Source: Desulfuromonadales bacterium
GTDB taxonomy: Bacteria > Desulfobacterota > Desulfuromonadia > Desulfuromonadales > SZUA-540
Direction: 5' to 3'
NCBI GenBank assembly: GCA_033549025.1
Contig: JAWSUS010000001.1
Span: 75,590-139,589 of the forward strand
Length of the DNA stretch: 64,000 nucleotides
Position numbers and translations under genes: made by a program. How positions within the stretch are numbered: the first letter of the stretch is position 1; each line of letters opens with the position of its first letter. Below are positions 1 through 64,000 of this stretch, piece after piece. A model generated the notes under the pieces. The model was given only the letters and a program-made list of their open reading frames with translations. It ran no database searches and was not told the DNA's origin.

Positions 1-545
1 TCGACCAACAGACCGGCGCTACGCTCCCCCTTTTGACATACAATAATACGGGAAGCGGGAGAAACTTCAACCGAACCCAGCTTTATGCGCCTGGGCAGAT
101 CAAAGACGGGGACAACCTGCCCACGCAGTGAGATGATCCCCAGCACAAAATCGGGGACCCGGGGGATCTCTTCCACTTCACGCCATTTGATGATTTCACT
201 GACGTGGTCGATATCCAGGGCATACTCTTCATTACCCACCGGAAAGGTGAGCCACTGCTCCACCGCTTCCCGGTCTTCCCTCGCCAATGCCGCCAGCCCT
301 TCGGCATAGGCTTCCTCGGTGGCCAAGTCGATTTCAGGGCAATAATTGAACAGAGCTTCCAAGGGATCTGTCGCCGGCTCAGCACCCGCCGAGGGAGCCC
401 CTTCGACCGGCGGCGCGGGAACGCCCTGAACCTGGAGGACCGGAAGACGCACCTTTTTCTCCTCCGTCGCGGCAGGCGCTACGGCGGACTTGTCTTTTTC
501 GGCCTTCTGGGCCTTGGCTTTTTTTCGGATATCAGCAAGATTCAT
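1..545 (-). CDS. cheW: Chemotaxis adaptor CheW with long low-complexity N-terminal extension (3' end runs off the window)
   Basis: Not in the ORF track because it is open at the edge. Manual translation from ATG 545 gives MNLADIRKKAK...WLTFPVGNEEYALDIDHVSEIIK...IPRVPDFVLGIISLRGQVVPVFDL, a CheW signature. Lies downstream of cheA. Confidence 0.9.
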   Translation of the reverse strand, partial: MNLADIRKKAKAQKAEKDKSAVAPAATEEKKVRLPVLQVQGVPAPPVEGAPSAGAEPATDPLEALFNYCPEIDLATEEAYAEGLAALAREDREAVEQWLTFPVGNEEYALDIDHVSEIIKWREVEEIPRVPDFVLGIISLRGQVVPVFDLPRRIKLGSVEVSPASRIIVCQKGERSAGLLV

Positions 546-565
546 GCGCAAGATTCCTGTTTTGC

Positions 566-1372
566 CTAGATAAGAAGATCCAGCTCGTTCATTACCGACT
601 CCAGAACCGAGGAATCGATAGGGCGGACTTCCCGGCCAAATCCTTCCAGCAGAGCCAGTGAGGCGATCTGGTTGATCTTTCGCGGCACCCCGCCCGAGGC
701 CTGATGGATCAGCTGTACGGCGTCATCAGCGAAAAGGCCGGGCAAACCGCCGGCCACGACAAGCCGGTAATCGAGATAAGCCCTGGTGTCTTCCAACTGC
801 AGGGGCTGTAAATCAAACTGCATGCCGATGCGCTGACGCAGCGGTTCAAAGGAACGGTGAGCCAGACGCTTTTTCAATTCCGGCTGTCCCATCAGGACGA
901 TACTCATAAGATTCTGATCGTCCAGCTGAAAATTGGTCAACAGCCGAATCTCGTCGAAAGTTTCCTTGTGAGGAACCAGCTGGGCCTCGTCGATCACCAG
1001 AACCGGGCAGACCCCCTCCTGATAAAAACGGTAGAGGGCGGCGCCAATCTCTTCGAGAAGATCGGTTTTAAAACGCGAAGGATCGGCGATATCGAGACGC
1101 AGGGCCAGCGAGCGGAGAAATTCCATGGGGGTAAGACGCGGATTAATAAAAAGAATAACCCGGAAGCCTTCTCCCAGTTCATCCATCAAAGCGCGTGAAA
1201 GGGTCGTTTTGCCGCAGCCGATGCCACCCGTAAGCAGCACGAGGTCTCTTTCTTCCACGGCGTAGGTCAGGCGCGCCAGAGCCTCGCGATGCATCCGGCT
1301 CAGATAGAGAAAGCGCGGATCGGGCGTCTTGCTGAAGGGTCGTTCGGAAAACCCGTAGAAGTCTTCATACAT
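566..1372 (-). CDS. ExeA/GspA-family AAA+ ATPase inside the che operon
   Basis: MYEDFYGFSERPFSKTPDPRFLY N-terminus, Walker A GGIGCGKTT, Walker B LVIDEAQ, GQPEL and GGVPRKIN motifs. Overlaps the cheA stop. Confidence 0.9.
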   Translation of the reverse strand: MYEDFYGFSERPFSKTPDPRFLYLSRMHREALARLTYAVEERDLVLLTGGIGCGKTTLSRALMDELGEGFRVILFINPRLTPMEFLRSLALRLDIADPSRFKTDLLEEIGAALYRFYQEGVCPVLVIDEAQLVPHKETFDEIRLLTNFQLDDQNLMSIVLMGQPELKKRLAHRSFEPLRQRIGMQFDLQPLQLEDTRAYLDYRLVVAGGLPGLFADDAVQLIHQASGGVPRKINQIASLALLEGFGREVRPIDSSVLESVMNELDLLI

Positions 1373-3431
1373 AGAAAGAAGAATCTCCTCGCAGGGACTC
1401 GCTCATAAGACCGCCAACATCGAGCACCAGCACGGTCTTCTGATTACCGAGATCGGCGGCACCGGCAATCCCCCGGACAAAGGACAGGGTGTTGCCCAGG
1501 GACTTGATGACCACGTCCTGCTGGCCCAACAGATCGTCGACCACAATCCCCATCTTTTTATCGGCCAGGCCCACCACAACCACGAATAGCTTGCGGGGCG
1601 AACCTTCTTGGGCAGGTAGCCGGAACAGGTGGCTCAGTCTCACCAGAGGCAGCGTATGCTCTCGCAGATCGATGACTTCGTGGCGTTCGATGGTGCGGAT
1701 CGAGGAGGTCTCGACCAGGAGGGTCTCCATGACGGAGTTGATGGGAATGGCATAGGCCTTGCCGCTGACTTTGACGACCAGGGCCTTGATAATGGCCAGC
1801 GTGATCGGGAGCGTGATGGTGACCGTCGTGCCCTGGCCGAAGGTGCTGTCGAGTTCGAGCATGCCGGAAAGAGCCGCAATGTTGTTCCGGACCACATCCA
1901 TGCCGACGCCGCGGCCGGATAAGTCGGTAACTTCATCACGAGTAGAAAAACCGGGAGTCAGGATAAGATTGAAAACGTCTTCCCGCGACAATTCGGCCTC
2001 GGCGCTGATCAGCCCTTTTTCCAGAGCCTTTATCCGCACCCGCTCGGGATCGATACCCCGTCCGTCATCACGAATTTCTATGACGACGTGATTCCCTTTT
2101 TGGGAGGCCCACAGGCAAATGCAAGCCTTTTCGGGTTTCCCCGCCGTCCGACGCTCTTCCGGCGACTCTATCCCGTGGTCGACGGCATTACGGATGATAT
2201 GCATGAGCGGGTCCGAGAGATCTTCCACAATGAGCTTGTCGAGTTCGGTATCGGCGCCCCGGATATCCACCTCGACCTTTTTTCCCTGCTCGTTGGCCAC
2301 ACGCCGGATAATCCGGATGACCTTTTCAAAAAGCTGCGACACGGGGACCATGCGCACATCCATAACCCCTTTTTGCAGGTCGTGAAGACGCCGCTCCAGC
2401 ACCCGGGTGACCTTCTGCAATTCGCCGGCGACCCGGCTATTCTCGGCCCTGAGCTGGTCGCACAGCATGGAGACCGCCCCTTTGGACAAGACCAGTTCGC
2501 CAACGATATTCATAAGGAAATCGAGCTTATCGATATCGACCCGCACGGTTCGGCTGATCGACCGCAGCGACGCTCCTGTTCCCTCCGATTCAGGAGGAGG
2601 CTCCTGCATGACTTCGGCTGTTCCGGGAGGACTGACAACCGGCGGCGAGGCCGGAATAGCGGCCGGAGGTCGGGATGTCCCCACGGCGGCATCCCTGACG
2701 ATGTCGATGTCGGCATCGGGACGGTCGAGCTTTTCGCCCAGTTCAGCGTGCGAGAGGGTGGTGGCGACCAGAATCTGAAAAGCGATCTTGTCCGAAATAT
2801 CCCCGGCGCAAGGCAATGTACTGACAATCTCGCCGTTGTTTTTGAGCAGTTCAGAAATCTCACCCAGTTCCTGATCGAAACTGGACAGCGCAAAAGCCAC
2901 CTTGACCAGCAGGATGTGACGGCCTTTCTCCAGATTGTCGCGAAGGCGGTGTTCCTCGTATTCGGTGAGCACATTGAGGATGGCCGGATCCAGGGAGAGG
3001 GCCCGGATAGGATCGGCTGCCTTGGGAGGGGGCGCATTGAGCAGCGCTTCGATACGTTCCTGCACCGGAGCACAGTCCAGAGTGAAGGACTCCGACTCCC
3101 CTTTGCCGTTGACGAGACGAAGGAGCAGGTCGAGCCCCTCGAAGAGCGTTTCAACGAGAACGGGAGAAAGGGAAACCTTGCCCAGCCGAAGATGGTCAAG
3201 AAGATTTTCCATGGTATGGGATATGGAGCCGATATCATCGAAACCGAACATGCCCGCCAGCCCTTTAATGGAATGGGCACTGCGGAATATGCTGTTGAGC
3301 AGATCGGGGTCCGTTTCGCGCCCGTCGCTTCCATCACCGAGAGCCATGAGATCGATACTCAGCTTCTCGATGATCTCCTCGGCCTCCGCGAGAAAGTCTT
3401 TAATGGCGCGCGATGATGAATTGCCGGACAA
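1365..3431 (-). CDS. cheA: Chemotaxis histidine kinase CheA
   Basis: HPt FRSAHSIKG, VRVDIDKLD dimerisation segment, HIIRNAVDHGIE, DDGRGID, GFST, SGRGVGMDVV, C-terminal CheW-like domain. Confidence 0.97.
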   Translation of the reverse strand: MSGNSSSRAIKDFLAEAEEIIEKLSIDLMALGDGSDGRETDPDLLNSIFRSAHSIKGLAGMFGFDDIGSISHTMENLLDHLRLGKVSLSPVLVETLFEGLDLLLRLVNGKGESESFTLDCAPVQERIEALLNAPPPKAADPIRALSLDPAILNVLTEYEEHRLRDNLEKGRHILLVKVAFALSSFDQELGEISELLKNNGEIVSTLPCAGDISDKIAFQILVATTLSHAELGEKLDRPDADIDIVRDAAVGTSRPPAAIPASPPVVSPPGTAEVMQEPPPESEGTGASLRSISRTVRVDIDKLDFLMNIVGELVLSKGAVSMLCDQLRAENSRVAGELQKVTRVLERRLHDLQKGVMDVRMVPVSQLFEKVIRIIRRVANEQGKKVEVDIRGADTELDKLIVEDLSDPLMHIIRNAVDHGIESPEERRTAGKPEKACICLWASQKGNHVVIEIRDDGRGIDPERVRIKALEKGLISAEAELSREDVFNLILTPGFSTRDEVTDLSGRGVGMDVVRNNIAALSGMLELDSTFGQGTTVTITLPITLAIIKALVVKVSGKAYAIPINSVMETLLVETSSIRTIERHEVIDLREHTLPLVRLSHLFRLPAQEGSPRKLFVVVVGLADKKMGIVVDDLLGQQDVVIKSLGNTLSFVRGIAGAADLGNQKTVLVLDVGGLMSESLRGDSSFYV

Positions 3432-3440
3432 AATCCCCTC

Positions 3441-3809
3441 CTAACCCAGGTATTTTCGAATCAACTCCTGCAACTGCTCAGGGGAAAAAGGTTTGACCAG
3501 ATATTCGTCCGCCCCGAGAGCCATCCCTTTTTCCCGATCCCGCTCACTCCCCTCGGTGCTGATGATGATGAGGGGCGTGGTTTGGTAGTTGGGGTTGGTT
3601 TTGATAAAACTGACCAGTTCCAGACCGTTGATATCCGGCATATTGATATCGGTGACGACCAGATCCACCTTTTCGCGGGGAAGTATCCGCAGGGCCTCAA
3701 ACCCGTTGGACGCCTCGATCACCTCAAAGTCGCCAATCGCCTCAATGGTTGAGACGATGAGCGAGCGCATGGTCGGCGAGTCTTCGGTAATCAGTATTTT
3801 CTTTGGCAC
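3441..3809 (-). CDS. cheY: CheY-like single-domain response regulator
   Basis: REC motifs ILITEDS, TDINMPDINGLEL, IIST, YLVKPF; adjacent to cheA. Confidence 0.9.
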   Translation of the reverse strand: MPKKILITEDSPTMRSLIVSTIEAIGDFEVIEASNGFEALRILPREKVDLVVTDINMPDINGLELVSFIKTNPNYQTTPLIIISTEGSERDREKGMALGADEYLVKPFSPEQLQELIRKYLG

Positions 3810-3869
3810 GTTACAGGCCTCACATTACGAGGGATAAAATCAGCGGACACCACAGCGTCTGCCCAAAAG

Positions 3870-5135
3870 TCAACCGGTGCTTCTTGAATTCCCTCTTCGG
3901 TCCGCCAGGGTTCGTTCCATGGCCAGCCCGGCTTGAGACAGAAAGATTTCCAGGGCTTCCGTGTTGCCGATCGGCTTCTTCTCGGGAAGATTGTCACCGT
4001 AAAGGACAGCAACAACCATACCGTCACTGATAATCGGGCCGAGAAAAACGTCCACCGGGCTGTCTCCGCCCAACTGGTCTTTCAGGTAGGTGTCCCAATA
4101 TCCCGTCCCCAACGGAACCTTCTCTACCGTCTTCTCTTCAATAACCCGGTGAAAAACCGAAGGTTTGGACCGGGGGATTTTCATGCGCCGCACCCGCAGG
4201 TCCGCGCTTTCACCGGCGGCGATGCCAAATTGCCCAAGGCCGACGATCTCCTCCTCTTTGACCAGGAAAATGACGGCCCGGTTCATCAGTTCACTGGCGA
4301 AGCGCAGTACCAGCAGAATAACCCCGCCGCCGAGAGACGGATTACTCAATTCCTGCAGCATGCCCTTGAGCAGGCGAAGCCCGGGGGATTCGGGCCCTTT
4401 GACGGGCACCCCGACAGGCTCTTCGCCCAATTCGGCCAGCAGTTCGGCACCAAAGTTGACCAGCGCGGCAGGCTCGTTGCCCCCCGGGCAACTTTTTTCG
4501 GCCTTCACCGAACCTGTCGCGGTAGCAGATCCGGTCATTCCAGATGAAATCCCCGCCTGCGGTGAATCCGAGTCGATGCCCCAAAGGAAATTTTCGTCTT
4601 TCGCCTGGGCTGATTGTTCCTGTCGACGCCTTTCATCCAGCAGGCGACTTCCCTCCATGGCCAGCCATTGGGGATTGAGACCCTGGTCGAGCATAAACTG
4701 CAAAGGGTCAACCCGGGTCTCGCCCAAAGCCTCCGGTTCCCGGAGTTCAAAAGCGAAAGTCCCCTCCGTCCAGCCAAAAAATCCGTATACCAGCTTTTCG
4801 ATCTGCCTGCGGACCACGTTTTCGATGTCCACGGCGGCAATAGCGTAATGCTCGACGAGAATGGCGCCCAAACGCAGGGCGCCTTCACTCTGCCGCTGGT
4901 GTTCAAGGGCCGCGTGGAGCGTATCGAGGGGAACGACCCCGGATCGCACGAGAAGATCGCCGAGATTTTCCGGCTCGGTACTGGAAGCAGCTCGAATGAC
5001 CTGGCCGTTTTTGAAATAAATCGAACCTTGTCGCCCGCGACTGTTCAGCGAGAGCACCCCTGACTTGCGGCTCAGGCTGACAATCTGGAGAATTTCTCCC
5101 AGGCCCAGGTCTTCAAGATTTCCGACTAAACTCAT
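3870..5135 (-). CDS. DUF4388 (PATAN-like) domain protein with C-terminal GAF-like domain
   Basis: MSLVGNLEDLGLGEILQIVSLSRKSGVL...GSIYFKNGQVIRA...WTEGTFAF is typical of DUF4388. The C-terminus (VVAVLYGDN...LEIFLSQAGLAME) is GAF-like. Confidence 0.8.
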   Translation of the reverse strand: MSLVGNLEDLGLGEILQIVSLSRKSGVLSLNSRGRQGSIYFKNGQVIRAASSTEPENLGDLLVRSGVVPLDTLHAALEHQRQSEGALRLGAILVEHYAIAAVDIENVVRRQIEKLVYGFFGWTEGTFAFELREPEALGETRVDPLQFMLDQGLNPQWLAMEGSRLLDERRRQEQSAQAKDENFLWGIDSDSPQAGISSGMTGSATATGSVKAEKSCPGGNEPAALVNFGAELLAELGEEPVGVPVKGPESPGLRLLKGMLQELSNPSLGGGVILLVLRFASELMNRAVIFLVKEEEIVGLGQFGIAAGESADLRVRRMKIPRSKPSVFHRVIEEKTVEKVPLGTGYWDTYLKDQLGGDSPVDVFLGPIISDGMVVAVLYGDNLPEKKPIGNTEALEIFLSQAGLAMERTLADRRGNSRSTG

Positions 5136-5219
5136 GGTGGTCCAGAGCCGAATTGACGTAAGGGTTCAAAATTAAATAGAAAACAATATATCCCAGCCCC
5201 TGGGGCAAGTAAAGGTTTT

Positions 5220-6545
5220 TTACCCCTGGCCTTTGCGTTCGCGGTCCCGGAAAATCAGCCGGATAGGAACGCCTTCAAAGCCGAACGCTTCCCGGAGCTT
5301 GTTCTGCAGGTACCGTTCGTAAGAGAAATGAATCCCTTCAGCCTTGTTGGCGAAAACCACGAAGGTGGGTGGTCGCACCTGGGTCTGGGTCATGTAGAAG
5401 AATTTAAGCCGCGTTCCCTGAACCACCGGAGGCGCATGACTGCGCACCGCTTCTTCAAGGATGCGGTTCAGGGCGGCGGTGGGAACCTGGCGGTTAAATT
5501 CGGCAGCCACAGCCTCGACTTCACCCATAATCTTCGCCACCCGTTGCCCGGTTAGCGCCGAGACGAAAATAATCGGCGCAAAAGGGAGGAATTTGAAGCT
5601 CATACGCAGTTTTTCGGTGTACTGCCGCAGGGTTTTGTTGTCTTTTTCAATCTTGTCCCACTTGTTGACAACCAGAATGACGGCCCTGCCCTTTTCATAG
5701 GCATACCCGGCCACCGTCAGGTCCTGATCCGTAACCCCTTCTTCGGCGTCAATAACCACCAGAACCACATGGGAACGGTCCATCGCTTTTAGGGCCTGGA
5801 TAACGCTGAACTTTTCCAGTTTCTGGCTGACCTTTCCCTTGCGACGGATGCCCGCCGTGTCAATCAGAACGTAGCGTTTTTGGTTATAGGTGAAGGGCGT
5901 ATCGACGCTGTCCCGGGTGGTACCGGCCATGGGATTGGCCACGACACGCTCATACCCCAGCAGGCGGTTGACGAGGGAGGACTTGCCGACGTTGGGACGG
6001 CCGATGACCGCCAGGCGCACTTCCTCCGTCTCCGCCTCCGGCGCTTTTGCCGGGGGAAGATGGGTCAGCACCGCATCGACCAGATCCCCTACCCCCACGC
6101 CGTGTTCAGCCGAAACAGGGTGGAGCTCATCCAGCCCCAGAGCATAGAACTCGGCCATGGCCTCCTCCTGCTTGGGACCATCGACCTTGTTGACCACAAA
6201 GAGCACGGGTTTGTCGACGCGGCGCAGCATGGCGGCAACTTCCTCGTCGGAGGGAGTGAGTCCCTCCCGTCCGTCGAGGACGAAGAGAATCACATCGGCC
6301 TCTTCCACGGCCAGTTGCGACTGCTCACGCATCTGAACCAGCAGCCGCTCTTCGCTGGCCGGCTCGAAACCGCCCGTATCCATGAGGATAAAGGGCGCGT
6401 CGTACTTGGTGACTTCTGCGTAGTTGCGGTCCCGGGTGACGCCCGGAAAATCCTCGACGATGGCTTTACGCTGACCGAGAATGCGGTTAAAGAGCGTGGA
6501 CTTACCGACGTTGGGGCGGCCGACGATTGCAACGAGTGGACTCAT
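5220..6545 (-). CDS. der: Ribosome biogenesis GTPase Der (EngA)
   Basis: Two G domains (GRPNVGKS twice, DTGG/DTAG, NKVD/NKWD) plus KH-like C-terminus. Confidence 0.98.
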
Positions 6546-6584
6546 GTCTGTGTTTTCCGTTCTTTCCGTAAATGACTTTAGAGG

Positions 6585-7493
6585 CTATTCGTAGCCGAAC
6601 TCTTTCAACAGCTTGTCGGATTCCGTCCAGTTTTTCTGTACCTTGACAAACAGCTCGAGGTAGACGCGGGTTCCCAGCATCCTTTCGATATCGACCCGGG
6701 CCGCTTTGCCGATGGCGCGGATCTTCTCGCCGCCCTTGCCGAGGATGATTTTTTTGTGGGGTTCCCGCTCCACCAGAATCGCCGCGGCGATGACCACGAG
6801 ATCCTTATCCGGCTTTTCGGTAAAGCTTTCCACCACGACGGCCACCCCGTAGGGCACCTCGTCCCGCACCTGTTTGAGGATCTGCTCGCGCACCATTTCG
6901 GCGACGATGAAGCGTTCGGGAAGATCGGTGACCATGTCCTCGGGATAGTAGCGCGGCCCGGGCGGCAGCAGGTCGTATGTGGCTTTGACCAGAGCGTCCA
7001 CCCCGCTGCCTTTCAAACCCGAAATGGGGATAATGGCGGCGAAATCGCGCTTCTGCGCATAAATTTCAATCAGAGGGAGCAAGGCCTCCGGCGACACCTG
7101 GTCGATCTTGTTGATGACCAGAATGACGGGCACCGAACTGCGCGAGAGAACGTCAAGAATGAAGTCATCCCCTCCCCCGGGGCGATCCGTCGCCTCGATC
7201 AGAAAAAGCACGACATCGACATCAGCGCAGGCCGCCATGGCCTGATCGACCATATAGCGATTGAGCTTGCCGGTGGCACGATGAATACCCGGAGTATCAA
7301 GAAAGAGAATCTGGCCGTCGTCGAGGTTGTGAATACCGAGAATCCGGTTGCGGGTCGTCTGGGGTTTGGGCGAAGCAATGGCGATCTTCTGTCCGAGTAT
7401 CCGGTTCAACAGGGTCGATTTGCCGACATTGGGACGCCCGATAATCGAGACAAAACCAGAGCGAAAGGGGGGCTGTTCAGTGTTCAATGACAA
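6585..7493 (-). CDS. era: GTPase Era
   Basis: [39 protein letters not shown] domain IILGKGG. Confidence 0.97.
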   Translation of the reverse strand: MSLNTEQPPFRSGFVSIIGRPNVGKSTLLNRILGQKIAIASPKPQTTRNRILGIHNLDDGQILFLDTPGIHRATGKLNRYMVDQAMAACADVDVVLFLIEATDRPGGGDDFILDVLSRSSVPVILVINKIDQVSPEALLPLIEIYAQKRDFAAIIPISGLKGSGVDALVKATYDLLPPGPRYYPEDMVTDLPERFIVAEMVREQILKQVRDEVPYGVAVVVESFTEKPDKDLVVIAAAILVEREPHKKIILGKGGEKIRAIGKAARVDIERMLGTRVYLELFVKVQKNWTESDKLLKEFGYE

Positions 7494-7498
7494 GATCC

Positions 7499-8509
7499 TT
7501 AGTAAGCGGCCAGTTCCATGAGGGAAAATGACTCGGAGCCAACATGCAGTGTCCCGCGGGGGATGTCCTTTTGCCCGGAAATGGCAAAATCCCCTCTGCG
7601 GGTTCGAATAAATTCCAGGTTCTGGCGACGCTGCCCCAGGGCATCCGACAACTCGGACGAACAGACGAGAATCGGCTGTGCCGAAGTCTCTTCCACGACC
7701 CGCAGCAGCGCCCGCCGCCAGAGATGCGAACGCACGAGCTGTCCAAAAGCAGGATGATAGGGTCCGGCCACCACCCCCGCAGGACCATCGAGTTCCCGGG
7801 TCGGCTGCAGTCCCAGACGGATCACGGGCACCGCGGCCTGCCGGCAGCGCCAGAGCATCTCCGCGCAGATTCCGACCGCCTCATCCAGACTGAGCGGCTC
7901 GAATTGTCCGCGGTCAAATAGTGTCTCCAGCGCGCTGCCAGCCAACACCACCGTCGGGTAAATGCGCAGAAAATCCGGCTGCAGCTCCAAAGCCGTTTGC
8001 AGGGACCACAGGGCTTCTGCCCGATCGCCGCCGGGGAGCCCGGGCATCAGCTGCAAGCCCACCGCCAGCCCGGCGCGCCGGACTCTCGCCGTGGCGTTAA
8101 CCGCCGCTTCGGCAGAGTGTCCTCGGCCAGAGCGGGCCAAGACCTCGGGATCAAAGGACTGACAGCCGATCTCGATGGTGCGCAGCGGAAATCCGTCCAG
8201 AACGTCCAGATGCCGGTTTTCCAGACCGTCAGGGCGGGTCGAGATGCGAATTCCCCCGGCGCGCCCGGCCCGGACAAATCGAGCGGCGACCTCCAGGTAA
8301 TCCCGCTGTCGCGTCGCCGGCAGCAGGGTAAAGGACCCGCCGTAAAAGGCAATATCCCCGTCTCCGGCAGGAGGCAGCAGCCGGTTCAAGGCATCGGCCA
8401 CGTCAAGGGGCGCCGGCGCCGCCGAATGACCGGAGGTCTTCTCCTGTTGACAGAAGAGACAGCGATGCGGACACCCTTCATGGGGAATAAAGAAAGGGAA
8501 AACCTGCAT
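7499..8509 (-). CDS. Radical SAM protein (Elp3/YhcC-like), function unknown
   Basis: CPHRCLFC CxxxCxxC motif, FYGGSFT, ISTRPD, QLMPGLPG, AGPYHPAFG; lies between rnc and era. Confidence 0.85.
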   Translation of the reverse strand: MQVFPFFIPHEGCPHRCLFCQQEKTSGHSAAPAPLDVADALNRLLPPAGDGDIAFYGGSFTLLPATRQRDYLEVAARFVRAGRAGGIRISTRPDGLENRHLDVLDGFPLRTIEIGCQSFDPEVLARSGRGHSAEAAVNATARVRRAGLAVGLQLMPGLPGGDRAEALWSLQTALELQPDFLRIYPTVVLAGSALETLFDRGQFEPLSLDEAVGICAEMLWRCRQAAVPVIRLGLQPTRELDGPAGVVAGPYHPAFGQLVRSHLWRRALLRVVEETSAQPILVCSSELSDALGQRRQNLEFIRTRRGDFAISGQKDIPRGTLHVGSESFSLMELAAY

Positions 8510-8520
8510 ACCGTCAGCGC

Positions 8521-9222
8521 CTAGGGGCGCTCCATTTCGGCCAGAGCCTGCCGGGCCGCCTCTTGTTCCGCCGCTTTTTTCGTGCGCCCGCTCCCCTGCC
8601 CGATGGTCTGGTCGTCGAAGCGGACCTCAACCGTATAGAGGCGTTCATGATCAGGCCCTTCGGCACTGACCAGAATATAAGACGGCGTCCGATTGTACTG
8701 CCCCTGCATCAAGACCTGCAGACGGGTCTTGTGGTCGACGCCGGCCTTGCATTTTACCGACCGGGTAATCTCCTCGACAAACAGGCGATCGACAATGGAC
8801 TTGACGGAGCCATAACCCGCATCGGTAAAGATGGCTCCCAGCAGCGCTTCAAAGGCATCAGCAAGCAGGCTGTCCTTCTGCCGACCGCCACTGCGCTCTT
8901 CTCCCTTACCGAGCAAGAGACAGGCCCCTATATCCAGCTTTTTGCCGATGGCCGCCAAACCCTTTTCGCGTACGACCTCGGCCCGCACCCGGGTCATCTC
9001 CCCTTCCGGCAACTGGGAATAGCGGCTGAAAATATGTTCACTGACCGCCAGATCAAGGACAGCATCCCCGAGAAATTCGAGACGTTCACTGAAAGGCAGG
9101 TCGATTCCGGCCTGTTCATTGCTATAGGACTTGTGCGTCAGAGCCTCACGCAAAAGGTCGGCCCGCGCAAAACGGTAGTCCAGCTTTTGGCACAGACGCT
9201 GTTCACATTCTCGAAGCTGCAT
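8521..9222 (-). CDS. rnc: Ribonuclease III
   Basis: ALTHKSY, ERLEFLGDAVL, ADAFEALLGA, C-terminal dsRBD (KTRLQ...GPDHER...KKAAEQEAA). Start moved to ATG 9222. Confidence 0.97.
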   Translation of the reverse strand: MQLRECEQRLCQKLDYRFARADLLREALTHKSYSNEQAGIDLPFSERLEFLGDAVLDLAVSEHIFSRYSQLPEGEMTRVRAEVVREKGLAAIGKKLDIGACLLLGKGEERSGGRQKDSLLADAFEALLGAIFTDAGYGSVKSIVDRLFVEEITRSVKCKAGVDHKTRLQVLMQGQYNRTPSYILVSAEGPDHERLYTVEVRFDDQTIGQGSGRTKKAAEQEAARQALAEMERP

Positions 9223-9279
9223 CGTTTCTCGTTTCAAAAAGAACCCGCACGGGCCCTCCAAGTGGTCAAATCGGCTGGG

Positions 9280-9308
9280 AGTATACTAAATTCCCATGGT
9301 CTTATCAA
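9280..9308 (-). promoter_or_regulatory. Putative sigma70 promoter for the rnc-era-der operon
   Basis: TTGATA-N17-TATACT on the minus strand. Confidence 0.6.
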
Positions 9309-9336
9309 TGTTTACCCTGAGGATGGAATCTTTTCC

Positions 9337-9366
9337 TTGATTCCGCCCGGTTCCATTCACTATAAT
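9337..9366 (+). promoter_or_regulatory. Putative sigma70 promoter for the tmk operon
   Basis: TTGATT-N18-TATAAT, divergent from the rnc promoter. Confidence 0.6.
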
Positions 9367-9407
9367 GTCGAATTTTAAAAGATATTCTTATTATCAGCCT
9401 GGATACC

Positions 9408-10055
9408 ATGAACCTCTTTATCACTTTCGAAGGCATCGAAGGCTGCGGAAAAACCACCCAGCTGCGCCTGCTTGCCCGCAATCTGGCCGCGCAGGGGGTT
9501 GATGTGGTCACTACGCGCGAACCTGGCGGCTGCCCCATTGCGGATGCTATCCGCCAGATTTTGCTTGATCCCGGCAACCAGGCCCTGGTGCCCCGGTCGG
9601 AACTGCTGCTGTACGCCGCGGCCCGGGCCCAGCATGTCGACGAGGTCATCCGGCCGGCGCTGCAAGCGGGAAAGACTGTCCTGTGTGACCGCTTTACCGA
9701 TGCCACCTGCGCCTACCAGGGGTACGGACGCGGGTTGGACAAAACGCTCATTCACCGCCTCAATGAGCTGGCGGCGGCTGAGACCTGTCCCGACCTGACC
9801 ATCCTGCTGGACATGCCGGCCGAAGAAGGCCTGCAGCGGGCGCAAAGCCGCAACACCGTGCAGACGCTCGAACATGAGGGCCGCTTCGAGCAGGAATCCC
9901 TCACCTTTCACCGCCGCGTCCGGCAGGGGTACCTGGAACTGGCCCACAGGCAAAACCGTTTTCTGGTCATCGATGCTCTCGGTTCGCAGGAAACCGTCGC
10001 CAGCCGGATCGGTGAAGCGCTGAGACAACGACAGATTCTGAGTATGCCGTCATGA
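9408..10055 (+). CDS. tmk: Thymidylate kinase
   Basis: FITFEGIEGCGKTTQ, TREPGG, CDRFTDATCAYQG. Confidence 0.97.
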   Translation: MNLFITFEGIEGCGKTTQLRLLARNLAAQGVDVVTTREPGGCPIADAIRQILLDPGNQALVPRSELLLYAAARAQHVDEVIRPALQAGKTVLCDRFTDATCAYQGYGRGLDKTLIHRLNELAAAETCPDLTILLDMPAEEGLQRAQSRNTVQTLEHEGRFEQESLTFHRRVRQGYLELAHRQNRFLVIDALGSQETVASRIGEALRQRQILSMPS

Positions 10056-11020
10056 CTTTCGGTCAGGTGCTTGGGCACGACAGACAGAAAGACCTGCTGC
10101 GACGAGCCATCGCCTCGGGTCGCCTGGCCCATGCCTATCTGTTCCATGGGGCAGACGGCATCGGTAAACGCCTGATGGCCCTGGCTTTTGTCCGCGCCAT
10201 TTTCTGCCAGAACGGCACGGGATGCGGCACATGCACCGCCTGTCGCAAGGTGGATCACCATAATCACCCGGATCTCCACATTATGGAACCCGATGGAGCC
10301 ACCATTAAAATTGAACAGGTGCGAATGATCCAGAAGGAGTTGTCCTTTCGTCCGCTGGAAGCGCCGAAGAAAATCTGCCTGATCGACGGGGCCGAAAAAT
10401 TGAATCCCGCCGCCGGCAACGCCCTCCTGAAAACCCTGGAGGAACCCAAGGGGGAGGCCCTCATCATCCTGCTGTCCGCCCAGAAAGAACGGGTGTTGCC
10501 GACCATCAGGTCACGCTGCCAGCAGATTCCCTTTTATGCTGTCCCCCGCCCCATCCTGCAGCAGGCCCTGCAGGAGAAGCTGGGGCTGAACGAGTCTCAG
10601 GGGCATATTCTCGCGGCCCTCTCGGAAGGGAGCTTCAAAAAAGCCCTGGGTAAGGACAAGGATCTTTTCCTCGACCAGAGACGGGAGCTGCTCAAGGCTC
10701 TTACCGCCTTGTCACCCGGAAGCGTTATTGCCCTGTTCAAACTGGCCGAAGAAATTGCCGGTGAAAAGGAACGTTTTCAAGAGATTCTTGAACTCTTTCA
10801 GGCTTTCTATCGCGACCTGCTTCTGTACAAGCAGGGGATGCCTGAAAGCGAACTGGTCAACATCGACCTGCTGGAAAAGATCCAGCGGGTCGCGAAACGT
10901 GAAAACACGGCCACCCTGCTGGCAAAACTCGAAGCCATCGCCGTCAGTCGGCGGCAGGCGGATCGTAACGTCAACAAACAGCTGGCCATGGAGGTTCTGC
11001 TCATGCGCCTGGCTGCCTGA
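10052..11020 (+). CDS. holB: DNA polymerase III delta' subunit
   Basis: HAYLFHG, CGTCTAC zinc site, HPDL, NALLKTLEEP, TIRSRC; follows tmk. Confidence 0.95.
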   Translation: MTFGQVLGHDRQKDLLRRAIASGRLAHAYLFHGADGIGKRLMALAFVRAIFCQNGTGCGTCTACRKVDHHNHPDLHIMEPDGATIKIEQVRMIQKELSFRPLEAPKKICLIDGAEKLNPAAGNALLKTLEEPKGEALIILLSAQKERVLPTIRSRCQQIPFYAVPRPILQQALQEKLGLNESQGHILAALSEGSFKKALGKDKDLFLDQRRELLKALTALSPGSVIALFKLAEEIAGEKERFQEILELFQAFYRDLLLYKQGMPESELVNIDLLEKIQRVAKRENTATLLAKLEAIAVSRRQADRNVNKQLAMEVLLMRLAA

Positions 11021-11084
11021 GGCAAGGCGCCATTTACGGGCATTTTTCGCCACACTTTCCATATAGAGGAAACGACAGACAACC

Positions 11085-12119
11085 ATGATCCGAATTACTT
11101 CGGTTAAATTCCGCACGGCGGGAAAGCAGTACGATTTCAACAGCCAGGACCTCCCCCTCGAAGCCAATATGCGCGTGGTGGTGGAAACAGACCGGGGCCG
11201 CGCCCTCGGTACGGTCGTGCAGGCTCCCAGGGAAATCGACGAAAAAGAGGCGGCCAAGGAGCTCAAAAACATCATCCGTATCGCGACCGATGAAGACCTG
11301 GCGCTGGCGGCAGCCAACGCCGACCGGGAGAGGGAGGCTTTTCGCATCTGCGCCGCTCGCATCGGCGAGCGCAAGATGGAGATGAAACTGGTGCGGGCCG
11401 AATATCTCTTCGACGGCTCCAAGATCATCTTTTACTTCACCGCCGATGGTCGGGTCGATTTCCGCGAACTGGTCAAGGATCTGGCTCATCACTTTCACAC
11501 CCGCATCGAGATGCGCCAGATCGGCGTGCGCGATGAAGCCAAACTCATTGGCGGGCTGGGTATCTGCGGCAGGGAACTGTGCTGCTGTACCTTCCTGACC
11601 GACTTCGCCCCCGTCTCCGTGCGTATGGCCAAGGAGCAGGGGTTGGCCCTTAATCCCAGCAAGATTTCCGGCCAGTGCGGCCGCCTCCTCTGTTGCCTGG
11701 GGTACGAATTCGAAACCTACTGCTCCTTGCGCAAGCAATTGCCCAAATGCGGTCGCAAAATCCAGGTGGACGGCCAGGAAGGCGAAGTGATCGGCCAGGA
11801 TATCCTGGCCCAGAAAGTCACCATTCGTCTCGGTGACGGGCAGACTCGCCAAGCTACCGTCGATGAGCTGAATCAGGCGGAAAAATCGGGGACCCTGCCC
11901 TCCCCGCCCCCGGCCAAAGAGGGGAAGCGTCCGGAAGGAAGCCGCCGGGACTCCTCCAGAAATCGCAAGCCTCGTCCGGCCGGCGAGAACAAGCCCTCAC
12001 AACCCCGGCCCGAAGGCCGCAAACCTCAGGCCGCCGAAGCCGCCAAGCCTGCCGGTGATGAAGGGGCCGCCAGCCCCCGTAAACGCCGCAGAGGCCGTCG
12101 TCGTCCCAAAAAGAAATAA
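11085..12119 (+). CDS. PSP1-domain protein (RicT/YaaT family) with basic disordered tail
   Basis: RVDFRELVKDLA, GICGRELCC, KISGQCGRLLCCL; tmk-holB-PSP1-metG-tatD order. Confidence 0.9.
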   Translation: MIRITSVKFRTAGKQYDFNSQDLPLEANMRVVVETDRGRALGTVVQAPREIDEKEAAKELKNIIRIATDEDLALAAANADREREAFRICAARIGERKMEMKLVRAEYLFDGSKIIFYFTADGRVDFRELVKDLAHHFHTRIEMRQIGVRDEAKLIGGLGICGRELCCCTFLTDFAPVSVRMAKEQGLALNPSKISGQCGRLLCCLGYEFETYCSLRKQLPKCGRKIQVDGQEGEVIGQDILAQKVTIRLGDGQTRQATVDELNQAEKSGTLPSPPPAKEGKRPEGSRRDSSRNRKPRPAGENKPSQPRPEGRKPQAAEAAKPAGDEGAASPRKRRRGRRRPKKK

Positions 12120-12136
12120 CCTCAGGAGCGTCAAAC

Positions 12137-13669
12137 ATGAGCAAAAACTTCTACATAACGACCCCCATCTATTACGTCAACGACGTCCCTCACATAGGCC
12201 ACGCCTATACCACCCTGGCCTGTGACGTGCTCGCCCGCTACAAGAAGTCCCGCGGGTATGAGGTTTTTTTCCTGACCGGCACGGATGAGCATGGTCAGAA
12301 GGTCGAGAAAGCGGCTCAGGCGGCCGGAGAAACGCCGCTTGAACTGGCCGATCGCGTCGTCAAACGCTTCCAGTCGCTGTGGGAAAAACTCAACATCGAA
12401 AACACCGACTTCATCCGCACCACCCAGGAACGACACAAAGAGGGGGTCCGCGAACTCTTCCGCCGTATCGAAACCAAGGGGGATATCTACCTCGGTGAAT
12501 ATGAGGACTGGTACTGCACTCCCTGCGAGACCTTCTGGACCGAGACCCAGCTTCTCGATGGCAACTGTCCGGACTGCGGACGTCCCACGGACAAGCTCAA
12601 GGAAGAATCCTATTTCTTCCGCATGAGCAAATACCAGGACCAGTTGATCCGCCATATCGAGGAGCACCCTGATTTCATCCAGCCCAAAAGCCGCCGCAAC
12701 GAGGTGCTCAACTTCGTCAAGGAGGGGCTGCGCGATCTTTCCATCTCCCGCACGACTTTTTCCTGGGGCATCCCCGTCCCGGGCAACGACGCTCACGTCA
12801 TTTATGTCTGGTTCGACGCCCTGACCAACTACATCACCGCTCTCGGCTACCCCAACGACCCCGACGGCAACTTTGCCAAGTTCTGGCCCGTCGACGCCCA
12901 CGTCATCGGCAAGGACATTCTGCGTTTCCACACCGTCTACTGGCCGACCTTTCTGCTGGCCGCCGGCGTGCCTTTGCCCAAAAAGGTCTTCGCCCACGGC
13001 TGGTGGACGGTCGAGGGGCAGAAGATGAGCAAGAGTCTGCGCAACGTGGTCGAACCCAACATGCTGATCGACAAGTACGGGGTCGACGCCATCCGCTACT
13101 TCCTGCTGCGCGAGGTTCCCTTCGGGCTCGACGGCGACTTTTCCCACGCCGCCCTCATCCATCGCATCAACTCCGACCTGGCCAACGATCTCGGCAACCT
13201 GATGAGTCGCAGTTCGGCCATGGTCAACAAATATTTTGACGGCATCCTTCCCGAGCCGACGCCCGCTGACGACACGGACAAACCCTTGCTCGACCGCATC
13301 CCCGGAACGCTGCGAGCCGTCGACGAGCACATGGACGCCATGGCCTTCAACAAGGCCCTGCAGCTGATCTGGGACCTCATCAGTGCCGGCAACAAATACA
13401 TCGACGATACGGCGCCCTGGGCCCTGGCCAAGGACGAGATCCAACGGCCCCGCCTCGGCACCGTCATGTACAATCTCATGGAGATTCAGCGTCTCGTTGC
13501 CCTGCTCATCGAACCGTTCATGCCCGACACGGCCCAGAAAATGGTGGAAATTCTCGGGATCGATCCGGCCAGCCAGTCTCTGGAAGAAAAAGGCGCCTGG
13601 GGCGGCTTGCGTCCCGGTACTCGCATCCAGAAAGCGACCCCGCTGTTCCCGCGTATCGAACAGGAATAA
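12137..13669 (+). CDS. metG: Methionyl-tRNA synthetase (short form without C-terminal Trbp111-like domain)
   Basis: FYITTPIYYVN, HIGH, GTDEHG, KMSKS; ends at LFPRIE. Confidence 0.97.
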   Translation: MSKNFYITTPIYYVNDVPHIGHAYTTLACDVLARYKKSRGYEVFFLTGTDEHGQKVEKAAQAAGETPLELADRVVKRFQSLWEKLNIENTDFIRTTQERHKEGVRELFRRIETKGDIYLGEYEDWYCTPCETFWTETQLLDGNCPDCGRPTDKLKEESYFFRMSKYQDQLIRHIEEHPDFIQPKSRRNEVLNFVKEGLRDLSISRTTFSWGIPVPGNDAHVIYVWFDALTNYITALGYPNDPDGNFAKFWPVDAHVIGKDILRFHTVYWPTFLLAAGVPLPKKVFAHGWWTVEGQKMSKSLRNVVEPNMLIDKYGVDAIRYFLLREVPFGLDGDFSHAALIHRINSDLANDLGNLMSRSSAMVNKYFDGILPEPTPADDTDKPLLDRIPGTLRAVDEHMDAMAFNKALQLIWDLISAGNKYIDDTAPWALAKDEIQRPRLGTVMYNLMEIQRLVALLIEPFMPDTAQKMVEILGIDPASQSLEEKGAWGGLRPGTRIQKATPLFPRIEQE

Positions 13670-13708
13670 TCGCCCCGCTTGGCTCACCGACAATTTCGCA
13701 TGTTATCC

Positions 13709-13741
13709 CAAGGGGGCGCTTTTTGGTGCCCCCTTGCTTTT
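13709..13741 (+). terminator. Hairpin with short U-tract between metG and tatD
   Basis: caagggggcgc/ggtgcccccttg stem followed by ctttt. Confidence 0.45.
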
Positions 13742-13749
13742 CAAGAGAG

Positions 13750-15147
13750 ATGGTTATGACCGAACAGCAGCCTTGGCTCATCGACACCCACGCGCATCTG
13801 GACAACGGACAATTCGCCGACGACCGGGAGGAAGTCATCAGCCGGGCCCGCCAAGAGGGCATTCGTTACATCCTTACCGTGGGTTGCGACCTGGAGAGTT
13901 CGCGACAAAATCTGGAGATAGCCGAAAAGCACCCTTTCATCTACGCTGCCGTCGGCATCCATCCTCACGATGCCGCCCAGTTGGACGAAAAGGCGCTGGC
14001 GCAGCTGCGAACCTGGGTGATGGAGAAGAACCGCGTGGTGGCGATAGGTGAAATTGGCCTGGACTTCTACCGCGATCGCTGCCCCAGGGATATTCAGCGT
14101 CAGGCCTTTCGCCAGCAGATCCGGCTGGCCCGCGAACTCAAAATGCCCATCATCGTCCACGACAGGGATGCCCACGCCGAGGTATTGCAGATCCTGAGGG
14201 AGGAGAAGGCCGCTGAGGTTGGCGGCGTCGTCCATTGCTTCAGCGGCGATCTGGCCATGGCCCGCGCCTGCATCGATCTGGGCTTTCTCATCTCCTTTCC
14301 CGGCTCCATCACCTATCCGAAAAACGAGGAAGTTCGCGATCTGATCCGGCAGATTCCGGTAGATCATTTTCTCGTCGAGACCGACTGCCCTTACCTCGCT
14401 CCCCAGCCCCGACGGGGGAAGAGGAACGAACCGGCCCTGGTGCGACATACTGCCGCAACGATCGCGGAGATCAAGGGATTATCTCTTGAGGACGTCTGTC
14501 GAGTGACCAATCTCAACGCCTTCCGGCTCTTCGGCATCGGAGAGTCCGATGCGGCCAGCCGCATCGCCTACCGCATCCGCGACGCCCTCTATCTCAACAT
14601 CACCAACCGCTGCACCAACCGCTGCGCCTTCTGTGCCAAATTCAAGGATTTCACCGTCAAGGGCCATGGCCTGCAACTCGACCAGGAGCCATCCGCGGAG
14701 GAGATTATCGCGGCGATCGGCGACCCGGCCGGCTACACTGAAATCGTCTTCTGCGGTTACGGTGAACCCCTTATCCGCCTGGAGACGGTCAAGGAAGTGG
14801 CCGCCTGGCTCAAGGCCCGTGGTGCCAAGGTACGCATCAACACCGACGGGCAAGCCAACCTGGTGCACGGTCGCAACGTGCTACCCGAGCTCAAGGGCCT
14901 GGTGGACGCCATTTCCGTCTCCCTGAACGCGGCCGACGCCGAAACCTACCAGCGCATCTGTCACTCCCAATTCGGCCTGCCGGCCTATGAGGGCGTCAAA
15001 GCCTTTCTGCGCGAGGCATTAGCCCACATCCCCTCGGTGACGGCCAGCGCCGTCGCCATGCCCGGCATCGATATGGACGCCTGCGCCGACGTGGCCCGAG
15101 ACCTGGGGGTCGAATTCAGGGCGCGACCCTACAACGATCTCGGCTGA
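13750..15147 (+). CDS. tatD: TatD-family nuclease fused to TatD-associated radical SAM domain
   Basis: DTHAH, GIHPH, GEIGLD, HCFSG, ETDCPYL, then YLNITNRCTNRCAFC and VFCGYGEP in the same frame. Start is ATG 13750 or 13756. Confidence 0.92.
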   Translation: MVMTEQQPWLIDTHAHLDNGQFADDREEVISRARQEGIRYILTVGCDLESSRQNLEIAEKHPFIYAAVGIHPHDAAQLDEKALAQLRTWVMEKNRVVAIGEIGLDFYRDRCPRDIQRQAFRQQIRLARELKMPIIVHDRDAHAEVLQILREEKAAEVGGVVHCFSGDLAMARACIDLGFLISFPGSITYPKNEEVRDLIRQIPVDHFLVETDCPYLAPQPRRGKRNEPALVRHTAATIAEIKGLSLEDVCRVTNLNAFRLFGIGESDAASRIAYRIRDALYLNITNRCTNRCAFCAKFKDFTVKGHGLQLDQEPSAEEIIAAIGDPAGYTEIVFCGYGEPLIRLETVKEVAAWLKARGAKVRINTDGQANLVHGRNVLPELKGLVDAISVSLNAADAETYQRICHSQFGLPAYEGVKAFLREALAHIPSVTASAVAMPGIDMDACADVARDLGVEFRARPYNDLG

Positions 15148-15167
15148 CCTCGAACCCCATGGATCTC

Positions 15168-15208
15168 AAAAAAAATGAGCCTGTCAGGCAACTGACAGGC
15201 TCATTTTT
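15168..15208. terminator. Bidirectional intrinsic terminator
   Basis: aaaaatgagcctgtcag-gcaa-ctgacaggctcattttt perfect inverted repeat between convergent tatD and uraA. Confidence 0.9.
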
Positions 15209-15224
15209 CTTTGGGCGGCCAGAT

Positions 15225-16511
15225 CTAATGGGGTACCGCCGGCCCCCGGGCACCATCCTCACCGGAAGTTTTATCCCCCCGGGGGAGGATGAGATTAAGC
15301 AGCACCCCGAGAATCCCGGCTAGACCAATGCCTGAAAGGGTGACCGAACCCAGGGGAATACTCATCCCCCCTACCCCAAAGACAACCACGAGGGAAACAA
15401 TGGCCAGATTGCGTGGTTCCAGCAGATCCTGCCCGGCCCGAACCAGGGTGTTGAGACCAACGACCATGATAGCGCCGAAGAGCAGCAGCATGATGCCTCC
15501 CATGACGGGCACGGGAACCGACTGCAGAAGAGCGCCTACCTTGCCGACAAAAGCCAGCACAATGGCGACCAGAGCCGTCCAGGTCATCACGGCGGGGTTG
15601 TATACCTTGGTCAGAGCAACGGCCCCGGTCACTTCCGAGTAGGTGGTATTGGGGGGTCCCCCCAACATGGCGGCCATGGAAGTGGCCAAACCATCCCCGA
15701 GCAGGGTGCGGTGAACGCCGGGATCTTTCAAATAGTTTTTACCCGTCACCGAACTGACGGCCAGCACGTCCCCAAAGTGTTCAATGGCCGGGGCGATGGC
15801 CACCGGGATCATGAACAGGATCGCCGCGGCATTCCATTCGGGCAGGACGAAATCGGGCATCGCCAGCCAGGCCGCCTCGGCGACCCGGGAAAAGTCGACG
15901 ATGCCGTAGAAAAGCGACAGCAGGTAGCCAACCACCAGCCCGCACAAAATGGGGATGAGGCGTACGACGCCCCGGCCAAAGAGGGAAGCCAGCAACGTTG
16001 CTCCCAAAGAGGCCATGGAAACGATCATGGCCGTCGAGCCGTCCACCAGGATGATGGCGCCATCGCCGGACTTGCCCAAAGCCATATTGACGGCGACAGG
16101 CGCCAGGATGAGTCCGATGACCATGATCACCGGTCCGGTGACGATGGGCGGGAAAATGCGCGCGATGGCTCGGGTTCCGCGCCAGCGCACGAACAGGCTG
16201 AGCAGGATATAAAAGCCACCGGCAGCCACCAGACCGCTCATGGTTGAGGCAATCCCCCAGGTCTGCACCCCATAGATGATGGGCGCGATAAAGGCGAAGG
16301 AGGAAGCCAAAAAGACGGGAACTTTGCCCCCGGTGATCCATTGGAAAAGCAGGGTCCCGACGCCGGCGGTAAAGAGAGCCACATTCGGATTGAGACCGGT
16401 CAGCAAGGGCACTAGGACAAGGGCACCGAAGGCGACAAATAACATCTGGGCGCCGAGCAGGCTGTCTTTGAGTCGGAAATTATAATCCGAGGAAGAGGTT
16501 CGTTCAGTCAT
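15225..16511 (-). CDS. uraA: Uracil permease (NCS2 family)
   Basis: QMLFVAFGALVLVP, SSFAFIAP, EHFGD, GGPPNTTYSEVTG; downstream of upp. Confidence 0.93.
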   Translation of the reverse strand: MTERTSSSDYNFRLKDSLLGAQMLFVAFGALVLVPLLTGLNPNVALFTAGVGTLLFQWITGGKVPVFLASSFAFIAPIIYGVQTWGIASTMSGLVAAGGFYILLSLFVRWRGTRAIARIFPPIVTGPVIMVIGLILAPVAVNMALGKSGDGAIILVDGSTAMIVSMASLGATLLASLFGRGVVRLIPILCGLVVGYLLSLFYGIVDFSRVAEAAWLAMPDFVLPEWNAAAILFMIPVAIAPAIEHFGDVLAVSSVTGKNYLKDPGVHRTLLGDGLATSMAAMLGGPPNTTYSEVTGAVALTKVYNPAVMTWTALVAIVLAFVGKVGALLQSVPVPVMGGIMLLLFGAIMVVGLNTLVRAGQDLLEPRNLAIVSLVVVFGVGGMSIPLGSVTLSGIGLAGILGVLLNLILPRGDKTSGEDGARGPAVPH

Positions 16512-16552
16512 CCTGGCCTTCCTATTAAAGAGTGGAATAAAGGAGAAGAAAT

Positions 16553-17179
16553 CTATTTGGTGCCGAAGATCTTGTCCCCGGCGTCGCCGAGTCCGGGAAT
16601 AATGTAGCCCTGCTCATTGAGTTTTTCGTCGACGGAAGCCACATAGATGTCTACATCGGGGTGGGCAGTCTGCAAACGTTCGATGCCTTCCGGGGCGGCG
16701 ACGAGAAAAAGCCCCTTGATTTTCTGACAGCCCGATTTTTTCAACATATCGATGGCGGCCACGACGCTGCCGCCAGTGGCCAGCATGGGATCGAGAACAA
16801 GGGCCGTTCGATCCGCCATTCTGCGGGTAAATTTCTGATAATAGCTGACCGGCAACAGGGTTTCCTCGTCCCGATAAAGGCCGATGACCCCCACCTTGGC
16901 GCCGGGGATCAGGTCGAGGACCCCGTTCATCATCCCCAGACCCGCTCGCAGAATGGGAACGATGGTGATCTTTTTCCCTTTGATCTGCTCTACTTCGACC
17001 GGCCCGGCCCAGCCCTGAATAACCGCCGTTTCCGTCTCCAGATCTTTGGTGGCTTCATACGTGATCAGGCGGGCCACTTCCGAGGCGAGCTCCCTGAAAT
17101 CCTTGGTGCTGATATTCTTTCTGCGCATGAGCCCCAGTTTGTGTCGAACCAGGGGATGGGTCACTTCAATAACCGCCAC
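16553..17179 (-). CDS. upp: Uracil phosphoribosyltransferase
   Basis: [33 protein letters not shown]. Confidence 0.98.
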
Positions 17180-17230
17180 GGCTGCCTCCTTGTATCGCTA
17201 TGCTCGTCAACATCGTCTTTTCGGGGACAG

Positions 17231-17259
17231 AGAATATTGCAATGCGGCCAAGGGGTCAA
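17231..17259 (-). promoter_or_regulatory. Putative sigma70 promoter for upp-uraA
   Basis: TTGACC-N17-TATTCT. Confidence 0.6.
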
Positions 17260-17280
17260 GAATATGTGGCAGCCGACGAC

Positions 17281-17309
17281 AAAAAAGCACCTCCCGAAGG
17301 AGGTGCTTT
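17281..17309 (-). terminator. Intrinsic terminator after the ferritin-like gene
   Basis: On minus: AAAGCACCTCC-TTCG-GGAGGTGC-TTTTTT (cUUCGg tetraloop). Confidence 0.88.
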
Positions 17310-17334
17310 GTGAAAAACAGGATGATCGAAGCGC

Positions 17335-17826
17335 CTATTGGCCCAATATTTTGGCTTTGCGCTCTTTGAGAACCCGGGCGTGGCGATCCTCCTCGGCGGC
17401 CAGCCAGGTGAAAGCCTCCTTGCCGTCCTCGGTGCGCGCTTGGGCGGCAGCCTTGTGGAAATATTCGGCAAAACGTTCCTCGGCTTCAATCGCGAGGTCC
17501 AAGGCTTCGAGGTCGGAATCGTCTTTTTTCAGCACCTCTTCCAGGCGGGTCGGCGAAGGGAATATCTCGCTGGCGGAGAACCGGCGCAGGTAGGGGAGAA
17601 ATACTTCCTCGCTCTCCCAGAAGGCGCCATCCTCGTATTTCGGTGCCAGATCCTCCAGGGTTTTCAGGTGCCCGACTTCATCCTGGGCCAGCCAGGTGAA
17701 AATTTCCTTGGCGAGAGGGCTTTTGGCCTTGGCCGACATGGTGGAGTAAAACCGATGCCCCTGTTTTTCCACTTCCATGGCGGCTCGAATCACTTCAAAA
17801 CCGCTGAATTCTTCCAATCCAGTCAT
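17335..17826 (-). CDS. Ferritin-like / rubrerythrin-family diiron protein
   Basis: Duplicated motif: AMEVEKQGHRFY...LAQDEVGH and AIEAEERFAEYF...LAAEEDRH. Confidence 0.85.
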   Translation of the reverse strand: MTGLEEFSGFEVIRAAMEVEKQGHRFYSTMSAKAKSPLAKEIFTWLAQDEVGHLKTLEDLAPKYEDGAFWESEEVFLPYLRRFSASEIFPSPTRLEEVLKKDDSDLEALDLAIEAEERFAEYFHKAAAQARTEDGKEAFTWLAAEEDRHARVLKERKAKILGQ

Positions 17827-17882
17827 CTTAATATGGATCTCCTGTCTTTTTTTCAGACCTCTAGCATGATGGCGTCAGCCTG

Positions 17883-20282
17883 TCAACGGCCAAACAAACC
17901 GCGGATGGTGTCTTCCAGCACCTTCTTACCGGCATCCTTGGCCGGATCGGCTTCGCCCTCGGCGGTGTCGTCCGTTTTAAACAGCTTTTTTTCCAACTGG
18001 CGCTGCAGTTCCTGGGCGGCTTTTTCTTTGACCTGCTCCTTGGCCGCACTGGTATCAAGGCCAAAGCGCGGCTTGTCGAGAGTTCCGGCCAACCGCAGGG
18101 GAACGAGCCCCCAACCGTCGGCATCGGTCAGAAATTGACTGACGGTCCCCTTGCTGTCCAGCTTGCGCGACAATTCGGGGGACAGACGCAGATCAAGGGA
18201 GAGATCCAGGGAGCCATCCATGCCCAATGATCCTTTGGGGCTGAACCGTGCGTTGCTTCCGGCCAAAGTGCTCTGAATCAGAAACTTGCCTTTTTCAATG
18301 GTAAAACTGCCGGCGGACTCCCGCACGTTGAGTTCGCGCAGTTCCTCAAGAGCCAGAAAATCCGACAGTCCTTTGACCAAGGCGCTGCCCGACAACTTGC
18401 CGTCCTTGAAAAGAAAATCGCCCGCACCCGAGAGATTGCGGCGTAGGTCGTCCGAAGAAACCCCTTTGCCTTTCAGGGCGAGGTCAAGATCAAGGCCGCC
18501 ATGAACGGTATCGGCCGATTTGGGCAAAAAAGCGGTGACCAAAGGATTCATCTGGGCGCCCTGAACGCGAAACGTCGAATCATAGGCCAGGCCTTTTTGG
18601 CCGAGATCGACTACGGCCTTTTCCGTGAAGGTCCCACCGGCCACATTTCCTGTGAGGGTTTCGAGGGTGAAGATATTGTTTTTCAGCCGATACTTGGCAA
18701 CCATGTTGTCAATGGTCATGCCGCGATAGACCGTCTGGCCGATGCGCGCCTCGCCGGTAACGTCGAGCGGCAAATCGAAGGGGCCGATATCGGCTTGTTG
18801 GTCCTTACCAACCTTCCCGGCAGTCGCTCCACCGTCGCCGGCGGTCGCTTCTTTTTCTTTCCCACCCTGCAGCAAGGGGTCAAGCAGCAGTCGGTCTGCG
18901 GTGAGGCTGTTTTCAATGCGCAGAGGCTTCCCGAACAGGTTGGAGACTTTCAGGTCAATGGCCGCCGTGGTATCCCCCATTTTCAATTCAAGCTGCTGGG
19001 CATCGACGGTCTCCCCCTTGAGGGCGAGCCGGCCGGAAAGCGCCGGCCGCAGGGACGCAACGCTGGCCTGAACCCCGGACAAAACGATTTCCCCCTCACG
19101 CAGGAGTTTCAAGGGTTCGTCCGTCGTACCGGCCAGGTTGAGACGGGCCCTGACCTGACCGGCGGGATCCAGGTCGCCAAGATCAGGAACGAGCCCGGCT
19201 GGAACGGCCTGCAAGGCGGAGCGGATCTCCAGATCGGGCAATTCAACCGTCATATCCAACCGTGGCGCCGTACCGTAGTCCAACACACGCCCCTGCATCC
19301 GGGTCACAATACCGTTGGCCGTCAGCGTGGTCGGTTTGATATCCAGAACCTGCTGGGCTAGGTCGATGTCGAGGTCATAATCAAGGGAGAGTGAGGCGTC
19401 ACGGATTGGAACATCCTTGAGAGCGTCCAAAAGGATATCGAGATCCGAGAGGCTGATCGTGCCTCGCGACAAAAGCCCCTTGCTGTCCCCTTGAGCAGTA
19501 AGATCGAGAGCGACCTTGAGAGCATCGAGACGTCCCGGCAGCTGCTGACGAAAATAGGGCGTAAAGGGCGTGATATCGAGGGGAGAAAGTTTGACGCTGG
19601 CCTCTCCACGCCCCGCAGCCACATTGGCCTTGCCGGCAACGGCGAGGGTCGCTTCCCCCAACACGGCATCCAGGGAGAAGGGGAAATCCTTTTCCAGGGA
19701 GATGTCCTGGGCAGAAAGACTGAGTCCACTCACCTTGTAGCGATAGGGCGCTTCGCCACCGAGACTCCGGTCAAGGAAAAGGACCTCGCCACCGTTCAGG
19801 ACGACCTTGGAGATCAAAAGATCAATGCCGCCACCCTTACCGTCCTCCACGGGCTGAGAAACGGGCGCCTTTTCTTCTGCAGGAGGATTCTTTTCAGCCA
19901 TCAGATCGCTAAAATTGAAAGTGCCGTCCGGCAGGCGCTCTATGCGAATTTTGGGTTCTTCAAGGCGAACTTCGTCGACCACCACCTTCATGAAAAGAAG
20001 CGGCCAGAAGCGGTAGCGCAGAACCAGTTTCTCAGCCGCCACAAAATATTCCCCGCCTTGAGGTTCAGCGATGCGCAGCTGACTGAGCCCAATCCCCGAA
20101 AAGAGACTGACCTGGACATCCCCCAACTCGACCTTGCGGTTGAGGGTTTTTTCAGCCAGAGGAAGAACGGTGTTTTTTACCCTTTCCGGGGTGATCAGAA
20201 CCTTGGCGAGCACTCCAGCCGTCACGACCAGAACCACCACCACTGCCAGAACTATCGCGGCGTATTTACCAGCTTTTTTCAT
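17883..20282 (-). CDS. AsmA-family envelope protein
   Basis: N-terminal TM anchor, IRIERLPDGTFNFSDL motif, beta-rich repeats, LRLAGTLDKPRFGLD C-terminal motif. Confidence 0.85.
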   Translation of the reverse strand: MKKAGKYAAIVLAVVVVLVVTAGVLAKVLITPERVKNTVLPLAEKTLNRKVELGDVQVSLFSGIGLSQLRIAEPQGGEYFVAAEKLVLRYRFWPLLFMKVVVDEVRLEEPKIRIERLPDGTFNFSDLMAEKNPPAEEKAPVSQPVEDGKGGGIDLLISKVVLNGGEVLFLDRSLGGEAPYRYKVSGLSLSAQDISLEKDFPFSLDAVLGEATLAVAGKANVAAGRGEASVKLSPLDITPFTPYFRQQLPGRLDALKVALDLTAQGDSKGLLSRGTISLSDLDILLDALKDVPIRDASLSLDYDLDIDLAQQVLDIKPTTLTANGIVTRMQGRVLDYGTAPRLDMTVELPDLEIRSALQAVPAGLVPDLGDLDPAGQVRARLNLAGTTDEPLKLLREGEIVLSGVQASVASLRPALSGRLALKGETVDAQQLELKMGDTTAAIDLKVSNLFGKPLRIENSLTADRLLLDPLLQGGKEKEATAGDGGATAGKVGKDQQADIGPFDLPLDVTGEARIGQTVYRGMTIDNMVAKYRLKNNIFTLETLTGNVAGGTFTEKAVVDLGQKGLAYDSTFRVQGAQMNPLVTAFLPKSADTVHGGLDLDLALKGKGVSSDDLRRNLSGAGDFLFKDGKLSGSALVKGLSDFLALEELRELNVRESAGSFTIEKGKFLIQSTLAGSNARFSPKGSLGMDGSLDLSLDLRLSPELSRKLDSKGTVSQFLTDADGWGLVPLRLAGTLDKPRFGLDTSAAKEQVKEKAAQELQRQLEKKLFKTDDTAEGEADPAKDAGKKVLEDTIRGLFGR

Positions 20283-20309
20283 GAATTCCCCCGTTAATAG
20301 TAAAAATCC

Positions 20310-20804
20310 TCAGAGATCCCTATCCTGCAATCCACCGATTTTCAGAACGGCCTGCCATTCTTCCGGGCGCACGGGCTGCACGGAAAGGCGATTTCCTTTT
20401 TTAAGGACATCCATCCCCCGAAGTACCGGATGAACCTGCAGTTCGCTTCGTGTCAGCGGGTGCGGCAGAGGGGTCACATATTGCACGTCCACCATAAACC
20501 AGATGGGATTTTCCTCGCTGGCCCGTGGATCGAAATGATCACTGCGCGGGTCGAGCGCCGTATGGTCGGGATAACCTTCGTGGACCACCCGGGCAAGACC
20601 GACAATAGCCGGTTCCTTGATATTGCTGTGGTAAAACAGCACCCCATCCCCCGCCTGGATCTCATCCCGCAAAAAGTTCCGGGCCTGATAATTACGCACA
20701 CCATCCCAATGCTCGGTGCCGTTGGGACGATTTTCCAGATCGGCAAAGGAGAAACACTCCGGTTCCGATTTCATCAGCCAGTAGCGTCTGGTCGGCATTT
20801 GCAC
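20310..20804 (-). CDS. EVE-domain protein
   Basis: YWLMKSEP, WDGVRNYQARN, FYHS, RLSVQPV. Confidence 0.93.
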   Translation of the reverse strand: MQMPTRRYWLMKSEPECFSFADLENRPNGTEHWDGVRNYQARNFLRDEIQAGDGVLFYHSNIKEPAIVGLARVVHEGYPDHTALDPRSDHFDPRASEENPIWFMVDVQYVTPLPHPLTRSELQVHPVLRGMDVLKKGNRLSVQPVRPEEWQAVLKIGGLQDRDL

Positions 20805-20887
20805 ATTCTCCTTGAAAACTGATTAAGGATACCAGGAACTTAGAGTTTTTCAATGCCTTATGCCCGATACCGGCTAAAGACAGGGAA

Positions 20888-20916
20888 TTGCTTTTTCAGC
20901 GGCGGTGATTTATGAT
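20888..20916 (+). promoter_or_regulatory. Putative sigma70 promoter for the FmdB-like gene
   Basis: TTGCTT-N17-TATGAT. Confidence 0.55.
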
Positions 20917-20948
20917 ACGCCCCTTTGAATAAAGGAAAGGAGACCATC

Positions 20949-21137
20949 ATGCCAATCTTCGAGTACCAGTGCCAAACCTGCGGGCAGATCTTCGAAAAAA
21001 TCCGTTCAGCCCCTTCGGAGCATGAAAAATGCCCCAAGTGTGACGGTGTCGCCGTCCGTAAGGTTTCCATGACCGCCGCGTCACCTTCGTCGTCATCGTC
21101 CCCCGCTCCCGCCTGCGGCAGTGGCGGCTTCAGTTGA
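20949..21137 (+). CDS. FmdB-family zinc-ribbon protein
   Basis: MPIFEYQCQTCG...CPKCDG; RBS AAGGAG upstream of ATG 20949. Confidence 0.88.
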   Translation: MPIFEYQCQTCGQIFEKIRSAPSEHEKCPKCDGVAVRKVSMTAASPSSSSSPAPACGSGGFS

Positions 21138-21176
21138 GCCTGATACTGCGGCGGAGTTTCCGCTGCATCTGAAATG

Positions 21177-21208
21177 AAAAGGAGGATCCTCGCGGATCCT
21201 CCTTTTTT
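21177..21208. terminator. Bidirectional intrinsic terminator
   Basis: aaaaggaggatcc-tcgc-ggatcctcctttttt between convergent genes. Confidence 0.88.
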
Positions 21209-21214
21209 ATGGTT

Positions 21215-22639
21215 CTAAGCTCCCTGCACGAAGTTGGCGGCGGCCTTCATCAGGCCGTCCAGGTCATCCTGACTGCCCGCCTCTCCATAGACACGAACCA
21301 CCGGCTCGGTGCCCGATTTACGGAAAAGCACCCAGGAACCGTCGGCAAAGAGGAATTTGCAGCCATCGATGGTGATGACCTGCTCTACCGGCTTGCCCGC
21401 CACCGCCTTGGGCGGATTCTGGAGTTTGCCCGGCAGGGACGCCTCCAGGTCGGGGCTCAGATGGATATTTACCCGCCGGGTGTGAAACTCGCCGACGCGT
21501 CGATAGAGGTCCTGCAGCAGTTGCGTAAGGGTCTTTTTTTCGACCGCCACCATTTCCGCCACCAGCAGACAGGCCAGGATGCCATCCTTATCGGGCACAT
21601 GTCCCCGGATGGTGAGCCCGGCACTCTCCTCGCCGCCGAAGAGAATACGATCGTCGCGAATGAACTCGCCGATGAACTTGAAACCTACCGGCGTTTCCAG
21701 CACGTCAAGCCCATGATATCTGGCCACGGCATCGATGAAATGGGAGGTGGCCACGGAGCGGGCCGCTGCCCCTTTCATCCCCTTGACCCGCACCATGTAG
21801 TCGAGCAGCAGCGCGAGCACATAATTGGGCTCAATGAACGTGCCATCGGCATCGACAATACCGTAACGGTCCGCGTCGCCGTCGGTAGCCAACCCAAGTC
21901 CGATCTCCTCATCCTCACGGACCCTTTTGATGAAATCTCCGATGCTGCTGGCCGAAGGCTCCGGCGGGAGGCCGCCGAAATAGGGATCGCGATGATCATT
22001 CATGGTGACGACTTTGACGCCGGCTTCCTGCAACAGGGTGTCGAGATAGCCCCGCCCCGTTCCGTAGAGCGGATTGACGGCCAGCACCAGCCCACTGCGG
22101 CCAATAACCGGCAGATCGACCAGTTTGCGGATAGCGGCGAAATAATCGGCCCGGGGGTCGATCTCTTCAATCAGACCGGCGCGAAAAGCCTGGTCAAGAG
22201 GCATCTGACGATAGCAGACCTCGCCGAGCATGGCATTGGCCCGATCTTCAATATCCCGGGTCGTCTCAGGCAGCGCCGGGCCACCCCAGGCCGGAGAAAA
22301 CTTCAGGCCGTTGTAGTCGTACGGATTATGGCTGGCCGTGAAGTTGATGCCGCCGGCAGCCTTCCGGCGCAGGATTTCAAAAGCAATAACAGGCGTCGGC
22401 GTGTCCCGGTCGCACAGAAAGGTCTTGATGCCGGCACCGGCCAGCACCCGGGCGGTCTCCCGGGCGAACCGCTCCCCCATGAATCGGGCGTCGTAACCGA
22501 CCACCACCCCCTGAGAGCCAATTTTTTGGGCATTGAGATGATCGGCAATAGCCTGGGTCACCACCCGCACATTCTCAAAGGTGAAATCCTCACAGAATAT
22601 CCCCCGCCAACCGGAGGTGCCGAAACTGATACGGTTCAT
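21215..22639 (-). CDS. Phosphoglucomutase/phosphomannomutase family protein
   Basis: FGTSGWRG, TASHNP, DGDADR, GEESAG, RKSGTEP. Start moved to ATG 22639. Confidence 0.93.
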   Translation of the reverse strand: MNRISFGTSGWRGIFCEDFTFENVRVVTQAIADHLNAQKIGSQGVVVGYDARFMGERFARETARVLAGAGIKTFLCDRDTPTPVIAFEILRRKAAGGINFTASHNPYDYNGLKFSPAWGGPALPETTRDIEDRANAMLGEVCYRQMPLDQAFRAGLIEEIDPRADYFAAIRKLVDLPVIGRSGLVLAVNPLYGTGRGYLDTLLQEAGVKVVTMNDHRDPYFGGLPPEPSASSIGDFIKRVREDEEIGLGLATDGDADRYGIVDADGTFIEPNYVLALLLDYMVRVKGMKGAAARSVATSHFIDAVARYHGLDVLETPVGFKFIGEFIRDDRILFGGEESAGLTIRGHVPDKDGILACLLVAEMVAVEKKTLTQLLQDLYRRVGEFHTRRVNIHLSPDLEASLPGKLQNPPKAVAGKPVEQVITIDGCKFLFADGSWVLFRKSGTEPVVRVYGEAGSQDDLDGLMKAAANFVQGA

Positions 22640-22723
22640 AGATGGAATCCTTCCTAATATTAGGTGTGACACTCAGTCATAGCATAGCAGATTGACCTGA
22701 ACATGAAAGGTCGTGATGCCGCC

Positions 22724-23014
22724 TTACGAAGGGTCCTCGTCGCTCCACAATCGGGGCGCCCGGTAATTATCGTGACCGGCCACATAAGGGCAGTCGGCCG
22801 GCAGAATGCCCTGTTCGAATATCTCGGCCGTTAATGGCACACAGCCGGGCCGGGCTTCATGTCGGCGGTCGTAGACGGTGCAGAGGCGGGTATTGAGATC
22901 CAGAAACTCGCAGGGCTCGTCCGTATAGAAGATGTCCCCATCGTAGTCGACCTTTTCATAGCAGCAGCGACCACAACGGCGGCAGACAGCTTCCCAGGAT
23001 GTTTTGTCCATCAT
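22724..23014 (-). CDS. YcgN/YkgJ-type cysteine-cluster protein
   Basis: WEAVCRRCGRCCYEK...CEFLD...CTVY...C...LPADCPY; RBS GGAGG before ATG 23014. Confidence 0.82.
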   Translation of the reverse strand: MMDKTSWEAVCRRCGRCCYEKVDYDGDIFYTDEPCEFLDLNTRLCTVYDRRHEARPGCVPLTAEIFEQGILPADCPYVAGHDNYRAPRLWSDEDPS

Positions 23015-23154
23015 TGATAGTGTTCCTCCCCGGCGCCGGCCAAGACTAGCCGAGACGACGACCGAGGTCAACCGGCAAAACATTGGCCGCCGCGGAACTT
23101 TCTGAAAACAGGTCGCGGCAGACCTCGAAAAAGAACCGGACGACCAATTTGTCG

Positions 23155-23183
23155 TTGACATAGGCAGAAAAAAGCGTTAAGAA
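23155..23183 (+). promoter_or_regulatory. Putative sigma70 promoter for the PxxKW gene
   Basis: TTGACA-N17-TAAGAA. Confidence 0.6.
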
Positions 23184-23229
23184 TTCAGTTTCAGATCAGG
23201 AACAACAGCAAACCAAGGAGGCAACATCC

Positions 23230-23517
23230 ATGCAGTGTCAAACTGTTCTTCCCGGTACCGAGTGTACCTTTTGGGCCAAAAAAGGCTGTATTTTTCAGGG
23301 CGGTTCCTGCCAGAACGTCGTTGAAGAGTGCCAGGGCTGCGAGCGCATCGTCAAGGGTTCCATCGGTGAAGTCTGCTCCGTAGCACCCTCCCCCAAACAG
23401 AAATGGGTTGGCGGCCTGTGCAATTTCGCCACGCACCGCAAAGTGGAGATTCAGAGCGTCGAGACCAAGATGAATCCCCTCAAGGCTTCGAAAAAGGCAG
23501 CGGGCAAAAAGAAGTAA
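23230..23517 (+). CDS. PxxKW-family cysteine-rich protein
   Basis: Multiple Cys, PKQKW, CNFATH, NPLKASKK; strong RBS AAGGAGG. Confidence 0.85.
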   Translation: MQCQTVLPGTECTFWAKKGCIFQGGSCQNVVEECQGCERIVKGSIGEVCSVAPSPKQKWVGGLCNFATHRKVEIQSVETKMNPLKASKKAAGKKK

Positions 23518-23544
23518 AACGGTTCAACTTTCAGTGGTTTCCTC

Positions 23545-23575
23545 GGGCAGGCGCTTCCGGCGCCTGCCTTTTTTT
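23545..23575 (+). terminator. Intrinsic terminator
   Basis: gggcaggcgc-ttccg-gcgcctgcc followed by T7. Confidence 0.85.
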
Positions 23576-23583
23576 ATTCCTTC

Positions 23584-24279
23584 TCAACCGAAAAGGACAA
23601 AAAGCAGAGGAATCAAAAAGGCCGAAACAAGACCATTGAGTCCGATGGCCAGGCCGGCCATGGCACCCCCCAATTGCCCGATCTCCAGCATCCGCGAAGT
23701 GCCGATCCCATGGGCGGCCGTTCCCACCGCCAGGCCGATAGCCGCCTCGTCGCGAATGCCAATCAGTCGGCAGAATTCAGGCCCGAAAACAGCGCCCAGA
23801 CAACCGGTCATGACCACCAGGGCGGCTGTCAGGGGGGCTATCCCGCCGATTTTTTCCACAATACCGATGGCAATGGGAGTCGTTACCGACTTGGGCGCCA
23901 GCGACAACACCACCTCTCTGCTCCCCCCCAGAAGCCAGGCAATACCCGAGGCCGAGACGGCCGAGGCCAGAGCCCCGGCGAAGACACCGGCAAGAATCGG
24001 TCCCTTTTTCTCCAGGATTTCAGCCCGGCGTGCATAGAGGGGAATGGCTAGGGCTACCACGGCGGGCCCCAGAAAAAAGAGGATAATGCGACCGCCTTCG
24101 GCATAGGCCTCATAGGAAACGCCAGCCCCTTTCAGAAAAAGGATAATCGTCAGAATCGACACCAACACCGGATTGAGCAGCAGGTAGCCAGAGCGCCGGT
24201 ATAGCCATTGCGCGATGGCATAAAAGCCCAGAGTCACCATGATGCCGAACAGAGGGGTTGCGACCAGTTCATTCCACAT
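23584..24279 (-). CDS. LrgB/CidB-family membrane protein
   Basis: LGPAVVALAIPLY, SLAPKSVTTPIA, GTAAHGIGT. Start moved to ATG 24279. Confidence 0.92.
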   Translation of the reverse strand: MWNELVATPLFGIMVTLGFYAIAQWLYRRSGYLLLNPVLVSILTIILFLKGAGVSYEAYAEGGRIILFFLGPAVVALAIPLYARRAEILEKKGPILAGVFAGALASAVSASGIAWLLGGSREVVLSLAPKSVTTPIAIGIVEKIGGIAPLTAALVVMTGCLGAVFGPEFCRLIGIRDEAAIGLAVGTAAHGIGTSRMLEIGQLGGAMAGLAIGLNGLVSAFLIPLLFVLFG

Positions 24280-24622
24280 GCCGCCTCCCCTTTCTGGCAA
24301 CGAGGGATTCCGTCCAGGCCGTTACCGCCATGACCACAAAGGTGCTGATGACGGTGGCCGCGACGATAGGGAGCCACTGCCTGGCGATGAGGTCCAGGTA
24401 GACCATGACCCCGACCCCGGCCGGCACAAACAGCAGAGCCAGGTGCGAAAGGAGCAGGTCAGCCGCCTCCTGCACCCATTCCAGCCGCACGATACCCAGA
24501 CCCAGCGCCACAAGCAGAAGCCCCATCCCCAGCACATTGCCCGGGATAGGGATATCCAGTCCCCTGGATATGATTTCACCGACAAACTGCATGACCAGCA
24601 GTATAGACAGGCCTTTGACCAC
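24269..24622 (-). CDS. CidA/LrgA-family membrane protein
   Basis: PIPGNVLGM, LLFVPAGVGV; paired with the LrgB-family gene. Confidence 0.92.
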   Translation of the reverse strand: MVKGLSILLVMQFVGEIISRGLDIPIPGNVLGMGLLLVALGLGIVRLEWVQEAADLLLSHLALLFVPAGVGVMVYLDLIARQWLPIVAATVISTFVVMAVTAWTESLVARKGRRHVE

Positions 24623-24651
24623 CGATTCCCCCTCTTCCCCGCCGTCGGCGC

Positions 24652-25437
24652 CTAAAGCTCTTCTTTGAGACCGGCAATCACGGCAGCCACTTCCTCCCGG
24701 ATATCCCGCGAAGATTCGGCGCGTTCATGCAACAGAAACTCTTGAAAATACTGTAGAGCCAATCGGGTCTTCTCTTGATCGAGATAGAGGTTGCCCAGGG
24801 TCAGGTAAGCGAAGGACAGGCCCGGATCGAGACGGACTGCTTCGCGGCACTCCCGTTCAGCCGCCGGCAGATCGCCCAGGTCGTAGGCCATTTCGCCAAG
24901 GTTTAAATGGGCCTGGGCATCTTCCGGATCCAGCTCAACGGCTTTCTGGTAGCAGGTTAGGGCTTCGTCGTTTTCGCCCCTGCCATAGAGGGTATCGCCC
25001 AGACAGTTGAGGGCGAAAACCGAGTCAGGCTCCACCGTCAGCGCTTTTCGGTAGCACCTCTCCGCCTCCTCCATCTGCTCCAGATGAAAATACACCAGGC
25101 CGAGGCTTACCAGGGCATCGGATTGGGCCGGATCGACTTCAAGAATCTGCTTATAGGCATTGCGGGCCTGGTCGTTCATGCCCTGCTCGAAATAAAGATC
25201 CCCCAAGGCGTAAAGCGCCTCCAGATGATGGGGATCCTCCTTCAAAATACGCTCATAAACCTGGAGAGCCTCTTTGATCTGTGCATCCTCGGCCAAGGCC
25301 TCGCCCAGAAGTTCCTGAACCTCGATGGAAGACGGATCCTCCTGAAGTGCCTGCCGAAAGAGGCGGATGGCCTCGCGGAATTCGCCGACATCCATCGCTT
25401 CACGCCCCTTGTTAAGCCACTGCTCGATAGAATTCAT
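24652..25437 (-). CDS. Tetratricopeptide-repeat protein
   Basis: Consecutive TPR units (ALYALGDLY, ALVSLGLVY, AHLNLG, AYLTLGNLY). Start moved to ATG 25437. Confidence 0.88.
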   Translation of the reverse strand: MNSIEQWLNKGREAMDVGEFREAIRLFRQALQEDPSSIEVQELLGEALAEDAQIKEALQVYERILKEDPHHLEALYALGDLYFEQGMNDQARNAYKQILEVDPAQSDALVSLGLVYFHLEQMEEAERCYRKALTVEPDSVFALNCLGDTLYGRGENDEALTCYQKAVELDPEDAQAHLNLGEMAYDLGDLPAAERECREAVRLDPGLSFAYLTLGNLYLDQEKTRLALQYFQEFLLHERAESSRDIREEVAAVIAGLKEEL

Positions 25438-25471
25438 GCTGATTGTTCTCCTGATTGGAAAGAAAGGTTCG

Positions 25472-26767
25472 TTAATGGCTGGGCGGCAAGGATTCCAGGG
25501 CTTCCAGCAATCCCCAGGGGCTGGTAGGCACGCGGCACACGGAAACCCCCAGGGACTCGGCAAGCTGCGTCAGGCTGAAATCATCGAGAAAAACGTCTTC
25601 GCCTTCCTTGAGCACCACATCGGGAACTATCAGGCAGCGACCGAGGGCCTTGCCCGTCAGTTGCGCAACGACGTCCCGGCCGGTCAGCAGACCGGTGACG
25701 GTCACCTGCCCCCCGAAGAAATCGTTGCGGATGGCAAAGACCTGGATCGCAATACCGGTGCGCCGGGCCAGCCCCTGAGCGAAGGTCTCGATTTCCAGCA
25801 AGGCCGATTCCCCGGTGATGACCGACACGGTCCCCGAGCCGAGATGGCCTGCTTCGGCCAGGACATCTGCCGCTTCAAGGCGAAAGAGCGGGATGAGGCC
25901 GACGCCATTTTCCAGCTGGGCCAGATCCTCATAGTCTTCCAGCGGGGGAAAATCCAGGGCCGCTTTAAGGTAAAATTCATCGGCGGCATAGACAAAACGT
26001 GAGCCGCCCTGCTCAAGAAATCTCTGCTGGAAATCGTGCACCCGGCTCACGAGGTCGTTCGCTTCCTGTTGCGTGGGAGGGCGCAGATCCGGCAGACGTT
26101 CACGGTATCCCGTCAGTCCCACCGGCACCACCGCCAGGGAGAGAATTCCCGGTCGCAGCGCGTAGAGGTCGGCAATGGTGCGGTCCAGTTCTTCGCCATC
26201 GTTGTACCCGGGACAGACCACGATCTGGGTATGAAGCTCGATGCCGCCATCGCACAGACGCTTGAGCAGAGGCAGAATGGCCGGTCCCTGACGGCCAATC
26301 ATGCGCGTCCGCAGATCCTCCTCCGTCGCGTGCACGGAGACATAAAGAGGCGAGAGGCGCTGGTCGAGAATCCGCTGAATTTCACTCTCCTCGATATTGG
26401 TCAGGGTAACATAAGAACCATAAAGATAGGAGAAGCGGTAATCCTCGTCCTTGACATAGAGGGTCGGTCGCATTTTGGGCGGCAGCTGATGAACGAAACA
26501 GAAAATGCAGTTGTTGCCGCACTGCACGGGGGCCGGATGCTCCAAATGAATACCCAGACCATCCTCCAGGTCTTTTTCAAACTCAAGATCCCAGAGCTCG
26601 CCATTTTTTTTGCGTACTTCCAGCAGCAGCTCTTCCGTTGCCACATAAATCTGATAATCAAGCAGATCGCGGACGGGCTGGCCGTTCATAGACAAGAGAA
26701 CGTCGCCGACCTCCAGTTCCAATTCTTCCGCGATACTGCCTTCGTCCACCCCTATGATTTCAACCAC
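25472..26767 (-). CDS. PDZ + radical-SAM-like DUF512 protein
   Basis: N-terminal PDZ-like segment (GSIAEELELEVGD), CGNNCIFCFVHQLP, LYVKDEDYR, QLENGVG, VTVTGLLTG. Confidence 0.88.
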   Translation of the reverse strand: MVEIIGVDEGSIAEELELEVGDVLLSMNGQPVRDLLDYQIYVATEELLLEVRKKNGELWDLEFEKDLEDGLGIHLEHPAPVQCGNNCIFCFVHQLPPKMRPTLYVKDEDYRFSYLYGSYVTLTNIEESEIQRILDQRLSPLYVSVHATEEDLRTRMIGRQGPAILPLLKRLCDGGIELHTQIVVCPGYNDGEELDRTIADLYALRPGILSLAVVPVGLTGYRERLPDLRPPTQQEANDLVSRVHDFQQRFLEQGGSRFVYAADEFYLKAALDFPPLEDYEDLAQLENGVGLIPLFRLEAADVLAEAGHLGSGTVSVITGESALLEIETFAQGLARRTGIAIQVFAIRNDFFGGQVTVTGLLTGRDVVAQLTGKALGRCLIVPDVVLKEGEDVFLDDFSLTQLAESLGVSVCRVPTSPWGLLEALESLPPSH

Positions 26768-26861
26768 CGGCAGATTCCTCTTCTGGACACCTCTGGGGAT
26801 CGGTCATGATCCCCCCAAAATGCCCCGTACCAATAAATCCTGTTTAACCAACATGCTTCCC

Positions 26862-26922
26862 AAAAAGAAAAAGACCCCAGCAAGGAGGTCTTGGTCTTAC
26901 CACGATAACGGCCTGTTTTCAA
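26862..26922 (-). promoter_or_regulatory. Putative promoter overlapped by a terminator-like hairpin upstream of the DUF512 gene
   Basis: TTGAAA-N17-TAAGAC (26922-26894), then AAGACCTC/GGGGTCTT stem and TTTCTTTTT. Confidence 0.45.
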
Positions 26923-26956
26923 CGAATAGTGCCGACACGAAGAAGTGCCGGTTGAC

Positions 26957-26981
26957 CCGGCAGGGCGTTTCACCCTGCCGG
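26957..26981. repeat. Palindrome CCGGCAGG-N9-CCTGCCGG (copy 1, after hfq)
   Basis: Read directly. Arms and spacer length are identical to the copy at 49031-49055. Confidence 0.7.
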
Positions 26982-27012
26982 GAAGAGACATCCGCCGGGA
27001 AAGCTTGCCGTG

Positions 27013-27246
27013 CTAGTCCTTGCCCCCATGGAGACGGAAGGAACCGTCCGCCGAGGTGATCGAACTGATGGCATGCTTGTAGAGCAGAATATCGCCGCTG
27101 CTTTCGACGAGCAGGCAAAAACTGTCGAAGGACTTGATATACCCGGTCAGTTTTTCACCGGACATCATCATGACGACTACCTTAACCCTCTCTTTGCGAG
27201 CCTGGTTGAGGTACTGATCCTGGATATTGAACGGGGTCTTGGCCAT
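27013..27246 (-). CDS. hfq: RNA chaperone Hfq
   Basis: NIQDQYLN, GYIKSFDSF, LLYKHAISSI; RBS AAGGAG; mutL-miaA-hfq order. Confidence 0.95.
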   Translation of the reverse strand: MAKTPFNIQDQYLNQARKERVKVVVMMMSGEKLTGYIKSFDSFCLLVESSGDILLYKHAISSITSADGSFRLHGGKD

Positions 27247-27256
27247 ATCCTCTCCT

Positions 27257-28204
27257 TTATGATGCGACATAGAAACATTCCATCAACGTGTGGATTTTAT
27301 CAGACTCCTTTGAGGAATCAACCCAAATAATAGAGGAATCTCGTCGGAACCAGGTGATTTGCCTTTTAGCGTAACGGCGGCTCTCCTGCTGAATCCGGGA
27401 TATGGCTTCTTCCAGGGAAAAGTCACCTTGCAAAAAACGGATAATCTCCCGGTAGCCGATCGTCTGCATCGACTTGAGGTGGGGCGAAAATCCCCGGGCG
27501 AGCAGTGCCTCGACCTCGGCAACCAGCCCTTCTGCCACCATCCGGTGCACCCTCTCGTCAATACGACGATACAAAGTGTCCCGGTCGGCCGTGACCCCGA
27601 TTTTAAGCAGGCGGAAGGGCGTTTCGGCAAAGCCATGCCTCGTCTGCAGGTCGGACAGCCGCTGCCCTGTCAATTCAAAGACTTCCAGGGCTCTGACAAT
27701 GCGCACCCGGTCTCGGGGGGAAAGCTTTTCGGCCAGGGCCGGGTCGACCCTCTGCAGCCGCGCATGGAGAGTTCCCTCCCCGTGCTGCTCTTCCAGATCG
27801 CTCAGGCGGGAGCGCAGCGCCTCGTCAGCACCTGGCGCGTCCAGCAATCCTTCCGTAAGCGTCTTAATATACAGACCGGTGCCCCCCACGAGCAGGGGAC
27901 GGTGACGACGACAGGCGATGGAAGATAAAGCCTCTTGGGACAGCGTTACAAAACGGCCGGCGGTAAACTCTTCGTCGGGATCGACGACATCGATCAGGTG
28001 ATGCGGAACGGCGGCTCGTTCCGAGCTGGTCGCTTTGGCCGTGCCGATATCCATCCCCCGGTAAACCTGACGGGAGTCCGCCGAGATGATTTCCACGGGA
28101 AAATTTTTGGCCACGTCCAAAGCCAGAGCGGTCTTCCCCGAAGCCGTCGGACCACAGATGACCACCAGGGGCTGTGGGCCGTCTTGAGAAAAATCAGCCG
28201 GCAT
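27257..28204 (-). CDS. miaA: tRNA dimethylallyltransferase
   Basis: GPTASGKT, SADSRQVY, VGGTGLY, YAKRQITW. Confidence 0.97.
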   Translation of the reverse strand: MPADFSQDGPQPLVVICGPTASGKTALALDVAKNFPVEIISADSRQVYRGMDIGTAKATSSERAAVPHHLIDVVDPDEEFTAGRFVTLSQEALSSIACRRHRPLLVGGTGLYIKTLTEGLLDAPGADEALRSRLSDLEEQHGEGTLHARLQRVDPALAEKLSPRDRVRIVRALEVFELTGQRLSDLQTRHGFAETPFRLLKIGVTADRDTLYRRIDERVHRMVAEGLVAEVEALLARGFSPHLKSMQTIGYREIIRFLQGDFSLEEAISRIQQESRRYAKRQITWFRRDSSIIWVDSSKESDKIHTLMECFYVAS

Positions 28205-30003
28205 CAGGTCCTCTTGAACATCTTTTCGATCTCTCCCCGCGTCAGACGCTGCATGACCGGGCGACCGTGCGGACAGTGACCTTTGAAATCGACGGTGTCC
28301 ATATCGTTGAGCAAAGCCTGCATCTGCGGCAGGGACAATTTCTGGTTGGCCCGAACCATGGTGTGACAGGCCATGAGGATGAGGACCTGATCCAGGGCTT
28401 CATCCAGCCTGCCGCTCTGACCGATCTGGGTCAGTTCTCCACCGACATCGCGTAGCAGAGCGACCGGGTCGGCTTTGTGCAGCAGCTGCGGCACCGCCTT
28501 GAGGACGAAACTGTTGCCGCCAAAGGGCTCCACATCAAAGCCGAGGCGCTGCAAATCGTCCACATGCTCATGCACATGAGCCGCCTGCCGAAAATCGAAT
28601 TCCAGCACATCAGGGAAAAGCAAGGCCTGCCGTTCAATCCTCCCTTGCCGAAGCTGCTCTTTGAGACGTTCAAAACCGATCCGCTCGTGGGCCGCATGCT
28701 GATCGATGAGAAGGAGATCTTCGCCGTCCTGACAGAGCAGGTAGGACTGACCGAACTGTCCAATGAGGGTCAGGGAAGAAAAGAAGCCGGCGGACGTCTC
28801 GCTGGAAACTTTCTGTTCAGGCAGCGAAAGTGGTGGCGCAGAAGGCGAGCCAAAGGGATCGGCCGCTTCCCTGGCCTCGAATCGAGGCGCTGGCGGGGGC
28901 GCCGCCGGGAGTGACATGGGAGACCATGGGGCCGACACGGAGCGGGGGACCTCTTCCCGTTGGGCAGGAGCATCCCGGCGGACCTCCGGAGGGGCCTCAT
29001 CCTTCAACCAGGCGGCCGGGCGCAGAGCATCCCGCACGCTTCCAGCGATAAAATCGTGCACCAGGGACTGTTCACGGAAGCGTACCTCGTGCTTGGTCGG
29101 ATGGACATTGACATCCACCAACTGGGGATCCAGCTCGATAAAGAGGACGACAACCGGGTAGCGGCCCTTAAAGAGCAGGTTCCGGTAGCCGTCCAGGATA
29201 GCGTGCTGAATAACGCGATCCCGCACATAGCGCCCGTTGACGAAGGAAAACATGGCCGATGTCGTCGAACGGGTGGAAGACGGCTGGGAGACCAGGCCGG
29301 TCACCTTCAGATCGCCCTCGCCGCGTTCGACGGCGATCAAATCGCTTGCCAAGGTGCGCCCCAGCAGGGCGAGGGTTCGTTCGCGAAGGCTATCGTGCCG
29401 GTAAACGTCGAGCAGAGACCGGCCGTTATGGCTGAGCTTGAACTGCACATCCGGACGGGCCAGCGCCATTTTGGTCACCACGTCGCCGATGTGGCCCAAC
29501 TCCGTCTCCTCGCGCCGGAGAAATTTTCGCCGAGCCGGCAGGTTGAAGAAGAGGTTGCGCACCTCGATGGTCGTTCCGCAGGGCATGCCGATGGCATCCG
29601 CCCGTCGAACTGTGCCCCCCTCGAGATAGATCTCAACCCCTTCGAGGGAGTCCTTCTCGCGGGTACGTAAAGTCAGACGGGAGACCGCAGCAATAGAGGG
29701 CAACGCCTCACCTCGGAAACCCAGGGTGCGAATCGCGAAAAGATCTTCGTCCGTCCGAATTTTACTGGTAGCGTGGCGCTCCAGCGACAAAAAGGCATCT
29801 TCCCGACCCATGCCGGAACCATTATCCACGATACGGATCAGGCTTCTGCCTCCCTTTTCGACCTCCACACGCACTTCGGTAGCGCCGGCATCCAGGGAAT
29901 TTTCCACCAGTTCCTTCACCACCGAAGACGGCCGTTCGACCACTTCGCCGGCAGCAATCTGGTTACAGAGTTTCTCAGGCAGCAGTTGAATACGGTGTTT
30001 CAT
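28204..30003 (-). CDS. mutL: DNA mismatch repair endonuclease MutL
   Basis: IAAGEVVERP, GFRGEAL, DVNVHPTK, DQHAAHERI, CPHGRP. Confidence 0.98.
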   Translation of the reverse strand: MKHRIQLLPEKLCNQIAAGEVVERPSSVVKELVENSLDAGATEVRVEVEKGGRSLIRIVDNGSGMGREDAFLSLERHATSKIRTDEDLFAIRTLGFRGEALPSIAAVSRLTLRTREKDSLEGVEIYLEGGTVRRADAIGMPCGTTIEVRNLFFNLPARRKFLRREETELGHIGDVVTKMALARPDVQFKLSHNGRSLLDVYRHDSLRERTLALLGRTLASDLIAVERGEGDLKVTGLVSQPSSTRSTTSAMFSFVNGRYVRDRVIQHAILDGYRNLLFKGRYPVVVLFIELDPQLVDVNVHPTKHEVRFREQSLVHDFIAGSVRDALRPAAWLKDEAPPEVRRDAPAQREEVPRSVSAPWSPMSLPAAPPPAPRFEAREAADPFGSPSAPPLSLPEQKVSSETSAGFFSSLTLIGQFGQSYLLCQDGEDLLLIDQHAAHERIGFERLKEQLRQGRIERQALLFPDVLEFDFRQAAHVHEHVDDLQRLGFDVEPFGGNSFVLKAVPQLLHKADPVALLRDVGGELTQIGQSGRLDEALDQVLILMACHTMVRANQKLSLPQMQALLNDMDTVDFKGHCPHGRPVMQRLTRGEIEKMFKRT

Positions 30004-30038
30004 CAGATTCCTTCACCCTGGCAGCCAGGTCACTTTGG

Positions 30039-30072
30039 AAAAAAAAGACGGCCGCAGGTACCCGGCCGTCTT
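30039..30072 (-). terminator. Intrinsic terminator between the ExeA-like ATPase and mutL
   Basis: On minus: AAGACGGCCG-loop-CGGCCGTC-TTTTTTTT. Confidence 0.75.
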
Positions 30073-30103
30073 GTATCGCTTTTCCATCCTGGATGCCGTC
30101 TTT

Positions 30104-31006
30104 TCAGGAACGCTGCTCAAGGCTCTCGAGCATGCTTTCGATTTCGTCAAAATCAGCCAGATCGTCTTTTTGGGAACCGCTGGAGAGCGGCTTGCTCAAA
30201 AGCCCCAGATCTCCCGCCACGCTCGTAACGACTTTCAGATTCACCGAAGGGAGCTTTTGCAGATAGGCCTCGAACAGGCAGTTGTCGCAGATCGTATTGA
30301 TCAGACGGGGAACGCCGCCCGCGAAGCTGTGAATCGCCGCAACGGTATCCGGTTCGAAAAGCATCTTTTTGGACTTGGCCACCCGCAGGCGATGCTTGAT
30401 ATACGCTTCAGTGGCCTCCACCGTGAAAGACTTCAGGCTGTACTTGACCGCTACCCGCTGGGCCAGAGGTTCATCAAGACGCAGGCAGTCCTCGACTTCA
30501 TGCAGACCGAAAAAGACAATATTCAGCAGTTTTTTGCCGGGAATCTCCAGGTTGAGAAGACCGCGAAATTCTTCCATGAGCTCCCGGGTCTGCATCATCT
30601 GGGCCTCGTCGATGAGGACGACGGCCTTGCGCCCGCTCGCTTCAATTTCCAGCAGGCGCTCGAACAACTGTTTGATCAGGGTGAGGCGATCGGGAGCCGG
30701 GTCTTCCACCCCAAGCTGCATGGCGATCCGGGTCAAAATCCATTCCGGTGTGACGCTGGAATGAATCATGACAAGAAGGGAGGATTCGTATTTGTCGTCG
30801 GGAAGGCTGTCGAGCATGCGGCGGGCCAGGGTCGTCTTACCAGTCCCAATGCCCCCTACCAGCAGCGCCAACCCCTTGTTGGAATCGACGGCGTAACGCA
30901 GGCGGATCAAAGCCTGACTGTGCTGTTCACTGTTGAAGTAGAAGCGAGCGTCTGGAGCGTTGGAAAAGGGCTCTCTTTCCAGGCCGAAATGTTCGCTGTA
31001 ACTCAT
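30104..31006 (-). CDS. ExeA/GspA-family AAA+ ATPase (second copy)
   Basis: YSEHFGLEREPFSNAPD, GGIGTGKTT, VLIDEAQ, GGVPRLIN. Confidence 0.9.
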   Translation of the reverse strand: MSYSEHFGLEREPFSNAPDARFYFNSEQHSQALIRLRYAVDSNKGLALLVGGIGTGKTTLARRMLDSLPDDKYESSLLVMIHSSVTPEWILTRIAMQLGVEDPAPDRLTLIKQLFERLLEIEASGRKAVVLIDEAQMMQTRELMEEFRGLLNLEIPGKKLLNIVFFGLHEVEDCLRLDEPLAQRVAVKYSLKSFTVEATEAYIKHRLRVAKSKKMLFEPDTVAAIHSFAGGVPRLINTICDNCLFEAYLQKLPSVNLKVVTSVAGDLGLLSKPLSSGSQKDDLADFDEIESMLESLEQRS

Positions 31007-31031
31007 GTAATACCCCTGAACTCAGAACAGG

Positions 31032-33236
31032 CTAGACGAAGGAAATGCGATCTTTTTTGGATTTACCGACCCCGTCATCATTCCCCGCCGCACCGGAGAC
31101 GCCCAGCTCCTGACCGAGGAGGGTCAATTTCTCCGAAACATTGCGGAAGAAAGAGTCGGCCGCGGCCACACGCTTGAAGCACTCGAAAGCCTCGCGAGGC
31201 TTGCCCCATACCTCATAGAGCAGGCCCAGTTCATAATAGATGCTGATGCGCTCTTCGCTGTCCAGCCCATCATTGGCCAGCCCGGTTTTGAACGTGTGCT
31301 CAGCGTTTTCGAAAGAGCCTTTCTCGGCCAGGCAGATACCCTTGGCGGTAATGCCGTCGACAAATCGGGCTGGATTCTTCATGGTCTTTTCGAATTCAGC
31401 GATGGCATCATCCAGCAGCCCCATTTCTTTGTAGGCAATCCCTAGGCTGTAGTGCGCTTCGGCGTCTTCCCCGCCGATCTGCGAATCGACCCCTTTTTTG
31501 AACTCGGCGAAGACGCCGTCAAACTGGAAGCGGTCGGACTCATCAACCCCCTCCATCCCTTCGGTGGCGTCTAAGGCACCGTCGTCCATAATTTCGGCAG
31601 CGAGATCAAAGTAGCCTTCTTCCGGTTCCTCGGTGGGGACGGGTGCGGACTGCAGGCGGCGGGACTGTATTTCGCCCAGTTTTTCGAGGGCAGCCTCAAG
31701 GGACGGATCCGAGGCCAGCAGGCGTTGGCAGATCTGTTCTGCCTCGTCGAGCAGATCCTGCTGCAGATAGAAATCGGCCTCTTCAAGCTCCGACTTAATG
31801 GTAGGCGCAGAAACGGGCTCGGGCTCGGCCGCGACCTCGTCTTCATCGACGAGTTCTTCCAGCTCTTCTTCCAGGTCGGTAATAGGTTCCAGGTCGAGTT
31901 CAAGGTCGACGACGGCTTCTTCGAGATCGTCATCTTCCTTTTCAACCTCTGCGACCAGCTCGAGCTCTTCATCAACGACGTCCAATTCGAGATCCATCTC
32001 GATTTCATGGTCATCAACCGCTTCGACAAGATCTGCATCCGCCAGCGTTTCCACCCCTTCGGCTTCATCGATCTCGTCCGCGACGAGGTCCTCGAGTTCC
32101 GCCCCTTGCGTCTCACCGGTTTCCCCCAACGCTTCCAGCACAGGTGGTACTTCTTCCGTGGGAGCGGCGGGAATCTCATCGGCAAAAGCATCCTTCTCGG
32201 CGCGGGACATCAGATCGAACAGTTTGTCTCCCTCACCCGCCTCTTCATAAAGCCCTTTAAGGGTCGCAATAACCCGTTGATCATTGGGCAAAGCCTCAAG
32301 CAGACCCTCATACAGCTCTTTGAGAACAGTCGTCTTTTCAGCTTTTTTGAAAGCTTCCCTAACCGGCTCCAGGGCCTCCAAAGCAACGGAGGCCTTATCG
32401 AGTTGCAAAAGGAGTCGGGCGTGCTCTTCCTGCATGGCCAGATCGTCCGGATCAACTTTAAGGAGATGGTTGAGCGTAACCCGGCTATTTTCCAGATCAC
32501 CCGTCTCCTTATAGGCCCAGGCCAGGGCGGCAAGGATGGAGATATCGTCGGGATGGCTCTTGATCAGCCCCTTGAGCCACTGCATCCCCTTTTCGACCTC
32601 GCCTTCACGGATGAAGGTCTGGGCCAGTCCGGCCTTCAGGGTCACATTATCGGGGAAAAGGGGGAGAAAGATCTCATAGAGCTTCAGCAGTCTGGCCCAG
32701 TCCTGTTTCTCCTCAAGGACTTTGCAGACATCATCGAATTCGGTGAGGGCTTGGTCGGGGTTGCCGCTGTCGACATAGCGTTCGGCTATTTTGACCCGGA
32801 TGGAGAGGTTCTCGGGATCAAGACTCTTCATCTTCTCGAGAATGCCGACAGCCTCCTTGTGTTTGCTCTGCTTTTCGTAAAGGCTGACCAGGGAACGGTA
32901 TTCGGCCAGCGCGTTGCCGGCCAGGCCCTGTTTTTCATTGAGTTCGGCCAGGCGTTGATAGAATCGGGGCTGGCTCGCGTCAAGCTTCTGCAGCTGCTTG
33001 TAGACAGCGATGGCCTTCAGATAAAACCCAGTGTTGGAAAAATGCTTGGCGACCGCTTCATATTCGGTAATGGCCTCGTCGACCATCTTGGCCCGGCTCA
33101 GAAGTTCAGCCAGCTTCTGTCGGTGGCGAATATCCTTCGCATCGACACTGACCAGCTTCTGGTAGTCCTTGATAGCCTTGGCCAACTGACCTTTCTGGAT
33201 ATTTTTCTGGGCGGACGCCAGTAATTTTTCTTTCAT
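31032..33236 (-). CDS. Large TPR protein with acidic linker, SgmX/Bd2492-like
   Basis: N-terminal TPRs (GFYLKAIAVYKQ), long D/E-rich low-complexity middle, C-terminal TPRs starting EAHYSLGIAYKEMGLLDDAIAEF. Confidence 0.75.
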   Translation of the reverse strand: MKEKLLASAQKNIQKGQLAKAIKDYQKLVSVDAKDIRHRQKLAELLSRAKMVDEAITEYEAVAKHFSNTGFYLKAIAVYKQLQKLDASQPRFYQRLAELNEKQGLAGNALAEYRSLVSLYEKQSKHKEAVGILEKMKSLDPENLSIRVKIAERYVDSGNPDQALTEFDDVCKVLEEKQDWARLLKLYEIFLPLFPDNVTLKAGLAQTFIREGEVEKGMQWLKGLIKSHPDDISILAALAWAYKETGDLENSRVTLNHLLKVDPDDLAMQEEHARLLLQLDKASVALEALEPVREAFKKAEKTTVLKELYEGLLEALPNDQRVIATLKGLYEEAGEGDKLFDLMSRAEKDAFADEIPAAPTEEVPPVLEALGETGETQGAELEDLVADEIDEAEGVETLADADLVEAVDDHEIEMDLELDVVDEELELVAEVEKEDDDLEEAVVDLELDLEPITDLEEELEELVDEDEVAAEPEPVSAPTIKSELEEADFYLQQDLLDEAEQICQRLLASDPSLEAALEKLGEIQSRRLQSAPVPTEEPEEGYFDLAAEIMDDGALDATEGMEGVDESDRFQFDGVFAEFKKGVDSQIGGEDAEAHYSLGIAYKEMGLLDDAIAEFEKTMKNPARFVDGITAKGICLAEKGSFENAEHTFKTGLANDGLDSEERISIYYELGLLYEVWGKPREAFECFKRVAAADSFFRNVSEKLTLLGQELGVSGAAGNDDGVGKSKKDRISFV

Positions 33237-33290
33237 AGACTCTTTGCCACCTGGGAGAAATAATCCGTGCGGAGAAATGCGCGTCCGTCT

Positions 33291-33320
33291 AACCTAAACT
33301 ATCGTCACCGGGACTGTCAA
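33291..33320 (-). promoter_or_regulatory. Putative sigma70 promoter for the TPR-ExeA pair
   Basis: TTGACA-N18-TAGGTT. Confidence 0.45.
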
Positions 33321-33391
33321 GGCCAAAGAATGCTGATTTTATCTTTAGAAAACAAAGGAGTAGGACTTTTCCACCGGGGTCGGGGGCAAGC

Positions 33392-34786
33392 CTAGACAAA
33401 TCGCTCCTTGACGCCACGAAACCAGTCATCAAAGGCCTTTTGTTTCTGCTCGTACCCCGCCCGTCCCATCAGGGCATAGGTGTATTCCTTTCCCTCCTCG
33501 ACCCCCGGCTGATCGAGGGGATCGACCCCGAAGAGCCCACCGGCGAAGACGGTCTGCACCTCCAGCATGTAAACCAGCGCCCCAAGGGAGTGAGGCGAAA
33601 GGTCGGGCAGGGTCAGGGTGCAGTTGGGGCGGCCATTGGTGGACAGGGCCATGGCGGTCGCTTTTTGTTCGCTGCGAATCAGTTGGGCAAGGGTTTTGCC
33701 CTGCAGATAGTCAAGTTCGGGCGCTCCCGGGACGGGGGGAATGGTCAGGTCAGCGCCATAATCGTCCAGAGCCAGGAAGGTGACGACCTTGTCAAAAGGC
33801 CCCTCCATATACAGCTGCACCTGGCTGTGCTGATCGGTGGTTCCCAGCGCCTTGACCGGGGTGGGCCCCACGTGAATCACCTGGCCGTCCAGTCCGAATT
33901 TTTTTCCAAGACTCTCCGCCCAGAGCTGGCGATACCAGTCGGCCATGTCCCGCAAACCATCGCTGTAGGGCATCATGACGGAGATAGGCATATTCTTACG
34001 GTAGGCCAGATACTGCAGAGCCGCGTTGATATAGGCGGGGTTTTTACGGAAATCCTCCAGGGTGGCCCGTTTCTCCATGGCCGCCGCTCCAGCCAATAGC
34101 TCCTGCACATCGACGCCCACAGCCGCCAGGGGCAGAAGTCCGACGGGCGTAAAAACGGAAAAACGCCCCCCAACCCCCGCGGGGATGGAAAGGGATCGAT
34201 AGCCCTGCTCGTCGGCCAGACGTCGCAACACCCCTTTGTCCGGATCGGTGATAAGGATGAAATGGCGGTTCACCTCTTTCCCACAGGCGTCCGAGGCCCA
34301 CTGACGGGCAATGGCGAACTGACTCATGGTCTCGACGGTGGTTCCCGACTTGCTGATCACCAGAAAAACGGTGCGCAAAGGGTCGAGCAAATCGAGGCTC
34401 TGGGCAATACCGGCGGGGTCGACGTTGTCCAGAACATGCAGTCTGGGATAGCCGCCGCGCTTATCTGGGGTCAGCAGGTTGTGGTGAAAGGGACACAGAG
34501 CCCGAAAAAGCGCCAGGGTGCCGAGGGCAGATCCGCCGATGCCCAGAACGACGACATCGTCAAAATCCCGGCGAAGATCCGCTGTCAGAGCGACGACTTC
34601 ATCGAGAGTGGAGCGGTCAAATGGAAGGTCGTAAAAAGGCAGGCTCCCCTGCTGGCGGGCCGCCATCAGCTGCCGGTGAATCTCCTGAGTTCTGGGTTTC
34701 AGCGCGTCGAGATCCGCCTCGTGAATCCCTTGCTTCTCTCCCACGGCATCAGCCATCATATTGGTGTAATCAAGACGAATTTTCAT
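33392..34786 (-). CDS. pgi: Glucose-6-phosphate isomerase
   Basis: GIGGSALG, SKSGTT, VGGRFSV, QLWAESLGK, DQPGVEEGK. Confidence 0.97.
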   Translation of the reverse strand: MKIRLDYTNMMADAVGEKQGIHEADLDALKPRTQEIHRQLMAARQQGSLPFYDLPFDRSTLDEVVALTADLRRDFDDVVVLGIGGSALGTLALFRALCPFHHNLLTPDKRGGYPRLHVLDNVDPAGIAQSLDLLDPLRTVFLVISKSGTTVETMSQFAIARQWASDACGKEVNRHFILITDPDKGVLRRLADEQGYRSLSIPAGVGGRFSVFTPVGLLPLAAVGVDVQELLAGAAAMEKRATLEDFRKNPAYINAALQYLAYRKNMPISVMMPYSDGLRDMADWYRQLWAESLGKKFGLDGQVIHVGPTPVKALGTTDQHSQVQLYMEGPFDKVVTFLALDDYGADLTIPPVPGAPELDYLQGKTLAQLIRSEQKATAMALSTNGRPNCTLTLPDLSPHSLGALVYMLEVQTVFAGGLFGVDPLDQPGVEEGKEYTYALMGRAGYEQKQKAFDDWFRGVKERFV

Positions 34787-34847
34787 AAAGGCTCCCTCAT
34801 GGGCAGGTGGTTTGCAGCAAGAAATTAATACTCAAGTATGCCAGAGA

Positions 34848-35570
34848 TTAGAGCTTTTTCAATCGACCGACCTCGGCCGGGGTGAGATGACGAAATTGAC
34901 CGGGAGGAATGTCCTTGAGATCGAGAAAAGCCAGGCGCACACGCTTGAGGCGGCTCACCGGGTGGCCCACCGCCTCGCACATGCGCCGCACCTGCCGGTT
35001 GCGCCCTTCATGGATGGTGATCTCAAACCAGGTGTGACTGCCGGACTGCCTCACCTGCGCGACCCGAGCCGGAGCCGTACGCCCATCTTCCAGGTCGACG
35101 CCCTCCTGCAGGCGTTTTTGCGCGGCCGCGTTCAGCGCCCCGCGCACGCGAACCAGATAGGTCTTATCCACCTCATGGCGGGGATGGGCCAGACCCTGCG
35201 CGAAGTCGCCATCATTGGTCAGAATGAGCAGTCCTTCCGTCATGAAGTCAAGTCGTCCAACGGGAAAGAGTCGAGCCCCCACCTCACGCACCAGATCCGT
35301 GACCAGGGGGCGCCCTTGAGGATCCCGCAGGGAGGTCAGGTATTTGGCCGGTTTGTTGAGCAGGATATAGTAGCGGCGGCCTGGCTGGGCGAGGGGTTTG
35401 CCGTCGACAGCCACTTCGTCGCGAGCCAGATCGGCCGTATCACCCAGGCTGGCTGGGTGGCCGTTCACCGTCACCCTCCCCGCCTCGATCCACTTTTCCG
35501 CCTCTCTTCTAGAAGCCAGCCCGGCGGCGGCGATGATCTTCTGCAGCCTTTCAGCGGCTCCCTTATTCAT
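34848..35570 (-). CDS. rluB: Pseudouridine synthase, RsuA/RluB family
   Basis: S4 domain ERLQKIIAAAG, VGRLDF, EGRNRQVRRM; scpA-scpB-rluB order. Start moved to ATG 35570. Confidence 0.88.
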   Translation of the reverse strand: MNKGAAERLQKIIAAAGLASRREAEKWIEAGRVTVNGHPASLGDTADLARDEVAVDGKPLAQPGRRYYILLNKPAKYLTSLRDPQGRPLVTDLVREVGARLFPVGRLDFMTEGLLILTNDGDFAQGLAHPRHEVDKTYLVRVRGALNAAAQKRLQEGVDLEDGRTAPARVAQVRQSGSHTWFEITIHEGRNRQVRRMCEAVGHPVSRLKRVRLAFLDLKDIPPGQFRHLTPAEVGRLKKL

Positions 35571-36162
35571 CCAGTTCGTCCTCAGGCCAGCCGTGCTCGG
35601 CATCGTCTTCGAGGTGCGCCCCTTCCGTTTCCAGCGTTTCAGGGGTCAGTTCGCTGAATTCCTTCAGGGTCGGCAGGCTGGAGAGATCGGCCAGACCGAA
35701 TACCTGCAGAAACTCGGCGGTGGTGCCGTACAGCAGAGGCCGCCCGGCGATATCTTTTTTACCCAGAATGCGAATGAGATGTTTATCAAGGAGAGTTTTG
35801 ACGACGCCGCCGGAATCGACCCCACGCAGGTATTCGACCTCGGCCCGGGTCACCGGTTGCCGGTAGGCGATAATGGCCAGGGTCTCCAGAGCCGCCCGGG
35901 AAAACTTGAAGGGCCGGTTCTTCTGCAGGCGCCGCACCCATTCGGCATATTCGGGGCGACTGCGGAACTGGTAGCCACCGGCCACCTCTTGCAGAAAAAA
36001 GCCGCGCCGCATGGACTCATAGTCGCGTACCAACTCCCGCAGGGCCGTCACAACCGCCTCTTTGTCCACATCGAGCGCCTCTGCCAGCCTCTCCGCCTTG
36101 ATGGGCGCCTCGGAGGCGAAAATAAGACACTCCACGATGGTCTTGATCTCAGTGGTATCCAA
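35563..36162 (-). CDS. scpB: SMC-Scp complex subunit ScpB
   Basis: ALETLAIIAYRQPVTRAEVEYLRGVDS, GRPLLYGTT. Probable TTG start at 36162 after RBS GAGGAG. Confidence 0.95.
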   Translation of the reverse strand: MDTTEIKTIVECLIFASEAPIKAERLAEALDVDKEAVVTALRELVRDYESMRRGFFLQEVAGGYQFRSRPEYAEWVRRLQKNRPFKFSRAALETLAIIAYRQPVTRAEVEYLRGVDSGGVVKTLLDKHLIRILGKKDIAGRPLLYGTTAEFLQVFGLADLSSLPTLKEFSELTPETLETEGAHLEDDAEHGWPEDELDE

Positions 36163-36916
36163 GGGTCTCCTCATCCACAGGCCAGGTCGCCCGCTCACCG
36201 CCATCCTCAGACGGATAGAGCCAGATAGGACCATGTTTGTCGTTCTGCATCAGGCGGATCAGCCGCAGCTTGACCAATTCGAGCATGGCCAGAAAGGTGA
36301 CCACGATCTCGTGCCGGTCGGGCTTCTGGCTGAACAGTTCGGTAAAGAGCAGGTTTTCCCGCTGGCTAAAGAGATCCAGAATGCCATGGATGCGCTCCGT
36401 GACGGAAAGCCGCTCCGTATCGACCTCGTGCACCGGCGCTTCGGGATGCTCCTGCAGAAAACGCCGAAAAGCCTCGACCAGTTCGTAGATGCCTACGGCT
36501 TCAAACTCCGTCTCTGCCGCCGGCTCGGCCTCCGGTTCGAGAAAATCCCGCACAAAGACGTCCCGCTGCAGTTGCGGAAAGGCATCGAGCCTTTCGGCCG
36601 CGTCCTTGTATTTCTGGTATTCCAGCAGGCGGCGAACCAGTTCGGCGCGCGGGTCCTCCTCTTCGTCCTCCAGATCCTCCTCCTCGCTGGCCGGCAGCAG
36701 CAGGCGGGACTTGATATGGATCAAGGTCGCCGCCATGAGCAAAAACTCGCCGGCCACATCGAGATTGAGACTCTTCATGGCGTCGATGAAGGCCAGATAC
36801 TGGGTGGTGATCTCCGCCATGGGGATATCGTAGATATCCATCTCGTTCTTTTTGATGAGATGGAGAAGCAGGTCGAGGGGGCCTTCGAAATTTTCGATTT
36901 TTACCTGATAGGCCAT
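36149..36916 (-). CDS. scpA: Segregation and condensation protein A
   Basis: FEGPLDLLLHLI, KSRLLLP, VVTFLAMLELVK. Confidence 0.96.
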   Translation of the reverse strand: MAYQVKIENFEGPLDLLLHLIKKNEMDIYDIPMAEITTQYLAFIDAMKSLNLDVAGEFLLMAATLIHIKSRLLLPASEEEDLEDEEEDPRAELVRRLLEYQKYKDAAERLDAFPQLQRDVFVRDFLEPEAEPAAETEFEAVGIYELVEAFRRFLQEHPEAPVHEVDTERLSVTERIHGILDLFSQRENLLFTELFSQKPDRHEIVVTFLAMLELVKLRLIRLMQNDKHGPIWLYPSEDGGERATWPVDEETLGYH

Positions 36917-36928
36917 GAAGCAGGGGCC

Positions 36929-37615
36929 TCAGTTTCCGAACAGGAAATGCATGACGTATTCCACCACACCCACCTGGGGCCCGGCCAGCTTATCGACCAC
37001 GAACCAGATGAGGGGATACAGAAAAACGCGCCAGACATCGGTGAAGAACACCACGAAGATGATGATGACAAACCCGAAAGGCTCCAGCCGGGCCAGCATA
37101 TCGGCCTGTTTCTTGGGAAGGATGCCCGTCAGGACGCGGCCGCCATCCAGCGGAGGCACGGGAATCAGGTTGAAAACGGCCAGAATGACATTGATCAGCA
37201 GGCTGAAGGACACCATGAGCACAATGGGTTCGAAGGCCGCCTGCAGCAGGGTCCCTTCCAGAACTTTCAGCTCGGCGATCACGGCCAGTCCTCGCAGTAG
37301 CAGCGCCGAAAGCAACGCCAGGGCAAAATTGCTCAGAGGACCGGCCAGGGCGACCCAGATCATGTTCTGCTTGGGATTTCTGAGGTTGTTGAAATTAACG
37401 GGAACGGGACGCGCCCACCCGAAACCAAAAAAAAGCAGGGCCAGGGTACCGATGGGGTCGAGATGCTTGAGAGGGTTGAGAGTCAGTCGTCCCAACAGGC
37501 GGGCAGTGGGATCTCCGAACTTTTCGGCAAAAAAGCCGTGGGACAACTCATGCATGGTGACCGCCAGCAAGGCAGGGACCAGCATGATCGAAATTTTAAC
37601 CAGTATTTGTTCCAT
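36929..37615 (-). CDS. Site-2 protease (peptidase M50)
   Basis: HELSH, LAGPLSN, FNLIPVPPLDG. Start moved to ATG 37615. Confidence 0.93.
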   Translation of the reverse strand: MEQILVKISIMLVPALLAVTMHELSHGFFAEKFGDPTARLLGRLTLNPLKHLDPIGTLALLFFGFGWARPVPVNFNNLRNPKQNMIWVALAGPLSNFALALLSALLLRGLAVIAELKVLEGTLLQAAFEPIVLMVSFSLLINVILAVFNLIPVPPLDGGRVLTGILPKKQADMLARLEPFGFVIIIFVVFFTDVWRVFLYPLIWFVVDKLAGPQVGVVEYVMHFLFGN

Positions 37616-37649
37616 TTCGGCAGATCCGTTTCGAGAGCAAAGGTAAAAT

Positions 37650-37678
37650 TTCTTAACAGATACGGCAGAGCAAGTCAA
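37650..37678 (-). promoter_or_regulatory. Putative sigma70 promoter for S2P-scpAB-rluB
   Basis: TTGACT-N17-TAAGAA with an upstream TG. Confidence 0.6.
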
Positions 37679-37722
37679 CGAATCCCGACCCGACCCAACC
37701 GCCGAACCCGATGAAAAGGCGG

Positions 37723-40392
37723 CTACTCGTCGCCGTCGACATCCTGCGGTAGAAAACGCTTGCGCACCATGGCCAATTCATCCTCGCGGGCGACCACGCG
37801 TCCGGTAAGACGGGCCTTGAGCAGTGCCGCAAGAATCGTTTTGTACTCGGGGCCGGGCGGAATGCCGAGACTGCGCAGGTCATGTCCGGTGAGCAGCGGC
37901 GAGACCTCGCGCAGCTGGGTGACGAACAGGGAGATCCAGCGCCGCACTTCTTCGCAGGAGGCGCGAGCCATGAGAAAGAGCAGGATCTCTATGGAGAGGG
38001 GTTCCAGCCAGCGGTGCAGGTCAACAGGGCCCGGGTTCGATTGCCGACTGTGGCGGCGCTCCAGCAGCTGCAGAACACGCAGGCCTTCCCGGCGCTCCTC
38101 CATAAACACCTGCCGCGACTTGGGCGGAATATCCAGGCGTTCACAGAAACCGCGCACGGCCGCATGATCAAGATCGGAAAGCAGGCAGAGGAAATAGACC
38201 TGCCAGGCCTGGCAGGTCTCCCCCGTATAGAGCAGTTCGAACCAGTTCAAAATACGCGGCGCTCTCTCGAAAATCTGCCGGACGGCAGGGCTCACCTCAA
38301 GCCCGGCCTGCAGGCGCTGGAGCAAGCCGAACTCTCCCATGCGCAGCAAAGCCGGCAACGGCGCCGCCTCTTTGAGAATAATGACCAATTCGTTGTAGAT
38401 GCGGCGCCCCCCCGCCTTGGCAAGAAACCCCATGCGCACGGCACTCTGAAGCAACTGCTGGGTGTGAACGCCGAGATGAAAACCGAGGCGCTGCTCAAAG
38501 CGAATGGCACGGAAAATCCGCGTTGGGTCCTCGACAAAGCTCAGACTGTGCAGGACGCGCACAGCCTTTTCCTTGAGATCTTTCTGGGCGCCGAAAAAAT
38601 CGATCAGTTCGCCGTAATGGGCCTCATTCAGAGCGATCGCCAAGGTGTTGATGGTGAAGTCGCGCCGATAAAGGTCGAGCTTGATGCCGGCGTGTTCGAC
38701 CTGGGGCAGAGCGCCGGGAGAGGTGTAATATTCCATGCGGGCAGAAGCGACATCCAGCTTGAAGCCGTCAGAAAAAATCAACACCGCCGTGCCGAACTTC
38801 TTGTGAGAACGGATGCGGCAGCCCTGGTCAATGGCGCAGGCTTCGGCAAAGGCGATGCCATCGCCCTCGACGACGATATCAATATCGAGATTTTCCTGCT
38901 GCAAGAGCAGGTCGCGCACGAAACCGCCGACAGCGAAAATGCTGACCCCCTGTTCATCGGCGATGCGCCCAAGCTGCCGCAGAAGATCCTGAATGCGTTG
39001 GGGCAACTGATCGGCCAGCATGCGCTCCACCCGCCGTTTTTTGAGGCCACCTCCGCCAACGAGGGTATCGATCGCCTCGGTGCCGGTGCGCAGGGCGCGG
39101 GCGCCGGAAATCATGTGGCGCAGAAGATCGGTGCGGGTGATGGCGCCGATTAGGCGGCCTTCCTCCACGACCGGGACAAACCGCTGATTGCGCTCCATCA
39201 GCTGTTCCTGTAGCACGGTGATGGGGGTATGAGGGCCGACCTCGAAGAAATCGCCTGTCATGTAGTCGCTGACCGGCTGTTCGGCCAGACCATGGTGAAC
39301 GGCCCGATCCGCCAGCTGGCGGGTGATCAGACCAACCACCCGGTTGTCGTTCACCACGGGAAGAGCATTGATGTTGTAGCGGGTGAAAATGGCCCGCGTC
39401 TCACGCATACTGGCGTCTTTAGCGATGGTTTTTACGGGCGAGGACATCAGGTGGCGGGCCTCCCAGCGAGGCTGAACGTGCTGCTGCAACACGGCGGGCA
39501 ACCGATCGACGATTTCCAGCAGGGTCAGGTCGCGCACGGTCGCCGAGGCGGCAAAAGAGTGGCCGCCGCCGCCAAAGCGAGAGAAAATCTGCCCCATGTC
39601 GACTTCGGGTGCCCGGGAGCGTCCGACCATGAACACCCGTCCGCCCAGACGCACAACCACGATCAGCGCCTGCGTCCCTTCCATGTCCATGAGTTTATGG
39701 GCCAATACGGCAAGATCGCCGACAAAGTGATCCGCCGAGGCCTGAGCGACAACCACTTCGACACCGGCGATATGGAGAATCGTGCGGGACTCGATCAGAT
39801 CGTGCAGCAGCGCCACCTGGTCGGCGGTCAGTTCCTGGGTGAGAAAATCGGCGACCGTGTTGAGGTCGGCGCCATGGGAGAGGAGAAAAGCGGCGGCCAG
39901 GTAATCGTCCGTGGTGGTGGAACTGAAGAGCAGGCTGCCGGTATCTTCGTAGAGGCCGAGCATCATCATGGTCGCCTCCTCCGCCGTCGGCACGATATCC
40001 CGCTGCCGGAAGATGCCGGTCAGGACCGTCACGGTGGAGCCAACCGGCTCGATGTGCTCCACCACGCCTTTGAGATCGGCCTTGCCGGCCGGGTGGTGAT
40101 CGTAGATATGGAGTTCCACCTTCTCCCGACGGGCCACCTCGCCGAAAGGGCCGATGCGGTCGGACTGTCGCACGTCCACCAGGATAAGCCGGGTGACCTG
40201 CTCCAGGTCGATATCCTTCACGCGTTCGAACAGGGCCGGGTCCACCACCCCGTCTTCCTGCAAAAACTCACGCAGATTCCGCTCCTGGGCCCCGGCAAAG
40301 ATCAGATGGGCATCCGGGTAGAGCCGTTTGGCGGCAATCATGCTGCCAAGGCAGTCGAAATCGGCATTGACGTGGGTGGTGATGACCTCCAT
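37723..40392 (-). CDS. tRNA nucleotidyltransferase with N-terminal DHH/DHHA1 and tandem CBS domains (probably A-adding type)
   Basis: THVNADFD, DHH, EDTG, GGGGH; CBS pair; GGFVRDLL..DIDI, RRDFTIN, EDPTRIFR. Confidence 0.88.
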   Translation of the reverse strand: MEVITTHVNADFDCLGSMIAAKRLYPDAHLIFAGAQERNLREFLQEDGVVDPALFERVKDIDLEQVTRLILVDVRQSDRIGPFGEVARREKVELHIYDHHPAGKADLKGVVEHIEPVGSTVTVLTGIFRQRDIVPTAEEATMMMLGLYEDTGSLLFSSTTTDDYLAAAFLLSHGADLNTVADFLTQELTADQVALLHDLIESRTILHIAGVEVVVAQASADHFVGDLAVLAHKLMDMEGTQALIVVVRLGGRVFMVGRSRAPEVDMGQIFSRFGGGGHSFAASATVRDLTLLEIVDRLPAVLQQHVQPRWEARHLMSSPVKTIAKDASMRETRAIFTRYNINALPVVNDNRVVGLITRQLADRAVHHGLAEQPVSDYMTGDFFEVGPHTPITVLQEQLMERNQRFVPVVEEGRLIGAITRTDLLRHMISGARALRTGTEAIDTLVGGGGLKKRRVERMLADQLPQRIQDLLRQLGRIADEQGVSIFAVGGFVRDLLLQQENLDIDIVVEGDGIAFAEACAIDQGCRIRSHKKFGTAVLIFSDGFKLDVASARMEYYTSPGALPQVEHAGIKLDLYRRDFTINTLAIALNEAHYGELIDFFGAQKDLKEKAVRVLHSLSFVEDPTRIFRAIRFEQRLGFHLGVHTQQLLQSAVRMGFLAKAGGRRIYNELVIILKEAAPLPALLRMGEFGLLQRLQAGLEVSPAVRQIFERAPRILNWFELLYTGETCQAWQVYFLCLLSDLDHAAVRGFCERLDIPPKSRQVFMEERREGLRVLQLLERRHSRQSNPGPVDLHRWLEPLSIEILLFLMARASCEEVRRWISLFVTQLREVSPLLTGHDLRSLGIPPGPEYKTILAALLKARLTGRVVAREDELAMVRKRFLPQDVDGDE

Positions 40393-40408
40393 GTTCCCCC
40401 GGTGCGCC

Positions 40409-41359
40409 TCAGAGTTGCAGGCTGCCTATCAGCTGATGGATATCCGTAATCCCCTCTTCCACACAGAAAGCCTCGATGCCGTCAATAATGGTCATCATGA
40501 CGGCGGGGTCAACAAAGTTGGCGGTGCCCACCTGCACGGCTTTGGCCCCGACGATAAGAAATTCCAGGGCATCCATGGGACGCATGATACCGCCGACACC
40601 GATGACGGGCACTTTGACAGCCTGCACCACCTGGTGGACCATGCGCACCGCCACCGGCCGGATGGCCGGCCCCGAAAGCCCGCCCGTCTTGTTGGCCAGG
40701 CGCGGCCGCCGGGTCTTGATGTCCACGGCCATGCCGGTGAGGGTGTTGATGCAGCAGATAGCATCGGCCCCCGCCTCTTCGGCGGCTCGGGCCGTAACGG
40801 ATATGTCGGTGACATTGGGAGTCAGCTTGACGATAAGGGGCTTTTTCAGGTGCTTTCGCACCAGACCGACGACCTCGGAAGCCGCCTTGGGGTCCGTACC
40901 GAAGACGATGCCGCCCTGCTTGACGTTGGGGCAGGAGATGTTCAGCTCGACCCCGGCTACCTCGGGAATATCGGAAAGCCGCCGGGCCACCTCGCCATAC
41001 TCGTCCAGGGTGTTGCCGAAGAAATTGACGATGACCGGTGTATTGATTTCCCTCAGAAAGGGGAGCTTATGCTGGATAAAGGCGTCCACGCCGACGTTCT
41101 GCAGGCCGATGGCGTTGAGCATGCCGCTGATGGTCTCTGCGATGCGCGGCGTGGGATTGCCGGCCTTGGGCGCCAAGGACAGGCCTTTGGTCACAATGGC
41201 CCCGAGGCGCTCCAGGTCGATAAAGGGCGCATATTCTTCACCATAACCGAAGGTGCCCGAAGCCGGCATGACCGGATTCTTCAATTTGATGCCGGCGATC
41301 TCCACCGCCAGGCTGGGGCGTTTGTTCTTCATCCCGTTTTCTTTGGCTTTTCCGCTCAT
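40409..41359 (-). CDS. pyrD: Dihydroorotate dehydrogenase family 1B catalytic subunit
   Basis: ASGTFGYG, ELNISCPNV, VKLTPN, GGLSGPAI. ATG 41359 overlaps the pyrK stop (ATGA). Confidence 0.96.
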   Translation of the reverse strand: MSGKAKENGMKNKRPSLAVEIAGIKLKNPVMPASGTFGYGEEYAPFIDLERLGAIVTKGLSLAPKAGNPTPRIAETISGMLNAIGLQNVGVDAFIQHKLPFLREINTPVIVNFFGNTLDEYGEVARRLSDIPEVAGVELNISCPNVKQGGIVFGTDPKAASEVVGLVRKHLKKPLIVKLTPNVTDISVTARAAEEAGADAICCINTLTGMAVDIKTRRPRLANKTGGLSGPAIRPVAVRMVHQVVQAVKVPVIGVGGIMRPMDALEFLIVGAKAVQVGTANFVDPAVMMTIIDGIEAFCVEEGITDIHQLIGSLQL

Positions 41360-42213
41360 ATCTTGCATCCCTCACAATAGCCGGGCTCCTGCCCCAGTTT
41401 CGTCCAATCCAGTTGTTCCGCCCGGAAGACCGGCCCCTCCTTGCAGGAGCACAGATACCGCGGGCTGGCCTCGCTGTGCCCGGCGCCTTTGACCACGCAC
41501 CCGAGACAGGCGCCGACTCCGCAGGCCATGAGGGCCTCCAAAGACACCTGCAGGGGCACCCCCCGCGTGGCACAGATCTCCTGCACCGCTTCGATCATCG
41601 GCATCGGTCCGCAGGCATAGACGGAGGCGTTGGGATACTTGTCGAGCTTGCGCAAGAGCACCTGGGTCACCAGGCCTTCTTCGCCCAGGCTGCCGTCATC
41701 GGTAGACACGTAGGTCTCGACCCCCAAACGTTCAAATTCGGTCACGGCCAGGATATCTTCCCGTGTTCGCCCGCCCATCAGCAGGCGCACAGAACTCTTC
41801 CGGGTCAACTCCCTGGCCAGCATGTAAAGCGGTACGAGACCGATGCCACCGCCCACCAGAATCTTCTGTTCCCCAGGAACCCCAATATCGAAGCCGCGCC
41901 CCAAGGGACCGAGGACTTCCACCTTGCTGCCTACCTGAAGATTGCTCATGATGTCCGTTCCACGCCCGACCACTTTGTAGAGAATTTCCACAAACTCCTT
42001 GGGCGGCTGTCCATCGCAGTCGGCCGGCAGAAAACCGGTGCGGAAGATGCCGAAAGGACGCCGCAGCAAAGGCGGCAGGGACGTCTGCACCCGAAACATG
42101 AGGAACTGGCCGGGCTTGGCCTTGCTGCCGAAACCGGGCGCCAGGATACGCATACGGTAATATCCGGTGGATATTTCCTGGTTGGACAGCACTACGGTTT
42201 TGTAATTCTTCAT
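41356..42213 (-). CDS. pyrK: Dihydroorotate dehydrogenase electron-transfer subunit
   Basis: LRRPF, GPLG, GGGIG, CGP, MACGVGACLGC...C..GPVF. Confidence 0.94.
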   Translation of the reverse strand: MKNYKTVVLSNQEISTGYYRMRILAPGFGSKAKPGQFLMFRVQTSLPPLLRRPFGIFRTGFLPADCDGQPPKEFVEILYKVVGRGTDIMSNLQVGSKVEVLGPLGRGFDIGVPGEQKILVGGGIGLVPLYMLARELTRKSSVRLLMGGRTREDILAVTEFERLGVETYVSTDDGSLGEEGLVTQVLLRKLDKYPNASVYACGPMPMIEAVQEICATRGVPLQVSLEALMACGVGACLGCVVKGAGHSEASPRYLCSCKEGPVFRAEQLDWTKLGQEPGYCEGCKI

Positions 42214-42258
42214 ACCGACTCTCTCTCCTGTTAATCGCCGGTTGGAACCGAGCGGTTC

Positions 42259-42726
42259 CTAAAAACCGGACTCTGACTTTATTTCATCACGCTGCATCAC
42301 CAGGGCGTCCTCGCCATCGGCATAATATCCGGGACGACGGGAAATCTCCCGAAAGCCGAAACGCCGGTAAAGGGCGATGGCCCCGGCATTGTTAATCCGT
42401 ACCTCCAGAAAAACCTTTTCCAGACCGACCTGCCTGGCCTGTTCCAGCCCATGCGTGAGCAGTCTGGCCGCGACTCCCCGGCGGCGGAACTTTGGGTCGG
42501 TCGCCACATCGAGGATGGTCATCTCGCCGCACACGAGACTGGAGCAGAGAAAGCCCACCAGGCGATCCTCCATAAAGAGGAGATCGATGCGGCTGTGCGG
42601 GTTGTCCAGTTCAGCCAAAAAAGAGGCAGCCGACCAGGGGTGAGCCTGACACAAGCCTTCAATACGCAGAACCTCTTCCAGATCCTGGGGCGTCATGGGC
42701 CGGATAGAAGCGTGGTCCAATCGCAT
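42259..42726 (-). CDS. rimI: Ribosomal-protein-alanine N-acetyltransferase
   Basis: GNAT motifs RRRGVA, FLEVRINN..AIALY..FGF, RPGYY..GEDALVM. Start moved to ATG 42726. Confidence 0.9.
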   Translation of the reverse strand: MRLDHASIRPMTPQDLEEVLRIEGLCQAHPWSAASFLAELDNPHSRIDLLFMEDRLVGFLCSSLVCGEMTILDVATDPKFRRRGVAARLLTHGLEQARQVGLEKVFLEVRINNAGAIALYRRFGFREISRRPGYYADGEDALVMQRDEIKSESGF

Positions 42727-42945
42727 ACTCCCTGTAAGGAGAAACCACACCGGGCAGAACGGTATGATACAGAGGAAAAATTTGCCGTGACATCAAGGTA
42801 AAATAAGATAAAATGGTGACCCTGCGGAGTCAATTTGCCGAAGCATCGCCGTTACCGCCCCATGTCGTGGCCCGCTATCTTAATGCACCCCTCAACCCCC
42901 TGTAAAGAACTAATGCGGCCCCGGTCGCCGGGGGGCAGATTGCCA

Positions 42946-42974
42946 TTGACAAGGGGGGATCATTGATTTAAAAA
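42946..42974 (+). promoter_or_regulatory. Putative sigma70 promoter for purMN
   Basis: TTGACA-N17-TAAAAA. Confidence 0.55.
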
Positions 42975-43008
42975 GGGGCCACTTTTCACCATCAAGGAGC
43001 CTGCCGCA

Positions 43009-44058
43009 TTGAGCCAAAAAGACAAAATTACCTACAGGGACGCCGGTGTAGACATTGATGCCGGCAATCGTTTTGTACAGATGATCAAACCCCTCGTCAA
43101 AGCCACGACACGCCCCGAGGTCAAAACGGATATCGGTGGGTTTGGCGGTCTTTTCTCTCTTCATGCCGACAAATACAAGAGGCCGACGCTGGTCTCCTCG
43201 ACCGATGGCGTGGGAACCAAGCTCAAGCTGGCCTTCATGATGGACAAACACGACACGGTGGGCATCGACCTCGTCGCCATGTGCGTCAACGACATCATCG
43301 TCCAAGGGGCCGAACCCCTCTTTTTCCTCGACTACCTGGCGACGGGCAAGCTCTCCCCTGAAAAAGCCGTGGAGATCGTCAAGGGCATTTCCGAGGGCTG
43401 CGTACAGGCCGGCTGCGCTCTCATCGGCGGGGAAACGGCCGAGATGCCGGGCATGTACAGTGAGGGAGAATACGACCTGGCCGGCTTCACGGTCGGCGTG
43501 GTCGATGACGACAAAATCATCGACGGCTCCACCATCACCGTTGGCGACGCCATCATCGGCATCGCTTCGAGCGGTCTGCATTCCAACGGATATTCCCTGG
43601 CCCGCAAAGTCTTCTTCGACAAAATGGGCCTTTCGATCGACAGTCGTCTCGATGAACTGCAAGCCCCCCTGGGAGAGGCCCTGCTCACCCCCACGCGCAT
43701 CTACGTCAAGGCGATTCTCAACCTGATCCGCGACTTCCAGATCAAGGGCATGGCCCACATCACCGGTGGCGGCGTCCTCGAAAACATCCCCCGCGTTCTA
43801 CCCAAAAACTGCCAGGCGATTCTTCAAAAGGACAGTTGGCCCAAGCCTCCCATCTTTGAAGCATTGCGCCAGGGCGGCAACATTGACGAAACCGAGATGT
43901 ACCGGACCTTCAACTACGGCATCGGCATGGTTCTTATCGTACCGGCGGCCGAAGCCGAGGATATTCTCGGCCGTCTCGGCGGGCTGCAGGAGAAAGCCTA
44001 CCTGATCGGCGAGATAACCAAATGCCCCGACTGCAACGAACAGGTGAAGCTGATCTGA
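43009..44058 (+). CDS. purM: Phosphoribosylformylglycinamidine cyclo-ligase (AIR synthetase)
   Basis: [39 protein letters not shown]. Confidence 0.98.
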
Positions 44059-44113
44059 ACCGTTGCCGGCAGCCTCAAACATCTTGACCATTCAATTACA
44101 TGCAAGGGAAACC

Positions 44114-44785
44114 GTGGCACAGAAAGTACGCATAGGCGCTCTCGCCTCAGGCGGAGGGACGAACCTGCAGGCCATCATCGACCGTTGCCGTGATCATTCC
44201 ATTGACGCTGAAATCGTCCTGGTCCTCAGCAATAACCCGGAGGCTGGCGCCCTGGAAAGGGCTCGCCAGGCCGACCTCCCCTGCCGCTGCATCAATCATC
44301 GCGACTACGAGTCCCGCGAAAGCTACGACCAGGCCCTGGTGGATGCCCTGCAGGAGGCGCACGTCGACCTGGTGGTTCTTGCCGGTTTCATGCGCCTGAT
44401 CACTCCTGTTCTGCTGGACGCCTTTCCCGGCCGCATCATGAATATCCACCCGGCTCTGCTTCCCGCCTTTCCCGGCCTGCACGTGCAGCGTAAAGCAATC
44501 GAATACGGTGCCCGGTTTTCCGGATGCACCGTCCATTTCGTCGATAATGGCGTCGATACCGGCCCGATCATCATTCAGGCCGTCGTACCCGTTCTGGACG
44601 ATGATACCGAGGCGACCCTGGCGGCCCGGATTTTGAAGCAGGAGCACCGGATCTATCCTCAGGCCATTCAGCTTTTCGCCCAGGGCAGACTGCATATTGA
44701 AGGCCGCCGCGTTCGCATCCTGCCGCCCCTCACCCCCCCGGACAATGCCTTGACCAACCCACCCGTCGAGATTTCCGAGACATAA
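44114..44785 (+). CDS. purN: Phosphoribosylglycinamide formyltransferase
   Basis: SGGGTNLQA, LAGFMR, NIHPALLP, GCTVHFVD..VDTGPII. Probable GTG start at 44114. Confidence 0.97.
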   Translation: MAQKVRIGALASGGGTNLQAIIDRCRDHSIDAEIVLVLSNNPEAGALERARQADLPCRCINHRDYESRESYDQALVDALQEAHVDLVVLAGFMRLITPVLLDAFPGRIMNIHPALLPAFPGLHVQRKAIEYGARFSGCTVHFVDNGVDTGPIIIQAVVPVLDDDTEATLAARILKQEHRIYPQAIQLFAQGRLHIEGRRVRILPPLTPPDNALTNPPVEISET

Positions 44786-44788
44786 GGT

Positions 44789-46045
44789 GTGAGACAGAGA
44801 CACTACGACATTGCCATTCTGGGCGAGAGTCTGGCCGCGCGAGTGACAGCCGCACTGCTCGCCCGACGGGGCTACAAGGTTGTCTTCTGCCGAGAACCCT
44901 ATACTCCCTCGCCCTGGCTTTTCTCTTCCTTTCATCTGCAGCAGCTGCTGTTGTCCCTAGGCGGTCGTTCTTGCGCCACCTCCGCCCGCCCTCTGCAGAT
45001 TCTGACCCCGCAAGCCCGCTGGGAAATCCACGGACGCCACTCCAAACAGGAAGAGCTCTTTCGCGAATTTCCCGATCAGCATGAACAGGTCTCGAATCTC
45101 CTTAAGGAGCTGGCCGACAAAGGCGAACGTCTGGAGCGCAATCTCTGGCGAAGCCGCAAAACAGCCCTGACGAATCGCCCTCTGCACGCCAATCTGAGGG
45201 CCAGAGGGCATTTCGGGCTCTTCAAAAAGCCCCTTGAAGCCGTCCTTGCCCAATCATTGGGAACAACGTCAGCAACAGAATCTCTCACCGCGCTGTTTGA
45301 AGGGGTTTCGGGGCAGCCGATAGGAAAGCTTTCCCTGGCGGAAGGCGCCCTGCTCTGGAGCTGGATCCGGCAACACGAAACCGTCTCCGCTTCCGGCCTG
45401 GAGGAACTGCTGCTGCACCGCTTCGACCAGTTTCACGGGGACGCTCTTGAGTTGAGCGATATCGCTTCTCTGAATAGGGAAGGTCGCCGTCTGCACAGCC
45501 TGACCCGCAAAGATGGGGCCGTCTGCTCCGCTGACCATTTTATTTTAGGCAGTCCTGCCGGCGCCCGACTGCTGCCCCCTCCCTTTGAGAGGCCCACTTC
45601 CGAACCATTTTCACCGGCCTTTATGACCAGCCCCATAAACCGCCTGTCGCCCATGTTGGCGCGGCGCGTTATCTGGCGGGCATCGTCAACAAGGCGGCTT
45701 ACCCTGACGGCCACCAACCCGCGCACCTGCCTTATCGAAACGGTGTCCACTCCGATCGCCCAGACAATCCTGCCGACCGACTTGCGGGAAGAGCTTACCC
45801 CTGTTTTCCCCTTTATCGATTTTACTCTCCACGAGGCACCTTCTTCGGAACGGATCCCCGCCCTGCCTAAACCGTTTTTCGCCCAACCGCTGCCTGGTCT
45901 GGTTAATTCCGTCCAGCTCAAGGGAAATCTGCTGCTCGCTCAGGGCTTGGGCGTCTGGCCGGCACTCGGAGCCTCCGGCGAGATTCTGGTGGGCTATGCC
46001 GTAGCTGAAAGGCTCAGTGGCGGCAAATCTTTCAGGCCCGCATAA
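44789..46045 (+). CDS. Hypothetical protein with degenerate FAD-oxidoreductase (phytoene-desaturase-like) fold
   Basis: N-terminal YDIAILGESLAARVTAALLARRGYKV resembles a Rossmann beta-alpha-beta unit but lacks GxGxxG. Begins 3 nt after the purN stop. Confidence 0.6.
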   Translation: MRQRHYDIAILGESLAARVTAALLARRGYKVVFCREPYTPSPWLFSSFHLQQLLLSLGGRSCATSARPLQILTPQARWEIHGRHSKQEELFREFPDQHEQVSNLLKELADKGERLERNLWRSRKTALTNRPLHANLRARGHFGLFKKPLEAVLAQSLGTTSATESLTALFEGVSGQPIGKLSLAEGALLWSWIRQHETVSASGLEELLLHRFDQFHGDALELSDIASLNREGRRLHSLTRKDGAVCSADHFILGSPAGARLLPPPFERPTSEPFSPAFMTSPINRLSPMLARRVIWRASSTRRLTLTATNPRTCLIETVSTPIAQTILPTDLREELTPVFPFIDFTLHEAPSSERIPALPKPFFAQPLPGLVNSVQLKGNLLLAQGLGVWPALGASGEILVGYAVAERLSGGKSFRPA

Positions 46046-46093
46046 GCAACGGAAAATCGACTTTTCTTTTCAAAATAACGAGGCAAAAACTTC

Positions 46094-46122
46094 TTGCAAT
46101 ACGCCGCAAGGCGTGATAACAA
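46094..46122 (+). promoter_or_regulatory. Putative sigma70 promoter for rpmB
   Basis: TTGCAA-N17-TAACAA. Confidence 0.5.
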
Positions 46123-46156
46123 TTGGCGTTCGAAACTTCCAGGAGGTCAAATTACC

Positions 46157-46348
46157 ATGTCTAAGGTCTGTGAAATTTGCGGCAAGGGTCGTACTACTGG
46201 CAACAATGTCAGCCATGCACATAACAAAACGCGCAAAGTCTGGCTTCCCAATCTGCAGAAGGTCAAAACCATCAGCAATGGCACCGTTCGTTCCGTCAAG
46301 GTATGCACCCGATGCATCCGTTCCGGGGCGGTAACCAAACCTGTCTGA
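46157..46348 (+). CDS. rpmB: 50S ribosomal protein L28 (zinc-binding C+ form)
   Basis: [10 protein letters not shown]...[11 protein letters not shown]...PNLQ...CTRC; RBS AGGAGG. Confidence 0.97.
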
Positions 46349-46370
46349 TTGCACCGTTGCCGAAATCATC

Positions 46371-46410
46371 AAAAAAGAGGGGCACCCTGATTCAGGCGCC
46401 CCTCTTTTTT
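46371..46410. terminator. Bidirectional intrinsic terminator
   Basis: aaaaaagaggggc...gcccctctttttt between convergent rpmB and ridA. Confidence 0.88.
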
Positions 46411-46439
46411 GTACCCCTTCTGCATCTGTCCGCATGTTT

Positions 46440-46823
46440 TTAGCCCCGAAAAGCCACCCACTCGATCTCGATGGCTGCCCCCTTGGGCAGAGCCGCCACC
46501 TGCACTGTGGCTCGGGCCGGATAGGTTCCTGAAAAGAATTCCCCATAGATCCCGTTGACCACGGCGAAATCGGCCAGATCCGTCAGATAAATTGTCGTTT
46601 TGACCACATGGGAAAAGTCGAGTCCGGCCGCCGCCAGCACCGCGCCCATATTGGCCATGACCTGACGCGCCTGTGTGTCAATGCCGCCGGGAACCAGTTC
46701 TCCGCTCACAGGATCCAGAGGAATCTGGCCAGAGAAAAAGATAAAATCACCTGCCGCCACTCCCTGGGAATAGGGACCGATCGCCGCCGGCGCTCTATCC
46801 GTCTCAATCTTCTTCATTGTCAT
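46440..46823 (-). CDS. ridA: RidA-family enamine/imine deaminase
   Basis: APAAIGPYSQ, SGQIPLDP, PARATVQVAALPK..IEIE. Confidence 0.93.
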   Translation of the reverse strand: MTMKKIETDRAPAAIGPYSQGVAAGDFIFFSGQIPLDPVSGELVPGGIDTQARQVMANMGAVLAAAGLDFSHVVKTTIYLTDLADFAVVNGIYGEFFSGTYPARATVQVAALPKGAAIEIEWVAFRG

Positions 46824-46843
46824 CCCCCTTCTTTTTTAGCGCT

Positions 46844-48997
46844 TTAATTCCGTACGCGCTCGACCTTGTAGACGCCCTTGACCTTGCGAATCGCCGCCAT
46901 CACCCGATTCAGATGATCGAGATCCTGCACATCGACCTCAAAGGTGTTGACGCCCTTATGGTCCGGAGTCGAATGCACACTGGCGGTGATGATGTTTGCC
47001 TCGCAATTGCTGATAGCACCCGAGATACCGGCGAGAATCCCCTTCTGATCCTGACAGTAGGCCCGTATCTTGACCGGCCGGGTGGTCTTCTTCTTGCGAT
47101 CCCACTCCAGCACGACACGCCTTTCCGGATCCCCTTCCATGGCATGGGGGCAGTCTTCCGCATGCACGGTCACGCCCCGGCCTCGGGTAATGAAGCCGAT
47201 AACGGGGTCACCGGGCAGGGGATTGCAGCACTTGGCAAAGCGCACCAGGATGTCCTCGATACCGTCGATCTTCAGGGCGCTTGACGGCTTGCGCCGAATT
47301 TTCTCAAGAACTTTCTCGAAACGCCCCGGGGCCGGACGCTCTTCCCGAAGTTTCTCCTGGGGCACGACACGGCCGATCACCTGTCCGAGGGAAACCTTCC
47401 CATAACCGAGAGCGGCCAACAGATCATCCACCCGCTTAAAGCCCAGTTCCTCAACGGCATGGGCCATTTCCGGCGAAACGGCCACTTTCTTCAGCGACAA
47501 ACCATACTTGCGCAGCTCTTTTTCGAGAAGATCACGGCCGAGCTCAATACTCTTTTCGCGCTGCTCCGTTTTGACCCACTGCCGGATCTTGTTGCGCGCC
47601 TTGGAGGTGCGCACAAAGGCCAGCCAGTCCTTGCTCGGCGTCTGATTCTGCGAGGTGATAACCTCGACGATGTCCCCGTTATGGAGCGGTGTCTTCAGCG
47701 GAACCAGTTTACCGTTGACGCGCGAGCCCACACAATGGTGCCCGACATCGGTGTGTACACTGTAGGCGAAATCGACGGGCGTAGACCCCCGGGGGAGTTC
47801 CTTGACGTCGCCGTCGGGGGTGAAGACATACACCTCTTCCGGGAAAAGATCGATCTTGACCGTCGACATGAATTCGCGGCTGTCGTCCAGTTCCTGCTGC
47901 CATTCGAGCAGTTGGCGCAGCCAAGCGAATTTGCGGTCTTCGCGGGCGGCGGCCGGCGTACTGCCGCCTTCTTTATATTTCCAGTGGGCGGCGATCCCTT
48001 CCTCGGCGATGCGGTGCATCTCTTCGGTGCGGATCTGCACTTCCATGCGCTCTCCGAAAGGCCCCATAACCGTCGTGTGCAGCGACTGGTAGAGGTTCGC
48101 CTTGGGCATGGCGATATAGTCCTTGAATCGCCCGGGAATGGGCTTCCAGGTCGAATGGATGATGCCGAGCACCGCATAACAGTCCCTCACCGACTGCACG
48201 ATGATGCGAAAAGCGATGAGATCGTAAATCTGATCGAGATCGGTGCCCTGCCGCAGCATCTTGTTGTACACCGAGGCCAGATGCTTGGAACGGCCGCTCA
48301 CCTCGCCGGAAATCCCGTTTTCTTCCAGCTTGTTGCGAATAATCCCCTTGACGTCGTTAACGTATTTGACCCGCTCCTTGATGCGCTTGTCAATGCCGGC
48401 AGCCAGTTCCTTATAGGTCTTGGGCTCCAGATAGCGCAGGGACAGATCTTCCAGCTCGCTTTTGATCCAGCTGATCCCCAGGCGGTTGGCCAGCGGCACA
48501 TAGATATCCTTGGTTTCCTGGGCGATCAGGCGGCGCCTTGGCTCCGGCTGACGGTCAAGCGTCCGCATGTTGGCCAGCCGGTCAGCCAGTTTGACGAGGA
48601 TGACCCGGATATCCCGCGCCATGGCCAGCAGCATTTTGCGAAAATTCTCCGCCTGCCGTTCTTCATTGGTGCGGAAGGTCATTTTACCGATTTTGGTGAC
48701 GCCATCCACCAGGGTGGCCACTTCCTCACCAAACTCTTCCCGCAGCGTCTCCAGGGATACAAGAGAATTTTCGATGGTGTCATGCAGCAAGCCGGTCAGC
48801 ACCGTCGCTACATCCATGCGCAGTTGGGCCAAAATATGCCCGACCTCCAGGACATGGGTCAGGGAGGGGTCTCCGGACGGGCGCTTAACCCCCTGATGAA
48901 TGCGGGTGCTGTATTCGCAGCCCCGCCGCAGCAGGTCGAGATCGGCTCCGGGATGGTAGGCTTGTACTTTTTTGAGGATTTCTGCTGACTGGATCAT
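46844..48997 (-). CDS. rel: Long RelA/SpoT homologue, (p)ppGpp synthetase/hydrolase
   Basis: HD domain, synthetase motifs RFKDY/YQSLHT/EVQIRT, TGS domain, CCNPLPGD, C-terminal ACT. Confidence 0.96.
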   Translation of the reverse strand: MIQSAEILKKVQAYHPGADLDLLRRGCEYSTRIHQGVKRPSGDPSLTHVLEVGHILAQLRMDVATVLTGLLHDTIENSLVSLETLREEFGEEVATLVDGVTKIGKMTFRTNEERQAENFRKMLLAMARDIRVILVKLADRLANMRTLDRQPEPRRRLIAQETKDIYVPLANRLGISWIKSELEDLSLRYLEPKTYKELAAGIDKRIKERVKYVNDVKGIIRNKLEENGISGEVSGRSKHLASVYNKMLRQGTDLDQIYDLIAFRIIVQSVRDCYAVLGIIHSTWKPIPGRFKDYIAMPKANLYQSLHTTVMGPFGERMEVQIRTEEMHRIAEEGIAAHWKYKEGGSTPAAAREDRKFAWLRQLLEWQQELDDSREFMSTVKIDLFPEEVYVFTPDGDVKELPRGSTPVDFAYSVHTDVGHHCVGSRVNGKLVPLKTPLHNGDIVEVITSQNQTPSKDWLAFVRTSKARNKIRQWVKTEQREKSIELGRDLLEKELRKYGLSLKKVAVSPEMAHAVEELGFKRVDDLLAALGYGKVSLGQVIGRVVPQEKLREERPAPGRFEKVLEKIRRKPSSALKIDGIEDILVRFAKCCNPLPGDPVIGFITRGRGVTVHAEDCPHAMEGDPERRVVLEWDRKKKTTRPVKIRAYCQDQKGILAGISGAISNCEANIITASVHSTPDHKGVNTFEVDVQDLDHLNRVMAAIRKVKGVYKVERVRN

Positions 48998-49030
48998 GAC
49001 GACTCTACCCGGCTCGTGTTCGACATGCGA

Positions 49031-49055
49031 CCGGCAGGAAACCAGAGCCTGCCGG
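49031..49055. repeat. Palindrome CCGGCAGG-N9-CCTGCCGG (copy 2, after rpoZ), within a larger hairpin at 49001-49068
   Basis: Read directly. An outer stem GACTCTAC/GTAGAGTC encloses it. Confidence 0.7.
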
Positions 49056-49084
49056 TTCGCGTAGAGTCAGGAAGGAAGAAGGGG

Positions 49085-49294
49085 CTAGCTTTTCTTGCGG
49101 GTGGGAATTTCGTAATCCACCTTGCCGGCGGCAATCTCGCGCAAGGCCAAAACAATCTTCTTGTTGCGGGCCTTGTTCTCGATCAGGGAGGCGCCCCCCT
49201 TGTACAGCTGTTTCGAGCGCTTGGCCGCAATCATGACAAGCAAAAAGCGATTCGGGATTTCTTTAAGACAGTCTTCAACGGTAATACGTGCCAT
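49085..49294 (-). CDS. rpoZ: RNA polymerase omega subunit
   Basis: [32 protein letters not shown]; gmk-rpoZ-rel order. Confidence 0.95.
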
Positions 49295-49347
49295 GAATGT
49301 GTTCTCCTGAGACGAAATAATGGAATCGCCGACGATTCCACAGTTTA

Positions 49348-50019
49348 TTAGGTAAAATCCTGCGCCAGCATATCTTCGACCAATCCCGGATGCCGACGAA
49401 CCCGGCAACGCTCCGCCACGATGATGGCCTTCAGTTGCTCCAGGGCCGTGGCGAACTGATCGTTGATCACGACGAAGTCGTACAGCGGCACTTGGGCAAT
49501 TTCGTGGCGGGCATTAGCCAGACGCCGACGGATCACCTCTTCGCTGTCCGTCTGGCGTCCCTGCAGCCGTCGCATCAGTTCATCGAGACTCGGCGGCAGA
49601 ATAAAAATAAAAACGGCCTGCCGGCAGGTCTTGCGCAGTTGCTCAGCGCCCTGGCAATCGATATCGAGCAGGACATCCTCGCCCTGCGCCATCGCCTCCG
49701 CCAAAGTGGAAAGCGCCGTACCGTAGCGGTTGCCATGAACCTCGGCCCATTCAGCAAATTCTCCCCGCTCCACCATGGCGGCGAAGGTCTCGGCGGTCAC
49801 GAAATGATAGTCGATGCCGTCCACTTCCCCCGGCCGCATGGGGCGTGTCGTGTAGGAAACAGACTGCCGCAGCAAAGGGAAAAAGTCAATGACTTCCTTG
49901 CAGAGCGAGGTCTTTCCAGCCCCCGAAGGAGCGGAGATGACGAAGAGGCTGCCCGCACCTTCCGGTTCTTTTGGAGCATCCGACTTTGCGGCGTATTCTG
50001 CCGGATGCTCACTCGACAT
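49348..50019 (-). CDS. gmk: Guanylate kinase
   Basis: [35 protein letters not shown]. Confidence 0.97.
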
Positions 50020-50887
50020 TTTGCACCTGCTCGCGCACCTTTTCCAGTTCGGCCTTGATGGCCACCACCTGCCGGGTTAACTCGGCGTCATTGGACTTGG
50101 AGCCCATCGTATTGACCTCACGGTTGAGCTCCTGCACCAGAAAGTCCATCTGACGGCCGACCGGTTCGTCGCTTTCGAAGAGGCTGCGAAACTGGCTCAG
50201 GTGACTGCGAAAGCGCACCAGTTCCTCACTGATGTCGCAGCGGTCGGCAAAGACGGCGACCTCCTGGGCCAAGCGCTGCTCATCCACGGCGACCTCACCA
50301 GCCAAACGGGTAATGCGCTCTTTCAGCTTGTTCTGCCATTCGGCCGCGACCTGGGGCGCCCTCTCCTCCACGGCCGCCAGCAGTTTCTCCACCACTTCCA
50401 GCCGCGCCTCCATGTCACGCAGGGTGGCCTCCCCTTCCCTTGCCCGCATCGCCTCCAGCGCATTCAGAGCCTGGGCTAAGGCGCTGTCCAGGCAGGCCTT
50501 CAGACTCTCCTGCGGCAGATCCCCCTCCTTCAGGGTGACTACCTCTTTCTGGGACACCAGCAGGGACAGGGGGATGCCGCCATCCACCGGAAATTCCGTG
50601 CGCAAATCCTCAAAGAGGGCCACATAGGCGGCGGCCAGCGGTCGGTTCAGGGCCGGCGCCATGACACCCCCGCCGTTGACTTCCTGCGTGATGAAGACAT
50701 CGATCTTGCCGCGTTTGAGCTTTTCGCTGACGCTCTTTTTTATCTCCGTCTCCAGCGACATCATCGAGCGCGGCGCCTTGATGGTCACATCCCCGTAGCG
50801 ATGATTGACCGATTTAATCTCCACGCTCAGGGATAAACCCTCCTGTTCGGCCTGGCCTTTGCCATAGCCGGTCATGCTTTTAATCAT
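50009..50887 (-). CDS. yicC: YicC/YloC-family endoribonuclease
   Basis: [45 protein letters not shown]. Start moved to ATG 50887. Confidence 0.93.
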   Translation of the reverse strand: MIKSMTGYGKGQAEQEGLSLSVEIKSVNHRYGDVTIKAPRSMMSLETEIKKSVSEKLKRGKIDVFITQEVNGGGVMAPALNRPLAAAYVALFEDLRTEFPVDGGIPLSLLVSQKEVVTLKEGDLPQESLKACLDSALAQALNALEAMRAREGEATLRDMEARLEVVEKLLAAVEERAPQVAAEWQNKLKERITRLAGEVAVDEQRLAQEVAVFADRCDISEELVRFRSHLSQFRSLFESDEPVGRQMDFLVQELNREVNTMGSKSNDAELTRQVVAIKAELEKVREQVQNVE

Positions 50888-50897
50888 CGTTGTATCC

Positions 50898-51935
50898 TCA
50901 GACGTTGTAATAATGGCGATACCAGCGCACGAACCGTTCCACACCCTCCTCAATGGAGGTCGACGGCTTGAAACCGACATCCTGTACCAAAGCCTCGACA
51001 TCGGCGAAGGTGGCCGGCACATCCCCAGGCTGTATGGGAAGCAGGTTCTTCTCCGCCTTTTTGCCGAGAGCTCTCTCCAGCACCTCGATCAGATGCAGCA
51101 GTTCCACCGGCTGGTTGTTGCCGATATTGTAAATCCGATAGGGCGCGCGACTCGTACCGGGATCGGGGCGATCGCTGTCCCAGTCGGGATTCGGCTGGGC
51201 AACGTGATCGGTCGTGCGCACCACCCCTTCGACGATATCGTCGACAAAGGTAAAGTCGCGCCGCATCTTCCCGTGGTTGTACACGTCGATAGGCCTTCCG
51301 GCCAAAATGGCCCGGGTAAAGAGAAAAAGAGCCATATCCGGCCGTCCCCAGGGGCCATACACGGTGAAGAAGCGCAGGCCGGTGCAGGGAAGCCCGTAGA
51401 GATGGGCGTAGGTATGGGCCATCAGCTCGTTGGCCTTTTTCGAGGCGGCGTAGAGGGAGACAGGGTGGTCGACGTTGTGATGCACCGAAAAGGGCATGCG
51501 GGTATTGGCGCCGTAGACAGACGACGACGAGGCGTACACCAGATGCCCCACCTGGCTGTGGCGACAGCCCTCTAGAATGTTCATGAAACCGACCAGGTTG
51601 CTGTCGACGTAGGCGTGGGGATTCTCAAGACTGTAGCGCACGCCGGCCTGGGCCGCCAGATGAATGACCCGATCGAAGCGCTCCTCGCCGAAAAGCGTCG
51701 CCATGGCGGCGCGGTCAGCGACATCCATGCGCAAAAAACGAAAGCCGGGACGCCCTTCGAGCTGGGCCAGACGATCCTTCTTCAGCTGCACTTCGTAATA
51801 GTCGTTGAGGTTGTCCAGACCGACGACCTCGTCCCCTCGCGCCAGCAAGGTCTGGCAGACATGGGAGCCGATAAAACCGGCGGCGCCGGTGACCAGAAAA
51901 CGCTTGCCTGATATTTTTTGTTCCGTAATTTTCAT
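50898..51935 (-). CDS. NAD-dependent epimerase, probable UDP-glucuronate 4-epimerase
   Basis: [47 protein letters not shown]; downstream of ugd. Start moved to ATG 51935. Confidence 0.9.
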
Positions 51936-51936
51936 C

Positions 51937-53271
51937 TTAGCGCCGCCCGATGCCGCTGTATTCAAAACCGGCCTTTTTCACCACCACCGGTTCGTACTGG
52001 TTGCGGCCATCAAAGATAATGGCCTGCTTCATGGCCCGCTTCATGGCGTTGAAATCGGGGTGGCGGAAGGGCTTCCATTCCGTCACTAGCACCAGGGCAT
52101 CCACTTCTGCCAAGGCTTCGTACTGGTTTTTCACCAGCTCAAGCCGGCCCTTTTCAAACCAGTCGGCCGGCAGCACCTTGCGGGCCATGTCCATGGCCAC
52201 GGGGTCATAGGCTTTCACCTTGGCGCCGGCGCCGATGAGTTCATGCAGCAACACCTCGGCGGGAGCCTCCCGCATGTCGTCGGTCTCGGGCTTGAAGGCC
52301 AGGCCCCACAGGCCAAAGGTCAGGTGCGAGAGATCGCTGCCGAAACGCTCGGTGATCTTATCGAACAGCACATGCTTCTGCGCCTCGTTGCGGCTGTGAA
52401 CCGACCGCAGCACCATGGAATCGAAGTCGACCTCTTCCGCCATGCGGATCAGGGCGCGGACATCCTTGGGAAAGCAGGAACCGCCATAGCCGCAGCCGGG
52501 ATAGATGAAAGAATAACCGATGCGACTGTCAGAGCCGATCCCTCGCCGCACATTTTCCACATCGACTCCGAAGGCATCGCACAGGCGGGAGATTTCGTTG
52601 ATGAATGAGATCTTGGTGGCCAGCATGGCGTTGGCGGCATATTTGGTCATTTCGGCGTCACGCACCCCCATGAACAGGGTGCGTTCGTGATTGCGGTTAA
52701 AAGGCGCATAGAGCTCCCGCAACATTTCACTGGCCTGCTCGCCGTCCGTCCCGATAATAATGCGGTCGGGACGCATGAAATCGGCCACGGCCGAGCCTTC
52801 TTTGAGAAACTCGGGGTTACTGGCCACATCAAAGGGGATCGACACCCCGCGCACCTCCAGAGTCTCCCGGATGGCGGCAGCGACCTTGTCCGCCGTTCCC
52901 ACCGGCACCGTCGACTTGTCCACCACCACGCAATAGTCCTTCATATGGCGGCCGATCTCACGAGCGACGGCCAGCACATACTGCAGATCAGCCGAACCGT
53001 CCTCACCGGGAGGCGTGCCCACGGCGATAAAATAGACGGAAGAATCCGCCATGGCCTCGGCCAACTCGGTAGTGAACTGCAAACGCCCGTCACGAACGTT
53101 GCTCTCCACCAGATCGTCTAATCCCGGCTCATAAATGGGAATGATCCCCTGCCTCAAACGCTCAATCTTGTTTCTATCGACATCGACACAGGTGACCGTA
53201 TTGCCCATCTCAGCAAAACAGGCCCCGGTCACCAGCCCGACATAGCCGGTGCCAACCACGGTGATATGCAT
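51937..53271 (-). CDS. ugd: UDP-glucose 6-dehydrogenase
   Basis: [46 protein letters not shown]. Confidence 0.95.
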
Positions 53272-53295
53272 GATCTATATCCTTTCCGAAAATTT

Positions 53296-53323
53296 AAAAA
53301 GGGCAGAAGAAAATCTGCCCTTT
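53296..53323 (-). terminator. Terminator-like hairpin directly upstream of ugd
   Basis: On minus: AAAGGGCAGA-TTTTCT-TCTGCCC-TTTTT, preceded by a weak TTGGGT-N18-TAAGAA. Confidence 0.55.
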
Positions 53324-53371
53324 CTTACCACATTTCACTATAAAAACCCAAGACTTTGCTGAAAACCTTTT

Positions 53372-53480
53372 GCCACGAATAAGTTCAGATAAAAGCAAAT
53401 AAAATCATAAATCCATAAATGATTGTAGCCAAAGACAAAGGTTTTGCTTTCATTTGCAGTTATTTGCCGTCATTCGTGGC
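53372..53480. repeat. Inverted-repeat element A (~110 bp, arms of three 10-bp periodic units, GCCAC...GTGGC ends)
   Basis: Left arm gccacgaat|aagttcagat|aaaagcaaat; right arm (revcomp) gccacgaat|gacggcaaat|aactgcaaat. Complementarity extends to aaaacc...ggtttt (53362-53493). Confidence 0.8.
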
Positions 53481-54923
53481 TAAAAAGGGTTTTGCCTCCC
53501 CTAGCCAGACTTGCAGCGAAGGCAACGCTTCCTGCAGCTTCTCTTTCAGAGCCTGCCGGGCCGGTTCATCGCCATGCACCAGCACGACCTCGCGAGGAGG
53601 CCGCCGCATCCCGCGCACGAAACGCACCAGGTTCCCCTGATCGGCATGGGCCGAATAGCCGCTGATGGTATGCACCCGGGCACGGATGTCATGCCGCTGG
53701 CCGTCCAGAACCACGTAGCCATGGCCGGGGCCATATTGCTGAATGGCGCGGCCCGGCGTACCCTGGGCCTGATAGCCGACGAAAAGGACATCTGTACGCT
53801 CATCCCCGAGCAGCGCCTTGAGGTAATTGACAATGCGGCCGCCGGCGCACATGCCGCTGGCGGCGATCACAACACAGGGCCGAGCCGACTTTTTCAGGTA
53901 AGCGACCGTATGCAGATGATCTTCGTGGCTGTCGACGGTGGTCAGCTGCTCGAAGCAGAGGGGATGACGCCCCTGCGACAGACGCTTTTTCGCCTCCTGA
54001 TCCCAGTACGGTTTGAGTTGACGGTAGGCTTCAGTAAAGCGGGAGGCCAGCGGAGAATCGACGATGATCTCCAGCTCCTCCCAGGGGAGACCGCGAGCGG
54101 CATAGTCCTGCCGATGGCGATAGATCAGCTCTTCCAGCTCGTAAAGGAGTTCCTGAGTGCGCCCGATGCTGAAGGCCGGCACCAGAATAACGCCCCGATC
54201 CCGCAGGGCCAGATCGATCACTATCTTGAGGCGATCCCGCCGCCCGCGCCGGTCATCGTGCAGCCGGTCGCCGTAAGTGCTCTCCAATACAAGAATATCG
54301 GCACGATCAGGCGCTTTGGGGGCCGGCAGCAGCGGGGTATAGGGGGCACCGAGGTCACCGGAAAAGACCAGGCGTACAGGCACCGGGGACTTCGCAGGAC
54401 GGGCCGAACACTCCACATAGGCCGAGCCGAGGATGTGTCCCGCCGGCCGGAAGCGCACCTTGAGCGCGCTGGCGGTGCCGGTATCGACCTCGGTCCACTG
54501 TCCGCAAGGCACCGTCACAATCTGTTGCTTGAGCCGTCTGGCAAAGAGCTCCAACAGACGCCGGTCGCGGGTGAAACCCACTTTTACGGCATCTTCCAGT
54601 ACCAGCGGCAAGAGCAGGGCCGAAGGCTCCGTACACAGAATCGGCCCTTCAAAGCCGGCCGCCAGCAGATGGGGAATGCGGCCAACATGATCGATGTGCA
54701 CGTGGGTTACCACCAGGGCCCGAATGTGCCCGATGGGAAAGTCAATCTCCTGCCCATCCCGGCCAGAAGTCTGAAAAGGAGCGTCATCCCCCTGAAACAG
54801 GCCACAGTCCACCAGAATCGCCGCCTTGTCATCCAAGCGCAGCTCATGACAGGAGCCCGTTACACCGTTGGCAGCACCGTGATGAAGAATATGCGGATAA
54901 GTAGAATTCTCACGAGCTGCCAT
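53460..54923 (-). CDS. Metallo-beta-lactamase/beta-CASP family nuclease (Vibrio rjg-like)
   Basis: HHGAANGVTGSCHEL, VDCGLFQG, THVHIDHVG, GHILGS, FSGDLG, ESTYG, PAFSIGRTQE, YSAHAD, LVHG. Confidence 0.9.
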   Translation of the reverse strand: MAARENSTYPHILHHGAANGVTGSCHELRLDDKAAILVDCGLFQGDDAPFQTSGRDGQEIDFPIGHIRALVVTHVHIDHVGRIPHLLAAGFEGPILCTEPSALLLPLVLEDAVKVGFTRDRRLLELFARRLKQQIVTVPCGQWTEVDTGTASALKVRFRPAGHILGSAYVECSARPAKSPVPVRLVFSGDLGAPYTPLLPAPKAPDRADILVLESTYGDRLHDDRRGRRDRLKIVIDLALRDRGVILVPAFSIGRTQELLYELEELIYRHRQDYAARGLPWEELEIIVDSPLASRFTEAYRQLKPYWDQEAKKRLSQGRHPLCFEQLTTVDSHEDHLHTVAYLKKSARPCVVIAASGMCAGGRIVNYLKALLGDERTDVLFVGYQAQGTPGRAIQQYGPGHGYVVLDGQRHDIRARVHTISGYSAHADQGNLVRFVRGMRRPPREVVLVHGDEPARQALKEKLQEALPSLQVWLGEAKPFLATNDGK

Positions 54924-54956
54924 TCACCACCCTTTTCAATCGACAAATATTAAAAT

Positions 54957-55068
54957 CCACCACCAAGACACGGGAACACCAAGGAAAACCGCGAATCGAT
55001 GAAGAGACGGGTTATTGTCTGCCACACCCAAACCAGCCTTTCTTGGTGCCTTGGTGTCTTTGTGGTGG
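54957..55068. repeat. Inverted-repeat element B (112 bp, arms of three 8-bp periodic units, CCAC...GTGG ends)
   Basis: Left arm ccac|caccaaga|cacgggaa|caccaagg; right arm (revcomp) ccac|cacaaaga|caccaagg|caccaaga. Confidence 0.85.
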
Positions 55069-55080
55069 GCAAAAAAGACT

Positions 55081-56493
55081 TCAGCAACTCCCCTTGCGGG
55101 AGAAGACGACGGCAATCGTCTTGAATAGAATGCGGATGTCCAGCCACAGGCTCCAGTGGTCGATATAGTGCAGATCCAGGCGGACAATCTCGTTAAAATC
55201 TTCGATGGTGCTACGACCGCTGACCTGCCACATGCCGGTGATCCCTGGCTTGATACTGATGCGCCGTCTCTGCCAGTTTTCGTACTGCTCCACCTCGGCC
55301 GGCGTCGGCGGCCTGGTCCCTACCAGGCTCATATCGCCCTTGAGCACATTCCAGAACTGCGGCAGCTCATCGAGGCTGGTCTTGCGCAGGAACCTGCCGA
55401 CCCGAGTGACGCGTGGGTCGTTTTTCATCTTGAACATGGCCCCCTTCATCTCGTTCCGGGCCATCAGTCCCTCTTTGCGCTCCTCGGCATCGATATGCAT
55501 AGAGCGGAATTTCCAGCAATTGAACAGACGATTTCCCACCCTTACCCTCGGTTGGCTGAACAGCAGGGGACCAGGCGAATCGAGTTTGATCGCCAAGGCA
55601 ACAAAGGGGAAGATGAGACCCGTAAACGCCAGCCCGGCCAGCGCCCCAGTCACATCCAGTACCCGTTTGAGAAAAAGTTGATGGGCATCGAAGGCCTTGG
55701 GATAATAGGTGAGTATGGGCAGTTCATTGTGAAACAGGCTGATCTCCTTGCGGTAAAAAGACGCTTCAAAGAAATCCATCACCATTCTCACCGTCACGCC
55801 CAACTCTTCCAGATCCTGAAGGTAGGGTTCGGCGCTCACCACATAATCCTTGGGGATGCAGAACACCGCCTCGTCAACCTGGATATCCTTGCAAATGGCT
55901 ATCAAGTCGTCGGCTCGCCCGAGAACACGATGGCCTTCAACCGACTCCTGTAAAGTACCCGGTGTCACCTGGACAAAACCGACTATCTCCAATCCCCAGT
56001 CTTTATGGCTTTCGATGAGTTGGCAGAAACGGCGGGCTTTTTCCTGCGTCCCCACCACCAGAATGTGGCGGACGTTGAGCTTGCGTCGCCGCAAAGAGCC
56101 GAGGATAACTTTGACCAGTATTTTTTGGAGAACGAACAATAAAAAAGAAAGAAGCAGAAAAAGTAGGTAGAGACCACGGCTATATTTGTCCCGATCCAGA
56201 AAATAGATCAGGGAGGCAACCACTATGCCTCCGGCCAAGTGTACACTGGCAAGGCGGGTGATCATATCAAAGAGGGAAAGGCGCCGAATCGACTGGTAAA
56301 ACCCGTGTTTGGTCAGCAGATAAAACCACACCGGAGAGACCACCAAAAACACCCAGAGATACTCGATGGGTTTGTGAAGCCCGATGCCGATCTGGCCCCG
56401 GATGATATAAGCGATGGCGAAAGCCAAACCCAGCGTGAGGGAGTCGGTCAACATGGTAAGACGCGTAAACAATCGCGCCTGCTGTCTAAGCAT
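55081..56493 (-). CDS. Undecaprenyl-phosphate glycosyl-1-phosphate transferase (WcaJ/CpsE type, initiating transferase)
   Basis: N-terminal TM helices, KRVLD, KFRSM, DPRVTRVGRFLRKTSLDELPQFWNVLKGDMSLVG, KPGITGMWQ. Confidence 0.94.
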   Translation of the reverse strand: MLRQQARLFTRLTMLTDSLTLGLAFAIAYIIRGQIGIGLHKPIEYLWVFLVVSPVWFYLLTKHGFYQSIRRLSLFDMITRLASVHLAGGIVVASLIYFLDRDKYSRGLYLLFLLLSFLLFVLQKILVKVILGSLRRRKLNVRHILVVGTQEKARRFCQLIESHKDWGLEIVGFVQVTPGTLQESVEGHRVLGRADDLIAICKDIQVDEAVFCIPKDYVVSAEPYLQDLEELGVTVRMVMDFFEASFYRKEISLFHNELPILTYYPKAFDAHQLFLKRVLDVTGALAGLAFTGLIFPFVALAIKLDSPGPLLFSQPRVRVGNRLFNCWKFRSMHIDAEERKEGLMARNEMKGAMFKMKNDPRVTRVGRFLRKTSLDELPQFWNVLKGDMSLVGTRPPTPAEVEQYENWQRRRISIKPGITGMWQVSGRSTIEDFNEIVRLDLHYIDHWSLWLDIRILFKTIAVVFSRKGSC

Positions 56494-57421
56494 CGTCCGT
56501 CTCCACAGCTTCCCGGTCCCAGAACGTCTTCTGCATGCTTATGAATCGCTTGACTCCTGCAGGAAGGAGTCTCTCCAGCACCCCTGATCTGAAACCGAGA
56601 TACTTAATGGCGGTCCGCAAAAAAGCCGAAGGCAAAAAAAGAGGTGCATTTGTCAACAGAAAGCTGATTTCAGAGCGCAAAAAGCGTCCACCTTCGCCTT
56701 CGGCACCGCCGAAGCTTTGGCGAACCCAGGGTTGGCGCGCATGGAAAACCCCGATATCGAAATAACGCTGGAATTCCTGCCAATAACTGTAGTTATGGGA
56801 ATGGTTCACCTGGGCTTCCGCACAGTAGGCGATTTTCCAACCTGCCAAAAGCATCTTAGCTGCGACATAAGTATCTTCACTAACAATGCAGTGGTCAGGA
56901 AAGCCGCCAATGGCATTGAGGGCGCTGCGTCGATAGGCCGCAAAAGAGTTGGAGATAAAGGCTGTCTTTATTCCCATTGAAGGAATGTCATCGACTGTTT
57001 TTTTCCTGCTTTCAGGGGGATAGTTGAACAAACGGGCATGAGCCTCGATAGGATTAGCGGATTTTCGAGGTAATTGGCGACCATAGGCTGCACCAACTGT
57101 CGGATCATCAAAAGCAGTAATGAGGCGTTCCAACGCGTGGGAATTTGCCAGTATAGCATCCTGGGTCATATAGACGATGATATCGGAATCATGACACAAG
57201 GTATTGGCTAGCTGCCGCGTAGTGCCATGATCGAAGCTTTGTGACAGTAGGCTGTAAAATGAAATTCCTATTGAATTTAAAAGCTCCCTCGTTCCGTCTG
57301 ATGAATTTGAATCAAAAATTAAAAAATCGGTTAAAATACATTTTTGGGATTTTAAGGCATCGAACCAACTTTGAAACGTAGATAATGAATTTTTAGTCAA
57401 AAGGCAGACAATTACCTTCAT
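56486..57421 (-). CDS. GT2 glycosyltransferase, RfbN/WbaN-like rhamnosyltransferase
   Basis: FDHGTTRQ, YMTQDA, AYGRQLP, HARLFNYP, FISNSFAAYR, HSHNY...RYFDIG. Confidence 0.85.
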   Translation of the reverse strand: MKVIVCLLTKNSLSTFQSWFDALKSQKCILTDFLIFDSNSSDGTRELLNSIGISFYSLLSQSFDHGTTRQLANTLCHDSDIIVYMTQDAILANSHALERLITAFDDPTVGAAYGRQLPRKSANPIEAHARLFNYPPESRKKTVDDIPSMGIKTAFISNSFAAYRRSALNAIGGFPDHCIVSEDTYVAAKMLLAGWKIAYCAEAQVNHSHNYSYWQEFQRYFDIGVFHARQPWVRQSFGGAEGEGGRFLRSEISFLLTNAPLFLPSAFLRTAIKYLGFRSGVLERLLPAGVKRFISMQKTFWDREAVETDDA

Positions 57422-57568
57422 AAGCCTACAACACCCAGAAACAGATCCGACAACTTCAAGACAATTAAATACCTAAAGTATCAAAAAATTTTAAATTTTA
57501 CCAATTTTGGCCACGATATCCTAAGAAATGTGCCTGGAATTCAATTCATTCAAACAATACATACATCA

Positions 57569-58867
57569 CTATCTATCACGTCTAATTACTCTTGAATTGA
57601 AAGTACGAACAAGCCTGATTGCAGAAAGGATGATTTGCCGCAACCAAGGCAACCGATTTATTGTGAGCTTTACCTCACCAAATTTAAGGGCACCGTGGTA
57701 ATTAAGAACCTCTCCGATATCCTGCCAAAACTTACGGCAGCGAGATTCACCAACATGGGGCAGTCTCGTTTCCGGGAAATAGGCAAAACGACGCAGCCCT
57801 CTTTTAGCGTTCTGCGTTGCCTGCAAAAAGCTGTGACCAAACCAGCGATCCGGTTCAAGGTGGCACCCCTCTGCCCACTCGTTCCATGCATTAATGAATA
57901 CCAATTTATCGCCTTCTAGTGAGCTCTGCAAAGTCCGGTCAATTGTAGATGAGAGCCAGTACTCGTAATTGTCAGGCACGCCGTTCAAGACGACAAGTGC
58001 ACGTTCATTAGTCCGAGCTGTGTTATCCCAAGACGGAAACACAGTCCGAAAGATCCTTGACCCTTCATAATCGCGCTCAAGATAAGAACAAGCAACGTCA
58101 GCATACTGTATCACGTTACCACGAAATGCCTTATAAAACCGGATATCCCTATTTATATTGTCAGCAGAAAGATTATGCGGAGGAAACTCGACGCCACTGT
58201 CAAAACCAAACCGCTTGTAGTCCATATTGCCGTGCGTCAGAGCGGCGCAGATGTGAATTTCACCCAAACCGACTGAACGACAGTGATCACGCCAAACATG
58301 AGAAGACCTACGAGCATCAGGCAAATGTTGGGGCCGGTAAATAATTAGGAAAGGCCTACCATCGACGCGAATGTAGCGCCGATCCTCAAAGAAAGGAACC
58401 AGTGACTTTATAAATGCAAGATCGTCCCCAGGCAGATATTTTTGTTCAATCAAAACCTCATGATCTGCCGCATCCCATCTTCGCGTCCAACTCTCGTTAG
58501 CCCAACATAGGCAAAAAGGCATGTCGCTGTCCGGATCTGCCAGCATATCATCGAGTGGACGGTTAAGAATGCGAGTTCCGGAGAACCAATAATAGTGGTA
58601 GCAAAAGCCATCTATATTATAGTTCTTGGCGGTTTGAATTTGGTCACGGCGTGTTTCCTGTACCCTTAGATCGTAGAAACCGAAATCACTTGGAAGATGC
58701 GGTTGGAGATGCCCATTGAATAATGGAAGCGCCTTTGTCACATTAGTCCACTCAGTAAAACCCTTCCCCCACCATTGATCGTTTTCCGGTGTCGGGTGAA
58801 ATTGGGGAAGGTAGAAGGCTATTAACCTCAAGAAATCACTATCTCTACCATTTGTTTTTTTTTCCAT
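57569..58867 (-). CDS. WbsX / GH99-like domain protein (stand-alone)
   Basis: IAFYLPQFHP.PENDQWWGKGFTEWTNV, GFCYHYYWF, CWANESWTRRWD, WDNTAR, FINAWNEWAEG.HLEPD. Confidence 0.88.
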   Translation of the reverse strand: MEKKTNGRDSDFLRLIAFYLPQFHPTPENDQWWGKGFTEWTNVTKALPLFNGHLQPHLPSDFGFYDLRVQETRRDQIQTAKNYNIDGFCYHYYWFSGTRILNRPLDDMLADPDSDMPFCLCWANESWTRRWDAADHEVLIEQKYLPGDDLAFIKSLVPFFEDRRYIRVDGRPFLIIYRPQHLPDARRSSHVWRDHCRSVGLGEIHICAALTHGNMDYKRFGFDSGVEFPPHNLSADNINRDIRFYKAFRGNVIQYADVACSYLERDYEGSRIFRTVFPSWDNTARTNERALVVLNGVPDNYEYWLSSTIDRTLQSSLEGDKLVFINAWNEWAEGCHLEPDRWFGHSFLQATQNAKRGLRRFAYFPETRLPHVGESRCRKFWQDIGEVLNYHGALKFGEVKLTINRLPWLRQIILSAIRLVRTFNSRVIRRDR

Positions 58868-58893
58868 TAAGACACCGACCTAGGAGTAAAGAA

Positions 58894-60360
58894 TTACCTT
58901 CGTGCGTGGTCTGGATCCAGCCATTGGAAGGTCATATCTGGGACTTGATAATATCTCCGCAACCAATGATATATAATATCACGTTGATATGGCATTGTTT
59001 CTGCGTAGCGCTCCTCAGGAAGGCGATAAAGCAACAAGGTTTTTGGTCCTATATTATGCAGAGTATCAAACCCTGCAGCAAGCAATTTTGCATGGTTAGC
59101 CTTATGATATGGTGCATTTGCTGAATAGCCTTTGTAAGTTTTTATTGCCTGTGGCAACGCCATTATTGCTAGCATGGCAACTAATACCATCAGCCAACGA
59201 TTCCAAACCCACCCTATGCTTATCCAGTAAACAGAAGGAAAAAGCATCAGCAAATAAAATGTGAGCAGTGCCCGACCAGAAACACCTGGTGCGAAGAGCA
59301 AGAGAAGCAAGGAAGCTACAGCTGCAACAAAAGTAGCTGCAATAGCCGGTGGAATCCACCCCTTACGCACCCCCACAAAATGCATGACTGTAAACCCAAC
59401 TAGCCATAAACCAACCGTTACTATTGGGGGAAATAGCTTAACTACGCCAAACAAGACCGTGACCACAGCAACCCCTGTCACAAGAATCCGTCGGGCCGGC
59501 ACATAAGAACAAATTTTTGATGCAAAAACAATTAAAGCTAAGACAGCAAAAAGCGAGATAGGTCCGCCCTCGGAATTTAATAAAAAAGTGGCAATGTCTT
59601 TAGCGTTAGCCCAAATGGTCGCAAAAATGCCCTCATGTGGATAGGTCGACACATTACGACGAACATAATTTCCAGGAGCTAATATCACCAACAATGCAGC
59701 CCCTAAAACGATCACGTGATGGGGCCATTCCTGGTATAAGACCTTAAAGGTGGCACGCTGCAAGCTCAAAAAAAACGTGTAAGCAAGCATAAAGGCAAAC
59801 ATAGCAACGGACATTTGTTCATGAAATAGGGCCGCCAGTGCAACCAACACAGTGGAGGGCCAATAGAGATGACCTTTATAAATAATTAAGCCAATTGCTA
59901 CTCCAAATAGCGCCACTCCCCAAGCGTATGCAATGGAGGCGGAAAACCAGTATAACCCTCCTGCAGTGACAAAAGTCGGCAAAGCTAAAAAGTACGCCAC
60001 AGGTATCAATAACAATGAGGACCATAATTCCCGTCCTCTCTGAAAAACCACAACTGCACTAAAAACTATTGTAACCAAAACGAAAATCTGCACTAGCCGA
60101 ACAGCTTCAACCCCAAATTTAAATAAATTAATTTGCAAAAAAAAGGGGAAAAACCGGCCAGACCAATTTTGATATTCCTGATAAAGAAATTGAATCAAAT
60201 CAGCCTGTGAGAAGTCTCTTCCTACCCCGGTCACCACCTCAGTACTGTATGAGAGCGTTGCATAGCCCCAATCGTCATGATAAGGGAACACCAGCCTGTG
60301 CTGTGCTAGCAAAAAAGCAAAAAAGCAAAGGGAAAATACCTGCCAACACTTGCGCTGCAT
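58894..60360 (-). CDS. Polytopic membrane protein, probable GtrC-type serotype-specific glycosyltransferase
   Basis: Many TM segments, DD motif (YHDDWGY), WSGR, APGNYVR. Directly follows gtrB (ATG 60360; ORF open to 60390). Confidence 0.7.
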   Translation of the reverse strand: MQRKCWQVFSLCFFAFLLAQHRLVFPYHDDWGYATLSYSTEVVTGVGRDFSQADLIQFLYQEYQNWSGRFFPFFLQINLFKFGVEAVRLVQIFVLVTIVFSAVVVFQRGRELWSSLLLIPVAYFLALPTFVTAGGLYWFSASIAYAWGVALFGVAIGLIIYKGHLYWPSTVLVALAALFHEQMSVAMFAFMLAYTFFLSLQRATFKVLYQEWPHHVIVLGAALLVILAPGNYVRRNVSTYPHEGIFATIWANAKDIATFLLNSEGGPISLFAVLALIVFASKICSYVPARRILVTGVAVVTVLFGVVKLFPPIVTVGLWLVGFTVMHFVGVRKGWIPPAIAATFVAAVASLLLLLFAPGVSGRALLTFYLLMLFPSVYWISIGWVWNRWLMVLVAMLAIMALPQAIKTYKGYSANAPYHKANHAKLLAAGFDTLHNIGPKTLLLYRLPEERYAETMPYQRDIIYHWLRRYYQVPDMTFQWLDPDHARR

Positions 60361-60361
60361 G

Positions 60362-61306
60362 TCACCCTGCATTTCTGAGTTCTGTGGCATTGACTACCTC
60401 TTGCAATACATACCGAGGCCTATGTTTTGTTTCAAGGTAGATACGCCCAACATATTCCCCCAAAACCCCAATGCCAACCAACTGAACTCCTCCAAGGAAC
60501 AAAATAGCAGTCATCAAGGACGGGTAACCCGGGACAGGATTGCCCCATAAAATTTTTTCAACGACCATCCACATGGCGTAAAACAGCGCTAGTGACGCAA
60601 CAAAACTGCCAATATATGTCCATATTCGTAAAGGCACGGTGCTAAAAGATGTGATACCTTCGAGGGCCAAGTTCCAAAGTTTCCAACCATTAAACTTACT
60701 ATTACCCGCAACGCGAGCTGCCCGCTTATACTCTACAACAGCAGTACGAAAACCAACCCAAGAGAGTATACCTTTCATGAATAAGTTTCGTTCAGGCATC
60801 GCCAAAATAGCGGTTACCACCTGTCTTGACATTAAGCGAAAATCACCAACATTTTCTTCAATAGGCGGATGGCTGATTCGGTTGTGAAGTTGATAAAATA
60901 GTTCAGCTGTGCGGCGCTTAAGGTAGCTATCATGTTTTCGGTCTACACGTTTCGCCAACACAACTTCCGCACCATTGCGCCATTCAATCAACATGGAGGG
61001 TATAACATCAACAGGGTCTTGAAGGTCAACATCAATAGGGATAATGACATCGCCAGTAGCATAATTCAGCCCAGCGAATAGTGCTGCTTCTTTACCGAAG
61101 TTACGTGAAAAACACACAAGGACAACCCTTTTATCTTTTTCACAAAATGATTTAATAAGCTGCCTAGTGTTATCCCGACTTCCATCATCAACAAACACCA
61201 ACTCAACATCTAATCCTTGAAAATGTGAACTGTGACGCACTTCTTTATAAAACAAAGGGATAGCTTCTTCCTCGTTAAACACAGGAACAACAAGGGAGAT
61301 TTTCAT
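60362..61306 (-). CDS. gtrB: Bactoprenol glucosyltransferase GtrB
   Basis: [53 protein letters not shown]. Confidence 0.92.
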
Positions 61307-61687
61307 TTAATGTCTCCTAAAAACAACAAAATGAGAAAAGGAAAAACCAAGCAATAGACTCAAAGCAGAAGACAGAACAAGCGTTAGTACGGGCCATAGA
61401 GCAAAAACATCTGCTAAGTGTCCTAGCAAATAGTTTACAGAACCCAAAAAGCTAACAAAGATGACATAGCGCAGACTGCTTGCAGGAGCATTAAAAGTCC
61501 AATAGGCGTTCAGGAAAAAAGAAACCGTAACAGCGGATCCAAAACCTACAAGATTACTGGTCGCCTGATTAATTCCTACAAAAAGGTGCAAAAACAAAAA
61601 CATAAACCAGTGTAATAATGTATTAAGAACTCCCACACTGATGTATCGAAAAAGTCTGGAATACAAAGAATTTTGAATTTTCACCAT
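61307..61687 (-). CDS. gtrA: GtrA-family bactoprenol-glucose flippase
   Basis: RYISVGVLNTLLHW, NQATSN, SFFLNAYWTF; four TM segments; abuts gtrB. Confidence 0.88.
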   Translation of the reverse strand: MVKIQNSLYSRLFRYISVGVLNTLLHWFMFLFLHLFVGINQATSNLVGFGSAVTVSFFLNAYWTFNAPASSLRYVIFVSFLGSVNYLLGHLADVFALWPVLTLVLSSALSLLLGFSFSHFVVFRRH

Positions 61688-61743
61688 TGAAAACTATATC
61701 CCATTGAGATTGATTTAAAAATTTTTATCGATAAATTTTTATC

Positions 61744-64000
61744 TCAAACGCTACGCTTTGCATATTGGTACTCCATCAAAGCATCAGGTTCTTTTTGATC
61801 TGTATCAATAAGTATGTATGATTTGGCGAAATTACTTACAGAAATCACTCTTTCAAGTGCATGTGCAAGTGTCCCATCAATTTGTCCAGCTTCTGGCTCA
61901 AAATCAGAATCACTTAGCTCCAAATTCAAAAGTGGAAGCAACGCATCTGTACGAGCAAAAAACATAGTGCCAGCAACAAAGTTTAAAGAGATCGTCATTT
62001 CTAGGGATTGGCCGAGTCTACGTGCAAGACGCTCAACAGTTTTGGCGTTCGACCCAAAATAGAATTCCATTGGAACAACGTGACCGGATGGACCAATTAG
62101 ACCCACACGGTTATTTTCATTAAATATACTTATGGCCCGCTGCACAGCATCATTGCTCAGTAATTTACCGTAAAGATCATCTCTCCAATAATCACCATCT
62201 TCCCTGTGGAATGATTTCTTAGTGTGAATTTTCAAAAAATAAGCATATCCCTCGGCAACAATTTTCCTAAAAGTTTTTAGAAAAGGAAGCACATCGCGTC
62301 CACGGTTTTCAACTGGTGCAAGGCTGTAATGAAAACCACTGGAAGACAGGACATCCTCAATCCGTCCATATAAATCATGAGGGGTAGTAACAAAAAGCTT
62401 AAATGGAATATGGACTCCACTCAAACGTTTAATTATATCAATAAAAACGTCTTCGTAAAAAGCATGTATGATAATTGCTATTGATTTACTGTCTGGAAGC
62501 ATACAGTGTGTAGTTCTCACTTGAGCCATCCGCGTCGCCTCTAAATAAGCATATCCATTGCGCTGGTCAGGCTCTAAGTGCGCCCCCTCCGCCCATTCAT
62601 TCCAAGCATTAATAAAAACAACCCGTTCGTCAGCATTAACAAAACGGCGCTGTGTATCAATTATTGCGTTATGTAGCCACTCTTGATACCCTTGAGGCGT
62701 ATTATTAAGGAAAATGTTTCCTTTGTTCTTTTTACGAGCTGTATTATCCCAACCAGGATTTACGCTTCGAAAAAGCTTATATCCCGGATCATTGTAGTTT
62801 TTACTACGTTCAACAAACACTCGCCAATCGTAAACCTCACCCAAAAAATCACCATCAGCTTTCCTCTTTACACTATTTGTGATATTTGGTGGTGCAGAAT
62901 TATTAGGTGGAAACTCGATAGCTGCGTCAAATCCGTACGTTGAAGGATCCATATTTTCAAAAGATTGTGTGTACGCGAGGTAAATCTCACCTATCTCGTT
63001 CTCCAAGCACCATCCACGCCAACGCTTTACAGTCTCCCTAGCAGCGGGCAAAAGACTTGGCCGGTAGACAAGAAGGAGAGGTTTGCCGTCTATCCTGATA
63101 TAGCGATCATCTTTCATGTAACGTGTAACATGAGCAATGAATTCGATGTCATCTTCAGGTGAATGTTTTTGCGAAATAAGAATGTCACTTTCCAGCCCAT
63201 CCCATCGTCGGCTCCAATTTTCATTTGCCCAGCACAAGCAAAACGGCAAATCTAAACTTCTATCATGAAGGTAGTTCTCGATTGGGGCTTCCAGAAGCCG
63301 CGTTCCTCCAAACCAGTAAAAATAGAAACAAAAGCCACTAATTCCATAGAGCTTTGCTAACTCAACCTGACGACGTTGTACCAGAGGTTCAAGCAGATTG
63401 TAATAACCAAGCTCACCAGGAATATGAGGTTGATAGTGCCCCACAAACTGTGGCTGAGCCGGTTGTACGTTGGTCCATTCAGTAAACCCTTCTCCCCACC
63501 ATTCATCGTTCTCCGGAATAGGATGAAATTGCGGCAGATAAAAGCAAATCAATTTTACAGGTTTATCCTCTAGAGGTGTCGCTTGAAGCAGAGGAACATA
63601 GCCTTCAGCAGACTGAACAGTTTCGGGGATTAAAGGATTCTGTGCATTATCAACCACTAAACTTTGATGGTCGATCCAATTTTTGTAAGCTACCATGTGA
63701 CGGAACATAAAGGGGGCATGAGTAAATAGTATGCCCTTTAGCTTCTCCTTTGCCTGAGTAGGGATTGGGAATGAGTGCCATATTTTTTTTACAACTGTTA
63801 TGATTTGGTTCCACAAAGAACACTTTACCGCCCTTGTCAAAACACGGCGAAAATTACGCAACGGTGCAGTCAAAGTCCACGATTTACTGTTTAGAACTTC
63901 TTTGAACTTACATTTGAGGGCAATGATCTGACCGTCTCGCTCAGCAACCAAATGGTGGAGGTTCTCAAGCTGGCCGTCTCGCTCGGCAACTAGATGGTGG
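61744..64000 (-). CDS. Multidomain polysaccharide protein: coiled coil + WbsX/GH99-like + RgpF (rhamnan synthesis F)-like; 5' end outside the window
   Basis: Frame stays open to the window edge (HHLVAERDGQLENLHHLVAERDGQ...). SKSWTLTAPLR motif; WbsX motifs; then IIIHAFY, ENRGRDVLPF, KIHTKKS, FVAGTMF, DGTLAHALER. Confidence 0.85.
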   Translation of the reverse strand, partial: HHLVAERDGQLENLHHLVAERDGQIIALKCKFKEVLNSKSWTLTAPLRNFRRVLTRAVKCSLWNQIITVVKKIWHSFPIPTQAKEKLKGILFTHAPFMFRHMVAYKNWIDHQSLVVDNAQNPLIPETVQSAEGYVPLLQATPLEDKPVKLICFYLPQFHPIPENDEWWGEGFTEWTNVQPAQPQFVGHYQPHIPGELGYYNLLEPLVQRRQVELAKLYGISGFCFYFYWFGGTRLLEAPIENYLHDRSLDLPFCLCWANENWSRRWDGLESDILISQKHSPEDDIEFIAHVTRYMKDDRYIRIDGKPLLLVYRPSLLPAARETVKRWRGWCLENEIGEIYLAYTQSFENMDPSTYGFDAAIEFPPNNSAPPNITNSVKRKADGDFLGEVYDWRVFVERSKNYNDPGYKLFRSVNPGWDNTARKKNKGNIFLNNTPQGYQEWLHNAIIDTQRRFVNADERVVFINAWNEWAEGAHLEPDQRNGYAYLEATRMAQVRTTHCMLPDSKSIAIIIHAFYEDVFIDIIKRLSGVHIPFKLFVTTPHDLYGRIEDVLSSSGFHYSLAPVENRGRDVLPFLKTFRKIVAEGYAYFLKIHTKKSFHREDGDYWRDDLYGKLLSNDAVQRAISIFNENNRVGLIGPSGHVVPMEFYFGSNAKTVERLARRLGQSLEMTISLNFVAGTMFFARTDALLPLLNLELSDSDFEPEAGQIDGTLAHALERVISVSNFAKSYILIDTDQKEPDALMEYQYAKRSV
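63916..64000 (-). repeat. 42-bp tandem repeat encoding a 14-aa double heptad (at least 2 units, truncated by the window edge)
   Basis: CACCATCTAGTTGCCGAGCGAGACGGCCAGCTTGAGAACCTC / CACCATTTGGTTGCTGAGCGAGACGGTCAGATCATTGCCCTC. Confidence 0.85.

Follow-up and report, generated by a model that had tools for sequence, protein, structure and literature searches.

The two periodic inverted repeats that flank a beta-CASP gene in the 64-kb window (i.e., the whole stretch of DNA analyzed, 64,000 nucleotides) are, judging from arms compared across genomes, gene-less members of a dispersed repeat family, the full-length form of which carries a GxxExxY gene (PF13366/TIGR04256). Arms of the type found in element B enclose such a gene between hldE and gmhB in two sister genomes, G001 (as one open frame) and G002 (in two pieces), so that A and B are best seen as empty versions of a gene-carrying element. 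The genome comparisons presented below suggest that this element is likely mobile, and that it does not represent an integron-type cassette system.

Structurally, no other local inverted repeat in 52800-55700 is as long as A or B, whose arms measure 43 nt at 74% and 30 nt at 77%, respectively, in a local inverted-repeat search (Table 1). Read directly, each arm holds three units and the termini are CCAC...GTGG as first described; the period of A was 10/10 in a motif-free genome scan, and that of B 8 bp by direct reading. Folding as single-stranded DNA gave z-scores of -4.94 and -3.74 for A (0 and 1 of 200 shuffles as good) and of -2.22 and -3.01 for B (3 and 0 of 200 shuffles). The outer stem of A reaches ~53366-53488, beyond the limits given in Table 1, and its loop contains a short inner helix. 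Among the 603 candidates that the motif-free detector found genome-wide, A came joint 4th and B joint 9th, and a profile learned from relatives placed A at the top with a score of 71.8 (against maxima of 42.2, 40.8, and 43.0 in complement and shuffle controls). This profile missed B because the 8-bp class escapes it, so that all B-type counts given here rest on BLAST and a covariance model, whose matches include other arm classes and count both strands. No element other than A and B passed detection within the window.

Table 1. Features at the ugd-sugar transferase junction (positions in the 64-kb window).
Feature	Position	Strand	Remark
UDP-glucose dehydrogenase gene (ugd)	51937..53271	-	conserved downstream neighbor
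Predicted sigma-70 promoter for ugd	53337..53365	-	consensus match only
Segment missing from G001	53362..55046	.	replaced there by 72 other bases
Element A	53372..53480	.	gene-less periodic inverted-repeat element, 10-bp-period class
beta-CASP metallo-beta-lactamase-fold gene, 487 aa	53460..54923	-	variable cargo between A and B
Element B	54957..55068	.	gene-less periodic inverted-repeat element, 8-bp-period class
Priming sugar transferase gene (PF02397)	55081..56493	-	upstream neighbor, common to G001

The inverted-repeat search, the folding and the genome scan thus agree with the first-pass annotation on the two ~110-bp inverted repeats and their coordinates, and also on its view that unlike sequences share one design (termini, three units, 10- and 8-bp periods): the local alignment of A with B scores 9, compared to a shuffled mean of 7.5 and maximum of 13, i.e., a likeness no better than shuffled. 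Given this level of likeness, homologous recombination between the present-day A and B was rejected. That the elements are intergenic held for B, which lies 12 bp beyond the sugar-transferase stop, and not for A, which is not purely intergenic, since its right arm encodes the end of the beta-CASP ORF (the last six codons and the stop). A terminator scan called no site at A or B, as the same annotation had maintained, and a terminator reading of the two elements was dropped. Rfam returned only two hits in 52800-55700, both far below the gathering score (E 0.81 and 1). Separately, a short GC-rich hairpin at 53296-53325, between the predicted promoter and the ugd start, is kept with changes in G001 and G002, and is not among the sites of the terminator scan. 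At the other extremity, a WbsX/RgpF glycosyltransferase ORF running off the window end contains a tandem peptide repeat near its start (63951-64000).

The genome of the window (G000; 100% complete, 78 contigs) carries further copies besides A and B, and the A class recurs both on its contig C18 (66219-66327) and upstream of the beta-CASP gene in G002. Thirteen of 17 hand-listed copies sit in three polysaccharide loci, and the other four adjoin an endonuclease V gene, flgI, a GGDEF gene and an RlmKL-type methyltransferase gene. The genome contains B-type copies but no B-armed GxxExxY gene. An association between periodic palindromes and GxxExxY genes, mentioned in the first-pass annotation, is borne out well beyond this genome: all three GxxExxY genes of G000 lie in or beside such arms, the full form being ordered as left arm, gene, right arm, and the upstream and downstream flanks matched each other in inverted orientation at 105 of the 140 GxxExxY loci having both flanks, as opposed to 12/135 same-locus controls and 113/600 cross-locus pairs (flanks of the other 35 loci fell below the match threshold). 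The full set comprised 141 loci (3 from G000, 29 from relatives, 29 from the phylum, and the best 80 of 268 from GTDB genomes of many phyla), among which a gene in the loop was the commonest layout (54/141), a unit that recurs across many phyla. On a quick tree of 137 of these 141 proteins (four short or broken rows were dropped), arm class changed 26 times, vs. 62.3 when shuffled, with 0/200 shuffles as low; a clustering of this kind shows co-inheritance of arm and protein, not recognition of one by the other.

The GxxExxY protein itself has the attributes of a nuclease. Its structure model (pLDDT 94) adopts a restriction-endonuclease-like fold, and residues D75, E85, and K87 are invariant in 103 GxxExxY proteins. 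The best match in a fold search reached Z 8.5 (rmsd 3.2, 99 aligned), compared to Z 8.0 for Cas4 (rmsd 3.4, 100 aligned) and Z 6.7 for Hjc (rmsd 3.3, 87 aligned), and since Uma2-like, type IIG, Cas4, and Hjc chains score close together, no single subfamily stands out. As modeled, the protein is thus a member of the PD-(D/E)XK fold with its predicted active site intact. Sequence and profile searches of solved structures with GxxExxY yielded no relative, and a search of the Atlas retrieved the same family only. In the published record, PF13366/TIGR04256 was listed in 2012 as being of unknown function with multiple transfers (PMC3424549), and GxxExxY is mentioned as a Cas4-like gene beside a reverse transcriptase (10.1101/2021.01.26.428298). 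No description of a GxxExxY-inverted-repeat pairing was found in the part of the open-access literature that was searched (main texts only).

The beta-CASP gene is missing from G001 at the focal junction, and the bases found there instead make up most of one short B-like copy, to which the right end of B is orthologous. The right flank of this copy matches that of B, and its left flank matches that of the first B-type copy of G002. With the gene gone and one B-like copy in its place, the breakpoint falls at the elements, as a check suggested earlier for the sugar transferase-ugd interval had anticipated. G002 keeps the gene (88% identical) in another arrangement: three B-type copies stand between it and ugd, and an A-type copy lies at its opposite end, next to a different gene (PF02719) instead of the PF02397 sugar transferase. 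Homology with G002 is limited to 53499-54899, the loop of A and both ends of the beta-CASP gene being different. The left breakpoint relative to both sister genomes (after 53361) lies inside the -35 hexamer of the predicted ugd promoter, so that the arrival of A altered this predicted hexamer relative to G001 and G002 and may affect ugd expression. Across these three genomes, the simplest history would be that the beta-CASP gene lay ancestrally between two B-type copies, that G001 lost the gene by recombination between these two copies, and that the ugd-side B copy was replaced by A in G000, in which case the present A/B pair would be a by-product and not a matched cassette.

Variation at this junction was also seen in public sequencing runs. 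In one strain contig (from a DNA run), the beta-CASP gene still neighbors the sugar transferase and 66 nt take the place of a 180-bp stretch that holds B; a second DNA run contains the B arms with a 24-nt loop as well as a joint suggesting a duplicated A-type arm, and a contig from a third spans A almost unchanged. Among the joints listed for the contigs of 8 public runs, none represented an excised circle or an empty site, and no cleavage or excision was observed, contigs being prone to drop rare variants.

Elsewhere, filled and empty versions of the same site could be compared directly. Between Tex and PHP, G001 contains a filled element of ~540 bp where G000, G002 and G003 have an empty site, and this insertion replaced ~11 bp, including the Tex stop, with no duplication. 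Filled and empty orthologous sites also occur at hldE-gmhB and rmlA-rmlC. An empty B-type copy of 139 bp lies between two convergent stops in G001 and is not present in G000, a comparison that revealed a possible 3-bp duplication for this one empty-copy insertion. Over 42 filled elements, target-site duplication showed no excess (3.21 nt vs. 3.22 nt in controls), and element ends were ragged by 10-25 bp. One junction copy of G002 matches a copy on contig C4 of G000 at 92%, loop included, and the tandem arrays of G002 comprise three or four copies, with ~160 bp of the adjacent gene end repeated in one of these arrays. Insertion polymorphism, tandem amplification, and copying of a whole empty unit between loci are thereby shown at the level of sequence comparison. 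A MazE-MazF pair (L096:682-1260) lies between two A-type copies in G001 only, G000 and G002 having one copy, and the element appears to mark spots where neighboring genes are gained or lost.

Three further observations concern the surroundings of these copies. A separate repeat of ~230 bp (L077:2045-2300; C18:66345-66600 in G000) adjoins an A-type copy; it is duplicated together with this copy in G001, and several partial copies exist in G003. Near-identical rmlA-arm-GxxExxY junctions, in which the arm provides the rmlA stop, are found in G002 (L060) and in G011 (L374), which belong to different families, and this resemblance suggests that the block was transferred horizontally. Finally, the hldE-gmhB site of G000 is occupied by a different repeat with a 7-bp period, which belongs to a second class of inverted micro-repeat arms (L078:8250-8335 on contig C1 of G000; L081:3652-4077 in G002), present as well within gmd and manC (L299) and at C4:112791 in G000. 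Intergenic sites that carry this class in one sister genome carry the GxxExxY class in another. The 7-bp class is also found inside coding regions, and flanks a PF05635 four-helix-bundle gene in G002, which substantiates the link to such genes mentioned in the first-pass annotation (PF05635 had no match in the G000 genome).

The first-pass annotation had proposed an undescribed system that moves single-gene cassettes of surface-glycan loci, and in this reading A and B would be attC-like sites of a site-specific machinery working through circles. Several observations lean that way: the junction of G001 has one copy and no gene, MazEF sits between two like copies, and the order in G000 could formally arise if a circle of A plus the beta-CASP gene had inserted at the left end of B. 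In addition, an element was found by strict detection within 400 bp (<=400 bp) of 5/15 close beta-CASP homologs, a set that includes the focal locus and one duplicate, vs. 1/66 distant homologs, and several of the close homologs have no such repeats nearby. We nonetheless judge this reading very unlikely. The integron integrase model TIGR02249 gave only 9 partial matches in G000, the best at 92 bits against a cut-off of 265, and a comparison by eye with the attC core-site consensus showed central triplets only, at the base of the A outer stem, and none at B. Gene and site do not form a fixed moving unit either, since element types are swapped around the gene in G002, where the A loop and both gene ends differ, and a strain retains the gene without a full-length B. 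The imprecise element ends likewise speak against site-specific exchange, as does the distribution of the family among relatives, which hold ~20-30 copies genome-wide, many of them among housekeeping genes. A clear glycan neighbor was found at only 6 of the relatives' 29 GxxExxY loci (53 proteins scanned), indicating that the system is not glycan-specific. The expected enrichment in glycan loci holds in G000, among its hand-listed copies.

Co-occurrence with a nuclease family, another check proposed at the outset, came out positively. Among 31 genomes, the B-type covariance model had matches in 23, and elements and PF13366 were both present in 20, both absent in 5, with the gene only in 3 and elements only in 3 (Fisher p = 0.013, kin not being independent). 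The exceptions include G009 (99% complete, 130 contigs), in which 39 two-strand matches correspond to ~20 near-uniform B-type copies, without any GxxExxY match in that genome; 17 of the copies lie among housekeeping genes in the 11 stretches examined. This B-type expansion looks recent (L350-L360), with a near-constant loop of ~28 nt, and includes the purM-purN region, which has no copy in the 64-kb window. G009 lends weight to the view that the hairpins are MITEs moved by another transposase or a host recombinase, with GxxExxY as a passenger inside, and so do G021 (one contig) and G010, which contain many B-type copies and whose readable GxxExxY genes bear arm types related to, but distinct from, the B type (a contig end truncates one of the G010 genes). 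We consider the passenger scenario unlikely, because the catalytic residues of GxxExxY are invariant, the gene-in-loop unit is found in many phyla with an arm class that tracks the protein tree, and neither the six Y1-transposase hits (PF01797) nor the three tyrosine-recombinase loci examined in G000 have arms nearby, the gene flanked here being PF13366. The earlier suggestion of an enzyme encoded elsewhere we count as supported.

Filled elements begin at a median of 13 nt past the upstream stop (39/42 measurable), and 31 of these 39 start within 22 nt of the stop codon, a proportion uncontrolled for short operon spacers. This placement just past stops in operons would suit RNA hairpins of polycistronic mRNAs that process or stabilize the transcript or act like intervening sequences, possibly cut by GxxExxY or beta-CASP and kept by host selection; tRNA-splicing endonucleases also share the GxxExxY fold at Z 5.3-5.8, and empty copies display a weak G-U lean on the transcribed strand (45 vs. 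29, p = 0.08; 20 vs. 6 copies, which are not independent). Such an RNA role seems quite unlikely to us, as filled elements have no wobble bias (69 G-U vs. 75 A-C mismatches on the transcribed strand, n = 50) and copies also occur between convergent genes. Complementarity was, moreover, not register-specific, with an arm likeness of 6.17 in register vs. 6.01 of 8 off register for filled elements (n = 40, p = 0.13) and of 6.33 vs. 6.19 for empty copies (n = 24, p = 0.70), and none of 18 predicted pairs in 13 B-type copies underwent compensatory changes (0/18). An RNA-library contig spans A intact, which is weak evidence since DNA may have been its source (5-10% of the words were present in the RNA runs). 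Exact base pairing is thus not under selection, and the palindromy follows from two inverted arrays of one motif. Mismatches gather at three positions of the unit, and the arms look like inverted arrays of putative protein-binding motifs.

Compared to known systems, the family resembles several and coincides with none. Prokaryotic MITEs possess terminal inverted repeats, a coding full-length form with short non-coding derivatives, and insertion polymorphism. The A/B family similarly has terminal inverted repeats in common with a coding full-length element (the B-type arms of G001 and G002), coding and non-coding forms, and polymorphism between close genomes, but no consistent target-site duplication, ends that are ragged by 10-25 bp, and no known transposase family. 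Integron attC sites are imperfect hairpins next to variable genes; so are the present elements, which adjoin variable genes including a toxin-antitoxin pair, but they come without IntI in the genome, without a core-site consensus, and without gene and site forming a fixed unit. In 23S rRNA intervening sequences, complementary arms enclose a PF05635 four-helix-bundle ORF. Such a looped-out ORF is also the layout here, and 7-bp-period arms flank PF05635 in G002, whereas the elements lie outside rRNA, give no sign of RNA excision, and encode a different protein fold. As extragenic, multi-copy inverted doublets with a spacer, the elements also match the organization of REPINs, except that a short imperfect palindrome with a tag in each unit was not found, the arms being arrays of three direct units. 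Like the A/B family, REPIN/RAYT systems and TIRtrons are dispersed outside genes and form tandem clusters, with two inverted units that enclose a spacer of variable sequence, and the same repeats also border a single enzyme gene (PMC3337134, PMC3733652). The partner enzyme is an HUH tyrosine transposase in REPIN/RAYT vs. a PD-(D/E)XK protein here, the arm is a tagged palindrome vs. a purine-rich direct-repeat array, and the gene here, unlike in REPIN/RAYT, usually lies inside one element, tight against the arms, with many arm classes per genome (PMC3337134, PMC3733652). The likening to attC or REP/MITE sequences made at the outset is thus retained for its REP/MITE-like dispersal and abandoned for attC (no integron integrase, types swapped). 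A REPIN/MITE-like element, set apart by its enzyme, its unit structure and the lack of a consistent target-site duplication, would be the closest reading. As for the beta-CASP gene, it resembles in position the Vibrio gene rjg, which belongs to the metallo-beta-lactamase family and borders a surface-polysaccharide cluster (PMC12374273); the gene is variable between sister species here vs. a fixed border in Vibrio.

Our best overall explanation, to which we give an even chance of being right, is that of a dispersed element whose two forms, filled and empty, are both mobilized by the GxxExxY nuclease and serve as recombination hotspots. At either end of the element, the GxxExxY protein would bind DNA at the three phased motif units and would nick or cut near the outer ends, after which host repair or recombination would copy the element together with 10-25 bp of variable flank. 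Copying with a variable flank would account for the imprecise ends, the lack of a consistent target-site duplication and the local duplications, and genes caught between two like copies would become deletable or duplicable. It is tempting to go further and speculate, although we find this rather doubtful, that GxxExxY represents the founding enzyme of a class of prokaryotic mobile elements not described so far, in which a stand-alone PD-(D/E)XK nuclease of 130 residues and phased motif arrays replace DDE, HUH, and tyrosine/serine enzymes, and whose gene-less copies would serve as portable sites of breakage and recombination, shuffling cargo (beta-CASP, MazEF) and so diversifying surface-glycan loci across many phyla.

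What is added here are comparisons of filled and empty orthologous sites, a loss of cargo that leaves one copy behind, tests of base pairing, and a counter-example genome, G009. These comparisons provide PF13366/TIGR04256 with a testable substrate, namely its own inverted motif arrays. If GxxExxY does mobilize these arms, it would bring a new chemistry to bacterial mobile DNA and would be a candidate for generating variation in surface-glycan loci of poorly studied phyla.
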